A stretch of DNA of 64,000 nt from Octopus vulgaris (taxonomy: Eukaryota), in assembly GCA_951406725.2 (NCBI GenBank), contig OX597821.1, forward strand, positions 10,540,001 through 10,604,000. The letters are read 5' to 3'. The notes under the pieces were generated by a model. The model did not search any database. It had not been told where the DNA came from and saw only the letters and a program-made list of their open reading frames with translations. The position numbers were made by a program, and so were the translations under genes. Numbering within the stretch: the stretch's first letter is position 1; each line of letters begins with the position of its first letter. Shown piece after piece: positions 1 to 64,000 of this stretch.

Positions 1-2325
1 TGAAAGACCCGAAAAAACACCACATTGGATGGCAAATGGTATTACGTACCTCCTCCCCAAAAATAACAAAACGAAAGATCCAAAAAACTAACGGCCTATA
101 ACATGTTTATCTACTACCTATAAGATCTTGACATCTATTCTGGTAGAGAAAACATATACGTTTATGGAAGAGAATAACCTCTTTCCCACTGAACAAAAAG
201 GATGCAGACGAGGCTCATACGGATGCAAAGATCAGATCCTAATTAATCGCATGATCCTTGAGAACTGGCATAACAAGCGCAGAAATCTCAGCTCTTCATG
301 GATTTATTATAAGAAAGCCTTTGACAGCATACCACATTCGTGGATTTTGAAATCACTGGACATTTTCAAAATTTCTCCTGTGATTTCAGATTTTTTAAAG
401 TATAATATGTCACTATGGAACACGAAGCTCCAATTATATCATTCTAATGGAGTATTGCACTCAAACAACATTAGCATAAACTGTGGAATTTTCCAAGGTG
501 ACTCACTTTCACCACTAATATTCTGCATAGCACTAATACCACTCTCAAGTGAACTGAATAGAATATGGCTACAAATTTGACAACAGGAAAATAAGCCATC
601 TATTTTATATGGATGACTTAAAGCTATATGGCAAAGATGATGAAGAGCTTGAAGGATTATTACACACAGTGAAAGGATTCAGTGATGATATCGGGATGGA
701 GTTTGACCTTGAAAAGTGTGCCAAGGCCACTTTTAACAAAGGGAAATTGGTAAAGTCTAGTTCAATCGAATTAGATGTCGAAATAGTAATAAAGGAACTT
801 GAGCAGGAACAAACCTATAAATACCTAGGAATAAATGAAGGCTCTGGTATCCAGCATGCAAGCATGAAAGAGAAGGTTGGTAAAGAATGTTATAGAAGAG
901 GCCGAGCAGTCCTGAAGTCTGAGCTGAATGCATATAATAAGGTTTTAGCCATAAATTCCTTACCAGCACCAGTTGTTCTTTATAGCTTCAATGTGCTTAA
1001 CTGGAATAATAGTGAAAAAATGAAAATTAACAGAAAATTCGCAAGCTACTGACTTGTAATAAGGTGCACCATCCAAAGGCAGACGTGGATCGCCATTACC
1101 TTCCCAGAGGTCAGGAAGGTAGAGGTTTGATCCAGCTTGAACTTACATATAAAACCACCACAATCGGACTGACCAAATACCTTGAAGCAACCAACGATTG
1201 GATGCTAAAACTTGTTGAAAAAACATGAAAGACCTACAAAACTTCACTCTATTCTCAAAGAGAGCAAACAAATCGCTGCTGATCTTAGGTACCCACCAGA
1301 TTGAGCAGGCTGAAGGAAATGCGTCAACTGCAGCTGCAAAGAAAATAAAATTAATTGCAAAGACAAAAGCATATGAAAATTTAGCAAGCAGATGGGAACA
1401 GAAACCTCTCCATGGCAAGTATGTGGCCCGTAGCAAACAAGCTGATGTCGACCAGAAACACACACACCAATGGTTACGAAGCTCAGGGCTAAAAGCAGAG
1501 AGTGAAGGTTTCATATTAGCTGCTCAAGACAAAAGCTTATTAACCCAGAACTACCAAGCCAATGTGATGAAAAATGGAGCTGACCCTAATGCCGATTCTG
1601 TAACAATGAGACTGAAAAAATAGACCACCTAATCTCAGGGTGTAGAGTCTTAGTACCTGCAGAATATAAAGAAAGGCATGACAGAGTCGGCAAGTATTTA
1701 CATTGGACAATATGTCGGCATTATAAAATCAAAACCGCTGACAAATGGTATAAACATCATCCTGAAGCTGTGACTGAGGGGGAAAATGAGTCGATTCTAT
1801 GGGACTTTCCCGTGCAGACCGACAGGACTGTAAAAACTAATAAACCGGATATTATTATAAAAGATCAGCCAAAAAGGATGTGTTTATTAATTGACATGAG
1901 TATTCCCTGTGATCACAATATAGCGGCGAAAGAATTTGACAAGATTAGTAAATATAAAGACCTGCTAATAGAAATTGAAAAAATGTGGCATCTCAAGGCG
2001 ACTACAGTACCAGTGATTGTAGGATCTCTAGGAATGATAAAAAAAGATTACTGAAACCTATTTGAAAATGATTCCAGGCTTACCATCCTTACAGGAAGTG
2101 CAAAAAATCGTGTTAACTGGAACGGCTGATGTACTGAGAAGAGCACTATCGCTATGAAAATAGCATCCATCCATGAATTTATTTATTTATTAATTTTTAA
2201 ATACATATTTTATCTCTGAATTTGCGCGTGTAATCTGGGAATGCATGCAATGCCCTTCTCTGCCCGGATGTATGGAAAACACTCTGCGAGAAACGGAAGA
2301 AAATTTGAAGAAAGAAAGAAAAAAC

Positions 2326-2392
<67 letters not shown>
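1..2392 (+). mobile_element. R4/Dong-clade non-LTR retrotransposon (RT + CCHC + restriction-like endonuclease), frameshifted, 5' end outside the window, (TAA)n tail
   Basis: ORFs 128-580 (KAFDS, GIFQGDSLSP), 609-1052 (YMDDLKLY, YKYLG), 1225-1623 (LHGKY, GLKAESEGFILAAQD) and 1770-2054 (ILWDF, KPDII, IDMSIP, KYKDL). Broken by stops/frameshifts; (TAA)n tail about 2327-2392. Confidence 0.93.
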
Positions 2393-2393
<1 letters not shown>

Positions 2394-2505
2394 TCTTTAT
2401 TGTACACTAGGGGCTAAACATAGAAGGGACAAACAAAGACAAAGAGATTAAACAACATCGAAAAATACCTTAGAAATGAGAAACCAGATACGAAATTTCC
2501 ACAAA

Positions 2506-2549
2506 ACACATGAAGAAGGCTGGAAGGTATATGAGCCAAAACGTTGTGT
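2506..2549 (+). ncRNA. Degenerate type I hammerhead motif (Penelope-like repeat relic)
   Basis: ACAC-aTGAAGA-A-GGCT..AGCC-aAAA-CGTT-GTGT: stems I and II pair, but core C3 and G12 are mutated. Confidence 0.5.
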
Positions 2550-2879
2550 CAACAACAAACAAGATGAGGACAAATATCCATCGAATGCAACTAATGTAAA
2601 TAATGTGCAATAGAATTTAACAGTAAATAGAAGAGGAAAATGTTTTGTAATAAATAAAAGTTTGGTCTCACACATTCACTGCAACTCCAGTAAATAACAA
2701 GGAAGGTGAGGGAAGTGTTTAGGAATTCTGAAATGAAGGTAAATAAATACGCAAGATGTAATAACCGATGTAATGGTAATAGTAAACGAAAAATAAATAA
2801 TGCAAAAGTATGTATGAATTAATGAACAGCTCCACCATGGTATGTAAATATAGGTATATAAATTATTATATCATAAATA

Positions 2880-3229
2880 AAGGGGTAAAAGGGTAAAGAC
2901 CCCCTTCGGTCATGAATGACCATGGGATTGCACCTAGAAAGTTACCCTCCTAGACACAAGTCCGGGCAAGGTTGTTTATGGAAGACCAGCAGTCGCCCAT
3001 GCATACCGGCCTCCCCTCTCCACGCCACCAGTGTTTTATTCAAGGGAAAGACAAAGGTCGATACAGCTTGGCACCAGTGACGTCGCAACTCATTTCTACA
3101 GCTGAGTGAACAGGAGCAACGTGAAATAAAGTGCCTTGCTCAAGAACACAACACGCAGCCCGGTCCGGGATTCGAGCTCACAACCTCACGATCGTAAGCT
3201 CGACGCTCTAACCACTGAGCCATGCGCCT
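2880..3229 (-). mobile_element. tRNA-derived SINE with CORE-like central domain, full length
   Basis: Minus-strand head GGCGCATGGCTCAGTGGTTAGAGCG...CTCGAATCCC (A/B boxes), then TCTTGAGCAAGGCACTTT; 11-bp TSD TATCATAAATA at 2869-2879 and 3230-3240. Confidence 0.9.
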
Positions 3230-4562
3230 TATCATAAATATCATAAATATATAAGAAGAAATACACGAAAACAATTGGTGTGAAATTAGGCGCCTGTTGA
3301 TTAAAAATGTTACATGAATGGAGTAAATACAAGAATTGATGAAAGATAGTGCGAAGATAAAGTTTACTAGATTTAAGATGCGGGTATATTATGATAGTAT
3401 ATTTGGGAAGGGCGAGTTATTAGTCTGGTACAGATGCCTAGAATCGGTCTAATATTTTAAGGTTCGTTGTCTGACGTGTATATTATATGCATGAAGTATG
3501 ATGTATAAAATTGCAGGGAAACTGTTGATAGTGATTCGAATGAATAAAAGGCTTTTAATATAATTAATATTCGATGTTAGTGCATTTCATTTGAGAGAGT
3601 AAAATATCAAAATACTATATTGGCCTGACTCGAGGTGACGTTAGACTATATACAGGTAGGTGGGGTTTAACATATGAGATAGGGATTCATTTACATTTTT
3701 AATCTTATGGGAATCGGAATCACCAAGAAGTTTATTTTTATGCAACCTAAAATCTCAACGTTATGTTAGATCTTAGGTTTACTCATGGTAAACGAAATAA
3801 AATGCTACATTACATAACAAACATTTCTACTTTCAATAAATCTTTAATATATCTTTACAATAAAATTTTATTCTTCCAAAGGACAAATACTTGAGACTCG
3901 TTTCTGCATTTCAAATAAGTTCTCTCTGCAAATATATCCAAAGGAAAGACAAGTCATGCATTAAAAGCAACTCTCGATTTTTACACGTGGAAGAAAAAAA
4001 ATGTTTTATTGTATAGTCGAGCGTTTAGTATCACAGTCAATAATCATACAGGTGTCGAATGTGTTAATGCAATTACCATGAACAAATTTGTAATATACGG
4101 TCGAAGAATCTGGTGAAAGAAAGATTGACAAAGATATACAGCATGAACGTTCCAAAGAAATGTTAACTGAGACTACAGAGTAGCGCGAACATTCGGAATT
4201 GCCCGTATACTCAAGGATGGGAAAATGACGAGCAGCAGAGTATTTGTGTACATAACGATGAAAGAGTGAAACCAGGTACGTCTTGTGTTTGCAAAATACT
4301 TGTCTATATAAATTCGATAGTCTTCTTCAACACCAAAGAAATATTACGAAAAGTTCGACCCCAAAGAATATTCAAGACGGAGGAAATTCTGTGAAATATA
4401 GATCACCAATATCTAACGAAAAGTAATCTCCGCTAAACCGGCTTTGAAGAAGTATTCAGAAAGCTATTATTAAGGGGAAAACAAAAGAAATTCCAATGCC
4501 ACTAACAAACTGGGACCCAAGTCGGGGTAACCGACAAAATTCCAGGCATTTTTGTTTATGTG

Positions 4563-4593
<31 letters not shown>

Positions 4594-5253
4594 ACGTATA
4601 TGTATGTATGCATGTACATCTATGTATGCATGTATATACATATGAGTCATGTGGTGAGAAGGAGAGAGAGGAGGCGGAATGGAAGTTTGTAGGTATTTTG
4701 GTAGAGAAACATTTTTCACTCCAATTTATTATCTACTATCACGTTAGCTGCATCTCCTTCATTACACTTCAGCAGAAATACTAGTAGATATGTTGTTTTT
4801 TTTTTGTTTATATTGTAAAGCCCCAAATCAAGGAAGACGTTAGAGCTATCCTTTATCAAAAGTGATGGCTGAATATATCTCAGAGAGCAATAATTGAACG
4901 GCGGGTTATTGTCTTTGTTTTTACTTTACGCTGTCTAGGGTAATGTGGAATGCACACGGACTACTATACTACTAAGCTTGAACGAATTGATTGAAGTCTA
5001 TAAACTTTGAAAGTTAAGAAAATTATATTTAAAGTGGTTAATTTCAGAAAGTTGAAGATTTATAATGAATTGACGGAGTTATGTGATTAGTGCAAGAACT
5101 TGGAAATTGTGTAAAATACGGATGAAGAAAAGAAGAGGGATGAGGGGAAATCTGCATGAGCACAGCCCTATCCAAGAATCAAAAGTCATCATATTTGCTG
5201 CTTTGAATGAAACAATGAAACCCCCAGGTTTTAGACGCATGCTTTGCTAATAG

Positions 5254-5335
<82 letters not shown>

Positions 5336-6216
5336 TGAGTCTAATACAGTGGTGTAAAATTGCATACACTCTCCGTTGTAGGCCATGTTAGTAGCCATAT
5401 TATTGCATTTTTGTGAGGAATTCAAAATCGTCGGGTCGTTAGTAAACTATACCTCACAGTAAATAAATTCAAAGTATTCACCCTTGAAGTGTTTTTGTTA
5501 TATTTATATAGTTGTTTGGAACACGAAATGTTTTTAGGATTACGTCGAGTGATTGTCATACATTGAATAAGATTGTATCATGCTCCGTGTTTCTAGACTG
5601 ACATCTTATCTAAGTGATAAGTGATATTAAGTTTGGTGTTTCACTGAGGAAATATCATTTCCGAAATAATGTCATAATCATAAGCTAAAAGTTAAACAAT
5701 CACTAGCTTGCAACACTAACACAAACAGGCGCACACACTCTCTTCCTCACTATACTATATTTCTCCCCCCCCCCTCTCTCTCACTCTCTCCCTCTCTCTT
5801 TCAATAATACACCAGTTTTCCCTATTAATTATATCCCTTACCAATTTACCAAAGTGACGGATTTCTTTTCAGAATTAATGCATAATTGATATAAACATTT
5901 CTCGCTCCCTGACAAGTGATCAATTTGCATAAAGCATGTTTCATTTGTTGACCAGATCATATGAAGATTCAAATGTTTTGGAATGGTAGAAGTTGTACGT
6001 ATGGAAGTATTTGAAAACTTAACACTGCAGATAAGAATATAGTGTAGATGGCCATCCTTACATTCATAGTATGTTATTTGTAATTTCCCATTCAAAACAA
6101 AGCTAAAATATAAATGTTTACACTTATAACGAATAATTGAATGAATACGCTTTTGTCTTAAGACACGCACATACGCACAGGCATATGTACATGTATACTT
6201 ACATATACATAAATAT

Positions 6217-6239
6217 ATGACGTACGTATGCTTGTGTGT

Positions 6240-6330
<91 letters not shown>

Positions 6331-6525
6331 TATATATCTGTGTGTATATATATACAATCACATATACATATGAATATATATATATACATATATATATACA
6401 TATACATATATACATATATATACATATACATACATATACATATACATAAATATACATATACATATACATATATACATATATATACATACACACACAGACA
6501 CACACACACATATACATATATATGA

Positions 6526-6562
<37 letters not shown>
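6217..6562. repeat. Compound (TA)n/(TACA)n/(CA)n microsatellite, representative of dozens of such tracts in the window
   Basis: Directly visible; produces the spurious YIYI-type ORFs. Confidence 0.97.
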
Positions 6563-6564
<2 letters not shown>

Positions 6565-7984
6565 CCAGAGAGGGAGATATACATGTATAGATGTGTGTTT
6601 GTATGTAAAAGTATTAAAAGACACAGGAAGTCAGTCAGACCGTGATTGTGTGTATATGTGTCTACGCTTTTGTCTTTTTATAAAAGTTAAGTATATTGTT
6701 AGTTACAATAGAGCTGAATAGGTTTTGTTTAAAACTGTAAATATTTTGATAATGTAACTTCAATTAACACCAACAGTATGAGGATTTTTTTACTACGTAA
6801 ATCATATTGTTTTTCTTCTATTTTATTAGAATACAAAACAAAGTTGCCCTTCCTTCTTGAATTAATATATTGAACGTGTTTACACTTCCTCTAAGGAAGC
6901 AGTCATAGTATTTGATTTCTGATTCTCCATTGTGTTGTTTAATTGGAATTCAAACTATTAATATCGAACGTTTTGTCCATAATCATTTATGTGGAGTGAC
7001 TATTATATATAATAGTGATGTTAAATGATTTTTTCTTTCTTACATTTGCTTCTTTTTTTATTGATATTGTTAAAGATTACTCAAAACTATATTTTGGCGA
7101 ACGATATTAATCTGAAATCTGATAGTGACAAAATGATTAGGATTTTTGACTTTCGGTTATTCGTAATATATCTCTCTACAATTTATGATGGATTTTAAGT
7201 AGATCAAGCTAGATGGTATGTATTTGAAGGTGCAATGTTTTTTCCATGTAGATATATGTAGATATATTTACAATTGATATATAAATAAATAAATGTAGAA
7301 CATGCAGAATATAGTCTAATATGAAGCCCCTCAATCTTCTGCGAATGAGAAGTCAAAGCTTCTCGTATGACTAGTTACTCTTATTAAAATATAAGGCATT
7401 AGATAATATAGCGCTGGATATAGTCCTGAAAGGAGATTACAAGTCGGTAATTGCTCAAAGTAAATTGAGATCAAATCTCACCTCCGATGTTGCATGAGCA
7501 AAATTATACAATAAAGAATTACAGTTATTTTCATTTTATTTCATTAACAAAAATAAGCTGCTTTTACAATTAACTATCTCAGAAACTTTGCATTATCTCA
7601 TGTACTATAATTATATTATCCTTGTACATGTTAAATCCGCCGCTAGACAAAGGCCTCAGCACGACCTCTCCACCAACCATAGTCTGATATATATTCTCCT
7701 CCCGTGACCGAAGGCTGAACAGTTATCCACCTTACCCCAGAACAATTACAATAATAACGACAACCAATTACCTCCCCTTATTTATCTACTTGTGAAGTCA
7801 TTCACTCGGGAATTTCATCACACACAACATGGACAAAATTTCTTCTTAAGAAAAAAATACATGTTCAAACAAGGAAGACACAATATCATGAATAGCGACA
7901 GCGAAAGCGGTCGATATATTAAAAATTATATTAAAACTATGTAAGTGTGCCTATTTTCCTTTTTTAATTTATATATATAAACAT

Positions 7985-8392
7985 TAGCTTCAAGGTTCAT
8001 CCGAGACTTGGACCACGGGCTATACGTCCCCTGCCAAATTCAAGATCACAACATACATGTACACTGCAACATAATTTCTTTTCCTCAACAGGCCCTGCCC
8101 TATTTAACATTGTCCCGAGGGAGATCAAAGAGGAAAAGGATCCCATCAACTTCAAACAGAGTCTGGATAGATTCCTTCAAAGAATACCAGACAAGCCACC
8201 CATAATTGGATACAACTCACCCAACAAGAACTCACTACTTGAACAAAACTGGATACAACTCACCCAACAAGAACTCACTATTTGAACAAAACTTGACTTA
8301 AACAGGATTCGAATAATCCTATCAGGTGGTGCTATTAAGTTAGACATGGCCTGGACCAATCTCTGGTCGAAACATATCTAAGTTTTATCTAA

Positions 8393-8397
<5 letters not shown>
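7985..8397 (+). mobile_element. 3' end of a CR1/L2-group LINE
   Basis: Manual translation NFFSSTGPALFNIVPREIKEEKDPINFKQSLDRFLQRIPDKP resembles LINE ORF2 C-termini; internal ~43-bp tandem duplication near 8207-8292; short repeated tail TATCTAAGTTT. Confidence 0.6.
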
Positions 8398-8455
<58 letters not shown>

Positions 8456-8880
8456 GTGTGTGTATGTATGTATATGTATATGTATGTATGGTTTGATAGA
8501 TAGATATATATATGTATGCATGTATGAATGAATGGATAGATGAATATATGTGTGTCTGTATGAATATGTGTAAAGTTTTAAATATTTTTCTTGATACGTA
8601 TGTGTGTGTGTGCGTTTGTGTGTGTGTGTAAAGGAAATATCTTAAGGAAAACAATACCGATATCGCAGGTGGGATATACCTCAAGTTGCAATGATATCCT
8701 CCATCTACTGAAATAATATTCACCCCAATAACCCTTGTATTGCACATTGGATTGCTCATTTTTGGTCGAATTCAGGTTGGGTTAAACATTCCCTGATCGT
8801 TAAGGTTAACGAAATGTCTGCATATGTATATGTGTTTGCGAGTGCATCTGCCTCTGTATATAGGCATATATATTCAAATG

Positions 8881-8959
<79 letters not shown>

Positions 8960-8960
<1 letters not shown>

Positions 8961-9166
8961 ACTTGTTTCAGTCATTTGACTGCGGCCATGCTGGAGCACC
9001 GCCTTTAGAGTGGTGAAAGAGTACAGCAGGGATCACCACCATCCCCTGCCGGAGCTTTTAGGTGTTTTCGCTCAATAAACACACACAACACCCGGTCTGG
9101 GAATCGAAACCGCGATCCTCCGACCGCAAGTCCGCTGCCCTAACCACTGGGCCATTGCGCCTCTAC
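8960..9166 (-). mobile_element. Chimeric SINE fragments (head of the 36107 family joined to the tail of the 45731 family)
   Basis: 9008-9166 is the reverse complement of the start of the 36107 SINE; 8960-9007 matches about 45751-45798. Confidence 0.8.
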
Positions 9167-9213
9167 ATATATATATGAGACCAAAGTGTACGTACCCGGC
9201 CATATGTATATAA

Positions 9214-9563
9214 AAGGGAATACAAAAATGGGACAATAACGCAAAACATCCAGACAGTTAGATGTTGCAAAAAGAGGGACAAGAAGAAACAAGGACGGTT
9301 CACTCGGAACTATCTTTCTTCAGTCGAGTTGGCTCCATTTCTCCGTTTTTTGCGTCCTTGTTTTCGTATAAATTCGCTGCGTTCATGGAATCAGTGCACA
9401 TAGTTTAGATTTTCCTTCTCGAGTATAACGAGCCGAAATTGCAACATGGGACTTGAGTGAGGAAAGAAAACTCCGAATGACACGTCCTTGATTTTTCATC
9501 TCCTTTTTTTATCATCTAATTGTCTGGATGTTTTGCGTTCTTGTCTCATTTTTTTGTATTCCT
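9214..9563. mobile_element. Non-autonomous element with ~115-bp imperfect terminal inverted repeats carrying hammerhead core fragments, next to (TA)n
   Basis: GGAATACAAAAA..GACAA..AACGCAAAACATCCAGACA is inverted at both ends; a related half-copy lies at about 31022-31142. Confidence 0.75.
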
Positions 9564-9620
9564 TATATATATTTAAATATATATGTATGTATGATAGATA
9601 GATAAATAGATAGATGTAAG

Positions 9621-9675
<55 letters not shown>

Positions 9676-9744
9676 ATATATATATATATTCATACGTATA
9701 AATAAATGCATATATATACATATATATATATATACATATATATA

Positions 9745-9786
<42 letters not shown>

Positions 9787-9787
9787 C

Positions 9788-9835
<48 letters not shown>

Positions 9836-9860
9836 TTGTGTGTGATTGTGTATAGAAGAA

Positions 9861-10266
9861 TATATTAATAAAAGGAATTCCAACTTTGTTTTATTTACAA
9901 TCTTATAATGATATAATATAATATAATTTAATATAATATAATATAATAAAATAAAATAATAGAATGTTAAATATTCATTCTGATTGAACTAATACTTTCA
10001 TGCATTAAATTTTGCAATCTTCAGGTTCATGTAGTAGTTGAGACAGTCATGCTTCACAAAAATTGTGAAGCATGACTGTCACCACTACTACATATACCTG
10101 AAGATTGCAGATTTTAATGCATGAAAGTACTAGTTCAATCAGAATGAACATTTAACATTCTATTATTTTATTTTATTATATTATATTATATATTATATTA
10201 TATCATTATAAGATTGTAAATAAAACGTGAAAATCATACAAGGCTGGAATTCCTTTTATTAATATA
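9861..10266. mobile_element. ~400-bp fold-back palindrome with a type I hammerhead motif in each arm, between (TA)n tracts
   Basis: Arms mirror about 10061 (GACAGTCATGCTTCACAA-AAA-TTGTGAAGCATGACTGTC). Confidence 0.9.
9985..10029 (-). ncRNA. Minimal type I hammerhead ribozyme motif
   Basis: UGAAC-CUGAAGA-U-UGCA-AAAUUUAA-UGCA-U-GAAA-GUAU-UA-GUUCA, with a 5-bp stem I. The mirror copy at 10093-10137 (+) has a palindromic GUAC loop III and a weaker stem I. Confidence 0.7.
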
Positions 10267-10344
10267 CATATATATATACACATATATATATATACATATA
10301 TATACATATATATACATATATATGTATACATATATATATATATA

Positions 10345-10445
<101 letters not shown>

Positions 10446-11161
10446 ATAACAATTCAGACAAATATATGTTTTTAAATTTTTTATATTGATATAGCTACAG
10501 TACTAATGTAAATACCATTATAAATGTTTATTACTTTCATTTGAAACATAAATGCGGTTTGTGACAAAAGAAACTTTTAGAATGCTTATATCAACTAATA
10601 GTCTTTAAACTGTACAAATGTGTTGGTTTATTATTTGATGAAATTTCATTGAAAATACAGTTATGATATATCGATATATTATATTCCCCTTTGTGAAACA
10701 ATTTATATTCATGTGCATTATTCATCATTTCGGACCACTCGATAGCACGAACTTTGAATATTTATGCAAACATCACTAGATATGCATATATATGAATGTG
10801 TGTGTGTGTGCGATAGTGCGCGCGCACGAGCGCTTGTGTGTATATATATGCACACATACATATATATGCTGATCACATTTGTGCGCACGTAAATGCTCCC
10901 TTTCTGTTTTTAATTTTTGTCTGGTTCATTCGGACAAATATAAGATGTTCCATCGATGGAATATAGATAACAAAACTTCAGATGTTGTTGTTGTGGTAAG
11001 CCTTGCATATTTTTCACTGTTCCTCTCACAAATGTTATTGGTAATGTATGAGTTAAAATGAAATGTATTCTTACGCTATCTTACATGGCTCATAGGTCTT
11101 GTTCTGTCTACTCGGTATGATTATCAGTATCAGCCATTTTTGTACTACCAAATGGTGTAAA

Positions 11162-11218
<57 letters not shown>

Positions 11219-13579
11219 TATATCTAGTCTGAGTAATAGGGTCTTGGTAAGTAAAATGTGTCTTATTTTGTCTAAAGAAATAACCACATAAATATAAAAT
11301 ATATATAAAAAAATATAAATATAGAAGTAAACAATTTAAATGACCTTCTTTGCCTGCGTGTCCTAGGTTGAAGAAGGTGACACTTTATATAGTGGTGTGG
11401 TGAACATGCCAAATACAAAACTTTGACTGCGACCATGAAAATTGTTGACACTAACACGCTCATATTATGAATTTAAGATTTGGTTTCTTCTGACAAATAT
11501 TTCCTACAGCAAAATTCGTAAAAATTCATCTAACATTACCAAGTCAGCTAATTTCTAAATGTAGATATTACTGAAAAATTATAATCTGCCCTAAGGCTTG
11601 CTATTCAATTTTTTTTTCGGCAGTTTCAAAGACCACGAAATCTTAATAATACACAATTGAGTCCCACCACAAAAGTCGGAAATCATTGGCTCGTGTATTA
11701 TATACAGTAATATGCATACATGTTCCCTCAGACTATTCACCTTAATGAATATCCTGTTTTGCGCTTTTTACGAAAACACATAACTGTTGACTTACAAGAG
11801 ATTTTCAATATCATTGAATAATGCACACTTGAGAATCCTATCGAAGTATTTCGGCTTAAAACTCATTAGTGGTATATTATTGAGTTATAGTATCAGGCAC
11901 ATTTTTCTGGATGATTGTCATTTATTGTTTGACCTACTGTAATTTTACTTCTAGATACTATGTATTATATGTACAGTTTCGTTTTGAATTTGAATCCTAC
12001 TGTCGAAAATGACAATGGTAGTAAATACTGCGATTTAGCTTCGATATATAATTTGACTATTTCAAATTTGCTTCCGCTTGCCTTCAGCGAATCAGTAAAT
12101 GAATGTAAGTACCGTTACGATTTGTAAAGGAAAATTAGGTCTCTTGAGCCTGTTGATAAAATTTAGTTTTGCAGTCATGCTCGTAAGTAATATTTAGGCA
12201 TTGAAGAATAATTTCAGAAACAGTTTCGATTCCAGAAGTTTTAGATTAAGTTCTATACACACGATCGCAGGTAAAAAATTATTAGTTTAGTAATAAAAAT
12301 ATGGCTCACTAGAGGATGATACTTACTGATGTAACCAAAGGTTTCGGCGAGAAATGTAATTTACAAATAATTAACACTTCTTGCACAATTGAAATAAAAA
12401 TGTTCCATCGCAGATGCAAATAATGTTAAATTGTTAGGAAATTTACTACGATAAAAAGGACAACCTGTTTGTTGTACTATTATTTATTTCGTGTCACCTT
12501 GACAATACGTCAAATATTTCCAAGAATAAAATTATACGAGGACGTGTTGGCATGGATTGTATATTAGACATCGACAATTAAAATGCAGTCTACTGTTTTA
12601 CAATATATTACAATTTATTCTGGTAAATTTATACCCGTTATCTCACAGTGGGAAAATTTCTGTAATTGTCGAGTAGTGAGCACCTTATAATTTTTAGTCG
12701 TTTTATTTTCTTTCATAACAATATTAGTGAAGAACCCTTTTTTTTAAAGCTAATCAAGGATGAATAAATATTTATGGCATGAATTCTCAGTGTCTTTCAT
12801 GTTGAGTACATGCATATACGCATCATCTATCTGGCTCCCTGGTGCATTTACACATCTAGTTGTTTATAAACAAAATAATGATCCGTATCAGTTTGTTAAT
12901 TAGTTCCGCATCTACTGTAGACAATGTGGTTACGGGTTGTCCATACTTGGGAAAAATAAACAGGATGGTCCTGAACAAAGGCCTATTTGATCATAGGCCT
13001 CTGGTTAGTGAAGGTACACTCGGGGCTAAACAACAGTGACCTTTAGTCTGATGATAAACATTCAAGTGCAGTGAAATACTCAGTTTCTGCAAGAGCTTAT
13101 GTTAATGTTCGAAGTGTACGTTTCGCTGGATCGTAACTTCTAAATCATTTGAACAACATCTGGAAACTGTGTTCCATAATATTATAAGATGTGTCATGGT
13201 TGATGATTTCCAGGTCATGTTTTATTTCTAATTCCCTTCCTGCAAAAGATACAACAAAAAGAAATAATTGCAACAGCATTAACGATAATATAAAACCTGT
13301 GTACTGTAGGTTGTTGTAAATATGACACGGAAAATATGTGAATAGACCAATGAGAAATACTTAAGAAACTGGGACATTAGAATACATTGTTTTACATTTC
13401 TGAAGATATTGAGAAAAATAACAAGCAAGTTGAAATAAAGGCTCGAGATGGAGAAGTAATTTAAAAAAGAAATTAATTGAAAATTACAGGAGAAAATGTC
13501 TGGTGAACATTTGGCAGGAAAAGGTATGGGTAGCATTATATGACAGCGTAGAGAATCTACAAAGACTACCAACAGTTAA

Positions 13580-13800
13580 ATAATTTTATACATCTATCCA
13601 TTTTCTTGGCTCTCAATTCATAGAATCCTATCAGAAGCTACCTTCATCGAATTTCTGAAAGGATTTCCAAGCACGACTAGTTTCAAATTTTGGATATTAT
13701 CCAGTCATCTCAATCGTGGTGTACCTCTAGGTCTCCTGTAAGTTGGCCCAGCTTCAAGAAACCCTCTTGTGAGCCAAATTCGTCCATGAGTAACAAGAAC
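13580..13800 (-). mobile_element. Degenerate RTE-clade LINE 3' fragment
   Basis: Minus-strand reading includes RRPRGTPRLR.LDNIQ, resembling the RTE C-terminal RPRGRP..RW.D motif. Confidence 0.5.
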
Positions 13801-13874
13801 GTTTTAGAACACTGTATTTAACTGATAATGATTTTATTCGTTCTTCCGAAAGCTAGGCATTCCAAATGCAATCA

Positions 13875-14353
13875 ACCTAGTTATAGATCTAACTGTTCCC
13901 ACTGATAAAAGCATATAGGCCAAGGGCTTTGACAAACTAAGTAAATATAAGGAAATGGAATTTGAAATAGAAAAGAAGAGGCATCTTAAAACAAGAAATG
14001 TTCCTGTTATTGTAAGTGTCCTATGTATGATAGAAAAGGGAAGTCATGAACATCTAGATAAAACCCCAGGAGTGTCATGTCTCAGAGAAATCCAAAACGT
14101 TGTTCTGATAGTTATTGCCCACATCTTTAGAAAAACCCTATCCATTTAAATGTCTGTGTTGTATTACATGAATATATTTCCCCTCCCCAAGCTTTCAGTC
14201 ATACTGTAACATCGCTTATTCTTCACTCGCCCCAGGACGCTAGGTGTGTCTCGGCAAGTGACTGCAGAAAACATGCAAATTAAAAATATCAAGAACAACA
14301 ACTACAACAACAACAACAACAACAACAATAATAATAATAATAATAATAATAAC
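13875..14353 (+). mobile_element. R4/Dong LINE 3' fragment (RLE C-terminus, 3' UTR, (CAA)n(TAA)n tail)
   Basis: IDLTVPTD..FDKLSKYKEMEFEIEK..VPVIV..AHIFRKTLS, paralleling 1770-2155. Confidence 0.8.
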
Positions 14354-15104
14354 AAAAATATGTTGATGATAATAAACGTAAATAAAGCATTAAAAACGTT
14401 ATATATAAAACATTACTTTATCCCTCTCATCTTATGTATTTTTGTAACCTTTCATGCTGCAGTATGAAAGGAATAATGAAATTACCTTTGTCTTTTTCTG
14501 TTACGAATCAAAACATTTTTGATTGCACAATTTTAACAGCACAACTTTACACTCATGTGTATATTTTGGCATTATCAATAGATCAGCAGACAAATTATCT
14601 TGTGTTATACTTTACTGCTCTCCTTGCTTTTCGATGCTATTCAGGGATTTATAAAATAAATGAAATATAATGTTATGGTGTTGCGTTAATTGACTAATTA
14701 TCTCATGTTTCATGAAACGGGTTGATGTATTATACTAGACGTGAATTCCCATTAGATCCGCGAAGCTCCACTCCATAGAAAGTGAAACACGATTTGGTTT
14801 ATATTGCATCCATAAACATTATATTTAACATATGATATTGCTACCAACGCATAGTCCTCAACTCCACCGCCATCCACCAACTCACACGTAGGCTGTCAGT
14901 CTCTCAAAATAAAGGCTGAACTATTACGATCAAGAATAACGTATGTGAAAACCTTAAACGAAAACACATTAACAATATTTCATCTTCACCGGTTTTCCGA
15001 CGCTCACTACGTGTACAATATACGCTTTCGGGAATGGGCAGCTTGATAAACATTGATCCTCGAATCGATCGGAAAGTATTGTAAATACAGATATTATTTT
15101 CTGG

Positions 15105-15485
15105 CCCTAAATTTTATGAGTGGTGGGGATAGTTGATTAGATCAAGTTTCAGTACGCAACTGGTACTTGATGTATCGACCTCGAAAGGATGAAAGGCAAA
15201 GTCGACCTTGGCAGAATTGGGAACGCAGAACGTAAAGACAAACGAAAAAGCTATTTCTTTACTACCCACAAGGGACTAAGCACAGAGAGGACAAACAAAG
15301 GCAGACAGAAGGATTAAGTCGATTATATCGACCCCAGTTCGTAAATGGTACTTATTTAATCGACCCCGAAAGGATGAAAGGCAAAGTCGACCACGGAGGA
15401 ATTTGAACTCAGAACGTAACGGCAGACGAAACACTGCTAAGCATTTCGCCCAGCTTGCTAAGGTTTCTGCCAGCTCACCGCCTAC
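15105..15485 (-). mobile_element. Two adjacent copies of a tRNA-derived SINE with a Meta-like central domain
   Basis: Core CGACCCCGAAAGGATGAAAGGCAAAGTCGAC repeated; head GGCGGTGAGCTGGCAGAAAC on the minus strand. Same family at 18570-19017, 28485-28680, 42320-42530 and 51714-52168. Confidence 0.85.
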
Positions 15486-16971
15486 CTTTAAATGAAGATA
15501 TTGAAAATACTTTTCTTTATTGTATTTAACTTTGATGAATAACTCTAAGGTATGCAAATACTACTCCACGATTTTTTAACTACTTTAATTTGAAGTTCTC
15601 TTCGTAATATTGATCGCTGTAAAAGAACTGCGTAATTACATCACTTCCAATATCGCGAATGATATACAGATACGATTCATTAGCAAATGTATCAACCATA
15701 TTTGAATATTAAACCCCTGATAGTTGAGACTTTCTTCTCCTTCCACTGTTGATATCTACTCTTCCACCGCACACTCACACAGAAATCAGACCCTTTTTCG
15801 CTAATTCTGGCCAAATATATTTTGTTAGACTTTCTCAAATTTGTTGCTATTTCCAAACGAAGCTGGTATTCGAAGTTTCCTGTAGCCGATGCACAATATT
15901 TAACCGCAATCCTTCTTTTAGCGAGGTAATTGAATGGCTCAGGTGGTTCTCCGAATTATTTAGTGTACATACGATCCGAATTTTAGTATAGCATAGCTAA
16001 GGAAGGAGTTTGTTTCCAAGTAACAGTACGTGATACTATTTAGTGCAGGAGGTTTATATTGAGTAGATGATTTGAATGACAATCGATTCAACTCTCCAGG
16101 AAATGTTATTTATTCTTAACTCTGTCACCAAATATAGTGAACATCGATATTTATTTAACGCAAAAATAGCAATCGGTAAACTTAAACTCGGTTCTAAATT
16201 TTATTCCCTTACTTTGGATGAAGGAATTGTGCACATGACCATGAAACATGCGCTAACATCTGCGGAATAGTGGTGATTAATTTTAACTCTTCATGAACTG
16301 TAATTCCAAAGCTTAAGATAAGAAGTACACACAGGAATGAAATTACACCGTAATATTTCTTTATTGAGAGAAATTACAGGTATAGGGAATGTGGTTTGCG
16401 CAGAAGGCGTGGACAATGTATGAGCGATGAGATTCTGATCTACGTGTCGACTTTATAATCCTTTTCCACATGTTCCTATTAGTATTCTTCAAACGTAGCA
16501 ATGAAATATTTCATGCTTCTCTGAAATGAAATAATAACAAGGCCTAGAAAGTATGTAGAAAATTAATGTTTGGGACGGAAAGATTATACAAAATTGATGG
16601 AAGAGGCTGAAGACATTGTATAATAAACAAAATTATGAATGGCAGAAACACAATGTTTACACAAAACTAAATAAACGAGTATCATGAAATGCACCATAAG
16701 TAAAACATGCTATTTATATTCAAATTAAGATAACCTAAACTTCATTTGACACGGTACTCTACAACAATGATGACACCCTCCGATCGTTTGAATGGAGAGT
16801 TGTTTCGGTTTGTGAAGTTCAAAATTTACGTAAAGTAGCATTAGTATTATAGTGGAAATATAATGCATTGTGAAGTGTATATGATATTTACCTACTACTC
16901 TGTATTTTGCATTTCATTTTTGGTTCCGACTTCACTTTGACACGGCTCGTGTATATTAAATATATGGTTTC

Positions 16972-17543
16972 TGGTTACAAATATCTTGGGTCATACATAT
17001 CATCATCTGGAAAAGACTTTCTAACTAGAAAGGGTATGGCCTGGTCGGCCTGTAATGACATGCATAAGATCTGGTTATCAAATCAAAGTAGAGACTTCAA
17101 ACTTGAAATCTTCAAAGCCACAGTCGAACCAATTTTACTATATGGCTCAGAAACCTGGACGTTATCAAAGAAGCTTGAGAGGCGGTTGAATGGAACCTAC
17201 ACTCGCCTCCTTATGAGAGCTCCAAATCTCTCGTGGAAGCACCATCCAACCAAAACGCAAATATATGGGAAACTACCACCTGTATCATCTCTTGTGAAAG
17301 GTAGGAGAGTCCAGTTTGCTGGACATTGTTGTAGAGCTGAAAAAGAGGCAATTTCTACTCTTCTCCTCTGGAAGCCATCTACTCGTAATACCATAGGGCG
17401 CACACTCTCCTACCCTGATGTAATCTCCATGGATACAGGCATCCAGCAACAGGACCTCTGTAATGCCATGATGGACCGTGAAGTCTGGCGCAGCATGTTA
17501 AATTCCATTGTCTCGACCACGGTCGAACAATGATGATGATGAT
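16972..17543 (+). mobile_element. RTE-clade LINE, 5'-truncated, open RT C-terminus and (TGA)n tail
   Basis: YKYLGS..PILLYGSETWTL..RRVQFAGHC.R..GR..DREVWR; tail TGATGATGATGAT at 17531-17543. Confidence 0.9.
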
Positions 17544-18569
17544 ATTGCATATATATTTTTAAATCAGAATGTTACGTATGCTGTTGACTGTAAATTGTAC
17601 TTTATTCATATCAAGGGCCAATTGTACTTTCCTGATCGTCTGTTTATATACACATAGAATCCGTCAGCTAGTGAGTTACTTTTCCGTCTGAGGTGTATTA
17701 AGCCACACATTTTTATTCTTGTGCTTAATCGGTCAATCCTTGTTTTATTTCGTCCCAAATTTCCTTCCCTTTTCTGCCAAGAAATCTAGTTTTTACCATT
17801 GATATTTCCCTAGCACCCTTCGTAAAATTTCGAAAGAATGGTGCTGTAATGACGAAGTACTTATCACTTCTGTGATTGGCTCTCCTTTTCTACACCGGTT
17901 TTGTTGCTCATGTAATTAAGAATCCTCAATCGGTAATGAGGACGCCGGTTCTATTTGCGAACTCACTTGTGTACTTGGCATCACCCACATTACGAATATT
18001 TCCATGTATCACTGTTTTTGATGTTGCTCTAGTTTAGATTTGATCCAAAAAGCTCTTAGAATAAATTTCGCTAACATATATGTAACAGGATCTAACAGGT
18101 TTTTTTTTAATATGGCATGTGCGATTGTAGGTTCCTGAAGAGTGTCGTATCCATGCTAAATTCACCCAAACGCTTATCATTAAATATATTATCAGCATTA
18201 GGCTCGTGTCTAAATTGAACTACGACAGAAATTGTTAGCAAGGGATATTCTTGATTTTGCAGTCAACCATGTTAATTCTATATTTTGTACTTTTTTTATC
18301 TTGTAGCATTACTAATGTATTCTCATGTCCAATGCATTGATGTATGCCATAGCATTAGATTATATATGAATGTAAACCGATTGCAAATTTCAATGATCAT
18401 ATAGTATAACCTTTATGCTTGTAGACCATAGAAAAATTTACCTTGTGTCCGTATTTGAAATAATAAATGTAAATTACTTCTTTCAGTTAGATGAGCAGAT
18501 TTATTACGGCTTTGACAAAATATTCGCAGGGAAGTAAAAAATAGAGCAATATTATTATGACCTAGTTAT

Positions 18570-18770
18570 GGCCCTAGTGTTTAACTGGTACGTATTTTAC
18601 CGGCACTAAATAGATGAAATGCGGTGTAGCCTCGGAGGAATGTGAACTCAGAACATTAAGACAGATGAAATGCTCTTAAGTATATTTCCCCGACGCGCAA
18701 ACAATTCTGCCAATTTTCCACCTCAGTAGTATTACTACTAGTAGTAGTAGTGGTAGTAGTAGTGATAGTG

Positions 18771-18801
<31 letters not shown>

Positions 18802-19017
18802 AGCTTTCTTTACTGGCACACGTAAAGCAAATTTGAAGAGAATACTATGCCAATTACATCAGACACTATGCTTGAGTAATACCTTTTTTTTCTCGAACCT
18901 GATTATAAAAGGCAATGGTTTTCGCCCGTGGGATTTGAACTCCCAACGTAATGAGCTGGAAAAATACTGTTAGTCATTTTGACTGATGCTGGAATGATTC
19001 TAAGAGCATGCCGCCTA
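18570..19017 (-). mobile_element. Two old, diverged copies of the Meta-like SINE separated by (GTA)n
   Basis: Diverged GGAATGTGAACTCAGAAC and GGATTTGAACTC motifs. Confidence 0.55.
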
Positions 19018-20288
19018 AAATACAAACACTATGATCTTAATAGTAATAGGACTATAATAAAAAGAAAATAACTGCAATTCTATATGTTAATTGAATAACG
19101 GTTACATAACGTCGCAATTATAGAAACTTATGCATATCTAACACAGAAATTATTTTTATTCCTGTATGCTAAAATTCGTATACACAATAGTGAATGCTAT
19201 GATACGATACGTTGTCGTGTTTATATATTCATATAAGCCATTAATTGTATGAAACCTGTATTTTTTAATGGTGTTCAATGCATTGATAAAAATATAAAAA
19301 AAACACTATACACTTTCGCCTCTGCTTAAAAGACTACGGTTTCTGAGGGAACCTCTGTATCTTTGGTTCCTTCATGCTATTGTGTTCGAAAAATAAATGA
19401 TTCTTTTGTCGCTTTTTTTTCCTATGAGTAAGACAAAATCAAAACTAGAGTTTGCCTAACTCATTTTCGGTTTTCGATATTATTGCAACTGATGTCACTT
19501 CATCTATTAGAGTAGCTGCATTCAATAGACATACTGTTATCTTGTATATCAAAGAGAGTAGTATAATACTATTTAGGCTATATTTATTGACAACATTTGT
19601 AATCAATATCAGTACAGATGCATGCATAACATAAAACAAACACTGAAAAGCAACGGGTTATCATACATGTGTTCCCTAAACATTGCACAGTAAATAAAAT
19701 ATATTCAAAAGCTTCGTAACATATGATTATAACAGGGTTATATATACCTGCACGTTACAATATATATAGAAAAGGATTGCGAACAAATGATTTTTTAAGT
19801 GTTCGTAAGAAAGAAAATTAAATAAACAGAATGGGTATTATTCTTGTTTAGTGTAGAAGATTCAAGCTAGACACGATTTGATGTATCCAGGCAACCCACT
19901 GAGAATTTATTATGTAAACTTACGTGAAGTGATAGAGACAGAGAAAGGAAAGCCTCAGTTTTTTACGATATAGTTTTTAAGGGCAAGGAGCCGAAAGAAC
20001 TGGAAGAGTAATAAAGCGAGAGCATAAATGCGAACAAAGAATAGAATAAATCGATTTAATATTTTGACTCGGAACGTAAAGGCTACCGATGATTACAGAG
20101 CATACTCATAGGAAAATCGATGTAATAAAAGATATTCAATCATAGCTATCAGACTGTGAAATATGGGTGCGAGGTAAACAATCTTAGGACACAATAATTT
20201 ATTCCGCGTTCAGTTCACTCGTGCAATAATTTCAGAAAATATCTTTCATCCCCACAAAATAAAATTCAAAAGAATCGCTTATATACTG

Positions 20289-20319
<31 letters not shown>

Positions 20320-20456
20320 CAATAATAATAATGATAATACTAATAATAATAATAATAATAATAATGATGATGATAATGATGATGATGATGATGAGGATGA
20401 TGATGATAATAATAATAATTATAATAATGATAATAATAATAATAATAATAATAATA

Positions 20457-20755
20457 AATTCAAAAGATAGTGCTCATGGGAACTGCTCATATCCTACGCA
20501 AAATACTTTCTATGTAATCTCAAGGTTTAAAACGAACAAAATTCTCGGTTTAAAAAAAAAAAAATTTTTTTAGACATTCATTAGTACAACACTAAAAACT
20601 CCCCCCAAATATATGGCACACTAGGCATAACGACAACCTGAACTTCCAACCTGTTGTCTCTTGAGGTCTCTGGGTGAGACTTGGAGCCAACTTGTACAAA
20701 TATAAAGCAAAACTCAAACATAGAATAATAATAATGAAAATAATAATGATAATAA
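20457..20755 (+). mobile_element. Short R4/Dong 3' end inserted in (TAA)n
   Basis: IQKIVLMGTAHILRKILSM* followed by 3' UTR; TAA tracts on both sides. Confidence 0.75.
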
Positions 20756-20756
20756 A

Positions 20757-21257
20757 TGCCCTTATGCAGTACAAGGCAGTGGCTCTCATGGCTTCTTATC
20801 TTAACTGATTGGAGTTGTTATCATGTACATTATTTTGTTTTGGTATAAAAGATGGGCTACACCAAATATTCTGCTCAATACCACAGATTTACTTGTCAGT
20901 TGCTTGACCTTAACCAGTTGAGCATGGCCCTTAGTGGCTGACGATACGTGCATCTTTGATGATGTGCCGAGGTAGTGGGGGAGCATCATAGCCATGTGTG
21001 GAGAGGAAGTCTTCACCTTCGGAAACATAGGTGTTTCGTTCAACATCCTTAAACAATCCTTATTCAGAGATCTTCGAGTGGGATGGGCTACTCGACATGA
21101 AGAAAATTCTAACTGGGCCCCACCTGCAAGATCACCACATTGCGCACATATGGCTGTGATGCATGTACCTGGTGTACCCTTATTAGACGATGGGTATACT
21201 AGGCTTCGTATATTTTACCCCAGTGTCACTTTGATGGCATGCGCTGCTCTCTCACTC

Positions 21258-21258
<1 letters not shown>
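20757..21258 (+). mobile_element. Non-coding (AAT)n-tailed retroposon, copy 1
   Basis: Direct repeat of 21321-21878; ends CTCTCTCACTC(AAT)n. Confidence 0.75.
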
Positions 21259-21296
<38 letters not shown>

Positions 21297-21320
21297 TATT
21301 ATTATTATTATTATTATTAT

Positions 21321-21877
21321 TATGCCCTGATGCAGTACCAGGCAGTGGCTCTCATGGCTTCTGATCTTAACTGATTGGAAGTGTTATCATGTACATTGTT
21401 TTGTCTTGGTATAAAAGATGGGCTACAGCAAATATTCTGCTCAATACCACAGATTTGCTTGTCAGTTCTTTGACCTTAACCAGTTGAGCATGTCCCTTAG
21501 TGGCTGACGATATGTGCATCTCTGATCACGAGCAGAAGTAGTGGGGGAGCATCATAGCCATGTGTTGAGAGGGATTCTTTGGGGTTTGAACAGTTCACCT
21601 CTGGAAACATGGGTGGTTCTTTCAACATCCTTAAACAACCCTTATTCAGGGACCGTTTGAGCGGGATGGGCTACTCAACCTGAAGAAAATTCTAACTGGG
21701 CCCCACCTGCAAGGTCATGTGCTGTTTATCTTGATATGAGATCACCATGTCACGCACATATGGTTGTGATGCATGTGCCTGGTGTACCTTTATCAGACGG
21801 GTAGTCATGATGGGTATATTGGGCTTTGTATATTTTACCCCAGTGTCACTTTGATGGCATGAACTGCTCTCTCACTC

Positions 21878-21878
<1 letters not shown>
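21321..21878 (+). mobile_element. Non-coding (AAT)n-tailed retroposon, copy 2
   Basis: Same start (ATGCCCT.ATGCAGTAC.AGGCAGTGGCTCTCATGGC) and same end as copy 1, with fewer internal deletions. Confidence 0.75.
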
Positions 21879-21909
<31 letters not shown>

Positions 21910-21944
21910 TAATCATAATAATAATAATAATAATAATAATAGTA

Positions 21945-22007
<63 letters not shown>

Positions 22008-22009
<2 letters not shown>

Positions 22010-23310
22010 GACTATATATACAACGTATAGAAGGTGGTAGAGGCCTTATACAACTGGAAAACTACTATAAAATAACCACCATAGAACTGCAAAAAGATCT
22101 ACTTCAGAAGGAAGGAAAACTGATACAAATAGCGGCAAAACACGAGCAAAACAAAAAACTGTTCTCAGTATTTAAGGAAGCTGAAAATACAAACAAGAAA
22201 TCATACCACCTAATAAATATGAAGAAGAAGAAGAAGAAGAAGAAGAAGAAGAAGAAGAAGAAGAAGAAGAAGAAGAAGAAGAAGAAGAAGAAGAAGAAGA
22301 AGAAGAAGAAGAAGAAGAAGAAGAAGAAGAAGAAGAAGAAGAAGAAGAAGAAGAAGAAGAAGAAGATTAAGAAACAACAAAAGCTATAAAACAAATGAAA
22401 TCCAAACTAAAAATAGAACAGCAACGAACCATGATAAAACGATGGCAAGAAAAACCCCTTCATGGTAAATACTGGACTAAACTAAACGCAAAATAAATAG
22501 ACAAAGAAAATCCCGGCAATGGTTGAGAAGCTCAGGACTCAAAGCAGAAACAGAGGGATTTTTAATTGCAGCACAAGACCAAAGCCTCCCCACCAGAAAT
22601 TACCAAAAACATGTAATGAAAAGAAATATAACAAGTAACTGCAGAATATGTGGAGATGGACAAGAAACAATAAATCATATTATCTCTGGCTGCCCAGTCC
22701 TGGCTAAGAAGGAATATATTCACAGACATGACAGAGTTGGAACCTACATACATTGGAAGCTATGCCAACATTATGGAATAACAACAGAAAAAAGATGGTA
22801 TAGGCACACACCAGAAAAGGTCACAGAAAACGAGAAAGCAACCATACTCTGGGATATGCCGATACACACAGATAGAGAAATTAAGGCCAACAGACCAGAT
22901 ATAGTTGTCAGAGATCATGAAGAAAAAAATGCTTTCTAATTGATGTATCAATACCGGCAGATGACAACGTGTCTCTAAAAGAAATGGAGAAACTCTCAAA
23001 ATACAAAGACCTGGAAATAGAGGTAACCAGAATGTGGAATCTGAAAACAGAAACAGTTCCTATCATAGTAGGTGCATTAGGCATGATAAAAAAATATTGA
23101 CAAATACATAATAAAAACACCAGGACTTACAAACACATATAACATAAAGAAAATTGCACTACTAGGCACTGCACACATCCTACGCAGAACACTTTCCATA
23201 CAATAACCATCAGAGTATCACAACAAATCACAGCACATACCCAAGGCACACAGAGCTGCGCTCGGTAGTGAAGTGAAAGCACGCTATAAAAATAAAAATA
23301 AAACTACTGA

Positions 23311-23398
<88 letters not shown>
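22008..23398 (+). mobile_element. R4/Dong LINE, 5'-truncated, with internal (GAA)n expansion and (TAA)n tail
   Basis: ORF 22523-22939 has CRICG..ETINHIISGC, RHD and NRPDIVV; (TAA)n on both sides; (GAA)n at 22221-22366. Confidence 0.92.
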
Positions 23399-23399
<1 letters not shown>

Positions 23400-23437
23400 T
23401 AGCTGGACAGGTGAAAAACACGGTAAACATTAATCAG

Positions 23438-23760
23438 CGGTGTATATTTCGTTTGTTACTGGTATTTACGTCATCGTTCGAGCGTTTGCACTGTTTTTAG
23501 CTTTAAGGTTTAGAGTCAGGGTCAGGGTTAGGGTTATAGAGTTTTAGGTTAGGGATAGAGTTAGGGTTAAGGTTTTAGGGTTTTATGGTTAGGGTTGGGG
23601 TTTTAGAGTAAGAGTTACGGAAAAAATGAAACATGAAGCACGATCGGTTATGGTGGTGAAATGAAGTAAACATTCTTCAGATACACTCGTCCATTCATAC
23701 AAACGTATCTGAGATGAAATATGTCATAAATAACAGTGACAGACGAAATATATACCACCG
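23438..23760. mobile_element. MITE-like element with ~37-bp imperfect TIRs and internal degenerate (TTAGGG)n
   Basis: CGGTGTATATTTCGTTTGTTACTGGTATTTA versus TAAATAACAGTGACAGACGAAATATATACCACCG; telomere-like repeats at about 23503-23620. Confidence 0.6.
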
Positions 23761-24073
23761 GAAGTTGTTATTGCAAATAACAGCCGTAATTTTATTCAGT
23801 TTAAAACACGTCACTGATTGGTTAAAATTACCGAAATACGACAATTTTAACAACAAATAACTTCCATTATACAGAATTTTCTCTCAACAAAGCTAAGAGT
23901 AAAAGATGTTTTATGTGACACCTTCTACCAGTATACGAAGTTTGAAAGAGTTTAGTTACAAAAAATAATTTTTTTTAAATCTGTCGGTCAAAAGGTAAAT
24001 ATTCTACTTTTCTCGCGATGTGATAAACATTTAAAAACAGAATACACCGTCACCACTTACTATCTCTCTCACT

Positions 24074-24586
24074 TGTAAATAAAGTTGTAAATATAGTCGA
24101 GCTAACGGTTCCTCATGAAGATAATATGGACGCCGCTCGGGTTCGAAAATTGAACCGTTATGAAAACCTCCTCGAGGAATGTGAAGACGCAGGCTGGAAA
24201 GCGGAACATTTTCCTATCGAAGTCGGATGTAGAGGGTTTGTTGGACACAGCGTGAGACGACTGTTGTTATCGTTAGGCCTAACTCATCGTAAAGTCAATA
24301 CCACCATGACTGATATCCAATCTACAGTGGAGAAGGCTAGCCACTGGATTTGGTTAAAAAGAGACGATGAGCGATGGCTAGAAGTATATTGAGTTTTTCA
24401 TAACCAGCTGATCTAGCAAGCGGGGCCTCATATCAGTGAGGGGGGGCCGATGCGCATTGATGCCGTCGAGAGGTAGGCCCCGAAACGGCGCGCATTCTCT
24501 CCTGATGACCCCATACACTTGCTACCTTCCGGTATACGGAGCTTTTAACTGGTAGCACTTGCATGTGCAAGTTGTTTGCAAGACAA
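24074..24586 (+). mobile_element. HERO-type RLE non-LTR retrotransposon 3' end
   Basis: IVELTVPHEDN..RKLNRYENLLEECEDAGWK..PIEVGCRGF..EKASHWIWLKR; flanked by duplicated sequence at 23977-24073 and 24587-24655. Confidence 0.85.
24414..24524 (+). ncRNA. Putative non-circularly permuted hammerhead ribozyme with intact core; predicted cleavage after GUC (C24467)
   Basis: Stem III GCCGU(24462-66)/ACGGC(24485-89); stem I GAGAG(24468-72)/CUCUC(24497-501); CUGAUGA 24502-08; stem II GGGGCC(24443-48)/GGCCCC(24476-81); GAAA 24482-85. Accessory helices AUGCGC/GCGCAU, CCUCA/UGAGG and UAGCAAG-GGGG/CCCC-CUUGCUA. Confidence 0.75.
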
Positions 24587-24729
24587 AAATCTGTCGGTCA
24601 AAAGGTAAATATTTAAAAACAGAATACACCGTCACCACTTACTGTCTCTCTCACTCTCTACTTTTCTTCTACTTCCTTTCTGAAACATTTAAAACACTAA
24701 ACGAACGCCATAACCTCTCTCTATCTCTC

Positions 24730-24769
<40 letters not shown>

Positions 24770-25370
24770 ACTCTCTCTATTTTCCTCTCGTTCTCTCTTA
24801 CTTCCTACTTCCTCTCCTCTCATCTGTGTCATCCTGTCTCTCGTTTTGCTACTGGCTTCTTTGAAGTAAATGTGACGCACAGCACAGACGCCGAGAAAAA
24901 ACGAACACAACTAAGCGTATTAATACTTTTGATATTTGTAGATTTACTTATTTGAATCATGGTTGCAGGGAGGTGAAGATATCAACTAAGAGAAACAGGT
25001 TCGTGTGTGCATACAGGTGTAATTGTGTATATGTATGCTGATTCATAAGGGAAAATATGAAGATGGTTTTATATCTCAATATTAGCATAGCATCTTTTCT
25101 TTTAAGTGCATCATCACATCCCACCTCTTCTTTTGATTTTCTATCCTTTCTTAATGATTCAAAATTCTGAAAGCCTTACAGAGATTATTATGTAATTAAA
25201 GTTTCCCCTATTCTAACATAAGACATACGTTATTATTAAAGAGAATAATTATTAATACAAATGACAGCTGAATCTCTGTTGTAATTGATTAATTGAATTA
25301 CGATTAGATTCTCAATGCATAATTCAGTTTGATGTATAATATGTATAACTATTGGACTTAAATATGATAC

Positions 25371-25520
25371 GTAAATATATGTAGGTGGTTGGTGAGATTC
25401 GGTAAATCTCTGGATCGGTGTCATTCTTTTGCCGCAGCCCTTCTTCACCTACGTATTTGACGTAAAATTTCACGGTGAAGAACTCTTTCGAAGCCACCGG
25501 AACGTCCGATGATTCTTGTA
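25371..25520 (-). CDS. Candidate internal exon of an unidentified host gene
   Basis: Acceptor TTTATCAACAG; open frame VQESSDVPVASKEFFTVKFYVKYVGEEGLRQKNDTDPEIYRISPTTYIYL; 150 nt, phase 1-1 (an alternative donor gives 72 nt ending at 25449). No family recognised. Confidence 0.35.
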
Positions 25521-25674
25521 CTGTTGATAAATACGTCAGCAGGTTTATCAATACTATGCAGTATTGGAATGCTTTTACTGTTACACGCATTTTTCCGTAT
25601 CTCCATTTTAAGGACGTTCTCTCAATTTGACCAGTGCCAGTGTTCGTCAGCTGCCTAATATTTGTGTAACATAT

Positions 25675-27020
25675 CTTTATTCTTACGCTTAGATTCACAC
25701 GGCTGCTTTACTATAACATGGCAGACTCAGAAAATTGCTTCGTATTCCTTATATATATATATATAAAAAACTAAAATGACGAGAACGAAATCCAGATAAA
25801 TAAAAGTCGTCCGATACAGTAATTGGGTTCCGTTGCTTCAGTGCCAAATCTTTGAAAATAAATCCCCTGACACATTTCGTAATTAATCCGGCGATAGATA
25901 GTTTTCAACAGGAATATATTGCCACGGAAATTTAGAGATGTGTACACAAAAAGACCAAAGTGATTTGATTTGACGGAATGTAATTCAACAATATACGGCA
26001 ATTTCTACAACAAAACTTTGAAATATATGGTTGACACATATAGGTTGACACATCAGGATGATCAGGATTAATACTTGATCGTTCATGATTTCTTTTAATC
26101 TCTGGGTAAGCAATAGAAATTACGTCCAACTTTCTTTCGTATCACCCATTGCATTAATCTTTAAATAACTACTTTTAACAATAAACAAATAGCATAAATA
26201 AATCAGTTTATACATAGAAACTGTCACTATTAAACACACACAGTACTCACGGTTTAGCCAACTCCAGTAACAAGCTGTATTTCTGTTAATCAAAGCGGTT
26301 ATGATATATATTTTATTTACAGCATTTCTTTTCTGTAGTTAACGAATACTGCTCTCATTTGTTGGACAGGAAATAATAAATATTACATTATGTTTAAAAA
26401 CAAACAAACGTGATTGATCACATTTGCTAAAATAAATATATAATATTGTAAACTCAATTTCTGTTTAACTAAATAGAAGATTTCCATCTTTTCTTTCTAA
26501 TATTGTTCACACAGTATGCAAATTGCGCATTTGATCAATTCTTTTCAGTATACATACACATCATTTTAAATTTCCTCTTACGATTAACTTCGTTTGGACA
26601 TTTGGTGAATGAATGAGCTGTTCATTTGTAAGACAGATTTTCCTACAACAGTGGAGATTAAACGTATCATTTGATAAATGAGCAAAGAAAGTTTGTTGAG
26701 GTGTAGGCTGGCGAATGATGAAATATCATTTGCCACGGGAGAATTTACTAAAGGAGTGATTAATAGGCGAACAAAGAAACCTGTTAACACCAGCAAGGAT
26801 ATTTTGCCAATGTTAAAGTAACCAAAGCTGATATGATGAATATATTCTAAGTAGAGAGTCGCGAAAACTGATGTAAAGCAGTTCATTTTCAGTTGGAAGT
26901 CAAACCGATATAAAAATGCAACCTTAATGAGGAGTAAAAAACAACCCACCAAAACTATATTTGGTTAGAAAATACACAGCCATACATTTAGTTGTACATC
27001 TGTTCAAATAAAAGTACACA

Positions 27021-27067
<47 letters not shown>

Positions 27068-27331
27068 AAAGAGTTGGGAGGAAGATAGATAGATATACAT
27101 ACATATATACTGACAGACAGACAGACAGATAGATAGACGCAAATCGAAACTACAAATGGAAACAAAACAACAAAACGCAATAGGACGTATACATTGAATA
27201 TATTAAGTTCACGATCAGTTTAAGATGGAGAAAAAGATATTTGCAACGTTGCGCGGATGTTTCTTCATTAGAAAGAGGAAAGATCCGAAGGATAGGAGCC
27301 CAAGAAAATCAAGTGTGTAGTTAAATGACTG

Positions 27332-27363
<32 letters not shown>

Positions 27364-27785
27364 GTGCGAGTGTGTGTGTGTGCGTGTGTGTGTATCTTGG
27401 TGTGTGTGTGTGTGCGTGTGTGTTAAGCCACATGGCTCAGTGGTTAGAGCGTCGAGCTTACGATCGTGAGGTTGTGAGTTCGAATCCCGGACCGTGCTGC
27501 GTGTTGTGTTCTTGAGCAAGACACTTTATTTCACGTTGGTCCAGTTTACTCAGCTGTAGAGTGCCAAGCTTTATTTCAAATATATGATGCATATCATAGG
27601 TTGACACATCGGGATAATCAGGAACTGAAACAACGGAATCCAATTACTGTATCAGACAACTTTTATTTACCCGGATTTCGTTTTCTTCATTTTAGGTTTT
27701 TTTTTTGTATAAGGGATACGAAACAATTTTCCGAGTCTGCCATGTTATAGCACATCAGCCGTGTGAATCTAAGTATAACAATAAA
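25675..27785. repeat. ~165-bp inverted repeat pair (about 25675-25842 and 27624-27785) enclosing ~1.8 kb
   Basis: CTTAGATTCACACGGCTG..CTATAACATGGCAGACTC.GAAAATTG is mirrored at 27720-27773. Confidence 0.75.
27428..27560 (+). mobile_element. 3'-truncated copy of the 2880-3229 SINE
   Basis: CATGGCTCAGTGGTTAGAGCGTCGAGCTTACGATCGTGAGGTTGTGAGTTCGAATCCC. Confidence 0.85.
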
Positions 27786-28324
27786 GCTTGCGACGCTACA
27801 GGTTCCTTTCCCTTGGATAAAAATCTGTAAAGCATTGCAACGGTTCATCATGTAAATATATATGACCATGTCTACATATATGCAACTATACATAAACTAT
27901 AGAAGTCGGCACATACATACCTACCTACATACAAACAGAGAAAAGTACGCTGTTGTTGATATCGAAATTCCAATGAAGGAAGCTTGGATCTAGGTTAGAA
28001 ACCGCTTCTTTATTGGAAAGACATCTTGATATATATATATATAGTAATTAAGGGTAAAACTAATTAATTACAAAGTAATCAATAAATTTCACCAAGTAGA
28101 ATTCGGTATGAAAACAGGACCGTTATACGGTAAATTCTAGTAATAGTAATATTGAGGGGTCAGCGAAAGAAATGCATCCACACATACCGAAGTTCAGAAA
28201 TAGCAGCCAAAATCTAAGCCATTTCTTCTACTTAAAAAAAAAGGTCTACTAGAGAAAGTATAATACTTGAATCTTATTCATCCAGGCAGAGGGTAATGTA
28301 ACGAAAATCAATCAATATCCGATT

Positions 28325-28414
28325 ATCCATAGACGCGCGTTTCGGAATTAGGTTTTAAATAAAGAATATCCAAAAATATAAACTTTACTAACCACATTCC
28401 TCCTCAGTATGGAT
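28325..28414 (-). ncRNA. Canonical type I hammerhead ribozyme
   Basis: AUCCAUA-CUGAGGA-GGAAU-(long loop)-AUUCC-GAAA-CGCGCG-UC-UAUGGAU: 7-bp stem I, 5-bp stem II, palindromic stem/loop III, GUC cleavage site. Confidence 0.9.
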
Positions 28415-29077
28415 TTTCTGCAATAATCTGAAGGTACTGAAACATTAGAACGACTCCTACAATGTAACGGCCGCTAATGTTAGTACCTATTTCTTTATTA
28501 CCCACAAGGAGCTGAACATAGAGGGGACAAACATGGACAGACATAGGTATTGAGTCGATTATATCGACCCCAGTGCTTAATTGGTACTTAATTTATCGAC
28601 CCCGAAAGGGTGAAAGGCAAAGTCGACCTCGGCGAAATTGGAACTCACAACGTAACGGCAGACGAAATACCGCTAACCGCCAGATTCAAAACATGAATGA
28701 AAGTCGCTTAGCCTCCTCTGCCTTTCCACGTGTGTCTTCAAGTAAATGCTACAGAAAAAACCAGCAGCAGGTTCTCAGGGAGAAAAATCTATTATCAATA
28801 GTAATTAAGGGTAAAACTAATTAATTACGAAGTAATCAATAAATTTCACCACGTAGAATTCGGTATGAAAACAGGACCGTTATACGGTAAATTCTAGTAA
28901 TACTAATTTTAAGGGAGCAGCAAAAGAAATGCATCACCACATACCGAAGTTCAGAAATAGCAGCCAAAATCTAAGCCATTTTTTCTACTTGAAAAAGTCT
29001 ACTAGACAAACCATAATACTTGAATCTCATTCATCCAGGCAGAGGGTAACGTAACGAAAATCAATCAATATCCGATT

Positions 29078-29160
29078 ATCCATAGACGCGCGTTTCGGAA
29101 TTAGATTTTAAATAAAGAATATCAAAAAATATAAACTTTACTAACCACATTCCTCCTCAG

Positions 29161-29163
<3 letters not shown>
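29078..29163 (-). ncRNA. Second copy of the type I hammerhead, stem I truncated by (TA)n
   Basis: Identical core; only AUA/UAU of stem I remains. Confidence 0.75.
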
Positions 29164-29195
<32 letters not shown>

Positions 29196-29983
29196 ATATA
29201 TGTGTGTATTTGTGTCTGTGTCTGTGTCTGTGTGTCTGTGTGTCTGTGTATGTGTGTGTGTTTGTGTGTCTGTGTCTGTGTGTGTATGTTTATGAGTATG
29301 TGTATGTGAGTGAGTGTATCCATGTGTGTAAGTGTCTGCATTTGTGCGTGTATATTCAAGTTCCCACATTAAAATTCGGAAGAGAAGAATTGCGAAGAAT
29401 TATATGATCTTTATTGTGTATTTACGAATCTGCAATTGCTACCTCGGCCGGTGACTGGTAAGATGTATCAGTGCAGCATTTAAAAATTGCATGTAAAGTG
29501 AGACTAAAAGCTATAACAATATAGATCGTTCTGATCATTCTACTGATCAAGCAGCTTATTCAAACATCAACTTTGCGGGTATTTATGATGGAATATATAG
29601 GTACAAACACACACACGCATCCACACACACACACTCATGTGTATTATCCTTTACTTCCTTGTGCGTTAGACCGGTGCCACATTGGACCATCTGATTCCCT
29701 TTCATTTCCTTTTATGTATTGGCTCTGTACTTCTTCTATCGGCCTGTTACTTTGAACTACCAATAACCGAAACGTAAACACTCAAAAACAGCATGACAAG
29801 GATAAAACCAACACAATATATCCATGTCTAAATTGTGTGTGCCAATGTGTGTGTGGATATGCGTGCGTGTGCGTTTGCGTATATATATATATATATAAAC
29901 ACACCTGAAAGTACATAGATGAATATACATCTATACATATATATATATATATATATTATATACATGCATATATATACATACGT

Positions 29984-30048
<65 letters not shown>

Positions 30049-30179
30049 GTATGTCCAATTAGAGGTCATCCCTTTTTATATGTATGTAATAACATTTTTT
30101 TCTAAACTTTCAGATCATTCAATATGCTAGACTACTGGTTTTAAATTGACATTAATGAAATTAATATTCAATTTTTCAC

Positions 30180-30259
<80 letters not shown>

Positions 30260-30482
30260 GTGCATATGTATAAATATACACAGTCAGTTGGGGTGTGTTT
30301 TGTTAAAATGTATAAGAGTTAAAATAGAGCTCGTTTACTCGTTCATCCTTAGAATTCCCAAATAGCCGGTAGTATCCTTATGGTATGGTACCAATTCTGG
30401 TCTTAGGTATTCCTCGTGGGTGACAAGAAAAAGTAAAAAGTATAAAAGTTAGAGTCAAAAGAAAGTGTAATTACGGTTAGAC

Positions 30483-30948
30483 AGTTTTTAATCACTGCAA
30501 ATGTCTCGATACATACAGATCCCCGTATATACAGCGTTTAAAGTTACGATTAAATTCAATTATCTAACGATTTAACTGTACAAGACAATATATATGCATC
30601 TCCTCAGGCGATACTCAGTTGCTGTGTCCGTAAGTAAATTTAGATTTCCGTGCTACAACATCCATGGCTTCTTTTTGAAACCAACAAACGTTGACAGTTT
30701 CAATTCGCTCAGTATGAGTGTGTTATCACGTTCGGCATGAGCTGCGATGTGCACGTTGTCTGTTTATTTATTCAGTTTCAACATGTTATTCTGCAAATGC
30801 CAAACTGTACCATTATACGCAAAACACATTCATCCAGTAGCTCATTCTTTTACAATTACTTACACACCGATATACCATATGGAAACACTGAATGTTTCCA
30901 TACACCCATACACACACACATATATTCACATGCAGGCACGTACACACA

Positions 30949-31018
<70 letters not shown>

Positions 31019-31736
31019 TGTAGAAAAATACAAACTGGGACAAGAACGTAAAACATTTAGAAGACGATACAAAAAACACGGACGGGACATTCGGAGCCTT
31101 CAATCATCAGTCAAGAACCGGATCATCCTAGCAATTTCGGCTGATATATATACATATATATATATATATAAATATATGTACATATATTCAGAAGCAGACG
31201 CGCATACATATACTCACCTACATATCAATAAACACACATTTATACATAGCCGCTTATACATTTATATACTCATTTCCATGTACATAGTTATATCTACATA
31301 GTTATATCATTGAACGCTCCATCATAAATGCCCACTCCTATACATACGTGAATGCTTCTATGTATAGATGTGAATGTGTGCATCTGAGCATATATATATA
31401 TATATATATATCACGTGACCACGTGACCGACCAGGCCATCAGATGTTGCTACACATCGCTGGTCACAATGCGCTTCGCCTTGTTTTAGCCTTCAATGACG
31501 CCACCCCGCTGGCTAAGTGAGCAGGCCAACAGAAGAAAGGGTGAGAGGAAGTTGTGGCGAAAGAGTTTAGCAAGGATCACCACCAATCCTTGCCGGAGCC
31601 TCGTTGAGCTTTGGGTGTTTTCGCTCAATAAACACTCACAACGCCCGGTCTTGGAATCGAAACCGCGATCCTACAACCGCGAGTCCGCTGCCCTAACCAC
31701 TAGGCCATTGCGCCTCCACACACACACACACACACT

Positions 31737-31783
<47 letters not shown>

Positions 31784-32242
31784 ATATATATATATATATA
31801 AATATATATGTGTGTGTGTGTATAACTATGGAAACATACAGTGATGTATGGTATATCGGCGTGTAAGGGATTGTGCAAGTATGAGCTAATAGATGAATAT
31901 ATTTTGCGTATAATGGTACAGTTTTGCATGTGCAGTATAACATGTTGAAACTGAATAAATAAACAGACAACGTGCACATCGCACTTCATGCCGAACGTGA
32001 TAACACACTCATACTGAGCGAATTGAAACTGTCAAAGTTTGTTAGTTTCAAAGAGGCTATGGATGTTGTAGCAAGGAAATCTATATTTACTTAGAGAGAC
32101 GGCAACTGAGTATCGCCTCAAGAGATGCCTATAGATCTACTTATACAGGTAAATCGTTACATAATTTAACTTGAATTTAAATTTACATCCTGTATATACG
32201 AGTATGTGTATGTATGGAAACATTTGCAGTGATTAAAAAGGT
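30483..32242. repeat. Long (~420-bp) diverged inverted repeats (about 30483-30905 and 31825-32242) around a microsatellite/SINE spacer
   Basis: For example GACAGTTTCAATTCGCTCAGTATGAGTGTGTTATCACGTTCGGCATGA is mirrored exactly at about 31986-32033. Confidence 0.85.
31411..31718 (-). mobile_element. tRNA-derived SINE (head of the 36107 family, different 3' half)
   Basis: Minus-strand head GGAGGCGCAATGGCCTAGTGGTTAGGGCAGCGGACTCGCG; tail with CACGTGAC repeats. Confidence 0.85.
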
Positions 32243-34125
32243 GTTTAAGCGTGCTTACTCTTCCTTTTCACTCTTTTACTTTTTACTTTTATAAATATAC
32301 TTATGGATATATATTCATATATACACGTGTAAGAATTAGCACTTCCTTCTCTAAGCCTAGATTCGAAACCGAATCCAAGAATCCTTGGTCGCCCAAACCA
32401 CGAAAACTAACAGGCGCGAAACGATGGCTTGCTTTGTTCTGTCAAAAAGTGATTGATCATCTCCCTTTGACCTACGACCTCAGCCATGTCAGGCGAAGTT
32501 CAACTGGACAAGCGCTGACCTACTTAGGTAGTAACTCTGTTGCAGTATGTCTATCTTTCTAGCTGCCTCAAATATTATAAATACAACGGTGAAACAGAAA
32601 GGCGGGCAGACAATCGCAGCGGAGACGGGAGCAGACCCATGAGATAGTTATATCTACAACCCAAGCTTTTGGCAGACGTCAGAGACAGAGAGAAATGCTC
32701 AAAGTGCCGATCGACTACTGTTTCGAATGAAACATGCACACACGCACACACACACAAACAAACATATTCATTTCTAATATGTGCTCTATTCAAGCAACTC
32801 GTAGCAGTTGCCTACATTTGTATGTAGTGTACCTGTAACCCTGTACATAAATTCATTGCAATCATGAAACGGTTTATGTATTTTTTTACATACACACTTA
32901 ACCACTACACACATATATGTGGGGCTGCATCACCGTATAGTTGTAAAAATGTATTTGCAATCTTATCGTTCGAAAGAGGTTTGGTTATACATCGTAGCAT
33001 GTATGACTACTGACTCCTTTATTATATGTCTGACCACCGCTTTTGGAGATAAATCTGTAACTGTAAATTTTTCTGCCCCATTTTCCCGATATGCGCGTGT
33101 ATGCATAAGTGCATATGCGTTTGTGCTTGTCCGTTTTGTCTCGTAATCCATTGGCTCTACAAAAAACATATTTGATAGTAAAGTACCGGTTCAAAAAGTA
33201 TTAACTTAATTCCCTGAGTTACTTTTTCTCGCATTCAGTAATGTCTACTTAGAGAAAATCTGCGCACTGTATTGTATTTAGTTTTGTTATGATATGGTCG
33301 CGATTATTGCATTTGAAGACTTTCTTATTTCCTCACTTGTGTGAAGGGAACGCTTCAGTATTTCTCGTGTAATGTATGGTGTTATTCTAATCATTTGTCA
33401 CTCTTCCATTGAGATAAGGAGCAGGCTCGGCACGGTTAAATTTTTTGGAGAGAGAAAACGAAGTACTACCATTTTTGTGAGTGCTGATATATTGACTAGT
33501 GCTCTAAATCTTCATTGTACTTAAGACGTGGATAAATCACTTTGCAAATATATTACTCACCGGTAGGAAGTAGCAATAGATTTTACAGTTCATTTTTGTT
33601 TGTTGATGGAATCTGGTGCAATTGTTTGGTTACAGATGTGGTTTGAGTAAATTGATTTAGGTAGTATCTTCTTGGGGTTGTAGATTAGGTATGGCCTCAT
33701 AACACCTGCAATCCATGCATTTAGAGAGATTATTGTCAGAGAAGACGTTTTTTAATTGATACGATGAAGATTGGCTTTTCTTGCTGGTAAGAGATAGCAG
33801 TATTAGCGGTGGTGGTGTCGGTACCACTACTACTACTACTACAACAACTACTACTACTACTACTAGTAGTAGTAGTAGTAGTAATAGTAGTAAGAGCAGT
33901 AATAGTAGTGATAGTAGTAGTAATGGATATTGGAGTGAGTAGAAGGATGTCGGTGGTGTCCATGTGTCCGGCATGCGTGGTGGTGTCAGGGGTTACCACC
34001 CCAGTTCCTTTGTTGGACAAGATTTCCGCCCGTCGACCCCCCCTCCCAAACCACCCTTTAATATTAGTAGTGGTGGTGGTATTGGTAGTAGAACTGTGGG
34101 AGCGATGTCGGTGCTAGTGAGAGCT

Positions 34126-34226
34126 TCAACAGCTGCTGTAAATGATTGCGGCGTTGGCGAAGACGACGATGGTGACCTCAATGATGATTGATGGCTGAGT
34201 AGTGGACACACTGTGCCCAATGTGAT
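34126..34226 (-). CDS. Candidate terminal coding exon with hydrophobic C-terminus (GPI-signal-like), followed by a low-complexity 3' UTR
   Basis: Acceptor TGTTTGTAG; phase 1 frame HIGHSVSTTQPSIIIEVTIVVFANAAIIYSSC*. No family recognised. Confidence 0.35.
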
Positions 34227-34927
34227 CTACAAACAGTCACAAAGACACGGAACGTGGCTACTGTTGTCTATTTTATTGATGTTTCTTAATAACTGCACCA
34301 GACAAATATATTGACTGGAGATTTACCATTTTAATAAAATATAGATCCTTTGAAAAGTAATTCGAAAAGAAACGTTCTGAAACTGTGCAAAAGAGATTAT
34401 TTTAAATGTAGGACAATATTAGTGGCAATCTCGTTAAAATATTTCACTTGTGAGACACTTTTTGAGAAGTGATAATCAGACATTTGCATGTGCCAAAAAT
34501 TCACTTTCATTAATTATAAATATTACCGGCCTGGGATTTTCACATAATCATATCGGATTCAGTTGTAGTATTCGTGATGCCACGTCTTCTCTTCATTTAT
34601 TATAATTAGCAATAGTGGCATTATAATTAATGCATATTTTCCCTTTTATTCACTAATTTGGAGTCATATTTAGATTGTTTCTGTCGAAACAAACGAACGG
34701 ATTTCGATGTCATGAAATTCTTATTTAAAATTTTAAAAAATACTACTTCTTTTTAAAGAAGAAATTATATTTGCTTGCAAAGACGATTTTCAAATATGCA
34801 AAGAATCATGTCATAAATTTATTATTTTCAGGATTATATAAGAGGAAATTTATAATAAATTTGCTCTGGCGGTTTGAAAATGCTACATGTGAGCGTATGA
34901 TTGAAGAAAAAAATATACTTGCATCTC

Positions 34928-34984
34928 GTTATGAACAGATTTTAGCTAAAACATTTGCTTCGTATAGAATATAAACACACACAT

Positions 34985-35050
<66 letters not shown>

Positions 35051-35088
35051 GGACACACACATACATATATATATACACACACACACAC

Positions 35089-35119
<31 letters not shown>

Positions 35120-35225
35120 CGTATGTGTGTGTGCGTGTGTGTGTATGTGAGCGAGTGTATATGAGCGTGTGTGTGTGTTTATATTCTATACGAAGCAAAT
35201 GTTTTTGCTAAAATCTGTTCATAAC
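34928..35225. repeat. ~50-bp inverted duplication flanking a self-complementary (CA)n/(TA)n/(TG)n tract
   Basis: GTTATGAACAGATTTTAGCTAAAACATTTGCTTCGTATAGAATATAAAC is mirrored with one mismatch. Confidence 0.92.
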
Positions 35226-36106
35226 ACAATGAAAAGTTAGAAAAGGAAAGTTATAGAAAAGTTAATATGCGAAGTATTATCACTGTTAAAAACAGTAATA
35301 ATGAGGTGACTAGCAAGACTCCTACCTAAACAGGTATAAATATTTGCAGAAAAGAAGGGTAAAGTTATCGCTTGCTAAAAATTAAAGCGAAAGCTTCAGA
35401 AAATCAACAATTATACGAGAAATACCCACACGAGTAATGTAATGACATTGTTATCCGAACATGCCAGTGAAATTGTATAAAATTAGACGATGTTCACAGT
35501 GTAGTTCTTATAAATTTAGGACTGCTTCATTTCCTTATAGCTACACAGTTTGAAGATTGTATCATTCTCACAATATCTCCCTCTTACAAGAATTAACCCA
35601 GCAAATAAACATTAAACTTCCCACGTCAATTGCCCATGATCCTGCATCTAATATCTCAAAAACCTGTGGAACTTAGGAATACTGCAAAACTCAAGGTTGT
35701 TTCTCACTCATAAAATGTTTTAAATATGGCTGACATGCAAAAGGCATTCTTGTGGATATTTCTAAAAAATTCATTACTAGCACACAAACGCAAATACATG
35801 GCTGATTCATGAGAAATTTGGCTGGATAACACCGAAGTCTCTGGTTCAGTCCCTATGCATATTATCTTTTACGTAGAAGTAATCTGAAAATAACTTCGGT
35901 TCAACCAAAGACATGTAACTGAAATTGATTAAATAGGCACAGTAAATAGAAGATATAACGAGTGATTATCAGACCCGGCAAAATACCTCAAAAACTCTCT
36001 GTTGGCACACAAGGCTAACAGTATTAATTAGATTAGTGGAGAACTCCAAGTATCCATTTTCTAGGGTACAAAGTTATAGTTTATCACTTTACTATATTGC
36101 AAATCC

Positions 36107-36496
36107 GTGGAGGCGCAATGGCCTAGTGGTTAGGGCAGCGGACTCGCGGTCGTAGGATCGCGGTTTCGATTCCCAGACCGGGCGTTGTGAGTGTTTATTG
36201 AGCGAAAACACCTAAAAGCTCCACGAGGCTCCGACAGGCGATGGTGGTGATCCCTGCTGTACTCTTTCACCACAACTTTCTCTCACTCTTACTTCCTGTT
36301 TCTGTTGTACCTGTATTTCAAAGGGCCGGCCTTGTTACTCTCTGTGTGACGCTGAATATCCCCGAGAACTACGTTAAGGGTACACGTGTCTGTGGAGTGC
36401 TCTGCCACTTACACGTTAATTTCACGAGCAGGCTGTTCCGTTGATTCGGATCAACCGGAACCCTCGTCGTCATAACCGACGGAGTGCTTCCATTCC
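36107..36496 (+). mobile_element. Full-length tRNA-derived SINE
   Basis: A box TGGCCTAGTGG, B box GGTTTCGATTCCC; TSD ATATTGCAA(A/C)TCC at 36094-36106 and 36497-36509. Confidence 0.92.
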
Positions 36497-36562
36497 ATAT
36501 TGCAACTCCATGAATGGGCTTCAGATCAACTGGGTTATATAGAATGATATAGAAGAGACTAG

Positions 36563-37045
36563 TTAATAATAATAATAATAATAATTGTGTACAGTGCTCA
36601 GGTGCACTACAACTCATCTAAAGTGTATATATAATCAGGTGAAGTTTCGGCGGATTTCGGAAAGCATGAGGGCCTTAAAAGATGCAGTGTCATGGCAGTC
36701 AACAACTGACGCAGGCAGTTTATTCCATGCTTCAGCAACTCTGAGCGTGAAAAAATGTTTCCGAAAGTCATGGGAGCTGTATTGTTTTCTGACTTTGTAG
36801 GCATGTCCACGTGTGTTAGACACATGGAGATCAAAAAGGTGTTCAGTGTTGTTGTTGGTGAGGTGGTTGATAACTTTGTGGGTGTTTACCAAGTCCGTCG
36901 CCAAACGCCGGAGCTTCAGTGAATCCATGCCCAGGGAAACAAGGCGCTCAGAATATGGTAGGTGTCTGATGGAGGGTATGCGTTTGGTTGCACGTCTCTG
37001 GACAGATTCCAGGAGGTCAATGTTCTGTGCAAGATAGGGGTTAAA
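36563..37045 (-). mobile_element. CR1-group LINE 3' end with (TTA)n tail
   Basis: TRGHAYKVRK..RKHFFTLRVAEAWNKLPASVV..FK, a typical CR1 ORF2 C-terminus. Confidence 0.88.
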
Positions 37046-38556
37046 ATAATGTTCATTACATATACTTCCATTATTATAGCAAATTTCGCTTTCGGCTGTT
37101 TCCGAATGTCATTATAGAGTGACTCAGTTGGTCTATTGATCAATTGAGTAAGCCTATCTATAATGACCACCGGAAAAGTGCTGTAAGTGAAACTTGCTAC
37201 AATAAAGGAATTATGTTTAATGGTCATTATTTTAACTCGTTTACCTTATGTGTGTATGTGTGTGTGTGTTTAAATATATATCTCAGTATATAGGTGTGTG
37301 GATATATATCTATATAAGTCTAGCGCAGGAGAAGACGAAGTAAAAATCATAACAACCAAAAATATTTTCATTATAGGCACAGTTATGTTGAATCCATCAC
37401 CAGTTGTCGGTCAAATATGATCACGATTTCATTTCGACTCCTTTGTTAATATACTTCGTATTACCTGTGTCAGCAACAGAGGCTACTTCCATATAACTGA
37501 GCAGCCATGAAACATGTAATAGGACAGAAAAAAAGTGAAAAGTGCATTATCAAGGAATTTTGAGGGAACGAGACCGATCAAAAATTGAAGACTAATTATG
37601 AGGAGGACTGGTATTTATAGTAAGGAAATAAATAGGCAAGATGAATAGCATTTCAGAAGAATATTAAACGATACAGTGAGATATATGTAAGCAAGAAGCA
37701 TTTTGCAGGTTAAGGAAGTTAATACAGTCATTTTTTGCAAATTAAGATAAATTGAACTGAATTTCGGAATATATGAACACATTTAAAATTCAAAAAATAA
37801 AATAGAAAGAAAATACTGGGAAATAAATAAAATCCTCTGATATATCTGAAGTAGAGCAGGTGGTAACGTGAGCCGTTACTGCCCACAAAAGACGAGTGTT
37901 GTAAAAAGACAGAAGCTGCCGTTGCACCTCGAAGGAAATGAGAGAAAGAAAATGTAGCATTCAGTTGAGTGAAGAGAAAAGAGAGCTATGGAGGTAAGTC
38001 CCAAGATAAGGACACATATTTATATATAGATAACGGATAGAGTAGAAAGAAAGGAAACAATAATGGAATATGAGGTGCTACAGAATAAAGGTTGAAAAAT
38101 ACTATAAGGAGAAATGTAGCAGCGAGAATAATATAAAAACAAGTATATGAAATATAGAAGAAATAAAAACCTAGTTATATATAATACGAGATACATACGT
38201 GGGGACATAGATGGATAGAGAATACAACAGAGATTCAATGACAACGAATGAAAAGAAACTGTGTTAGGGTTAAGTATGTGTTGCGTTAGAGAATCTGACC
38301 TGGTGGACGAAAAATGAAGATACAGAAAAACAGGGGAAGAAAAAAAAAAAACAATGCGCATGAACACACAAATAGATAGATACACACAGACACATACAGA
38401 TGCAGACTCACACACATACACACACTTGTGTGTGTATTAAATGATGGGCAGAGAGAGAAAGAGGTACACTGAATATAAATCGTACTTATATATTAATACA
38501 TATTGAACATTAAATATGAGCATAGAAGCATGTATGTATACACGTATACGTGTATG

Positions 38557-38598
<42 letters not shown>

Positions 38599-39335
38599 TG
38601 TGTGTGTGTGTGTGTGTTTATATATAAAGTGGTTGTCTACTACTTAGGCAGAGTTTGACGACATCCCGTGAATCTGATGTGGCTTTTTTAAACCAGGCAA
38701 TGTTCTGAAAATATACCCACATAGATTGCACCTCCCATTTGGAGCAGCAGATGAGTTCTGATCTTTGTGGATCTTAAAATATAGATGTTTTCGATCTAGT
38801 TTGGATTCTTTGCCATCAAATTTGAATACTTTGCAATGAAATTTGAATTTTTCAATTGGCGCTCAAGCCTTGAAAGAAAATAAGAGGTCAACTACATCAG
38901 CCGTAAGGGAATACATCTTATCTAACTCGTCGAGTAGAACCCACCAATTGATATCTGAAAAGTTCGATGAAATAACTAATGAATACTGTCATAGCTTCTA
39001 CCAAAATATGCTTCAATATATTTACGTCGTCGACCGGTCTCCCCTTGTTTATACCAAGTTCAATAAAGTTTCATATATTTTTGAATAAACTGAATTGCCA
39101 TTGAATTTCTTTAAAATGTCATTAGGAGCCGTACGCAGTCTTTCAGTTTATTAATGGCAGAAATATTCAATGAGGAAGAGGATTAACTCATAGAATTACA
39201 CAGAAGCTATTACACAATATAGGAACAATGAAATACGATTGTGCTCACTATTTTTATCGAAATTATTTTGCTTTTTTTTAAAATGGCTGACCGTTTGTAA
39301 GGAGAGACACACAAATAAGACAGAAGAAAGCAAAG

Positions 39336-39379
39336 GACCACTGATGCGGTCACAGGAGTGTGACGAAAGAACTCTGGTC
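39336..39379 (+). ncRNA. Variant type I hammerhead-like motif (CUGAUGCG core) in a repeat also present at 47510-47722
   Basis: GACCA-CUGAUGC-G-GUCAC-AGGAGU-GUGAC-GAAA-GAAC-UC-UGGUC; perfect stems I and II. Confidence 0.65.
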
Positions 39380-39811
39380 GAAATAAGATTAAGATTAATG
39401 TGAAAAATAAATAACGCTGAAGCAAAGTAACACCAAATACATAGTGCCTGTGATTTTATTGGTTAAACAGGCAAAGTGACCATTCCTAAATACAACAATA
39501 ACATGATAATTACTATATGTTTTACGGGGATGTATAAAATACTCAACTACTTCTGAGTCGTTATATTATCAGATAAAACCTACCTGATATAAACATATGG
39601 ATTTACTTATTTAATTATATTTACCAATATTTTTCTCTCTCCCGCAAATGGAATAATGACTATATAATGTGTCCTTATAAACATATACACATGCACTTCT
39701 ATATTCATTTTATCCCTCAATTACCCAGTCCTTTTCTCTATACATAGTTATATGTGTACTCATATGTATGTATATACGCATATATGTATATTTGTATTCA
39801 CCCCTGCGCCC

Positions 39812-39854
<43 letters not shown>

Positions 39855-39861
<7 letters not shown>

Positions 39862-40590
39862 TAATAAATAAATAAAACATATGCATATATACATACATAT
39901 ATGTACGTACCTACATCTACATGTATATATACATGCATATATGTGTACAGAGCACCAAAAAACGTCGAACACAATGAGAAACGAGAAATTACTCCTCATC
40001 TTCCTTCCCGTCGCGGACACGTGATGAGAAGGCTACTGCTGTCTTTCTTCTCCTGACGACCTCCAAGTAGAGACGGCAAATCTGTTGCTCCCTCGCCGTT
40101 CTCAAAAAATAGAGTTCGTAAAACTTTTTATCTCGTTCGGCTTAACATCCTTTCTTGTTTGTGTTACTGTTATTTTCCGTGTCCTGTCTTTCACTGTTTA
40201 TATGTTGTACTGTCGTTAGTGTCCTGTTTTTCTTACCATTTTTACCCCTCCGCAAAAAAATCTCAAATTTTATTTAAATTGATTTTCGCGGAAAGGAAAG
40301 TTTCATTAAAGTCATGTATCGCCTTGACCTTCGAAACGTGGAGTAGATGAAACAAAAGCGACTGAAGAAGGGGAATTTTCCTTGTTTTGTATGTCCTGTA
40401 CTCTATTTTTTTGTTGTTTAAGAAAAATGTCAATTTCCTTGGTTTTGTGTTTATGTTTTCGTTTCTCATTGTGTTCGACGTTTTCTTGGTGTCATGTACC
40501 CATATATGCATGTATATATATATGTAGAGGTAGGTACGTACTTACATGTATGTATATATGCATATTTTTTATTTATTTATTAATTTAATA
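39855..40590. mobile_element. Non-autonomous element with ~130-bp terminal inverted repeats, between (TA)n tracts
   Basis: AAATTAATAAATAAATAAAA..GTACGTACCTAC..AACGTCGAACACAATGAGAAACGA (39855-39985) is mirrored at 40458-40590. Confidence 0.8.
40245..40373 (+). ncRNA. Putative non-circularly permuted hammerhead; predicted cleavage after GUA (A40318)
   Basis: P1 CCCCU(40245-49)/AGGGG(40369-73); P2 CCGC/GCGG; stem II AAGG(40293-96)/CCUU(40328-31); GUUUCAU(40300-06)/AUGAAAC(40347-53); stem III CAUGU(40313-17)/ACGUG(40336-40); stem I UCGC(40319-22)/GCGA(40358-61); GAAA 40333-36; CUGAAGA 40362-68. Confidence 0.7.
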
Positions 40591-40634
40591 TATGACGGAA
40601 CGCACGCATCCATTTCTAAGTAAGATTGTTCTTC

Positions 40635-40656
<22 letters not shown>

Positions 40657-40665
<9 letters not shown>

Positions 40666-40758
40666 TAACAAAAAGGGTCTTTGCAACAAGTTGCTAGACC
40701 ACATACCGGTATGTGGTCTAGCAACTTGTTGCAAAGACCCTCTTTGTTATAATTATAT
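40657..40758. repeat. Spacerless ~100-bp palindrome
   Basis: Centre ACC|GGT at 40707/40708; one mismatch. Confidence 0.95.
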
Positions 40759-40859
40759 AAACTTTTACCGAATATGGTCCTTTTCCATACCGAAATACTA
40801 CTTGGTGAAATTTGTTGATTTTATTAAATTAAATATATTTCACCCTTTATCTGTATATA

Positions 40860-40952
<93 letters not shown>

Positions 40953-40979
40953 TTATATATCCCAACATACATGCAAAAC

Positions 40980-41190
40980 TACGAGGGATTCTTGACAACT
41001 TTCTGGCTTTAAGGGTGTCTGCAAAATGACTGCTTGGAAATACATTCCGTGTTCTTTTACAGGGCTGAGAAAAACCGAACAACCGTAAGTGTTGTGAATC
41101 TAAGAGGAGGGTGTATTGAATAAATTCATAATTAAGTGAGCCTCTTCTGTTTTCGTTTACCGAGAGCCAAGAACTTTTCAGCATGTTGTA
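40980..41190. mobile_element. Internally deleted mariner-type MITE
   Basis: Starts TACGAGGG..TGACAACTTTCTGGCTTT and ends AGAGCCAAGAACTTTTCAGCA; contains a remnant of the transposase C-terminus. Confidence 0.55.
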
Positions 41191-43000
41191 AAATATGTGT
41201 GTGTGTGTGCGTGTGCGTGTGTGTATGTGTGTGTGTGTGTACACTCACACAGATATGTATCGCATATACTGATATGATATTATTATTAGTTTTTTTTTAA
41301 ACGAGTGAAAATTGAAATAAAACTGAACAACATAATTCGCAAAAACAAGTAAAAAGTGATATAATAATTGCATTGAAGGTGATATCATTTTAGAATCAAA
41401 TAGGATATGAATAATTTGTCATAAAAAGTTAACATATACTCAGTTACGAATTTGCATCACAAAAAATGTGTTAAATGATATATAAGTTTGCACTAATGAA
41501 GAGATAGTGGCTTTTCAATGTCAAGCAGGAAGAAAGAATATAGGAAAAGGAAAAACAGAAATGTAAAGGAGTGTCAAGGAAGAAAGAAAAAGAAAAATAT
41601 GTAAGCTAGGTTAAAATACATTATTAGCTACAGTTGAGTGTTTGTATCATGAATTGATACAGAGTTTGATATATATATATACGCATAACAGAGATAAAGT
41701 TTATAAGAAAACATGCACAAAATAGAGAATTTAGATAGATAGAGATTTAAGTATTATGACTGTAGGATTCAAAAGGTACAAAAAAGGAGCTAAAAGGAAA
41801 TAGAGAATATAAAAAAACTGAAAGTGAAAAATGTAAAAATAATGGGACGGAATCCAAGTACTAAGCGTCTAATAACACGGATAAAATTTCTTGGGGATAT
41901 GTAAAAAAACAGTAGTATCTATTCAATTTTAGGTTGCTGATTTAAAAAATGTTTAATACAATAAGATAATACAATAAATCGATATCCTGCTCGATAAAAA
42001 GTGATATGAAAATCAAAAAGTAAAATGCTGACGCAAAAGCTAAATTGTATAAATTAGATGGCGAATACGACGGTCGGAAGAAAACAATACTAGTTAAAAC
42101 ATATAATTTTGGGCTGAAGGTAAGCAATTTTGTGTGGAGAAAAAGTGGAATAAATCAATATTGGTGGTCAACTAGTATTCAATTTATCGAACATGAAGAA
42201 TTGGACAAAATCGACATAGAGTGCTTGAAATCAGTATGTAATGGTTTCTTACATATGTCACTGAGTATGTTAGTCCGACGTGTTAAAAATTCCGCCAGGT
42301 CGGCACATTAGTTTTGGCTTCAAATATAAACATAATGTCAGCTCTTTCGGAGAAGGTGGTTAAGTCGATTAAAGTGACTCCTAGTGTTCGGGTGATATTT
42401 ATTTTTATCAACACCGAATGGATGAAAGAGTAGGTAGACTTCAGCGCAATTTGAAATCAGAACGTAAGAACGGACGAAATAGCACTCAACATTTTGCCCA
42501 GTGTGCTAACGATTCTGCTAATTCGTAGCGCTCTCGACACTTTAATATTCGGAGGAATAATAGGAACAGTATAGGAGGTAGGAAGTGAAAAACCGTCATA
42601 TATTTATTATTCGGTAGGAAATGGCTCAAATAGGAAAGAAAATCCCATGTGTGCTTCTACGAATTCAATATTTCAGAATTTGGTTTAAGATTGATTTGTA
42701 CTATAACATAATATTTCTCAATTAAAGCCTTGTTTAATATTCAACATATACACTCGTGCAAACGCATGTGCAATAGAGTGCATGTATGCATGGAAGCACG
42801 CATATATTTATATACATATACAGTCAACTTGAAAATTATTCATGCCCTCGTTAATTTGTGATATTTTTTAATTTTTGTTATGGAATGAATGCATTTAGAC
42901 TAGTTTCTGCATGAGTTTCTAGCAGTAATACCCATCGTTGATGGAGCAGTTACTTTAACTGTTTCTAGGAGCTACATTCAAAGTACTGCTATATTTATAA

Positions 43001-44405
43001 CTAGCATTATGACCCGTCGTTGCCGGGTCATAGTGCTAGTGCATGTATATATATGTACATATTACATGTACATCTATATATATAAATCTACACATAAAAT
43101 ACAAAATACAAAGTTATATCTTGATATCGCAAGTGATAACAATACTCAAAATATATAACAGGCTGGAATTGTAGGTCCATCTCTTGCAATTTCGATCAAT
43201 TGTATCTTGTCCTACCTCTTGTATAGAAGTGTGGCTACAATCCAGCCTACATCTACTACTGGGGGGACATTTTAAATTTTTATCCGGCACGTGCTACGTC
43301 CCAGATATAAAGGTAAAAATAAAATATTTCCACTTTGCAAGGTTCGAGTCGAGTACTCCCTTGTATGCTCCATTGACTCGAAACTTACTTCTATTGTGGA
43401 GAATTTACCGCCCCTGGTTACATATCTTTCATAGTCGCACCAAAACACTTTTTGATGGTGCTTTCCTCCAGGTGTTCAAATCTTTATTTTTTTCCCTACA
43501 TTGTATACTTTATAGACAATAGTCTTTCCTTTAATTAATTTTTTTTATTTCGTTTGGTGGTGTTATCCTAGAATCACCGTCTTTGTCGGTGATCAATCCG
43601 AAATGGGTTTGTATTTCTTCCATTTTAATTTTAATGAGTTCCCGCCCGCCAACGGCTGCAGCGAAATTCATTTTTGGACTTTCTTCTATCGAAGGCATTC
43701 TAACAAAAATGTTTCCGTATAAACGGTGAAAATATTGTCAATTTCCCCAAACAGGGGCACAAATCAATTTTTCAACAATAACCAAAGCTCCTTCTCCCAA
43801 AGGGGGAGGGTTACAGTTTACAATTATTTAACAAGTGCAACACAACAACGTTTCCCTTAGGAGGAACAACAAACGTGATAACGATAGTTAAACAGTAATA
43901 ATAATAACAACAAAACTTACGGTGAATCAAAAAGCAGTACGCAGTTGATTTAATTTAATTTATTCCCATTCATGTGAAAACACTTATTCAAGTTCAAGTC
44001 ATTGATGCAATTTTATACCAATTGCTATTTTTACTTTTGTTATGTTATGATTATATTATACTTTAGTTTGATTTTAATTATTACTTACTACAATAATTCA
44101 ATTATTATTATTATCTCTAATTTTTATTGTTACAGTGAAAGTATCTGACATAAAATAGAGAAATGTTTTTGTTTCACTTTTCACACGTAATACTGAAATA
44201 GTGGAGAAGATATGATATTGCTATGGGCTCGCCCTAGGCTCGCCCTAGGCTAGAAGTTGATCATTGTTTTTGCCCAAGAAACTACATGGACCCTAAGTAA
44301 AGCATGTGTAAAATTTGAATGAAATTAGTTGTGTAGTTCTCAAGTTTTAGGGAAACACACAGACAGACAGACAGACACACATTCTCAGTTTTATATATAG
44401 AGAGA
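43001..44405 (-). mobile_element. Non-autonomous Helitron with both termini
   Basis: Minus strand begins A|TC TCTCTATATATAAAA, then a (CTGT)n tract, and ends with hairpin GACCCG-GCAACGA-CGGGTC then CTAG|T; A/T insertion site without TSD. Confidence 0.88.
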
Positions 44406-44689
44406 TTTACTCCTCATTTATGTGTGTAGTTTTGTAAGAGAAAAGACGTGTAATAATTGAAGTAGTAAAACGTTCAATTTCATACGTCCATTTCAGTTTC
44501 TTTATTATATAATAATAATAAACGTGTTGTATGTGTCATTTTATTTATCAATACAATAATAGCAATTATATAATACAGTGCATTTAAATAGGTACTTTGC
44601 TCATTCGTGAATGTAATGATATAATAGTATAAATTAAGTTATTGAAGTATTCATGTTGCATTAAGAGTTAATAACTTTACTACAACCAG

Positions 44690-45000
44690 TGAGAATATTT
44701 ACATCAATGCAATTTTTCATGTGTTTGTGCACAATTAAACTTGTACCGTTGCATAATTTTGGATGAAACAAATTATGTAATAGAATAACAGTAATCCGTT
44801 TGTTTCAACCGAAGACAATGATGAGCTGTACCTGGTGGTTCCAGTGAGTTCAAATATTCGATGGGGTACTTAAAAATATCCTGATCATGAACAAGAATGT
44901 CAATTGAGTTATAAGTGAATATTTCTCCTGGAAGTATTAATGCTATATATGGAGCCAGGACAGGTCGCTCACGTATCAAATCTGTATCGTAATTATGAAG
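44690..45000 (-). pseudogene. Helitron PIF1-like helicase remnant
   Basis: TYNSID..YPIEYLNSLEPPGTAHHCLRLK, then after a frameshift KLCNGTSLIV..ILTG. Confidence 0.8.
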
Positions 45001-45139
45001 AAGATTAGCAAAGACTTCATCCACGGAATCAGTTGAATTAAATATTAGACTGAGTGTAAGAAATTAGGCAATAGCATAATAGTTTCCCTTGAAACAGTTA
45101 CTTTCATTTTCCTCACCGGAGGAAAAAAGAGACACAATG

Positions 45140-45254
<115 letters not shown>

Positions 45255-45261
45255 TATATAG

Positions 45262-45298
<37 letters not shown>

Positions 45299-45467
45299 TA
45301 TAGTCATGTATGTATGTATACAGATAGATAGATACATACATATATACATACTTACATACATACATATATGCAAAAAAGGTTGAAACCATTTCAAATACTT
45401 TATCACATCGCCAGCCTGTGATAAATCATACAGGTTAGAACTTGTACTAATATATAATTATATGATA

Positions 45468-45531
<64 letters not shown>

Positions 45532-45730
45532 GGGTGCGGATAAACGCCACCAACACGCTACAAATAGACACGGACAGATGAATAAGTGAAGAAGACTTTG
45601 TAAAAATGGTTAATAGTAGATCGATTTCTGGTTTGGTTATGCAAAATCCCTGGCTGTCATCAGTAGAATAAGTCCATAATATATGAATGCAAATATTTAA
45701 ACACATTCATTCGAACAATATATATCCATA

Positions 45731-45946
45731 TACTCTCTTTTTACTCTTTTACTTGTTTCAGTCATTTGACTGCGGCCATGCTGGAGCACCGCCTTTAGTC
45801 GAGCAAATCGACCCCGGACTTATTCTTTGTAAGCCCAGTACTTATTCTATCGGTGTCTTTTGCCGAACCGCTAAGTGACGGGGACGTAAACACACCACCA
45901 TCAGTTGTCAAGCGATGCTAAGGGACAAACACAGACACACAACAAC

Positions 45947-46022
<76 letters not shown>

Positions 46023-46185
46023 GAGAGGCTTTTTTCAGTTTCCGTCTACCAAATCCACACGCAAGGCATTGGTCGGCCTGGGGCTATAGCAGAAGACACT
46101 TGCCGAAGATGCCAGGTAGTGGGACTGAACCCGGAACCATGTGGTTGATTAGCAAGCTACTTACCACACAGCCACTCCTGCGCCT
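45731..46185 (-). mobile_element. tRNA-derived SINE with internal (TA)n(TG)n tract and (AAAGAGTA)n tail
   Basis: Head AGGCGCAGGAGTGGCTGTGTGGTAAGTAGCTTGC..GGTTCAGTCCC; CORE-like GGCAAGTGTCTTCTGCTATAGCC. Confidence 0.88.
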
Positions 46186-46538
46186 ACATTTACATGTATA
46201 AACTAGTTAAATCCAATTCTTTCATCTCAACCTCGTGTTTCTAAGATCAAAATGACACTGTAGCGAATGTAATTTGATAAGGGGTAAACATATATATATA
46301 TCTATACAAAATTACGGATAAAATCATTTTAATTATTTCATCAAGTGGCCAGCGTGTAATAAAACCATACAGGTAACTATTAATATATAATTAAATTATA
46401 TAATTATATTAAAGGGTGCGGATGAGCCACAAATTAAGCATTTTGAAAACGTCCACTAGTCTATTTACACACTTATGATCTTGTGTGTATAAGCACATAT
46501 GTATTTATATCTACCTCTCGCTCTCTGTATATACGTAA

Positions 46539-46592
<54 letters not shown>

Positions 46593-47232
46593 AAGCGTGT
46601 GTGTGCACGTGCTCGTGCCCGATTGTCTGTAAGTATGTACATGTATATATCAATATAAATACATCCGTACACGCACGTATTTAGAAAACAAACCGAAAAT
46701 TCATACAAGGTACTGAATACTCAAACGGACAGTACTTGCTTCTAACTATTTTGTAAGAATTTTTTTTACAAAATTGGTCCTTTTCCGTTCTTGGATAATC
46801 GTGTACAAATCTAGTCATTATCATCGATTTAAAACGTAAATGTACTTTTTTTTTTTCCTGAGGAAAGTGTAAAGAGCAATACGACCTGAAAATAATGACC
46901 ACTGGAAAAGCAAGAGGCCAGATTTTTAAATAGTTGACATATAAAGAGACTTTGGTATTTGCTAACCTGTAATCTTCTGTCCCATCTATTATAGTCAAAA
47001 TCTGTAATATTACCCAAACGATGCGCCCATCATTTGAGCAGCTGCTAAATGACAGAATACAGTTCCACAGCAGATTTACATCTAATTAACCTTAACATGA
47101 ACACATTATTATATACAAACACAATGCAGGAGTAATTGGTTATACAGAAGCACATTTGAAACAAGCTGATCAATAGCTACATAGACATACGTAGCTCAAT
47201 TGACATAAAATATTTACGAAGATTAAAAGAAG

Positions 47233-47267
<35 letters not shown>

Positions 47268-47321
47268 GTTTATATATTTGTTGTGCAAGATTTCTTATGT
47301 GAAGTCGTGTGTTGAAACAGA

Positions 47322-47719
47322 TATTATTATATTTCGGAATGGTCATTTTGCCAGTTTAGCCAATAAAAACACGCGCACTATATATTTGGTGTTACTTTGC
47401 TTCAGTGTTATTTATTTTTTACATTAATCTTAATCTTATGTCGGCTAGAGTTCTTTCGTCTCACTCCTTACTAACCGTCAGCTATTTTGTATTTCTATTC
47501 TTGAAATACAAAATGGCTGACGGTTAGTTAGTAGAGACACAAATAAGAAAGAAGAAAACAAAGGACTACTGATGCGGTCACAGGAGTGTGACGAAAGAAC
47601 TCTGACTGAAATAGGATTAATATTAATGTAAAAAATAAATAACAAAGTAACACCAAATATATAGCGCGTGTGTTTTTATTGGCTTAACTGGCAAAATGAC
47701 CATTCCGAAATATAATTAT

Positions 47720-47722
<3 letters not shown>
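47322..47722. mobile_element. ~400-bp fold-back element of the 39280-39500 family, between (TA)n tracts
   Basis: Arms mirror about 47498; the right arm carries the CUGAUGCG hammerhead variant (47564-47607) and the left arm has lost the CUGA strand. Confidence 0.88.
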
Positions 47723-47764
<42 letters not shown>

Positions 47765-47946
47765 GGAGAGATTATACAGAATTTAAAATTGGATGATATC
47801 TATATGTGTGCGTGTCTGTATGTGTCTGTGAATATGCGTTTGAATATATAATACATAGAAATATATATGTAATTATAATATGAATATAATACACAAGTGT
47901 ATGTCATTTATTTATTTACATACGTGTGTGTTAATATACGCATATA

Positions 47947-47992
<46 letters not shown>

Positions 47993-48097
47993 GTTAACCC
48001 AAACATGAAAACACAAAGAGAAAACACAACAACGCGAGAACGTCGTGGAACAAATATAGTTTTATTGGATGGTCAGGAAATGAAAGAAAGAAGGATG

Positions 48098-48134
48098 ATG
48101 TAACGTTTTGAGCGGAGCTCTTCATCAGAAACAT
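48098..48134 (-). ncRNA. Degenerate type I hammerhead (Penelope-like relic)
   Basis: AUGUUU-CUGAUGA-A-GAGC-UCC-GCUC-aAAA-CGUU-ACAU; G12 mutated to A. Confidence 0.6.
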
Positions 48135-48716
48135 AGGAAAAGGAAAGATCCAACGAACGGAAGACGTAAGACAAACATAGCCAACGATGCACACGCGGTC
48201 AATATATATCCCTATCTATATATATACACACACATATATGTACAAGTCTGTAGATTAATCCTAAACCTGGTGTGCACGTATTACATTTGTATGTAGCTAC
48301 TGCTAACAGTATAATTCATGGTATTCTCATCCTAATAGCTATGGTATACGAGGCAGGCTGCGTATAAACTGGCTTCACTCTTTCTCCTAAACTCATATTA
48401 CCATTACAGTATTTCCGCATTTTCCTACCACTTAAGCAACAAATATTTAGTCTTTGAACTAAATATATTCACTTTTTGCGAACAAGATCCCCTTCGATAA
48501 CTGGATATGCTTTGTAAGATAGTGTATGCGTGTGTGCCTGTGAGTGCATGCGTGATTGTATGTAAGAGTGTATTTGTTCTTGTGCTTACATGTATGAAGC
48601 TGGGTGAATAATCTCTAAATATAATTCAATGAATAAATTTCTATTTCAGTCTCCTTTTCCAGACTGACAAATTAAATCAGACAAATTATTTTTTATCATT
48701 ATTACAGTCGGAATAT

Positions 48717-48788
<72 letters not shown>

Positions 48789-50891
48789 ATATTTAATTAC
48801 CACAATGTTGTAAAAAATATTATCCTTGTAAAATATGCAAACAGTCGGACGTTTAATATTAACTGCCGTTGGTGAAATTTCAACACAAAATAAATTAAAT
48901 CTTACACGTTGTTTTTCTATTTTTGTTTATGTTTTTGTCGTTGTTATTCTTATTCGAACATATCTGTTTTCAAAGACGAAATATTGTTATGATTCCGTCC
49001 TGCAGATTCAGACAGAACGCATCAAACTGTATATTCCCTTATGCATTTTACTCTTTTTAAATTATTAGATGGAGAAATGGGAGATATAAAGGCCCCTTAC
49101 TGCATGTTCAAGTAATGTTTCGTTATTTCCATATCGGCTCGAAATCACTAGATGTAGAATTAACATCACATTAAATTCTACATCAGTAGATGTAGAATTT
49201 AATTTCTTCACTTGATAGTATAAATATTGATGTTATTGCAGTCTTTTACCATTTCCCCATCAATGTTTCAAATTAAAACACCGATCTACCTGAAAAAAAT
49301 CTATAGAAATTATCTTAAATTCTGTGTCCAGAGGATATTTTTCGTCATCACTGCCTTAAATCAGTGGGAATGGGTTTGCATTCTAGGGTATACCCTTTAC
49401 TTTCACTTGTATGTATGTTTGGAGTCTCGGCTAAAAACAAAAATCAGTACATTAATATTCCTGAGTTGAAAAAGCTAAGAAATCTTAAATTATTCTGTAA
49501 TATATATAGCCAACAACAGTGAACACAGTTTAAAAATTTTATAAATTCATTTCAAAAATAAGATATAAAATATATGATAAATATACCTTTTCAAGAGGGA
49601 ATTAAATCCTATTTCTAGAACAGATAAAGTACGAAATTACTGCTCTACATCATTGGCGAGAATCTCAGTTAATAACGCATTCTTATGCTTCCATATCAGT
49701 GATTTCCAGTCAGAAGACATGAGCAGTTATAAGACGTATTGTTTCGACAGGACATAAGGAGACCAGTAGAAATGTTTGCAAATATGAGTGTAAAACAAGA
49801 ATAGAGGATTATTTTCTTCTCCCTAACTATAGTCACGTAAGCTCTTCAAAAATATATGTCCGCATTATAATAAAAACAGAATGCGGATTTCAAGAAGCAG
49901 TTTTCCAGCAGAACAGATTATGAAGACTTCATACGTGCTTCCAATGGAAATACAGTTAAAGAATGAAGAATGTACGCATGATAGAACATTCAGGACTATA
50001 GGGAAAAAATAAAGCAAGTTGCAGACAAATATTTAAAAATATTTAATGTTTACTTAAAAATAAATGGCTGGTGGTGTTGTAGAGTACGCTATAACACAAA
50101 CAGAAACTGACACACGCAATCTAGCGCGCGCAATTGGTTTTGGCTGCACACGCAGACGCTCATATACCTATATATTTATATATATGAACATTAATAGTTT
50201 ACGCTATAGAGCAGTACGCTAAATTGTTTATGTTGTAAAATACTGAAACAATAACCACTTCAGACAAGTAATCAAAAAGCGGTGAATAATGCAAACACAT
50301 ATCCACGGGGTAGCAATTCACTATACCCAAGATTGAACCAGAGTCTCCAGCAGTTTCAAAGAGAATTTCTGAATTGAGCCTGCGTCCTTGTGCAGAATGG
50401 TGGGCTCATGACGTCACATTCACTGGAATCACACCCAGAGAGAAGTAAGGAGAAATTGCTTCGCACGATATCCATGTCACGTTTTTCCGTCACAGGCTTC
50501 ACAGATTATTCTGTTGTAGTTATGTGCTCGGCATTTTCACACCTGGCGCAAACTGTTTATGATAAAGGGGAAACTTCTCAAATATTCAGGTAGCTTCTAT
50601 TTGGCATAGACTTCTGTGCTGGTTCACTTTTTCGCGTTTGCAAATATGATTCTTACTCACTCTCTCCCTCGCTTTCTCTCTCTCTCCCTCTCTCCCTCTC
50701 TCCCTCATCTGTTTATTGTTCGAGAAATATTTAAGAAATATCGTGAAATATTTAGTCCGACCATCTAGTACATGTGTGCTTGTGTGTGTGTGTCCTTGTG
50801 TGCGTGTATGTGTTCCTGTCTGTCTCTGTGTATGTCAATGTATGTATGTCAGTATGTATACATATGCATATATATATATATACATATGCAG

Positions 50892-50962
<71 letters not shown>

Positions 50963-51009
50963 TTACTTATTGAATACAATATGCGTTTTTGTGGTATTAT
51001 TAAGTTTCA

Positions 51010-51260
51010 TGGATGGCGCATATTATTTTCTACCATGCCTGGTCTTCCAATGAGTTCCACAGGCACTGTCCATATGTCCTTGTAAGCAAAATATACTGAC
51101 GCATTGTATGTTAAAAAATCTTTAAGTACTTGTCCCTTCTTAATCAAATGCTTCTGAATTAAAGAAAGGAAATTCCTAGTTACGTTGGTGGAAACTTCTA
51201 GATTAATTGAGGGGCTGAACCTGTATACAGCTACATTTCTCCGTAAGTCCATTTTCGGGT
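51010..51260 (-). pseudogene. Penelope-like element ORF remnant (RT C-terminal/linker region)
   Basis: RRNVAVYRFSPSINLEVSTNVTRNFLSLIQKHL resembles the PLE motif R.IIWFNPPF...V.TN....FL.LI.KHF. Confidence 0.55.
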
Positions 51261-51713
51261 TAGTGGTGTGGTGGGGTCGTTCAGATAGGCTAACTAGTCG
51301 GAAAATTCACTTCTCTATAATGCGTCATTGCTATTAGATAGCCGAATTCTTTCAATATCTTTATCAAATCCTTCCTAAACATATCCATTATTGGCTTTTC
51401 ATAATGCCGTTCTGTTTTTCCCTGTAAAGTGACCATCTATGAGGGTAAGTAATTTTGTTTTGAGAACGTCCAATATACATAATACGAGGTCTGCGATTGG
51501 GCCCCATCGAATATTTCTATATAAACTTTGAAGATTGCTATCTTTCTAAACTTGGATTAATTTCTGGCTTTCACGTTGATTCTGACATCGAGGGCACTTA
51601 TGCTGGTGAATTTTTATTCTTCATATATTTGCCTCACAATTAATAGCTACTACTACACGTAGTACTCCCTCTACTTCTTAACACCCATTCCTCTATCATT
51701 TATACTATAATAC

Positions 51714-52168
51714 CTATTTCTTTATTACCCACAAGGGGCTAAGGTATTAAGTCGATTACATCGACCCCAGTGCGTAACTGGTGCTTAATTTATCGACTCC
51801 GAAAGGATGAAAGGCAAAGTCGACGTCGGCGGAATTTGAACTCACAACGTAACGCAGACGAAATACCGCCAAGCATTTCGCCCGGTGTGCTAACGTTTCT
51901 GCCAGCTCGCCGCCTCGCCCGGCGTGCTAACGTTTCTTATTTCTTTATTGCCCACAAGGGGCTAAACATAGAAGGGACAAACAAGGACAGACAAGGGGAT
52001 TAAGTCGATTACATCGACACCAGTGCGTAACTGGTACTTAATTTATCGACCCCGAAAGGATGAAAGGTAAAGTCGACCTTGGAGGAATTTGAACTCAGAA
52101 CGTAGCGTTAAACGGAATATCGATAAGCATTTCGCCCGGCGTGCTAACGTTTCTGACAGCTCGCCGCC
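51714..52168 (-). mobile_element. Head-to-tail dimer of the Meta-like SINE within one TSD
   Basis: 15-bp TSD TTTATACTATAATAC at 51699-51713 and 52169-52183. Confidence 0.9.
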
Positions 52169-52757
52169 TTTATACTATAATACTGTTCTCTCTCTATCCC
52201 CACTCCTACTTTCAAACTGCCTCCACTGAACACTGACCAACCTATTACTTAATTTTTGTTTTCCTCTCCTTATTCTCTTTATTCTTACCTTCATGGGTTT
52301 TATTCTTTATTTTTGTTTTTACTAATCGTTCTCCTTCTTTCTCATTAGTTCTTTCTTTCTCTCCTCCTCTTATCTGTCTTTTTTTCTTCTTTGTCATTCT
52401 TCTCTTCTTGTTTTGAATTTGACCAAACTAATACGCTTCCTATTTCTAGTTCAGTTTAAACACAAACCTGGAATCTGCTACATTCTATATAAATTCCCTA
52501 CTGGGAATGACCAACTTTAGGAGAATTTTACATTGCTTATAAACTTTACATCTGGATGGACTCATATTAAACACTGTTGGACTTTTGGATTTTGCTCAAA
52601 GGATATTGGAATAATACACATATATACCATTATGCTTATAAAACGGATTTATGAACTCAATAACCATACATACCTTACATCTATTTTCTTTCCTCCACCT
52701 CACTTTCTATTTGTATCACATCGAAACTAACTATGGCTTAATTTTTCCTCTCACACC

Positions 52758-52812
52758 GTCTCCGATGAAGGGATATTATTATTAATTAATATTCTAAAAA
52801 CAGTTGTAAAAC
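52758..52812 (+). ncRNA. Degenerate type I hammerhead in a Penelope pLTR-like relic
   Basis: GUCU-CcGAUGA-A-GGGAUAUU..AAUAUUCU-aAAAA-CAGuUG-UA-AaAC; the element ends in (TA)n at 52879. Confidence 0.5.
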
Positions 52813-52875
52813 CTATCTATAAATGCTCTAATATTTATACAACCTTGTTTTTTTTATGTCATTACGCAAAAGAAA

Positions 52876-52931
<56 letters not shown>

Positions 52932-54664
52932 TATATATATCTTTATAGCAAGAATTCATTAGAGAATATTTTGGTATATTTACTGTATGTTCAACCACTA
53001 AAATAGTGGGTCTTAGTGCTGAGAATGTTTTCAGAACATTTGCTTAGAAATAACGCACTTGGGATTGACCACAATGAACAGTTCACACATGTATGAATAT
53101 TTTCTGTTAAAGTGTGCATTAAACTTTTCCTGTGTTGCCTTCGAAGATGGCCTGCTGTCCTGATTTTTGCATGCATAGATAGAATTGTGATGATAAATGA
53201 TTTTAATATTACGTCATAATGTCTCACAAATCACTAGTGCCCCCACCCCCCAAAAAATAACAGACAAAGTGGTGGGATCAGAACTGTGTTATTCAAAGAA
53301 TTGGTGTTTAAGAAGAGGGAGGGTTGAAAGTTCTGTTAAAGTGGTGAATATCTGGTGTTACACGAGATTAATTCGATCTGAAACAATGATGTTCAATGTA
53401 GTGTGGTGGAAACGTCATTGTGGTATGACAGCTCTTCTCTTTGGTAAAATCTTAATAAAATCGCTTCGTCTTACCTTAACTGCAGTCATACTAAATGAGA
53501 AAAAAAAATGGACTTCTTTTCTGGTTAACAAAAATGACAAAAAGCTATGTTTGTGAATGAAAGTGCCAAATATCTCAGTTAAATACGTGTGATATTATTG
53601 GAGATTTACTTCTACAAAATATATTTACTACAAAAGAAAACTTGTTCGAGACTATTTTTTATATATATATATATTTTTTTTACAAAAACAAAAATATCAT
53701 GAATGTTTTCTTTGTAAAACTAATCTATTTTCAAGTCACATGCAATTTCGAAATGGCAGTGAGATAATAAGAATTATGCTTGGAGTGTCTTTCTTGAATA
53801 TTTTGAGAGTAACATTATAACAATTTGTATGAGCTTTCTTAGTTTCAGTGTTTCCTTTCACGTAATACAAACGTATCAACAGAATTGTATTTAAAGGATT
53901 AAAAAAAAGAGGGGGAGATAAAAAAGACATTCTTTTCATGATGGTACAAAATATATTTATAAAAGGAAAAGACAAATACGGCGAATATCATGTAGGAAAC
54001 GCTTAGAACAAAAAATACTATTCGTAACAGTTCTATTCTTGTTTCGAAATATTATACAAAAACGAGCTATAAAATCGATTCGCTTCAGTGTATATTACTC
54101 TGCTAGATGTGGTCATTGTCATATATGCCGATGAGACTTGAGTATTCTTTCCTAATTTATAACAGAGATAAAACACTGTGATGTAATAATTTCATTATTG
54201 GCTTGATCGTAAAGACAGTAGAAATAGAATTTATTTTGCTTTTGAATAGGAAAAGCTCGTGAGAAATAAGAGTCGTGCACAAATAATTTTATGGGAGTAA
54301 TCTTCACATTATTACACAAGTTTTATAATAATTTGCAGGAATTACATCCGTAAAAAATATTTATCATAAAAAATAATTTTATAATGATTAATTCGGATAA
54401 TATAGATATATTTTTGCATAACCACATGAATATTACATCAATGCACTGAATTATATTTTCTGGTCATATGATTCTTTTTATGTATTATTTTTATGTGTGC
54501 CTATTTCTTGATGTATTACCAGTATGTATAAGCATTTATAAACATAGGATACCCAAATGCCGTTGTGCTTATCTAGTAAGGCGCAGGTTTATATGTAAAT
54601 GCACATAAGTCAATAAGCATAGTCATTTCACAGAGAATGATGGTTACCTGCGGTTTGATTATTG

Positions 54665-54711
<47 letters not shown>

Positions 54712-55693
54712 ATATATATATACGGAGAGAGAGAGAGAGAGAGAAGTGGGGGAACAGAGAGGAGGAACGAAAGAATGAAGAGTCGAACGAATGAAGTAAG
54801 CGTGAAAGGGCTGCTAGAAAGATAGAAAGGAAGAAAGAATAGAGTCGTACAAAATTGAAATAAGTATATACTTACATATAAGAGATCAAAGTGAATGTAC
54901 GCCGCTCGCTATAAATTCCAGATCAAAGCCATTACAGAGGAACCTGTAACACAAAGATGCCTCAGGGACAGAATGGCACTGAAAGAAAGGAAAATGGAAA
55001 TAGAACTTCTAAAATTGAGGGCCCAAACGAATGAAAATAAACTAATGTCATTTGGAATGGATCCAGAAGACACAGAGTCCTTTTCTTCGGATCGAGTTGG
55101 GGGGGGGGAGACCAAAACTGTGCGGTGGAGTGAAATTATTTGAGGAGGCCAGGATAAAGCATGTAAGACTCAAAACACATCTAAGGATGAAGGTTACGAT
55201 CGAGAACGTGAATGGCAATGGCATTTCGTATGCACAGTTTGCGACAGACCATGCCTCTCTTTTGTTGGGTTCAAATCCCATCCAAGAAGCCATGGAGAAC
55301 AAACCCCAGCCAACTATTCTGCGTATATGTCTGTGCACAGCTTTCATATATATATATATGGAGTCATATAATTTTCTTGGAACTTCTAACCATGCTCTGA
55401 AGAAACACTGGCCAATTCGTTCATTGAAGAAGCGTAGTCAACAGATATTACGAAAGACATATAAAGTGTACTTATTCGCACTAACAGAAATAATTAATAA
55501 TTCTGACTATCTCTAGTCATATGTCTTCCTATTTACATGGACTGATATCTCTCTTGATTAAATGTGCTAGGTATTTGTTTTCATAAGCATAATCTGACTT
55601 TAAAGGTTTATATGTGTATATATATGGGTGTGAGTGTGTATGTGTGTGTGTGTGTGCGTGTGTGTGTATGTATGTATATACATATACACACAT

Positions 55694-55794
<101 letters not shown>

Positions 55795-56774
55795 TCGGTA
55801 GTCTTAGCAATTTCCGTAGCCTCATCAAAAATTACTTATGATGAATATAAAAATAAACGATAATGATTAATGAAAATCCCCCCGTTAGCCTTGAACTGAT
55901 CCGCACGCGCGCTTATAGCAAAATGAAACCATATATAAATGTTCTTCTTCCATTTAGAATGCAACATTCGTAATCGAAATATAGTTGCAGTAACTTTCCA
56001 ATTCGGTTTCTTATTTGCGTCATTATCATACTTGTGTAAGATGTCAGCTTCAGGAAAACTTCTAATCAAATATGGAATGAGCAGTTGAGAAACGAGAGTT
56101 AGAATCGCTCGGCATTGTCATTTAAATGATCATATTGATACAAATCTTATCTTTCCTTATACACCCTCAATTATTGTTGGATACATTAGCACATGACGGA
56201 CCTACAGATAAACACTGACTCTGAACGTCGATATTTCTTTATATGATCCCTTTGCTATAATTTACTTGTCGCAACTTTCCTCTCCCTATATATCAAAGAA
56301 ATTCGTCAAAAACACGTAGGGAAACAGCATGGGATAGAGAAAATTAAAAACTGGTTAAATTTTAAAACTTATGTGCAGAGTACGAGTTAATATCGGCTTG
56401 CAGCCAAAAAGTTGATTCGTGGGTCCTGATAATATGTATAACAAGGCGAATCAGGGATCTCTCTTGCTGTGCCGCATTTACTTCTAATCTTGAATGTGAT
56501 GGTGCAACTGAACGACATAACCAGATGATTCTGTACGATATTATAATAAAACTCAAATAGGAAAAACATGAGTCAGAAAACTAGATTTGTATTTGCTTGA
56601 TTTATGCATATTTTTTCATCATAAATTTACCGTAGTGTGTTTAGGTTGTATTGAACCTTCCACGTATGATATGACGGGACAATAAATAACGTCTACGCAT
56701 ATCGTTCTACTCAAGATACAGAATACTTATAATTACACTCGACAATATGCAACACACTTCTTTACACTGCTCAC

Positions 56775-56847
56775 CGACTCATTTTCTTTATGTAGATACA
56801 CTGGTCCTGATACAGAGCGAGACGGTACAAGGACAGACAGAACAATA
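56775..56847 (-). other. Candidate 73-nt exon (coding or UTR)
   Basis: Strong acceptor TTTTGTCCCCACAG and donor G|GTGAGC; two frames open; no recognisable product. Confidence 0.3.
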
Positions 56848-57556
56848 CTGTGGGGACAAAAAACAAAACGAATGAATGAAAAATGGATTATAATTAATGA
56901 GGATGTGATGGCTGCTTTAACCCCACTCTCAAGCAGTACCATCTAGCTCTTTTTATAACAGTTTTTATATATTTTCCCCCGTTTTCCCCTTTTTAGTATC
57001 GTATTTGGTGTGTCTTTAATAAAATTACAAACGTTTACTCACGTTTTACGAGTTCCCACATGGCTTCAAATCTATATAGTCTACAACAGGTGTTAGGTCT
57101 TCAAATTCTACCTCCACTCTCAATGGGTATAAGTTGGTTCCAAAGCATTCTTTTAACTTTCCATTTCTCTCTTGGTCTATTACTATGCCTTTTGTATTTT
57201 CTGTGTAAAGCTCCGCTGGTAATTTTACTCTGATTACAGATTTAAATTTGGTAATTTTCCTTTCTATTGTCGTGGTCTTTGAATATGTTACCATATGCCA
57301 TCTGTTTTTCCTGGGCTTTATGTCAGTTTCACTCTACCTTTTCATTTTGGGGCTTTTCGGGGATGAGTTCACTATTTCTTTTCTTTTCCTCTTGGTCACT
57401 TCTGTAAATGCCTCTTATGTTTCTTCCGTACATTTCTCGTGTGCTAGGCCTGTCATTTCGGTACTTTGCTCATGTTGGTTTTCCTCACATTTACTGTCTC
57501 TCCGGGGGCACTTTATTCTAATGCGTCCCTTTTCTCCCCATTGATAGCAGATTGGT

Positions 57557-58936
57557 GATGAAAGAGATGAAAGAGGCAGTGATATAAGAGATGAAAGAGA
57601 CAGTGGTATACGAACTGAGAAAGGAGGAAGAAAAAAAGGCTAAATGTACATTGCAGTCAACAGGGACAGTGCCTGAGATGGGAGAAATATGTGATCAACC
57701 GCAGAATATCATGGAAGGAACTTTGGGCTTAGGAACAAGCAAGAACATCCTTCCTGATTAAGTCTATCTTCGACGTTCTACCCTAACCGGCGAACTTAGT
57801 CCAGGGGAACATAAAAACAACCGACGAGTGTAGATGCGGAGAGAAAGCAAATGTTAGAAATCTTCTGTCAGGTTGCAGACTAGCATGTGAAAGGTATACA
57901 TGGCGGCATAATCAAGTCATCGGCGTGATAAGCACAGCACTCAAGGATAAGATCGAGAAGTACAATAGGGGAGAATACCCAAAAGTAGAAAAGCGCAGGA
58001 GAGTATACTTCCACAAGGAGGGAAAGGTTATAAAACCAGGCCTACAAGTAAAGTATACGAGATAGACGAAAGATGGAAGGGATACTGGGAGGTGGCCACG
58101 GACTTGGAAAGACAAGTAATATTTCCACTAATAAAAACAACAAAAAGACCGGATTTAGTTCTTTGGAACAGAGACCGGAGAATGGGAATTTTACTAGAAC
58201 TGACAGTAAATTGGGAAGAGAACATCAGCAATGCAGACGAACGAAAGGAGAAGAGGTATGGAAAGCTAATCGAAGAATGCAGAGAACAGGGATGGAATGT
58301 CGAATATTATCACCTGGCAGTGGGGGCTAGAGGCTTCATTGAAAAGAAAATGACAACGCTTTTCAAAAAAAGATTTGTTTTTCCTAGCTCCGAGCTGCGT
58401 AAACTAATAAGGAGAGTACAGGAGGCGGTCGAAAACGCCAGCTTCTCTATATGGCTGAAGCAGGAAGACCGAAAATGGCTTGAAAGTCAAACACACCGAC
58501 GGGAAATAACATCATTTGGTGAGACAAGCTGACTGACAGGTGACGGTCGTTTAGAAAAAGCGTGGGCTAAAACTACGCGCCTTCATTAGTCAGTTAAGGT
58601 GAGACAGTGTTACGTGACAACTTGCTGGGGCTGCCTGCTGGAGCCTATGGGCAGGTATTTAAAGGAAAAAATTTGACAAGACAGTCAGTCACCGGCTGAC
58701 ACTCGCTGACGATACATCGAGGAGGCCAGGGAACAGAAGAAAGAAGAAGAAAGAAGACATGCACCCAACACCAGAGCTGAAGACACATCCGAAAGCGGGG
58801 GAGCCCGCCACGTCAAAACAGTAGATGAGTAGGGGCCGAAACCGGACGTGGTTCTTCCTGATGATGTCTTGAGCTAACTGGATCCTATAAAGGAGCTGTT
58901 GTGGTAACAGACCACGAAACACGGTTGTAATTCTCC
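57557..58936 (+). mobile_element. HERO-type RLE non-LTR retrotransposon, 5'-truncated, 41-bp TSD
   Basis: SFLIKSIFDVLP, CRCGE..LSGC..RYTWRHNQV, RPDLVLW, LELTVNWEE, RYGKLIEECREQGW, VGARGF; TSD 57516-57556 / 58937-58977 (39/41 identical). Confidence 0.9.
58775..58875 (+). ncRNA. Putative non-circularly permuted hammerhead, partly decayed; predicted cleavage after GUA (A58823)
   Basis: P1 AGCU-G-AAGACA/UGUCUU-G-AGCU; stem II GCCC/GGGC; CCACGUC(58808-14)/GACGUGG(58845-51); stem III CaGU/ACCG; stem I GAuGAG/UUCUUC; GAAA 58838-41; CUGAUGA 58858-64. Confidence 0.65.
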
Positions 58937-60135
58937 TTCTAATGCGTCCCTTTTCTCCCCATTAATAGCAGGTTGGTTGTATTTCTTCCATCACCATTTT
59001 CAACCTTACGTCCTCCGGTAGAATCACCTCTTCAGCGATTTCGTTCAAATCTTGTTGTCCGACCCGATTGACAATTTCTAGGACATATCCCCTGCTAATT
59101 AACTTTTGTAACCTTGTTATCTTTAGAATTTTGGCGTCCTCCTCGGTTCTATTCATTACGGCTGCCTCGCGGGAGAATATCAACAAATATAACAAAGTAT
59201 AACAAGACTTACTTCAACCGGAATCAGAAATGATTTAACATAACAAGCACACGGCTTTACAGCTCACCGAATCTCTCTCCACACTCTCTAGGCTTGTCCA
59301 TTTATATGAAAGCACAGTACATTAGGAGTCAACCTCCTTCCAAACAACAGTTTACAATAATATGGTTAAAATAACATACTAGCAATAAGTAAGATATTTT
59401 ATAAAAATAATCTAATATTATTATTAATATCATTCTATTAATTAGGTTTACATAAGTAAAACTCGTATTTTTATAGATTAAGCTTTCTGCCAAACTACTG
59501 TAATATACTAAGAATTCATCATTGACATTTGGTTTTTCTGTGCTCGGAAGGACACTAGAACGAAAATGGTATATGTTTTAGAGTAAATATTTTAAATTTA
59601 ATAGTTATGATATTTTCGCAAAACATTCATAAAAGCGTAACACATTTTCGAATTTTCAGTATTACTTTCTTTGCAACAGCCAGTGACAATTTTCTAGAAA
59701 AGCATTCTGTGAATATGCTGAAGTTTTCTTTTCAGCCCACTCTTAATCATTAAAATGCAGTTTTGCCATATTCTACATGCTGTCTGTATTCATATCTTGT
59801 ATGTCATAAAATTATTGGAACATTACATCATGCGTCATGGACATAGTAATTTGAAACTACTTCAAATGATTAATATAGAAAAAAATACATAAAAGGAAAA
59901 TAATATGAACGTAAAATTCCCATAATCTTTTCAAGTGATATAAAATTAGAATTCAGTTACAAGTTTTGTAAGTATTCTAAGAATCTCTCTTGCGAGTATT
60001 TGTCAGTGTTGATTTGTTTTCTGTCAGAACAAGTACATCAATGCAACTTAAATATAAAATAGCGAAAATAGTTTGAAAGATATATTTTCTACTTGAAAGG
60101 AATAATCCTTGCTAAATCAAGTCAGATCTGTTTAC

Positions 60136-60206
<71 letters not shown>

Positions 60207-61332
60207 GCACTGATAATAATAATGAGGATGATGTCGACGACGACGACGACAAACTTTATTATTTAAAAATAAATCCATGTAGAAGGCAGCACAACTATTT
60301 CTTAAGGATTGCGGTCTGATACTTCGTGATTTAAAAGATTAATAGACTATATGTTTTTACATTTGCGGAAGAGTATCTAGCATGTAACTGATATGATGTT
60401 TAAAGGTTATGGAGGAGACGGAATGGTGGAATAGCCTAACCAATACGCTTAGTGAACTGGAAATAAACTATAACTGTTCTTTACATGCCATGAAAACATA
60501 CTGTTGTATTTGCTCACACTGCGGTTCTGTGTAACAAAAATCATTGATAATACAGATTTTTTTACAATAAATACTTGGAATAGAAACAACAAAAGAGAAG
60601 AAGGAAATATATATCAATATACAACGAATTTGCAAAAGAAGCACGAGATGATATAGAAAGTTAAATAGAAATACTTGAAATATATGAATATATAAATATA
60701 AAATATAAAAAAAGGGACGAAAATAAAGTGATACAAGAATAAAGAGTGATAGCGAAATTAACAGAGAGCGATCGAGGAATGAATATGAAAAGGAGAATTG
60801 TAATCCGAAAGCAGAGAGAAAAACAAAGAACGAATATAAAAAGAAATTTAGAAGACGTGTTAGCTCAGTAAATATGTAAGTCTGAAAGGATTATCATAGA
60901 AAAAGAAATTGCATTTGGTCTTTAGAATTTCAGAAATTATTAGATGTTCTATTAATGAAAATTATCTTGGTGATAAACAAGATTATTTCATTTATTTCGG
61001 AATAAAGCATTTTTGACACATTTAAGAAAAAAATTTATACTGTGCACAATAGGAATATCGCGTGTATTTTAATGGAGAATAAATGATTTTCCGCTAACCT
61101 TTGTGTACAGTTTTCTGAAATTAAAAGTAGTTTAATATTATGATTTGTTCATTTTGATACATTTTAAAATAAATGTCCCTCAAATAGCAAAGACGTCAAG
61201 GAAAAAATTTGTTGAATTTAAATAATTTTCATAGGTATGAATAAATAAAAGCAAAATAGATCGGTAATTTACATCTAATTCTTTCTATATATTTTGTTAC
61301 CGTGACATAATCAATACACTGAATATGTGTGC

Positions 61333-61421
<89 letters not shown>

Positions 61422-61473
61422 TGTATGTATGTATATATGTATGTATGCGTGTGTGTATGTATGTATATATATC

Positions 61474-61504
<31 letters not shown>

Positions 61505-61510
61505 CTATAG

Positions 61511-61557
<47 letters not shown>

Positions 61558-61784
61558 CAGCTATAAAATAAATGTATTTTCTATTTCTATTTCTATGTCT
61601 TGTTATATTTGTAATATATTATGTATAATATAACTGCTGTTGTGTAATTGTTTAATAAAGTATTGATTGGGCATTATCTGATGGTTGATGATTGAGTTAG
61701 GTATATTTCTCCATTTTCTCATTTTGTATATTTATATGCATACCTTACAACAATATATATAACAATTTGTTATATGTATATACA

Positions 61785-61834
<50 letters not shown>

Positions 61835-61912
61835 CATCAGAGAGTGCGTGTGTGTTTGCGTGTGAGCATATTTAACGTCTACACACTCATATACACACAC
61901 GCATACATAGAT

Positions 61913-63080
61913 ATAAGAGTGGAAGTCAAAAATGATCAGCACTTGCACCAAAACCTTTAGTTTGGCCACACCGTTTGTTAAAAGATGGTCTTCTTGGGGT
62001 GCGCTAACTGCGATTGAGCCCGAGCGGTCCATGTTTCTATGTAGTGTTGCAGAGTAAACATGGCCCCCTCCGCTGGCTGTATGCACTGAGGAGGTACACG
62101 CGTCAATGATTCAATTTCTCTGGTCTGCATTGTATCAATGGTTAGGGTTACTGAATCGAATAGTTTAAAAATGGATGGACAAGCTTGAATCACTAGGTTC
62201 AACATACTCGAGAAATGGTTATGGAGAACCGATGAGCTACGAGCAATGAGGTCGCATGTTCTCTGCAAATGAGTAATGGTTCTGCGTACGAAATCATCGT
62301 TGACAAGCTTCATTTTCGTAAGTCTGTAAATGGGTGCCAAGTAAGCTTACTGAAGCGCTGGCGTGCAGCTAGCTGTGCGCAGACTCGTCGATACTTGCTC
62401 GTTCGCAACAACTGGGAAGGTGAGATTTTCTTCGAGAATATAGTCACTGTGAGGCCTGGATATACCACGTTAAACCTGAATTCAAAGTGCAGGGAATGGA
62501 GTGGAAGCACGCTGAATCGTCAACAAAAAATATTCAAACCTAAGATCTCTGCAGGAAATGTGATGCTAACCGTTTTTGGGGCACGCAATACATCCTATAC
62601 TATTATATTATCTGCAAAAAGGAGACTACAATCACCGGTGTAGGCTACAGTGACATGTTGGCCAACAAACTGAAACCGGATATTCGCACGAAAAGATAAG
62701 GTCTATATTCAAAGCAAGTGCTATTGTTTTACGACAATGCATACCCATGTACGGCCGCCTCCAACATTGAAAGCATTGAAAAATTGGATTTCGTGTCGCA
62801 GATCTCTCCTTTACAGACTATCACATAATTGGACCTCAGAAGATTCTTTTATAACGTCGTCGATTACCTACGGACAAAGGAATACAGGAAGTGGTTCATA
62901 CATGACTGAGCGATCAGATGAAAACCTTCACCGATGTAATCAAGCAAGCGTGTGTACCTCTCAAAGAAGTGCATCGAAAGGAATGGAGATTATATCCAGA
63001 ACATAGTGTATTCAACCCATGCTTTTGTTTTAATAAATACAGAAAGAGGATTGCGTATAATTTTTTCATATTTACCCACA
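61913..63080 (+). mobile_element. Decayed mariner transposon
   Basis: Fragments ENIVT, KIFKPKISAGNVMLTVF, KLKPDIRTKR and VLLFYDNA match mariner transposases; diverged TIRs AGTCAAAAATGATCAGCACT / TTGCGTATAATTTTT. Confidence 0.85.
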
Positions 63081-63104
63081 TGTGTGTATACACACACACA
63101 CACG

Positions 63105-63193
<89 letters not shown>

Positions 63194-63344
63194 ACAATGT
63201 TGTTCCTAAATGACTCAACGAGAGATATTCAGTAGCAACACTTTAACGTAACGATTATTTGCCAACCTTATAAAGCAGTCCCGTTTAAGGGAGATTGCTT
63301 CTGTTTAGACCCGAGACGTCTTCTCGTGCTGACTATACTATATT

Positions 63345-63724
63345 TTCGAACAGGGGAGGTTAGCACCCTCACGCACCACAAAGCAGTATCTGTGGACCAT
63401 ACGGTTTCAGGGTTATTTTCCTTTGTCGGCGTAGATTAAATCTTTGGCTGCTAAACACCCGTTCCGAAATATACATAAATTCCTGAGTGACTCACACTGG
63501 TGCTAATGAATATCGCTCGTTGACAGATTTAAGATCAACAATATCTCTATTCATTATACCAGTGATTGTGAGCCAATTAGAAAATCATATATATTTTCGA
63601 ACGGGTGTTTAGCAGCGGTATCTGAACCAAAGATTTATTCTGTGCCAACGAAGGGTAATAGTTCTGAAACCGTATGGTCCACAGATACCGCTTTGTGTTG
63701 GATGGGGTTGCTAACCTGTTTGAA
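63345..63724. mobile_element. ~380-bp fold-back (MITE-like) element
   Basis: GGTTAGCA..GTATCTGTGGACCATACGGTTTCAG..GCTGCTAAACACCCGTTC is mirrored in the right arm; centre about 63530. Confidence 0.85.
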
Positions 63725-64000
63725 CTCATTTCCCTATCTCCGACGTATTCCAAGAAACTCCATTTGCGAACTTCATTGTTCCTTCTTCAATATTAAAATA
63801 TATTAGCGAATGCTCAAAAAATTCGCAAAGCCATTTACAGTCATCAATCTTCACAACGAATGACCAATTTCCTGAAATTTCTATTCAACTGTCCACTACA
63901 GCTAACATCCAAATTTCTCAGCTTGCCCTCCAACACTGAATGTCTCACCAGATAATGCAGAGGGAATAGAACCGTAACTTCTTCAAATCTTATATGTCTT

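Follow-up and report, generated by a model that had tools for sequence, protein, structure and literature searches.

A predicted SGC-order hammerhead with an interrupted core block in R2-group retrotransposons of Octopus vulgaris and their relatives

Introduction

What kind of RNA lies at the end of a broken retrotransposon copy in the Octopus vulgaris genome, and what might it do for the element that carries it? The window, a stretch of 64,000 nucleotides (contig OX597821.1 of assembly GCA_951406725.2, positions 10,540,001 to 10,604,000 of the forward strand), holds at 58775-58875 a set of helices that a first-pass annotation, made from the letters alone, had read as a permuted hammerhead. 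That reading stands in outline, but the S-G-C order of the core blocks, the interruption of block C and the ring-like layout of the elements were absent from it.

Ribozymes in retrotransposons were reviewed in 2019 for R2, L1Tc, RTE, SINEs, Penelope elements and retrozymes (PMC6765202). Hammerheads of type SGC (HRIMA-1 and variants) come from metatranscriptomes only and cleave in vitro (Eckert et al. 2023, PMC10085705); according to the available text of that study none of the published RNAs occurs in the genome of a known organism, and stem II was assumed to follow CUGAnGA directly and obligatorily.

The element and its copies in the window

Both hammerhead-like RNAs of the window end 5′-truncated insertions of two high-copy families, A and B, in the 2.8-Gb genome, where the core pattern occurs at 2,985 places against 661 for a reversed control. 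The insertions and their flanks are the following.

24077..24586, forward strand: family A copy, 5′-truncated, the 3′ end of a 3738-nt unit
24414..24523, forward strand: predicted family A ribozyme of the same architecture, essentially intact (H17 is C24467; CUGAUGA at 24502)
57516..57556, no strand assigned: left copy of a 41-nt flanking direct repeat, 95% identical to 58937-58977
57568..58935, forward strand: family B non-LTR copy, 5′-truncated, no poly(A) (blastn to the natural unit L067, 91.7%)
57646..58532, forward strand: frameshifted remnant of the C-terminal open reading frame, with a CCHC knuckle and a restriction-like endonuclease (RPD..ELTV..K..Y)
58937..58977, no strand assigned: right copy of the 41-nt flanking direct repeat

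The family B copy is the 3′ ~1.37 kb of a ~3.88-kb unit whose boundaries were set from 30 copies, and its coding remnant matches the family A protein at 43% and 38% (tblastn); the two families share 44.5% identity in the C-terminal protein. A full family A unit contains a single open frame of 1175 amino acids that specifies, in order, an N-terminal C2H2-like finger, a reverse transcriptase (RT), a CCHC knuckle and a restriction-like endonuclease, the motif of the last being read from the sequence. The RT belongs to Pfam RVT_1 (E 7e-19) and its best PDB matches are R2 proteins. The element is thus an R2-group (RLE) non-LTR retrotransposon, and it lacks the telomerase-like RT with GIY-YIG endonuclease that typifies Penelope-like elements. 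Young intact copies of the element are more than 99% identical. Insertion is mostly non-specific, as the copies have unrelated flanks. The HERO clade likewise inserts mostly non-specifically and occurs in fish and lancelet (PMC4640811, PMC3636483); the element probably belongs to HERO, insertion habit and host range being suggestive of this, not diagnostic.

The 41-nt direct repeats around the family B copy are a probable target duplication, and the family A copy is flanked at about 23977-24072 and 24587-24655 by a ~70-nt direct repeat with an interruption. Long flanking repeats of this kind are unusual: both window copies have them and most other copies have none. Where both flanks of a copy were available, target duplications were found in 2 of 24 cases for family B and 3 of 17 for family A, and several are simple repeats; this is too few to test whether a tandem is a single insertion. 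Elsewhere in the window, about 22000-23290 reads as the 3′ part of another non-LTR element with an RLE-type C-terminus and an (AAT)n end, and 32-535, which matches the RT domain of the family A protein weakly (24% identity, E 4e-10), looks like a fragment of a further retroelement.

Architecture of the predicted hammerhead

In the family B copy the fold comprises the following parts.

58775..58785, forward strand: closing helix a, 5′ strand (partner 58865-58875, 11 bp)
58786..58800, forward strand: hairpin h, between helix a and stem II, damaged at 58787 in this copy
58801..58806, forward strand: stem II, 5′ strand, source of G10.1 (partner 58832-58837), damaged in this copy
58808..58814, forward strand: helix c, the stem I-II interaction, 5′ strand (partner 58845-58851; CCACGUC/GACGUGG)
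58819..58829, forward strand: block S, with the stem III 3′ strand, GUA triplet and stem I 5′ strand
58832..58844, forward strand: block G, with the stem II 3′ strand ending in C11.1, GAAA (58838-58841) and the stem III 5′ strand
58852..58875, forward strand: block C, interrupted, with the stem I 3′ strand, CUGAUGA (58858-58864) and the helix a 3′ strand
58876..58935, forward strand: tail up to the putative internal priming site, ending about 112 nt past the predicted cut

The GUA triplet, GAAA, CUGAUGA, helix c and the single-G linker (58807) before its 5′ strand all lie where the first-pass annotation had put them. The closing helix is present as well, but is 11 bp long, not 6, and the hairpin at 58786-58800, whose loop in family B is GAAA, had been overlooked. 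The GCCC/GGGC pairing proposed for stem II proves to be off register in a damaged copy; the helix of the family has 6 bp (GGCCCC/GGGGCC) and closes with G10.1-C11.1. The helices of families A and B had also been said to differ entirely, which overstates the case for stems I and II, where both families have similar G/C-rich strands. In full family B units the tail after the ribozyme continues into the 5′ leader.

Read 5′ to 3′, the core blocks are GUH (S), GAAAC (G) and CUGAUGA (C), the order that defines type SGC; the circular order C-G-S of the Rfam type I, II and III hammerheads is not present. Block C is not continuous. The strand after CUGAUGA pairs upstream as helix a, the hairpin follows, and the strand that supplies G10.1 comes after it; in the family B window copy a helix a strand accordingly stands where stem II would be expected. 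Among 32 non-redundant RNAs from related elements, the canonical first pair of stem II forms in 2. Helix a and the hairpin are instead placed between A9 and G10.1, with junction linkers of 0 nt on each side in 29 of the 32, although these linker and pairing counts come from a gap-penalising parser and are partly so by construction. Such an arrangement would insert a four-way junction between A9 and G10.1. A canonical SGC stem II was also tried and ruled out, with 36.5% of cells paired in a sequence-only alignment, the level of shuffled sequences.

The core of a hammerhead is otherwise complete, with CUGANGA, GAAA, NUH and the pairs A15.1-U16.1 and G10.1-C11.1. The search pattern of the parser demands this core; when two core mismatches were allowed and H17 was left free, 34 of 39 parses still had the standard core, and their triplets were GUC in 22, GUA in 10 and GUU in 6, with one mis-parse and no GUG. 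Within the 32 RNAs G10.1-C11.1 is kept in 31, the pair 15.2-16.2 is C-G in 30 and U-A in 2, N7 varies freely, and the tertiary C3-G8 pair is swapped once for U3-A8, a variant known from active hammerheads (PMC3088659). Helix c was found both by the parser and by folding, at the site that Eckert et al. describe. Folding of single sequences, which cannot score pseudoknots, recovered only the nested helices a, h, c and III (L117, L135; z -4.2).

A search of 58600-59000 against Rfam gave no hammerhead match at E values up to 10, and a wider search gave none among the best 150 of 226 matches, with microsatellite noise. Natural hammerheads are known that have one extra nucleotide at the start of the 5′ side of stem II (PMC4209133), and other insertions in the core lower cleavage activity (Perreault et al. 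2011, PMC3088659); the available text of the latter study describes no helix between A9 and G10.1. The hairpin region contains a palindromic UGAUCA or UGGCCA in 11 of the 32 RNAs (L117, L132, L135, L181, L133, L127 and others), which could be a kissing-loop dimer signal.

Several observations bear on whether the window folds arose by chance. A descriptor scan of both strands of the window ranks them first, at 24502 (score 83) and 58858 (63), ahead of the next hit at 58; in both copies the upstream partner strands outscore 60 of 60 shuffles; and 80 related loci scanned in antisense (279,446 nt) gave no match at a threshold of 62, with a maximum of 55. These results together indicate that the folds are not chance pairings. 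The mismatches of the family B copy had been ascribed to decay, and this agrees with the five positions in its ribozyme (58787, 58802, 58820, 58826 and 58855) at which it departs from 29 other copies of family B. The stem III anticipated for the family, CGGU/ACCG, is what those copies have, pair III.3 being G-C in 23, G-U in 5 and A-C in 1. For stem I the forecast of GAAGAG/UUCUUC was wrong: the copies show GAGGAG/UUCCUC, and pair I.3 is G-C in 27 of 29, both partners having changed to give U-U in the window. By hammerhead numbering the cut is predicted after A58823 (H17), and comparison with the family B copies agrees with that earlier placement. An intact core with stems I and III is present at 17 of the 30 best-scoring family B loci. 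A supposed subfamily of family A with compensations was discarded, having only 7 matches.

Distribution and covariation among relatives

Among metagenome contigs a scan confirmed 526 relatives, and the analysis covered the top 80 (29-66% identity); no relatives were found in IMG/VR. The fold was parsed in 42 of the 80, yielding the 32 non-redundant RNAs, and the parsed loci comprise 34 of the 52 whose 3′ flank is 250 nt or longer, plus 8 others. In a first pass 37 of 39 parses beat 60 of 60 shuffles of the upstream 100 nt (L148 and L154 failed). For stems I and III, in 26 sequences from parsed RNAs aligned by MAFFT on sequence only, 91.5% of pairs form and 11 of 12 show compensatory change, a result reached in 0 of 500 shuffles, while slid controls give 40-50%. 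Helices a, h, II, III and I, in a MAFFT alignment of 9 close relatives, are 94.7% paired with compensatory changes at 13 of 23 pairs. Three covarying stems, I, II and III, thus surround the core, and the pattern of conservation appears to be that of a working hammerhead.

It had been proposed from the two window copies that the fold is a selected, clade-wide part of HERO elements. Two copies are thin evidence of covariation, yet the proposal is supported by the relatives, with compensatory changes in every helix counted. The exceptions to a clade-wide distribution are a sub-lineage with a twister-like or unclassified RNA and 6 long-flank loci at which nothing was seen. Those 6 belong to the 18 of 52 long-flank loci that did not parse; another 4 have a Twister-P5-like match, 2 have a different conserved fold, 4 resemble decayed hammerheads (L159 by the relaxed search, three by eye) and 2 are sisters of loci with a ribozyme about 760 nt out. 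Proteins of Takifugu, Oryzias, a cyprinid and Branchiostoma nest among the ribozyme-bearing loci in a FastTree protein tree; as that tree is midpoint-rooted, it is not used to order the gains and losses of ribozymes.

Head-to-tail layout of the units

Full units carry upstream, in head-to-tail order, a truncated repeat of the 3′ end of the same unit, ribozyme included, and the same junction recurs at independent loci. In loci that look competent a full unit follows a partial copy and each has its ribozyme, a partial-tandem (pseudo-LTR) layout with the ribozyme in the repeat that works like that of Penelope-like elements. From cut to cut the family A unit measures 3738 nt. No examined locus contains two full units, and the longest upstream repeat is 1979 nt. 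Seven metagenome contigs carry the end of the open reading frame, the 3′ region, the leader and the start of the open reading frame in a row, and 5 of them have terminal repeats, which may reflect the assembly of collapsed repeats.

The ends of family A copies were surveyed in the first 30 of 484 pattern matches in genome order. All 30 extend in the 5′ direction across the predicted cut and none begins there; 28 end at +114 to +131 past the cut, clustering at about 118, and 2 run into a full unit. Poly(A) is absent from the 3′ ends, and 60 aligned copies show no gap at the cut. Each of the 25 family A copies that hold the start of the leader extends upstream into 3′-end sequence, 18 of them beyond the cut to scattered points from -19 to past -1365, and the other 7 start between +26 and +113; two loci among the 25 are duplicates. 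In family B, 26 of the 30 best-scoring leader loci extend upstream into 3′-end sequence and 4 begin inside the leader; 7 of the loci lie on one contig with a common boundary and are taken as one. The element has no natural 5′ end, and its 3′ end is internal and slightly variable. Private alleles of the repeats were compared at 16 tandem loci: at 6 the two repeats have more private alleles in common with each other than with any other locus, at 2 they have more in common with another locus, and 8 are uninformative. Gene conversion could be a source of such sharing within a locus.

How the units might be copied

To judge from the conservation of its core and stems, the intact RNA very probably cleaves itself. 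The four-way junction would let G10.1-C11.1 stack on the core as usual and so permit cleavage; no assayed precedent was found for a cleavage-competent RNA with a two-helix branch inside its core, which counts against this. For the element as a whole we consider it fairly probable that paired ribozymes excise a unit of ~3.7-3.9 kb, which is circularised and reverse-transcribed for more than one round from an internal site. A read-through transcript would be cut twice at the GUH triplets, freeing one unit, and the resulting 5′-OH and 2′,3′-cyclic phosphate ends would be joined by the ribozyme or by a host ligase. The copies show that cDNA begins about 112-122 nt 3′ of the cut, crosses it without a scar and stops at scattered places, sometimes past one full unit; only copies longer than one unit would regain two ribozymes and become new masters. 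Contigs from four public runs contain no joint at the cut, but contigs do not reveal RNA ends, strand or level. This sequence of double cutting, ligation and rolling reverse transcription, in its entirety, seems the better-founded account by a modest degree. A circular-RNA model of this kind was proposed by Cervera and de la Pena for Penelope elements (PMC4209133).

The junction sequence alone cannot separate a ligated template from one that was never cut, and seamless passage across the cut with scattered 5′ ends is expected equally if an active ribozyme accompanies reverse transcription of uncut linear read-through RNA, transcribed from tandem loci and primed internally. Cleavage would then serve another stage, such as freeing an uncapped message from host transcripts, translation or the control of dose. 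There is precedent in the Penelope element PAc, whose hammerhead is dispensable for priming in vitro and whose main template is uncut RNA, with no reads ending at the cut according to the available text (PMC11167929), and a ribozyme at the 5′ end of a retrotransposon helps in release and translation (PMC6765202). A linear master, however, can hand down an upstream repeat no longer than its own, so the layout would decay unless new tandems arose in some way, and a locus with two full units was not seen; the grouping of repeats by locus rather than by position at 6 of 16 loci also argues against a standing master with two repeats. A circular template is favoured because it renews the upstream repeat and explains the locus-specific identity of the repeats, and we regard copying from uncut RNA as unlikely, though the strongest contender. 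The same grouping at 6 of 16 loci makes it less likely that an unrelated copy inserted into the junction of the element itself.

A linear monomer whose ends are clamped together as a nicked circle is a further candidate, in which the RT would jump the nick. The topology suits it, helices a, II, c and III holding both ends, and Bibillo and Eickbush are said to have found in 2002 that an R2-type RT synthesises across non-continuous templates. Copies that stop at the cut are nonetheless missing from all three surveys (0 of 30, 0 of 25 and 0 of 30), and no bases are added or lost there in 60 copies, which makes a jump improbable. It is very improbable that the hammerhead is catalytically retired and kept as a binding platform for the RT protein: LINE proteins usually bind near the priming site, the fold lies ~110 nt from it and the branch in the core could hinder catalysis, but among elements whose proteins are only 30-55% identical the catalytic and tertiary positions stay the same, with free variation at N7 alone, a U3-A8 compensation occurs and a twister-like motif replaces the hammerhead in one sub-lineage.

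Comparison with known systems

The fold shares with published type-SGC RNAs the S-G-C order, all core nucleotides, a short linker between stems I and II, and a helix that joins the far sides of these stems, to which stem III is sometimes joined directly (PMC10085705). It differs in that block C is interrupted, the ring having its opening between A9 and G10.1, where helix a and the hairpin close it, and in being part of a chromosomal retrotransposon.

Penelope elements and retrozymes share the partial head-to-tail tandems, the ribozyme in the repeat, an internal start of reverse transcription and a proposed circle (PMC4209133, PMC11167929). Penelope elements use a telomerase-like RT with GIY-YIG, whereas an R2-group RT with a C-terminal restriction-like endonuclease is found here, and the minimal dimeric type I hammerheads of Penelope elements and retrozymes contrast with a complete, monomeric ribozyme of SGC order. 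With the R2 group and HERO the element has in common a single open reading frame of zinc finger, RT, CCHC and PD-(D/E)xK, together with dispersed non-specific insertions and 5′ truncation; its nearest named relatives are from fish and lancelet (PMC4640811, PMC3636483). The ribozymes known from the R2 group are HDV-like and define a genuine 5′ end, with priming at the RNA 3′ end; the element described here has instead a hammerhead, no fixed 5′ end and no poly(A) tail.

What is new is a topological variant of the hammerhead together with a probable Penelope-like life cycle in an R2-group LINE, of which the window copy is a broken representative. A literature search outside subscription journals found 'type-SGC' only in Eckert et al., and it did not find HERO joined with a hammerhead, with any other ribozyme or with a ring layout; Repbase entries and Reports, which lay outside the search and could hold a note on tandems, are excepted. 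The available text of PMC5678591, PMC6155905, PMC13725137, PMC13580325, PMC13708176, PMC10162972, PMC8370743 and bioRxiv 2026.07.22.740005 contained no match. The broadest proposal, which we put forward tentatively and at a little short of an even chance, is that a whole clade of autonomous R2-group LINEs, abundant in aquatic animals, fish included, propagates by way of a protein-coding RNA circle that is covalently closed and has neither a 5′ nor a 3′ end in the genome. A new hammerhead topology with a four-way junction in its core would produce the circle, and in sister lineages its slot would be taken by a twister-like RNA and by a candidate ribozyme of an unclassified kind.

Were this so, hammerheads that are not circularly permuted would for the first time have a place in genomes and a biological role. 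The CUGAnGA block would prove open to interruption, contrary to what has been assumed in print, so that present searches would miss thousands of copies per genome. An R2-group LINE would be using the ring strategy of Penelope elements and retrozymes, and the long-proposed, unproven route of retrotransposition through circular RNA would become testable in an autonomous, young and intact element. Internal priming and circular templates are also relevant to R2-type gene-insertion tools, and, with the position of the ribozyme fixed, new self-cleaving classes could be sought at that place.

Other RNAs of sister lineages and features of the leader

A sub-lineage without the hammerhead has another conserved, pseudoknotted RNA in the same place (L166:4252-4325, L169, L173:4133-4215, L185, L186:234-307). 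It consists of an outer helix, a long stem and a GCA-x-GCUCAAC loop whose 5-nt x has a downstream partner; in the 5 sequences 17 pairs form throughout (100%), 5 of them with double changes. It has no Rfam match and, on five sequences only, is a candidate self-cleaving class. Twister-P5-like matches lie on the sense strand of the 3′ region at L174:4014-4070, L172:2414-2470, L179:2199-2254 and L182:2772-2821, in the same place and on the same strand as the hammerhead, with scores of 20-28 bits that fall below the cut-off of 37.6. The four loci are close relatives and count as one event. This twister-like lineage is nested within that of the pseudoknotted RNA, an apparent swap of ribozyme class.

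Short hairpins in an array of up to 9 repeats make up the 5′ leader; their loop is GGAAAGAC while the stems vary, and the arrays lie at the following places.

L061:4440-4560: leader hairpin array
L117:2500-2600: leader hairpin array
L181:1140-1260: leader hairpin array
L166:285-480: leader hairpin array

In 4 of 5 leaders DRACH words reach 7.5-8.7 per 100 nt, compared with about 2 for the open reading frame and above 500 of 500 shuffles, and the family B leader shows no such enrichment. Since m6A can aid cap-independent translation, the array might, speculatively, serve in translation of that kind or as a protein-binding array. A tRNA-like stretch with A-box and B-box, seen by eye, follows the stop codon directly upstream of the ribozyme in one lineage (L119, L121, L130, L152, L158 and L181); ARAGORN called 0 tRNA genes in 12 loci. 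A promoter at this stretch would sit like the U3 of an LTR.
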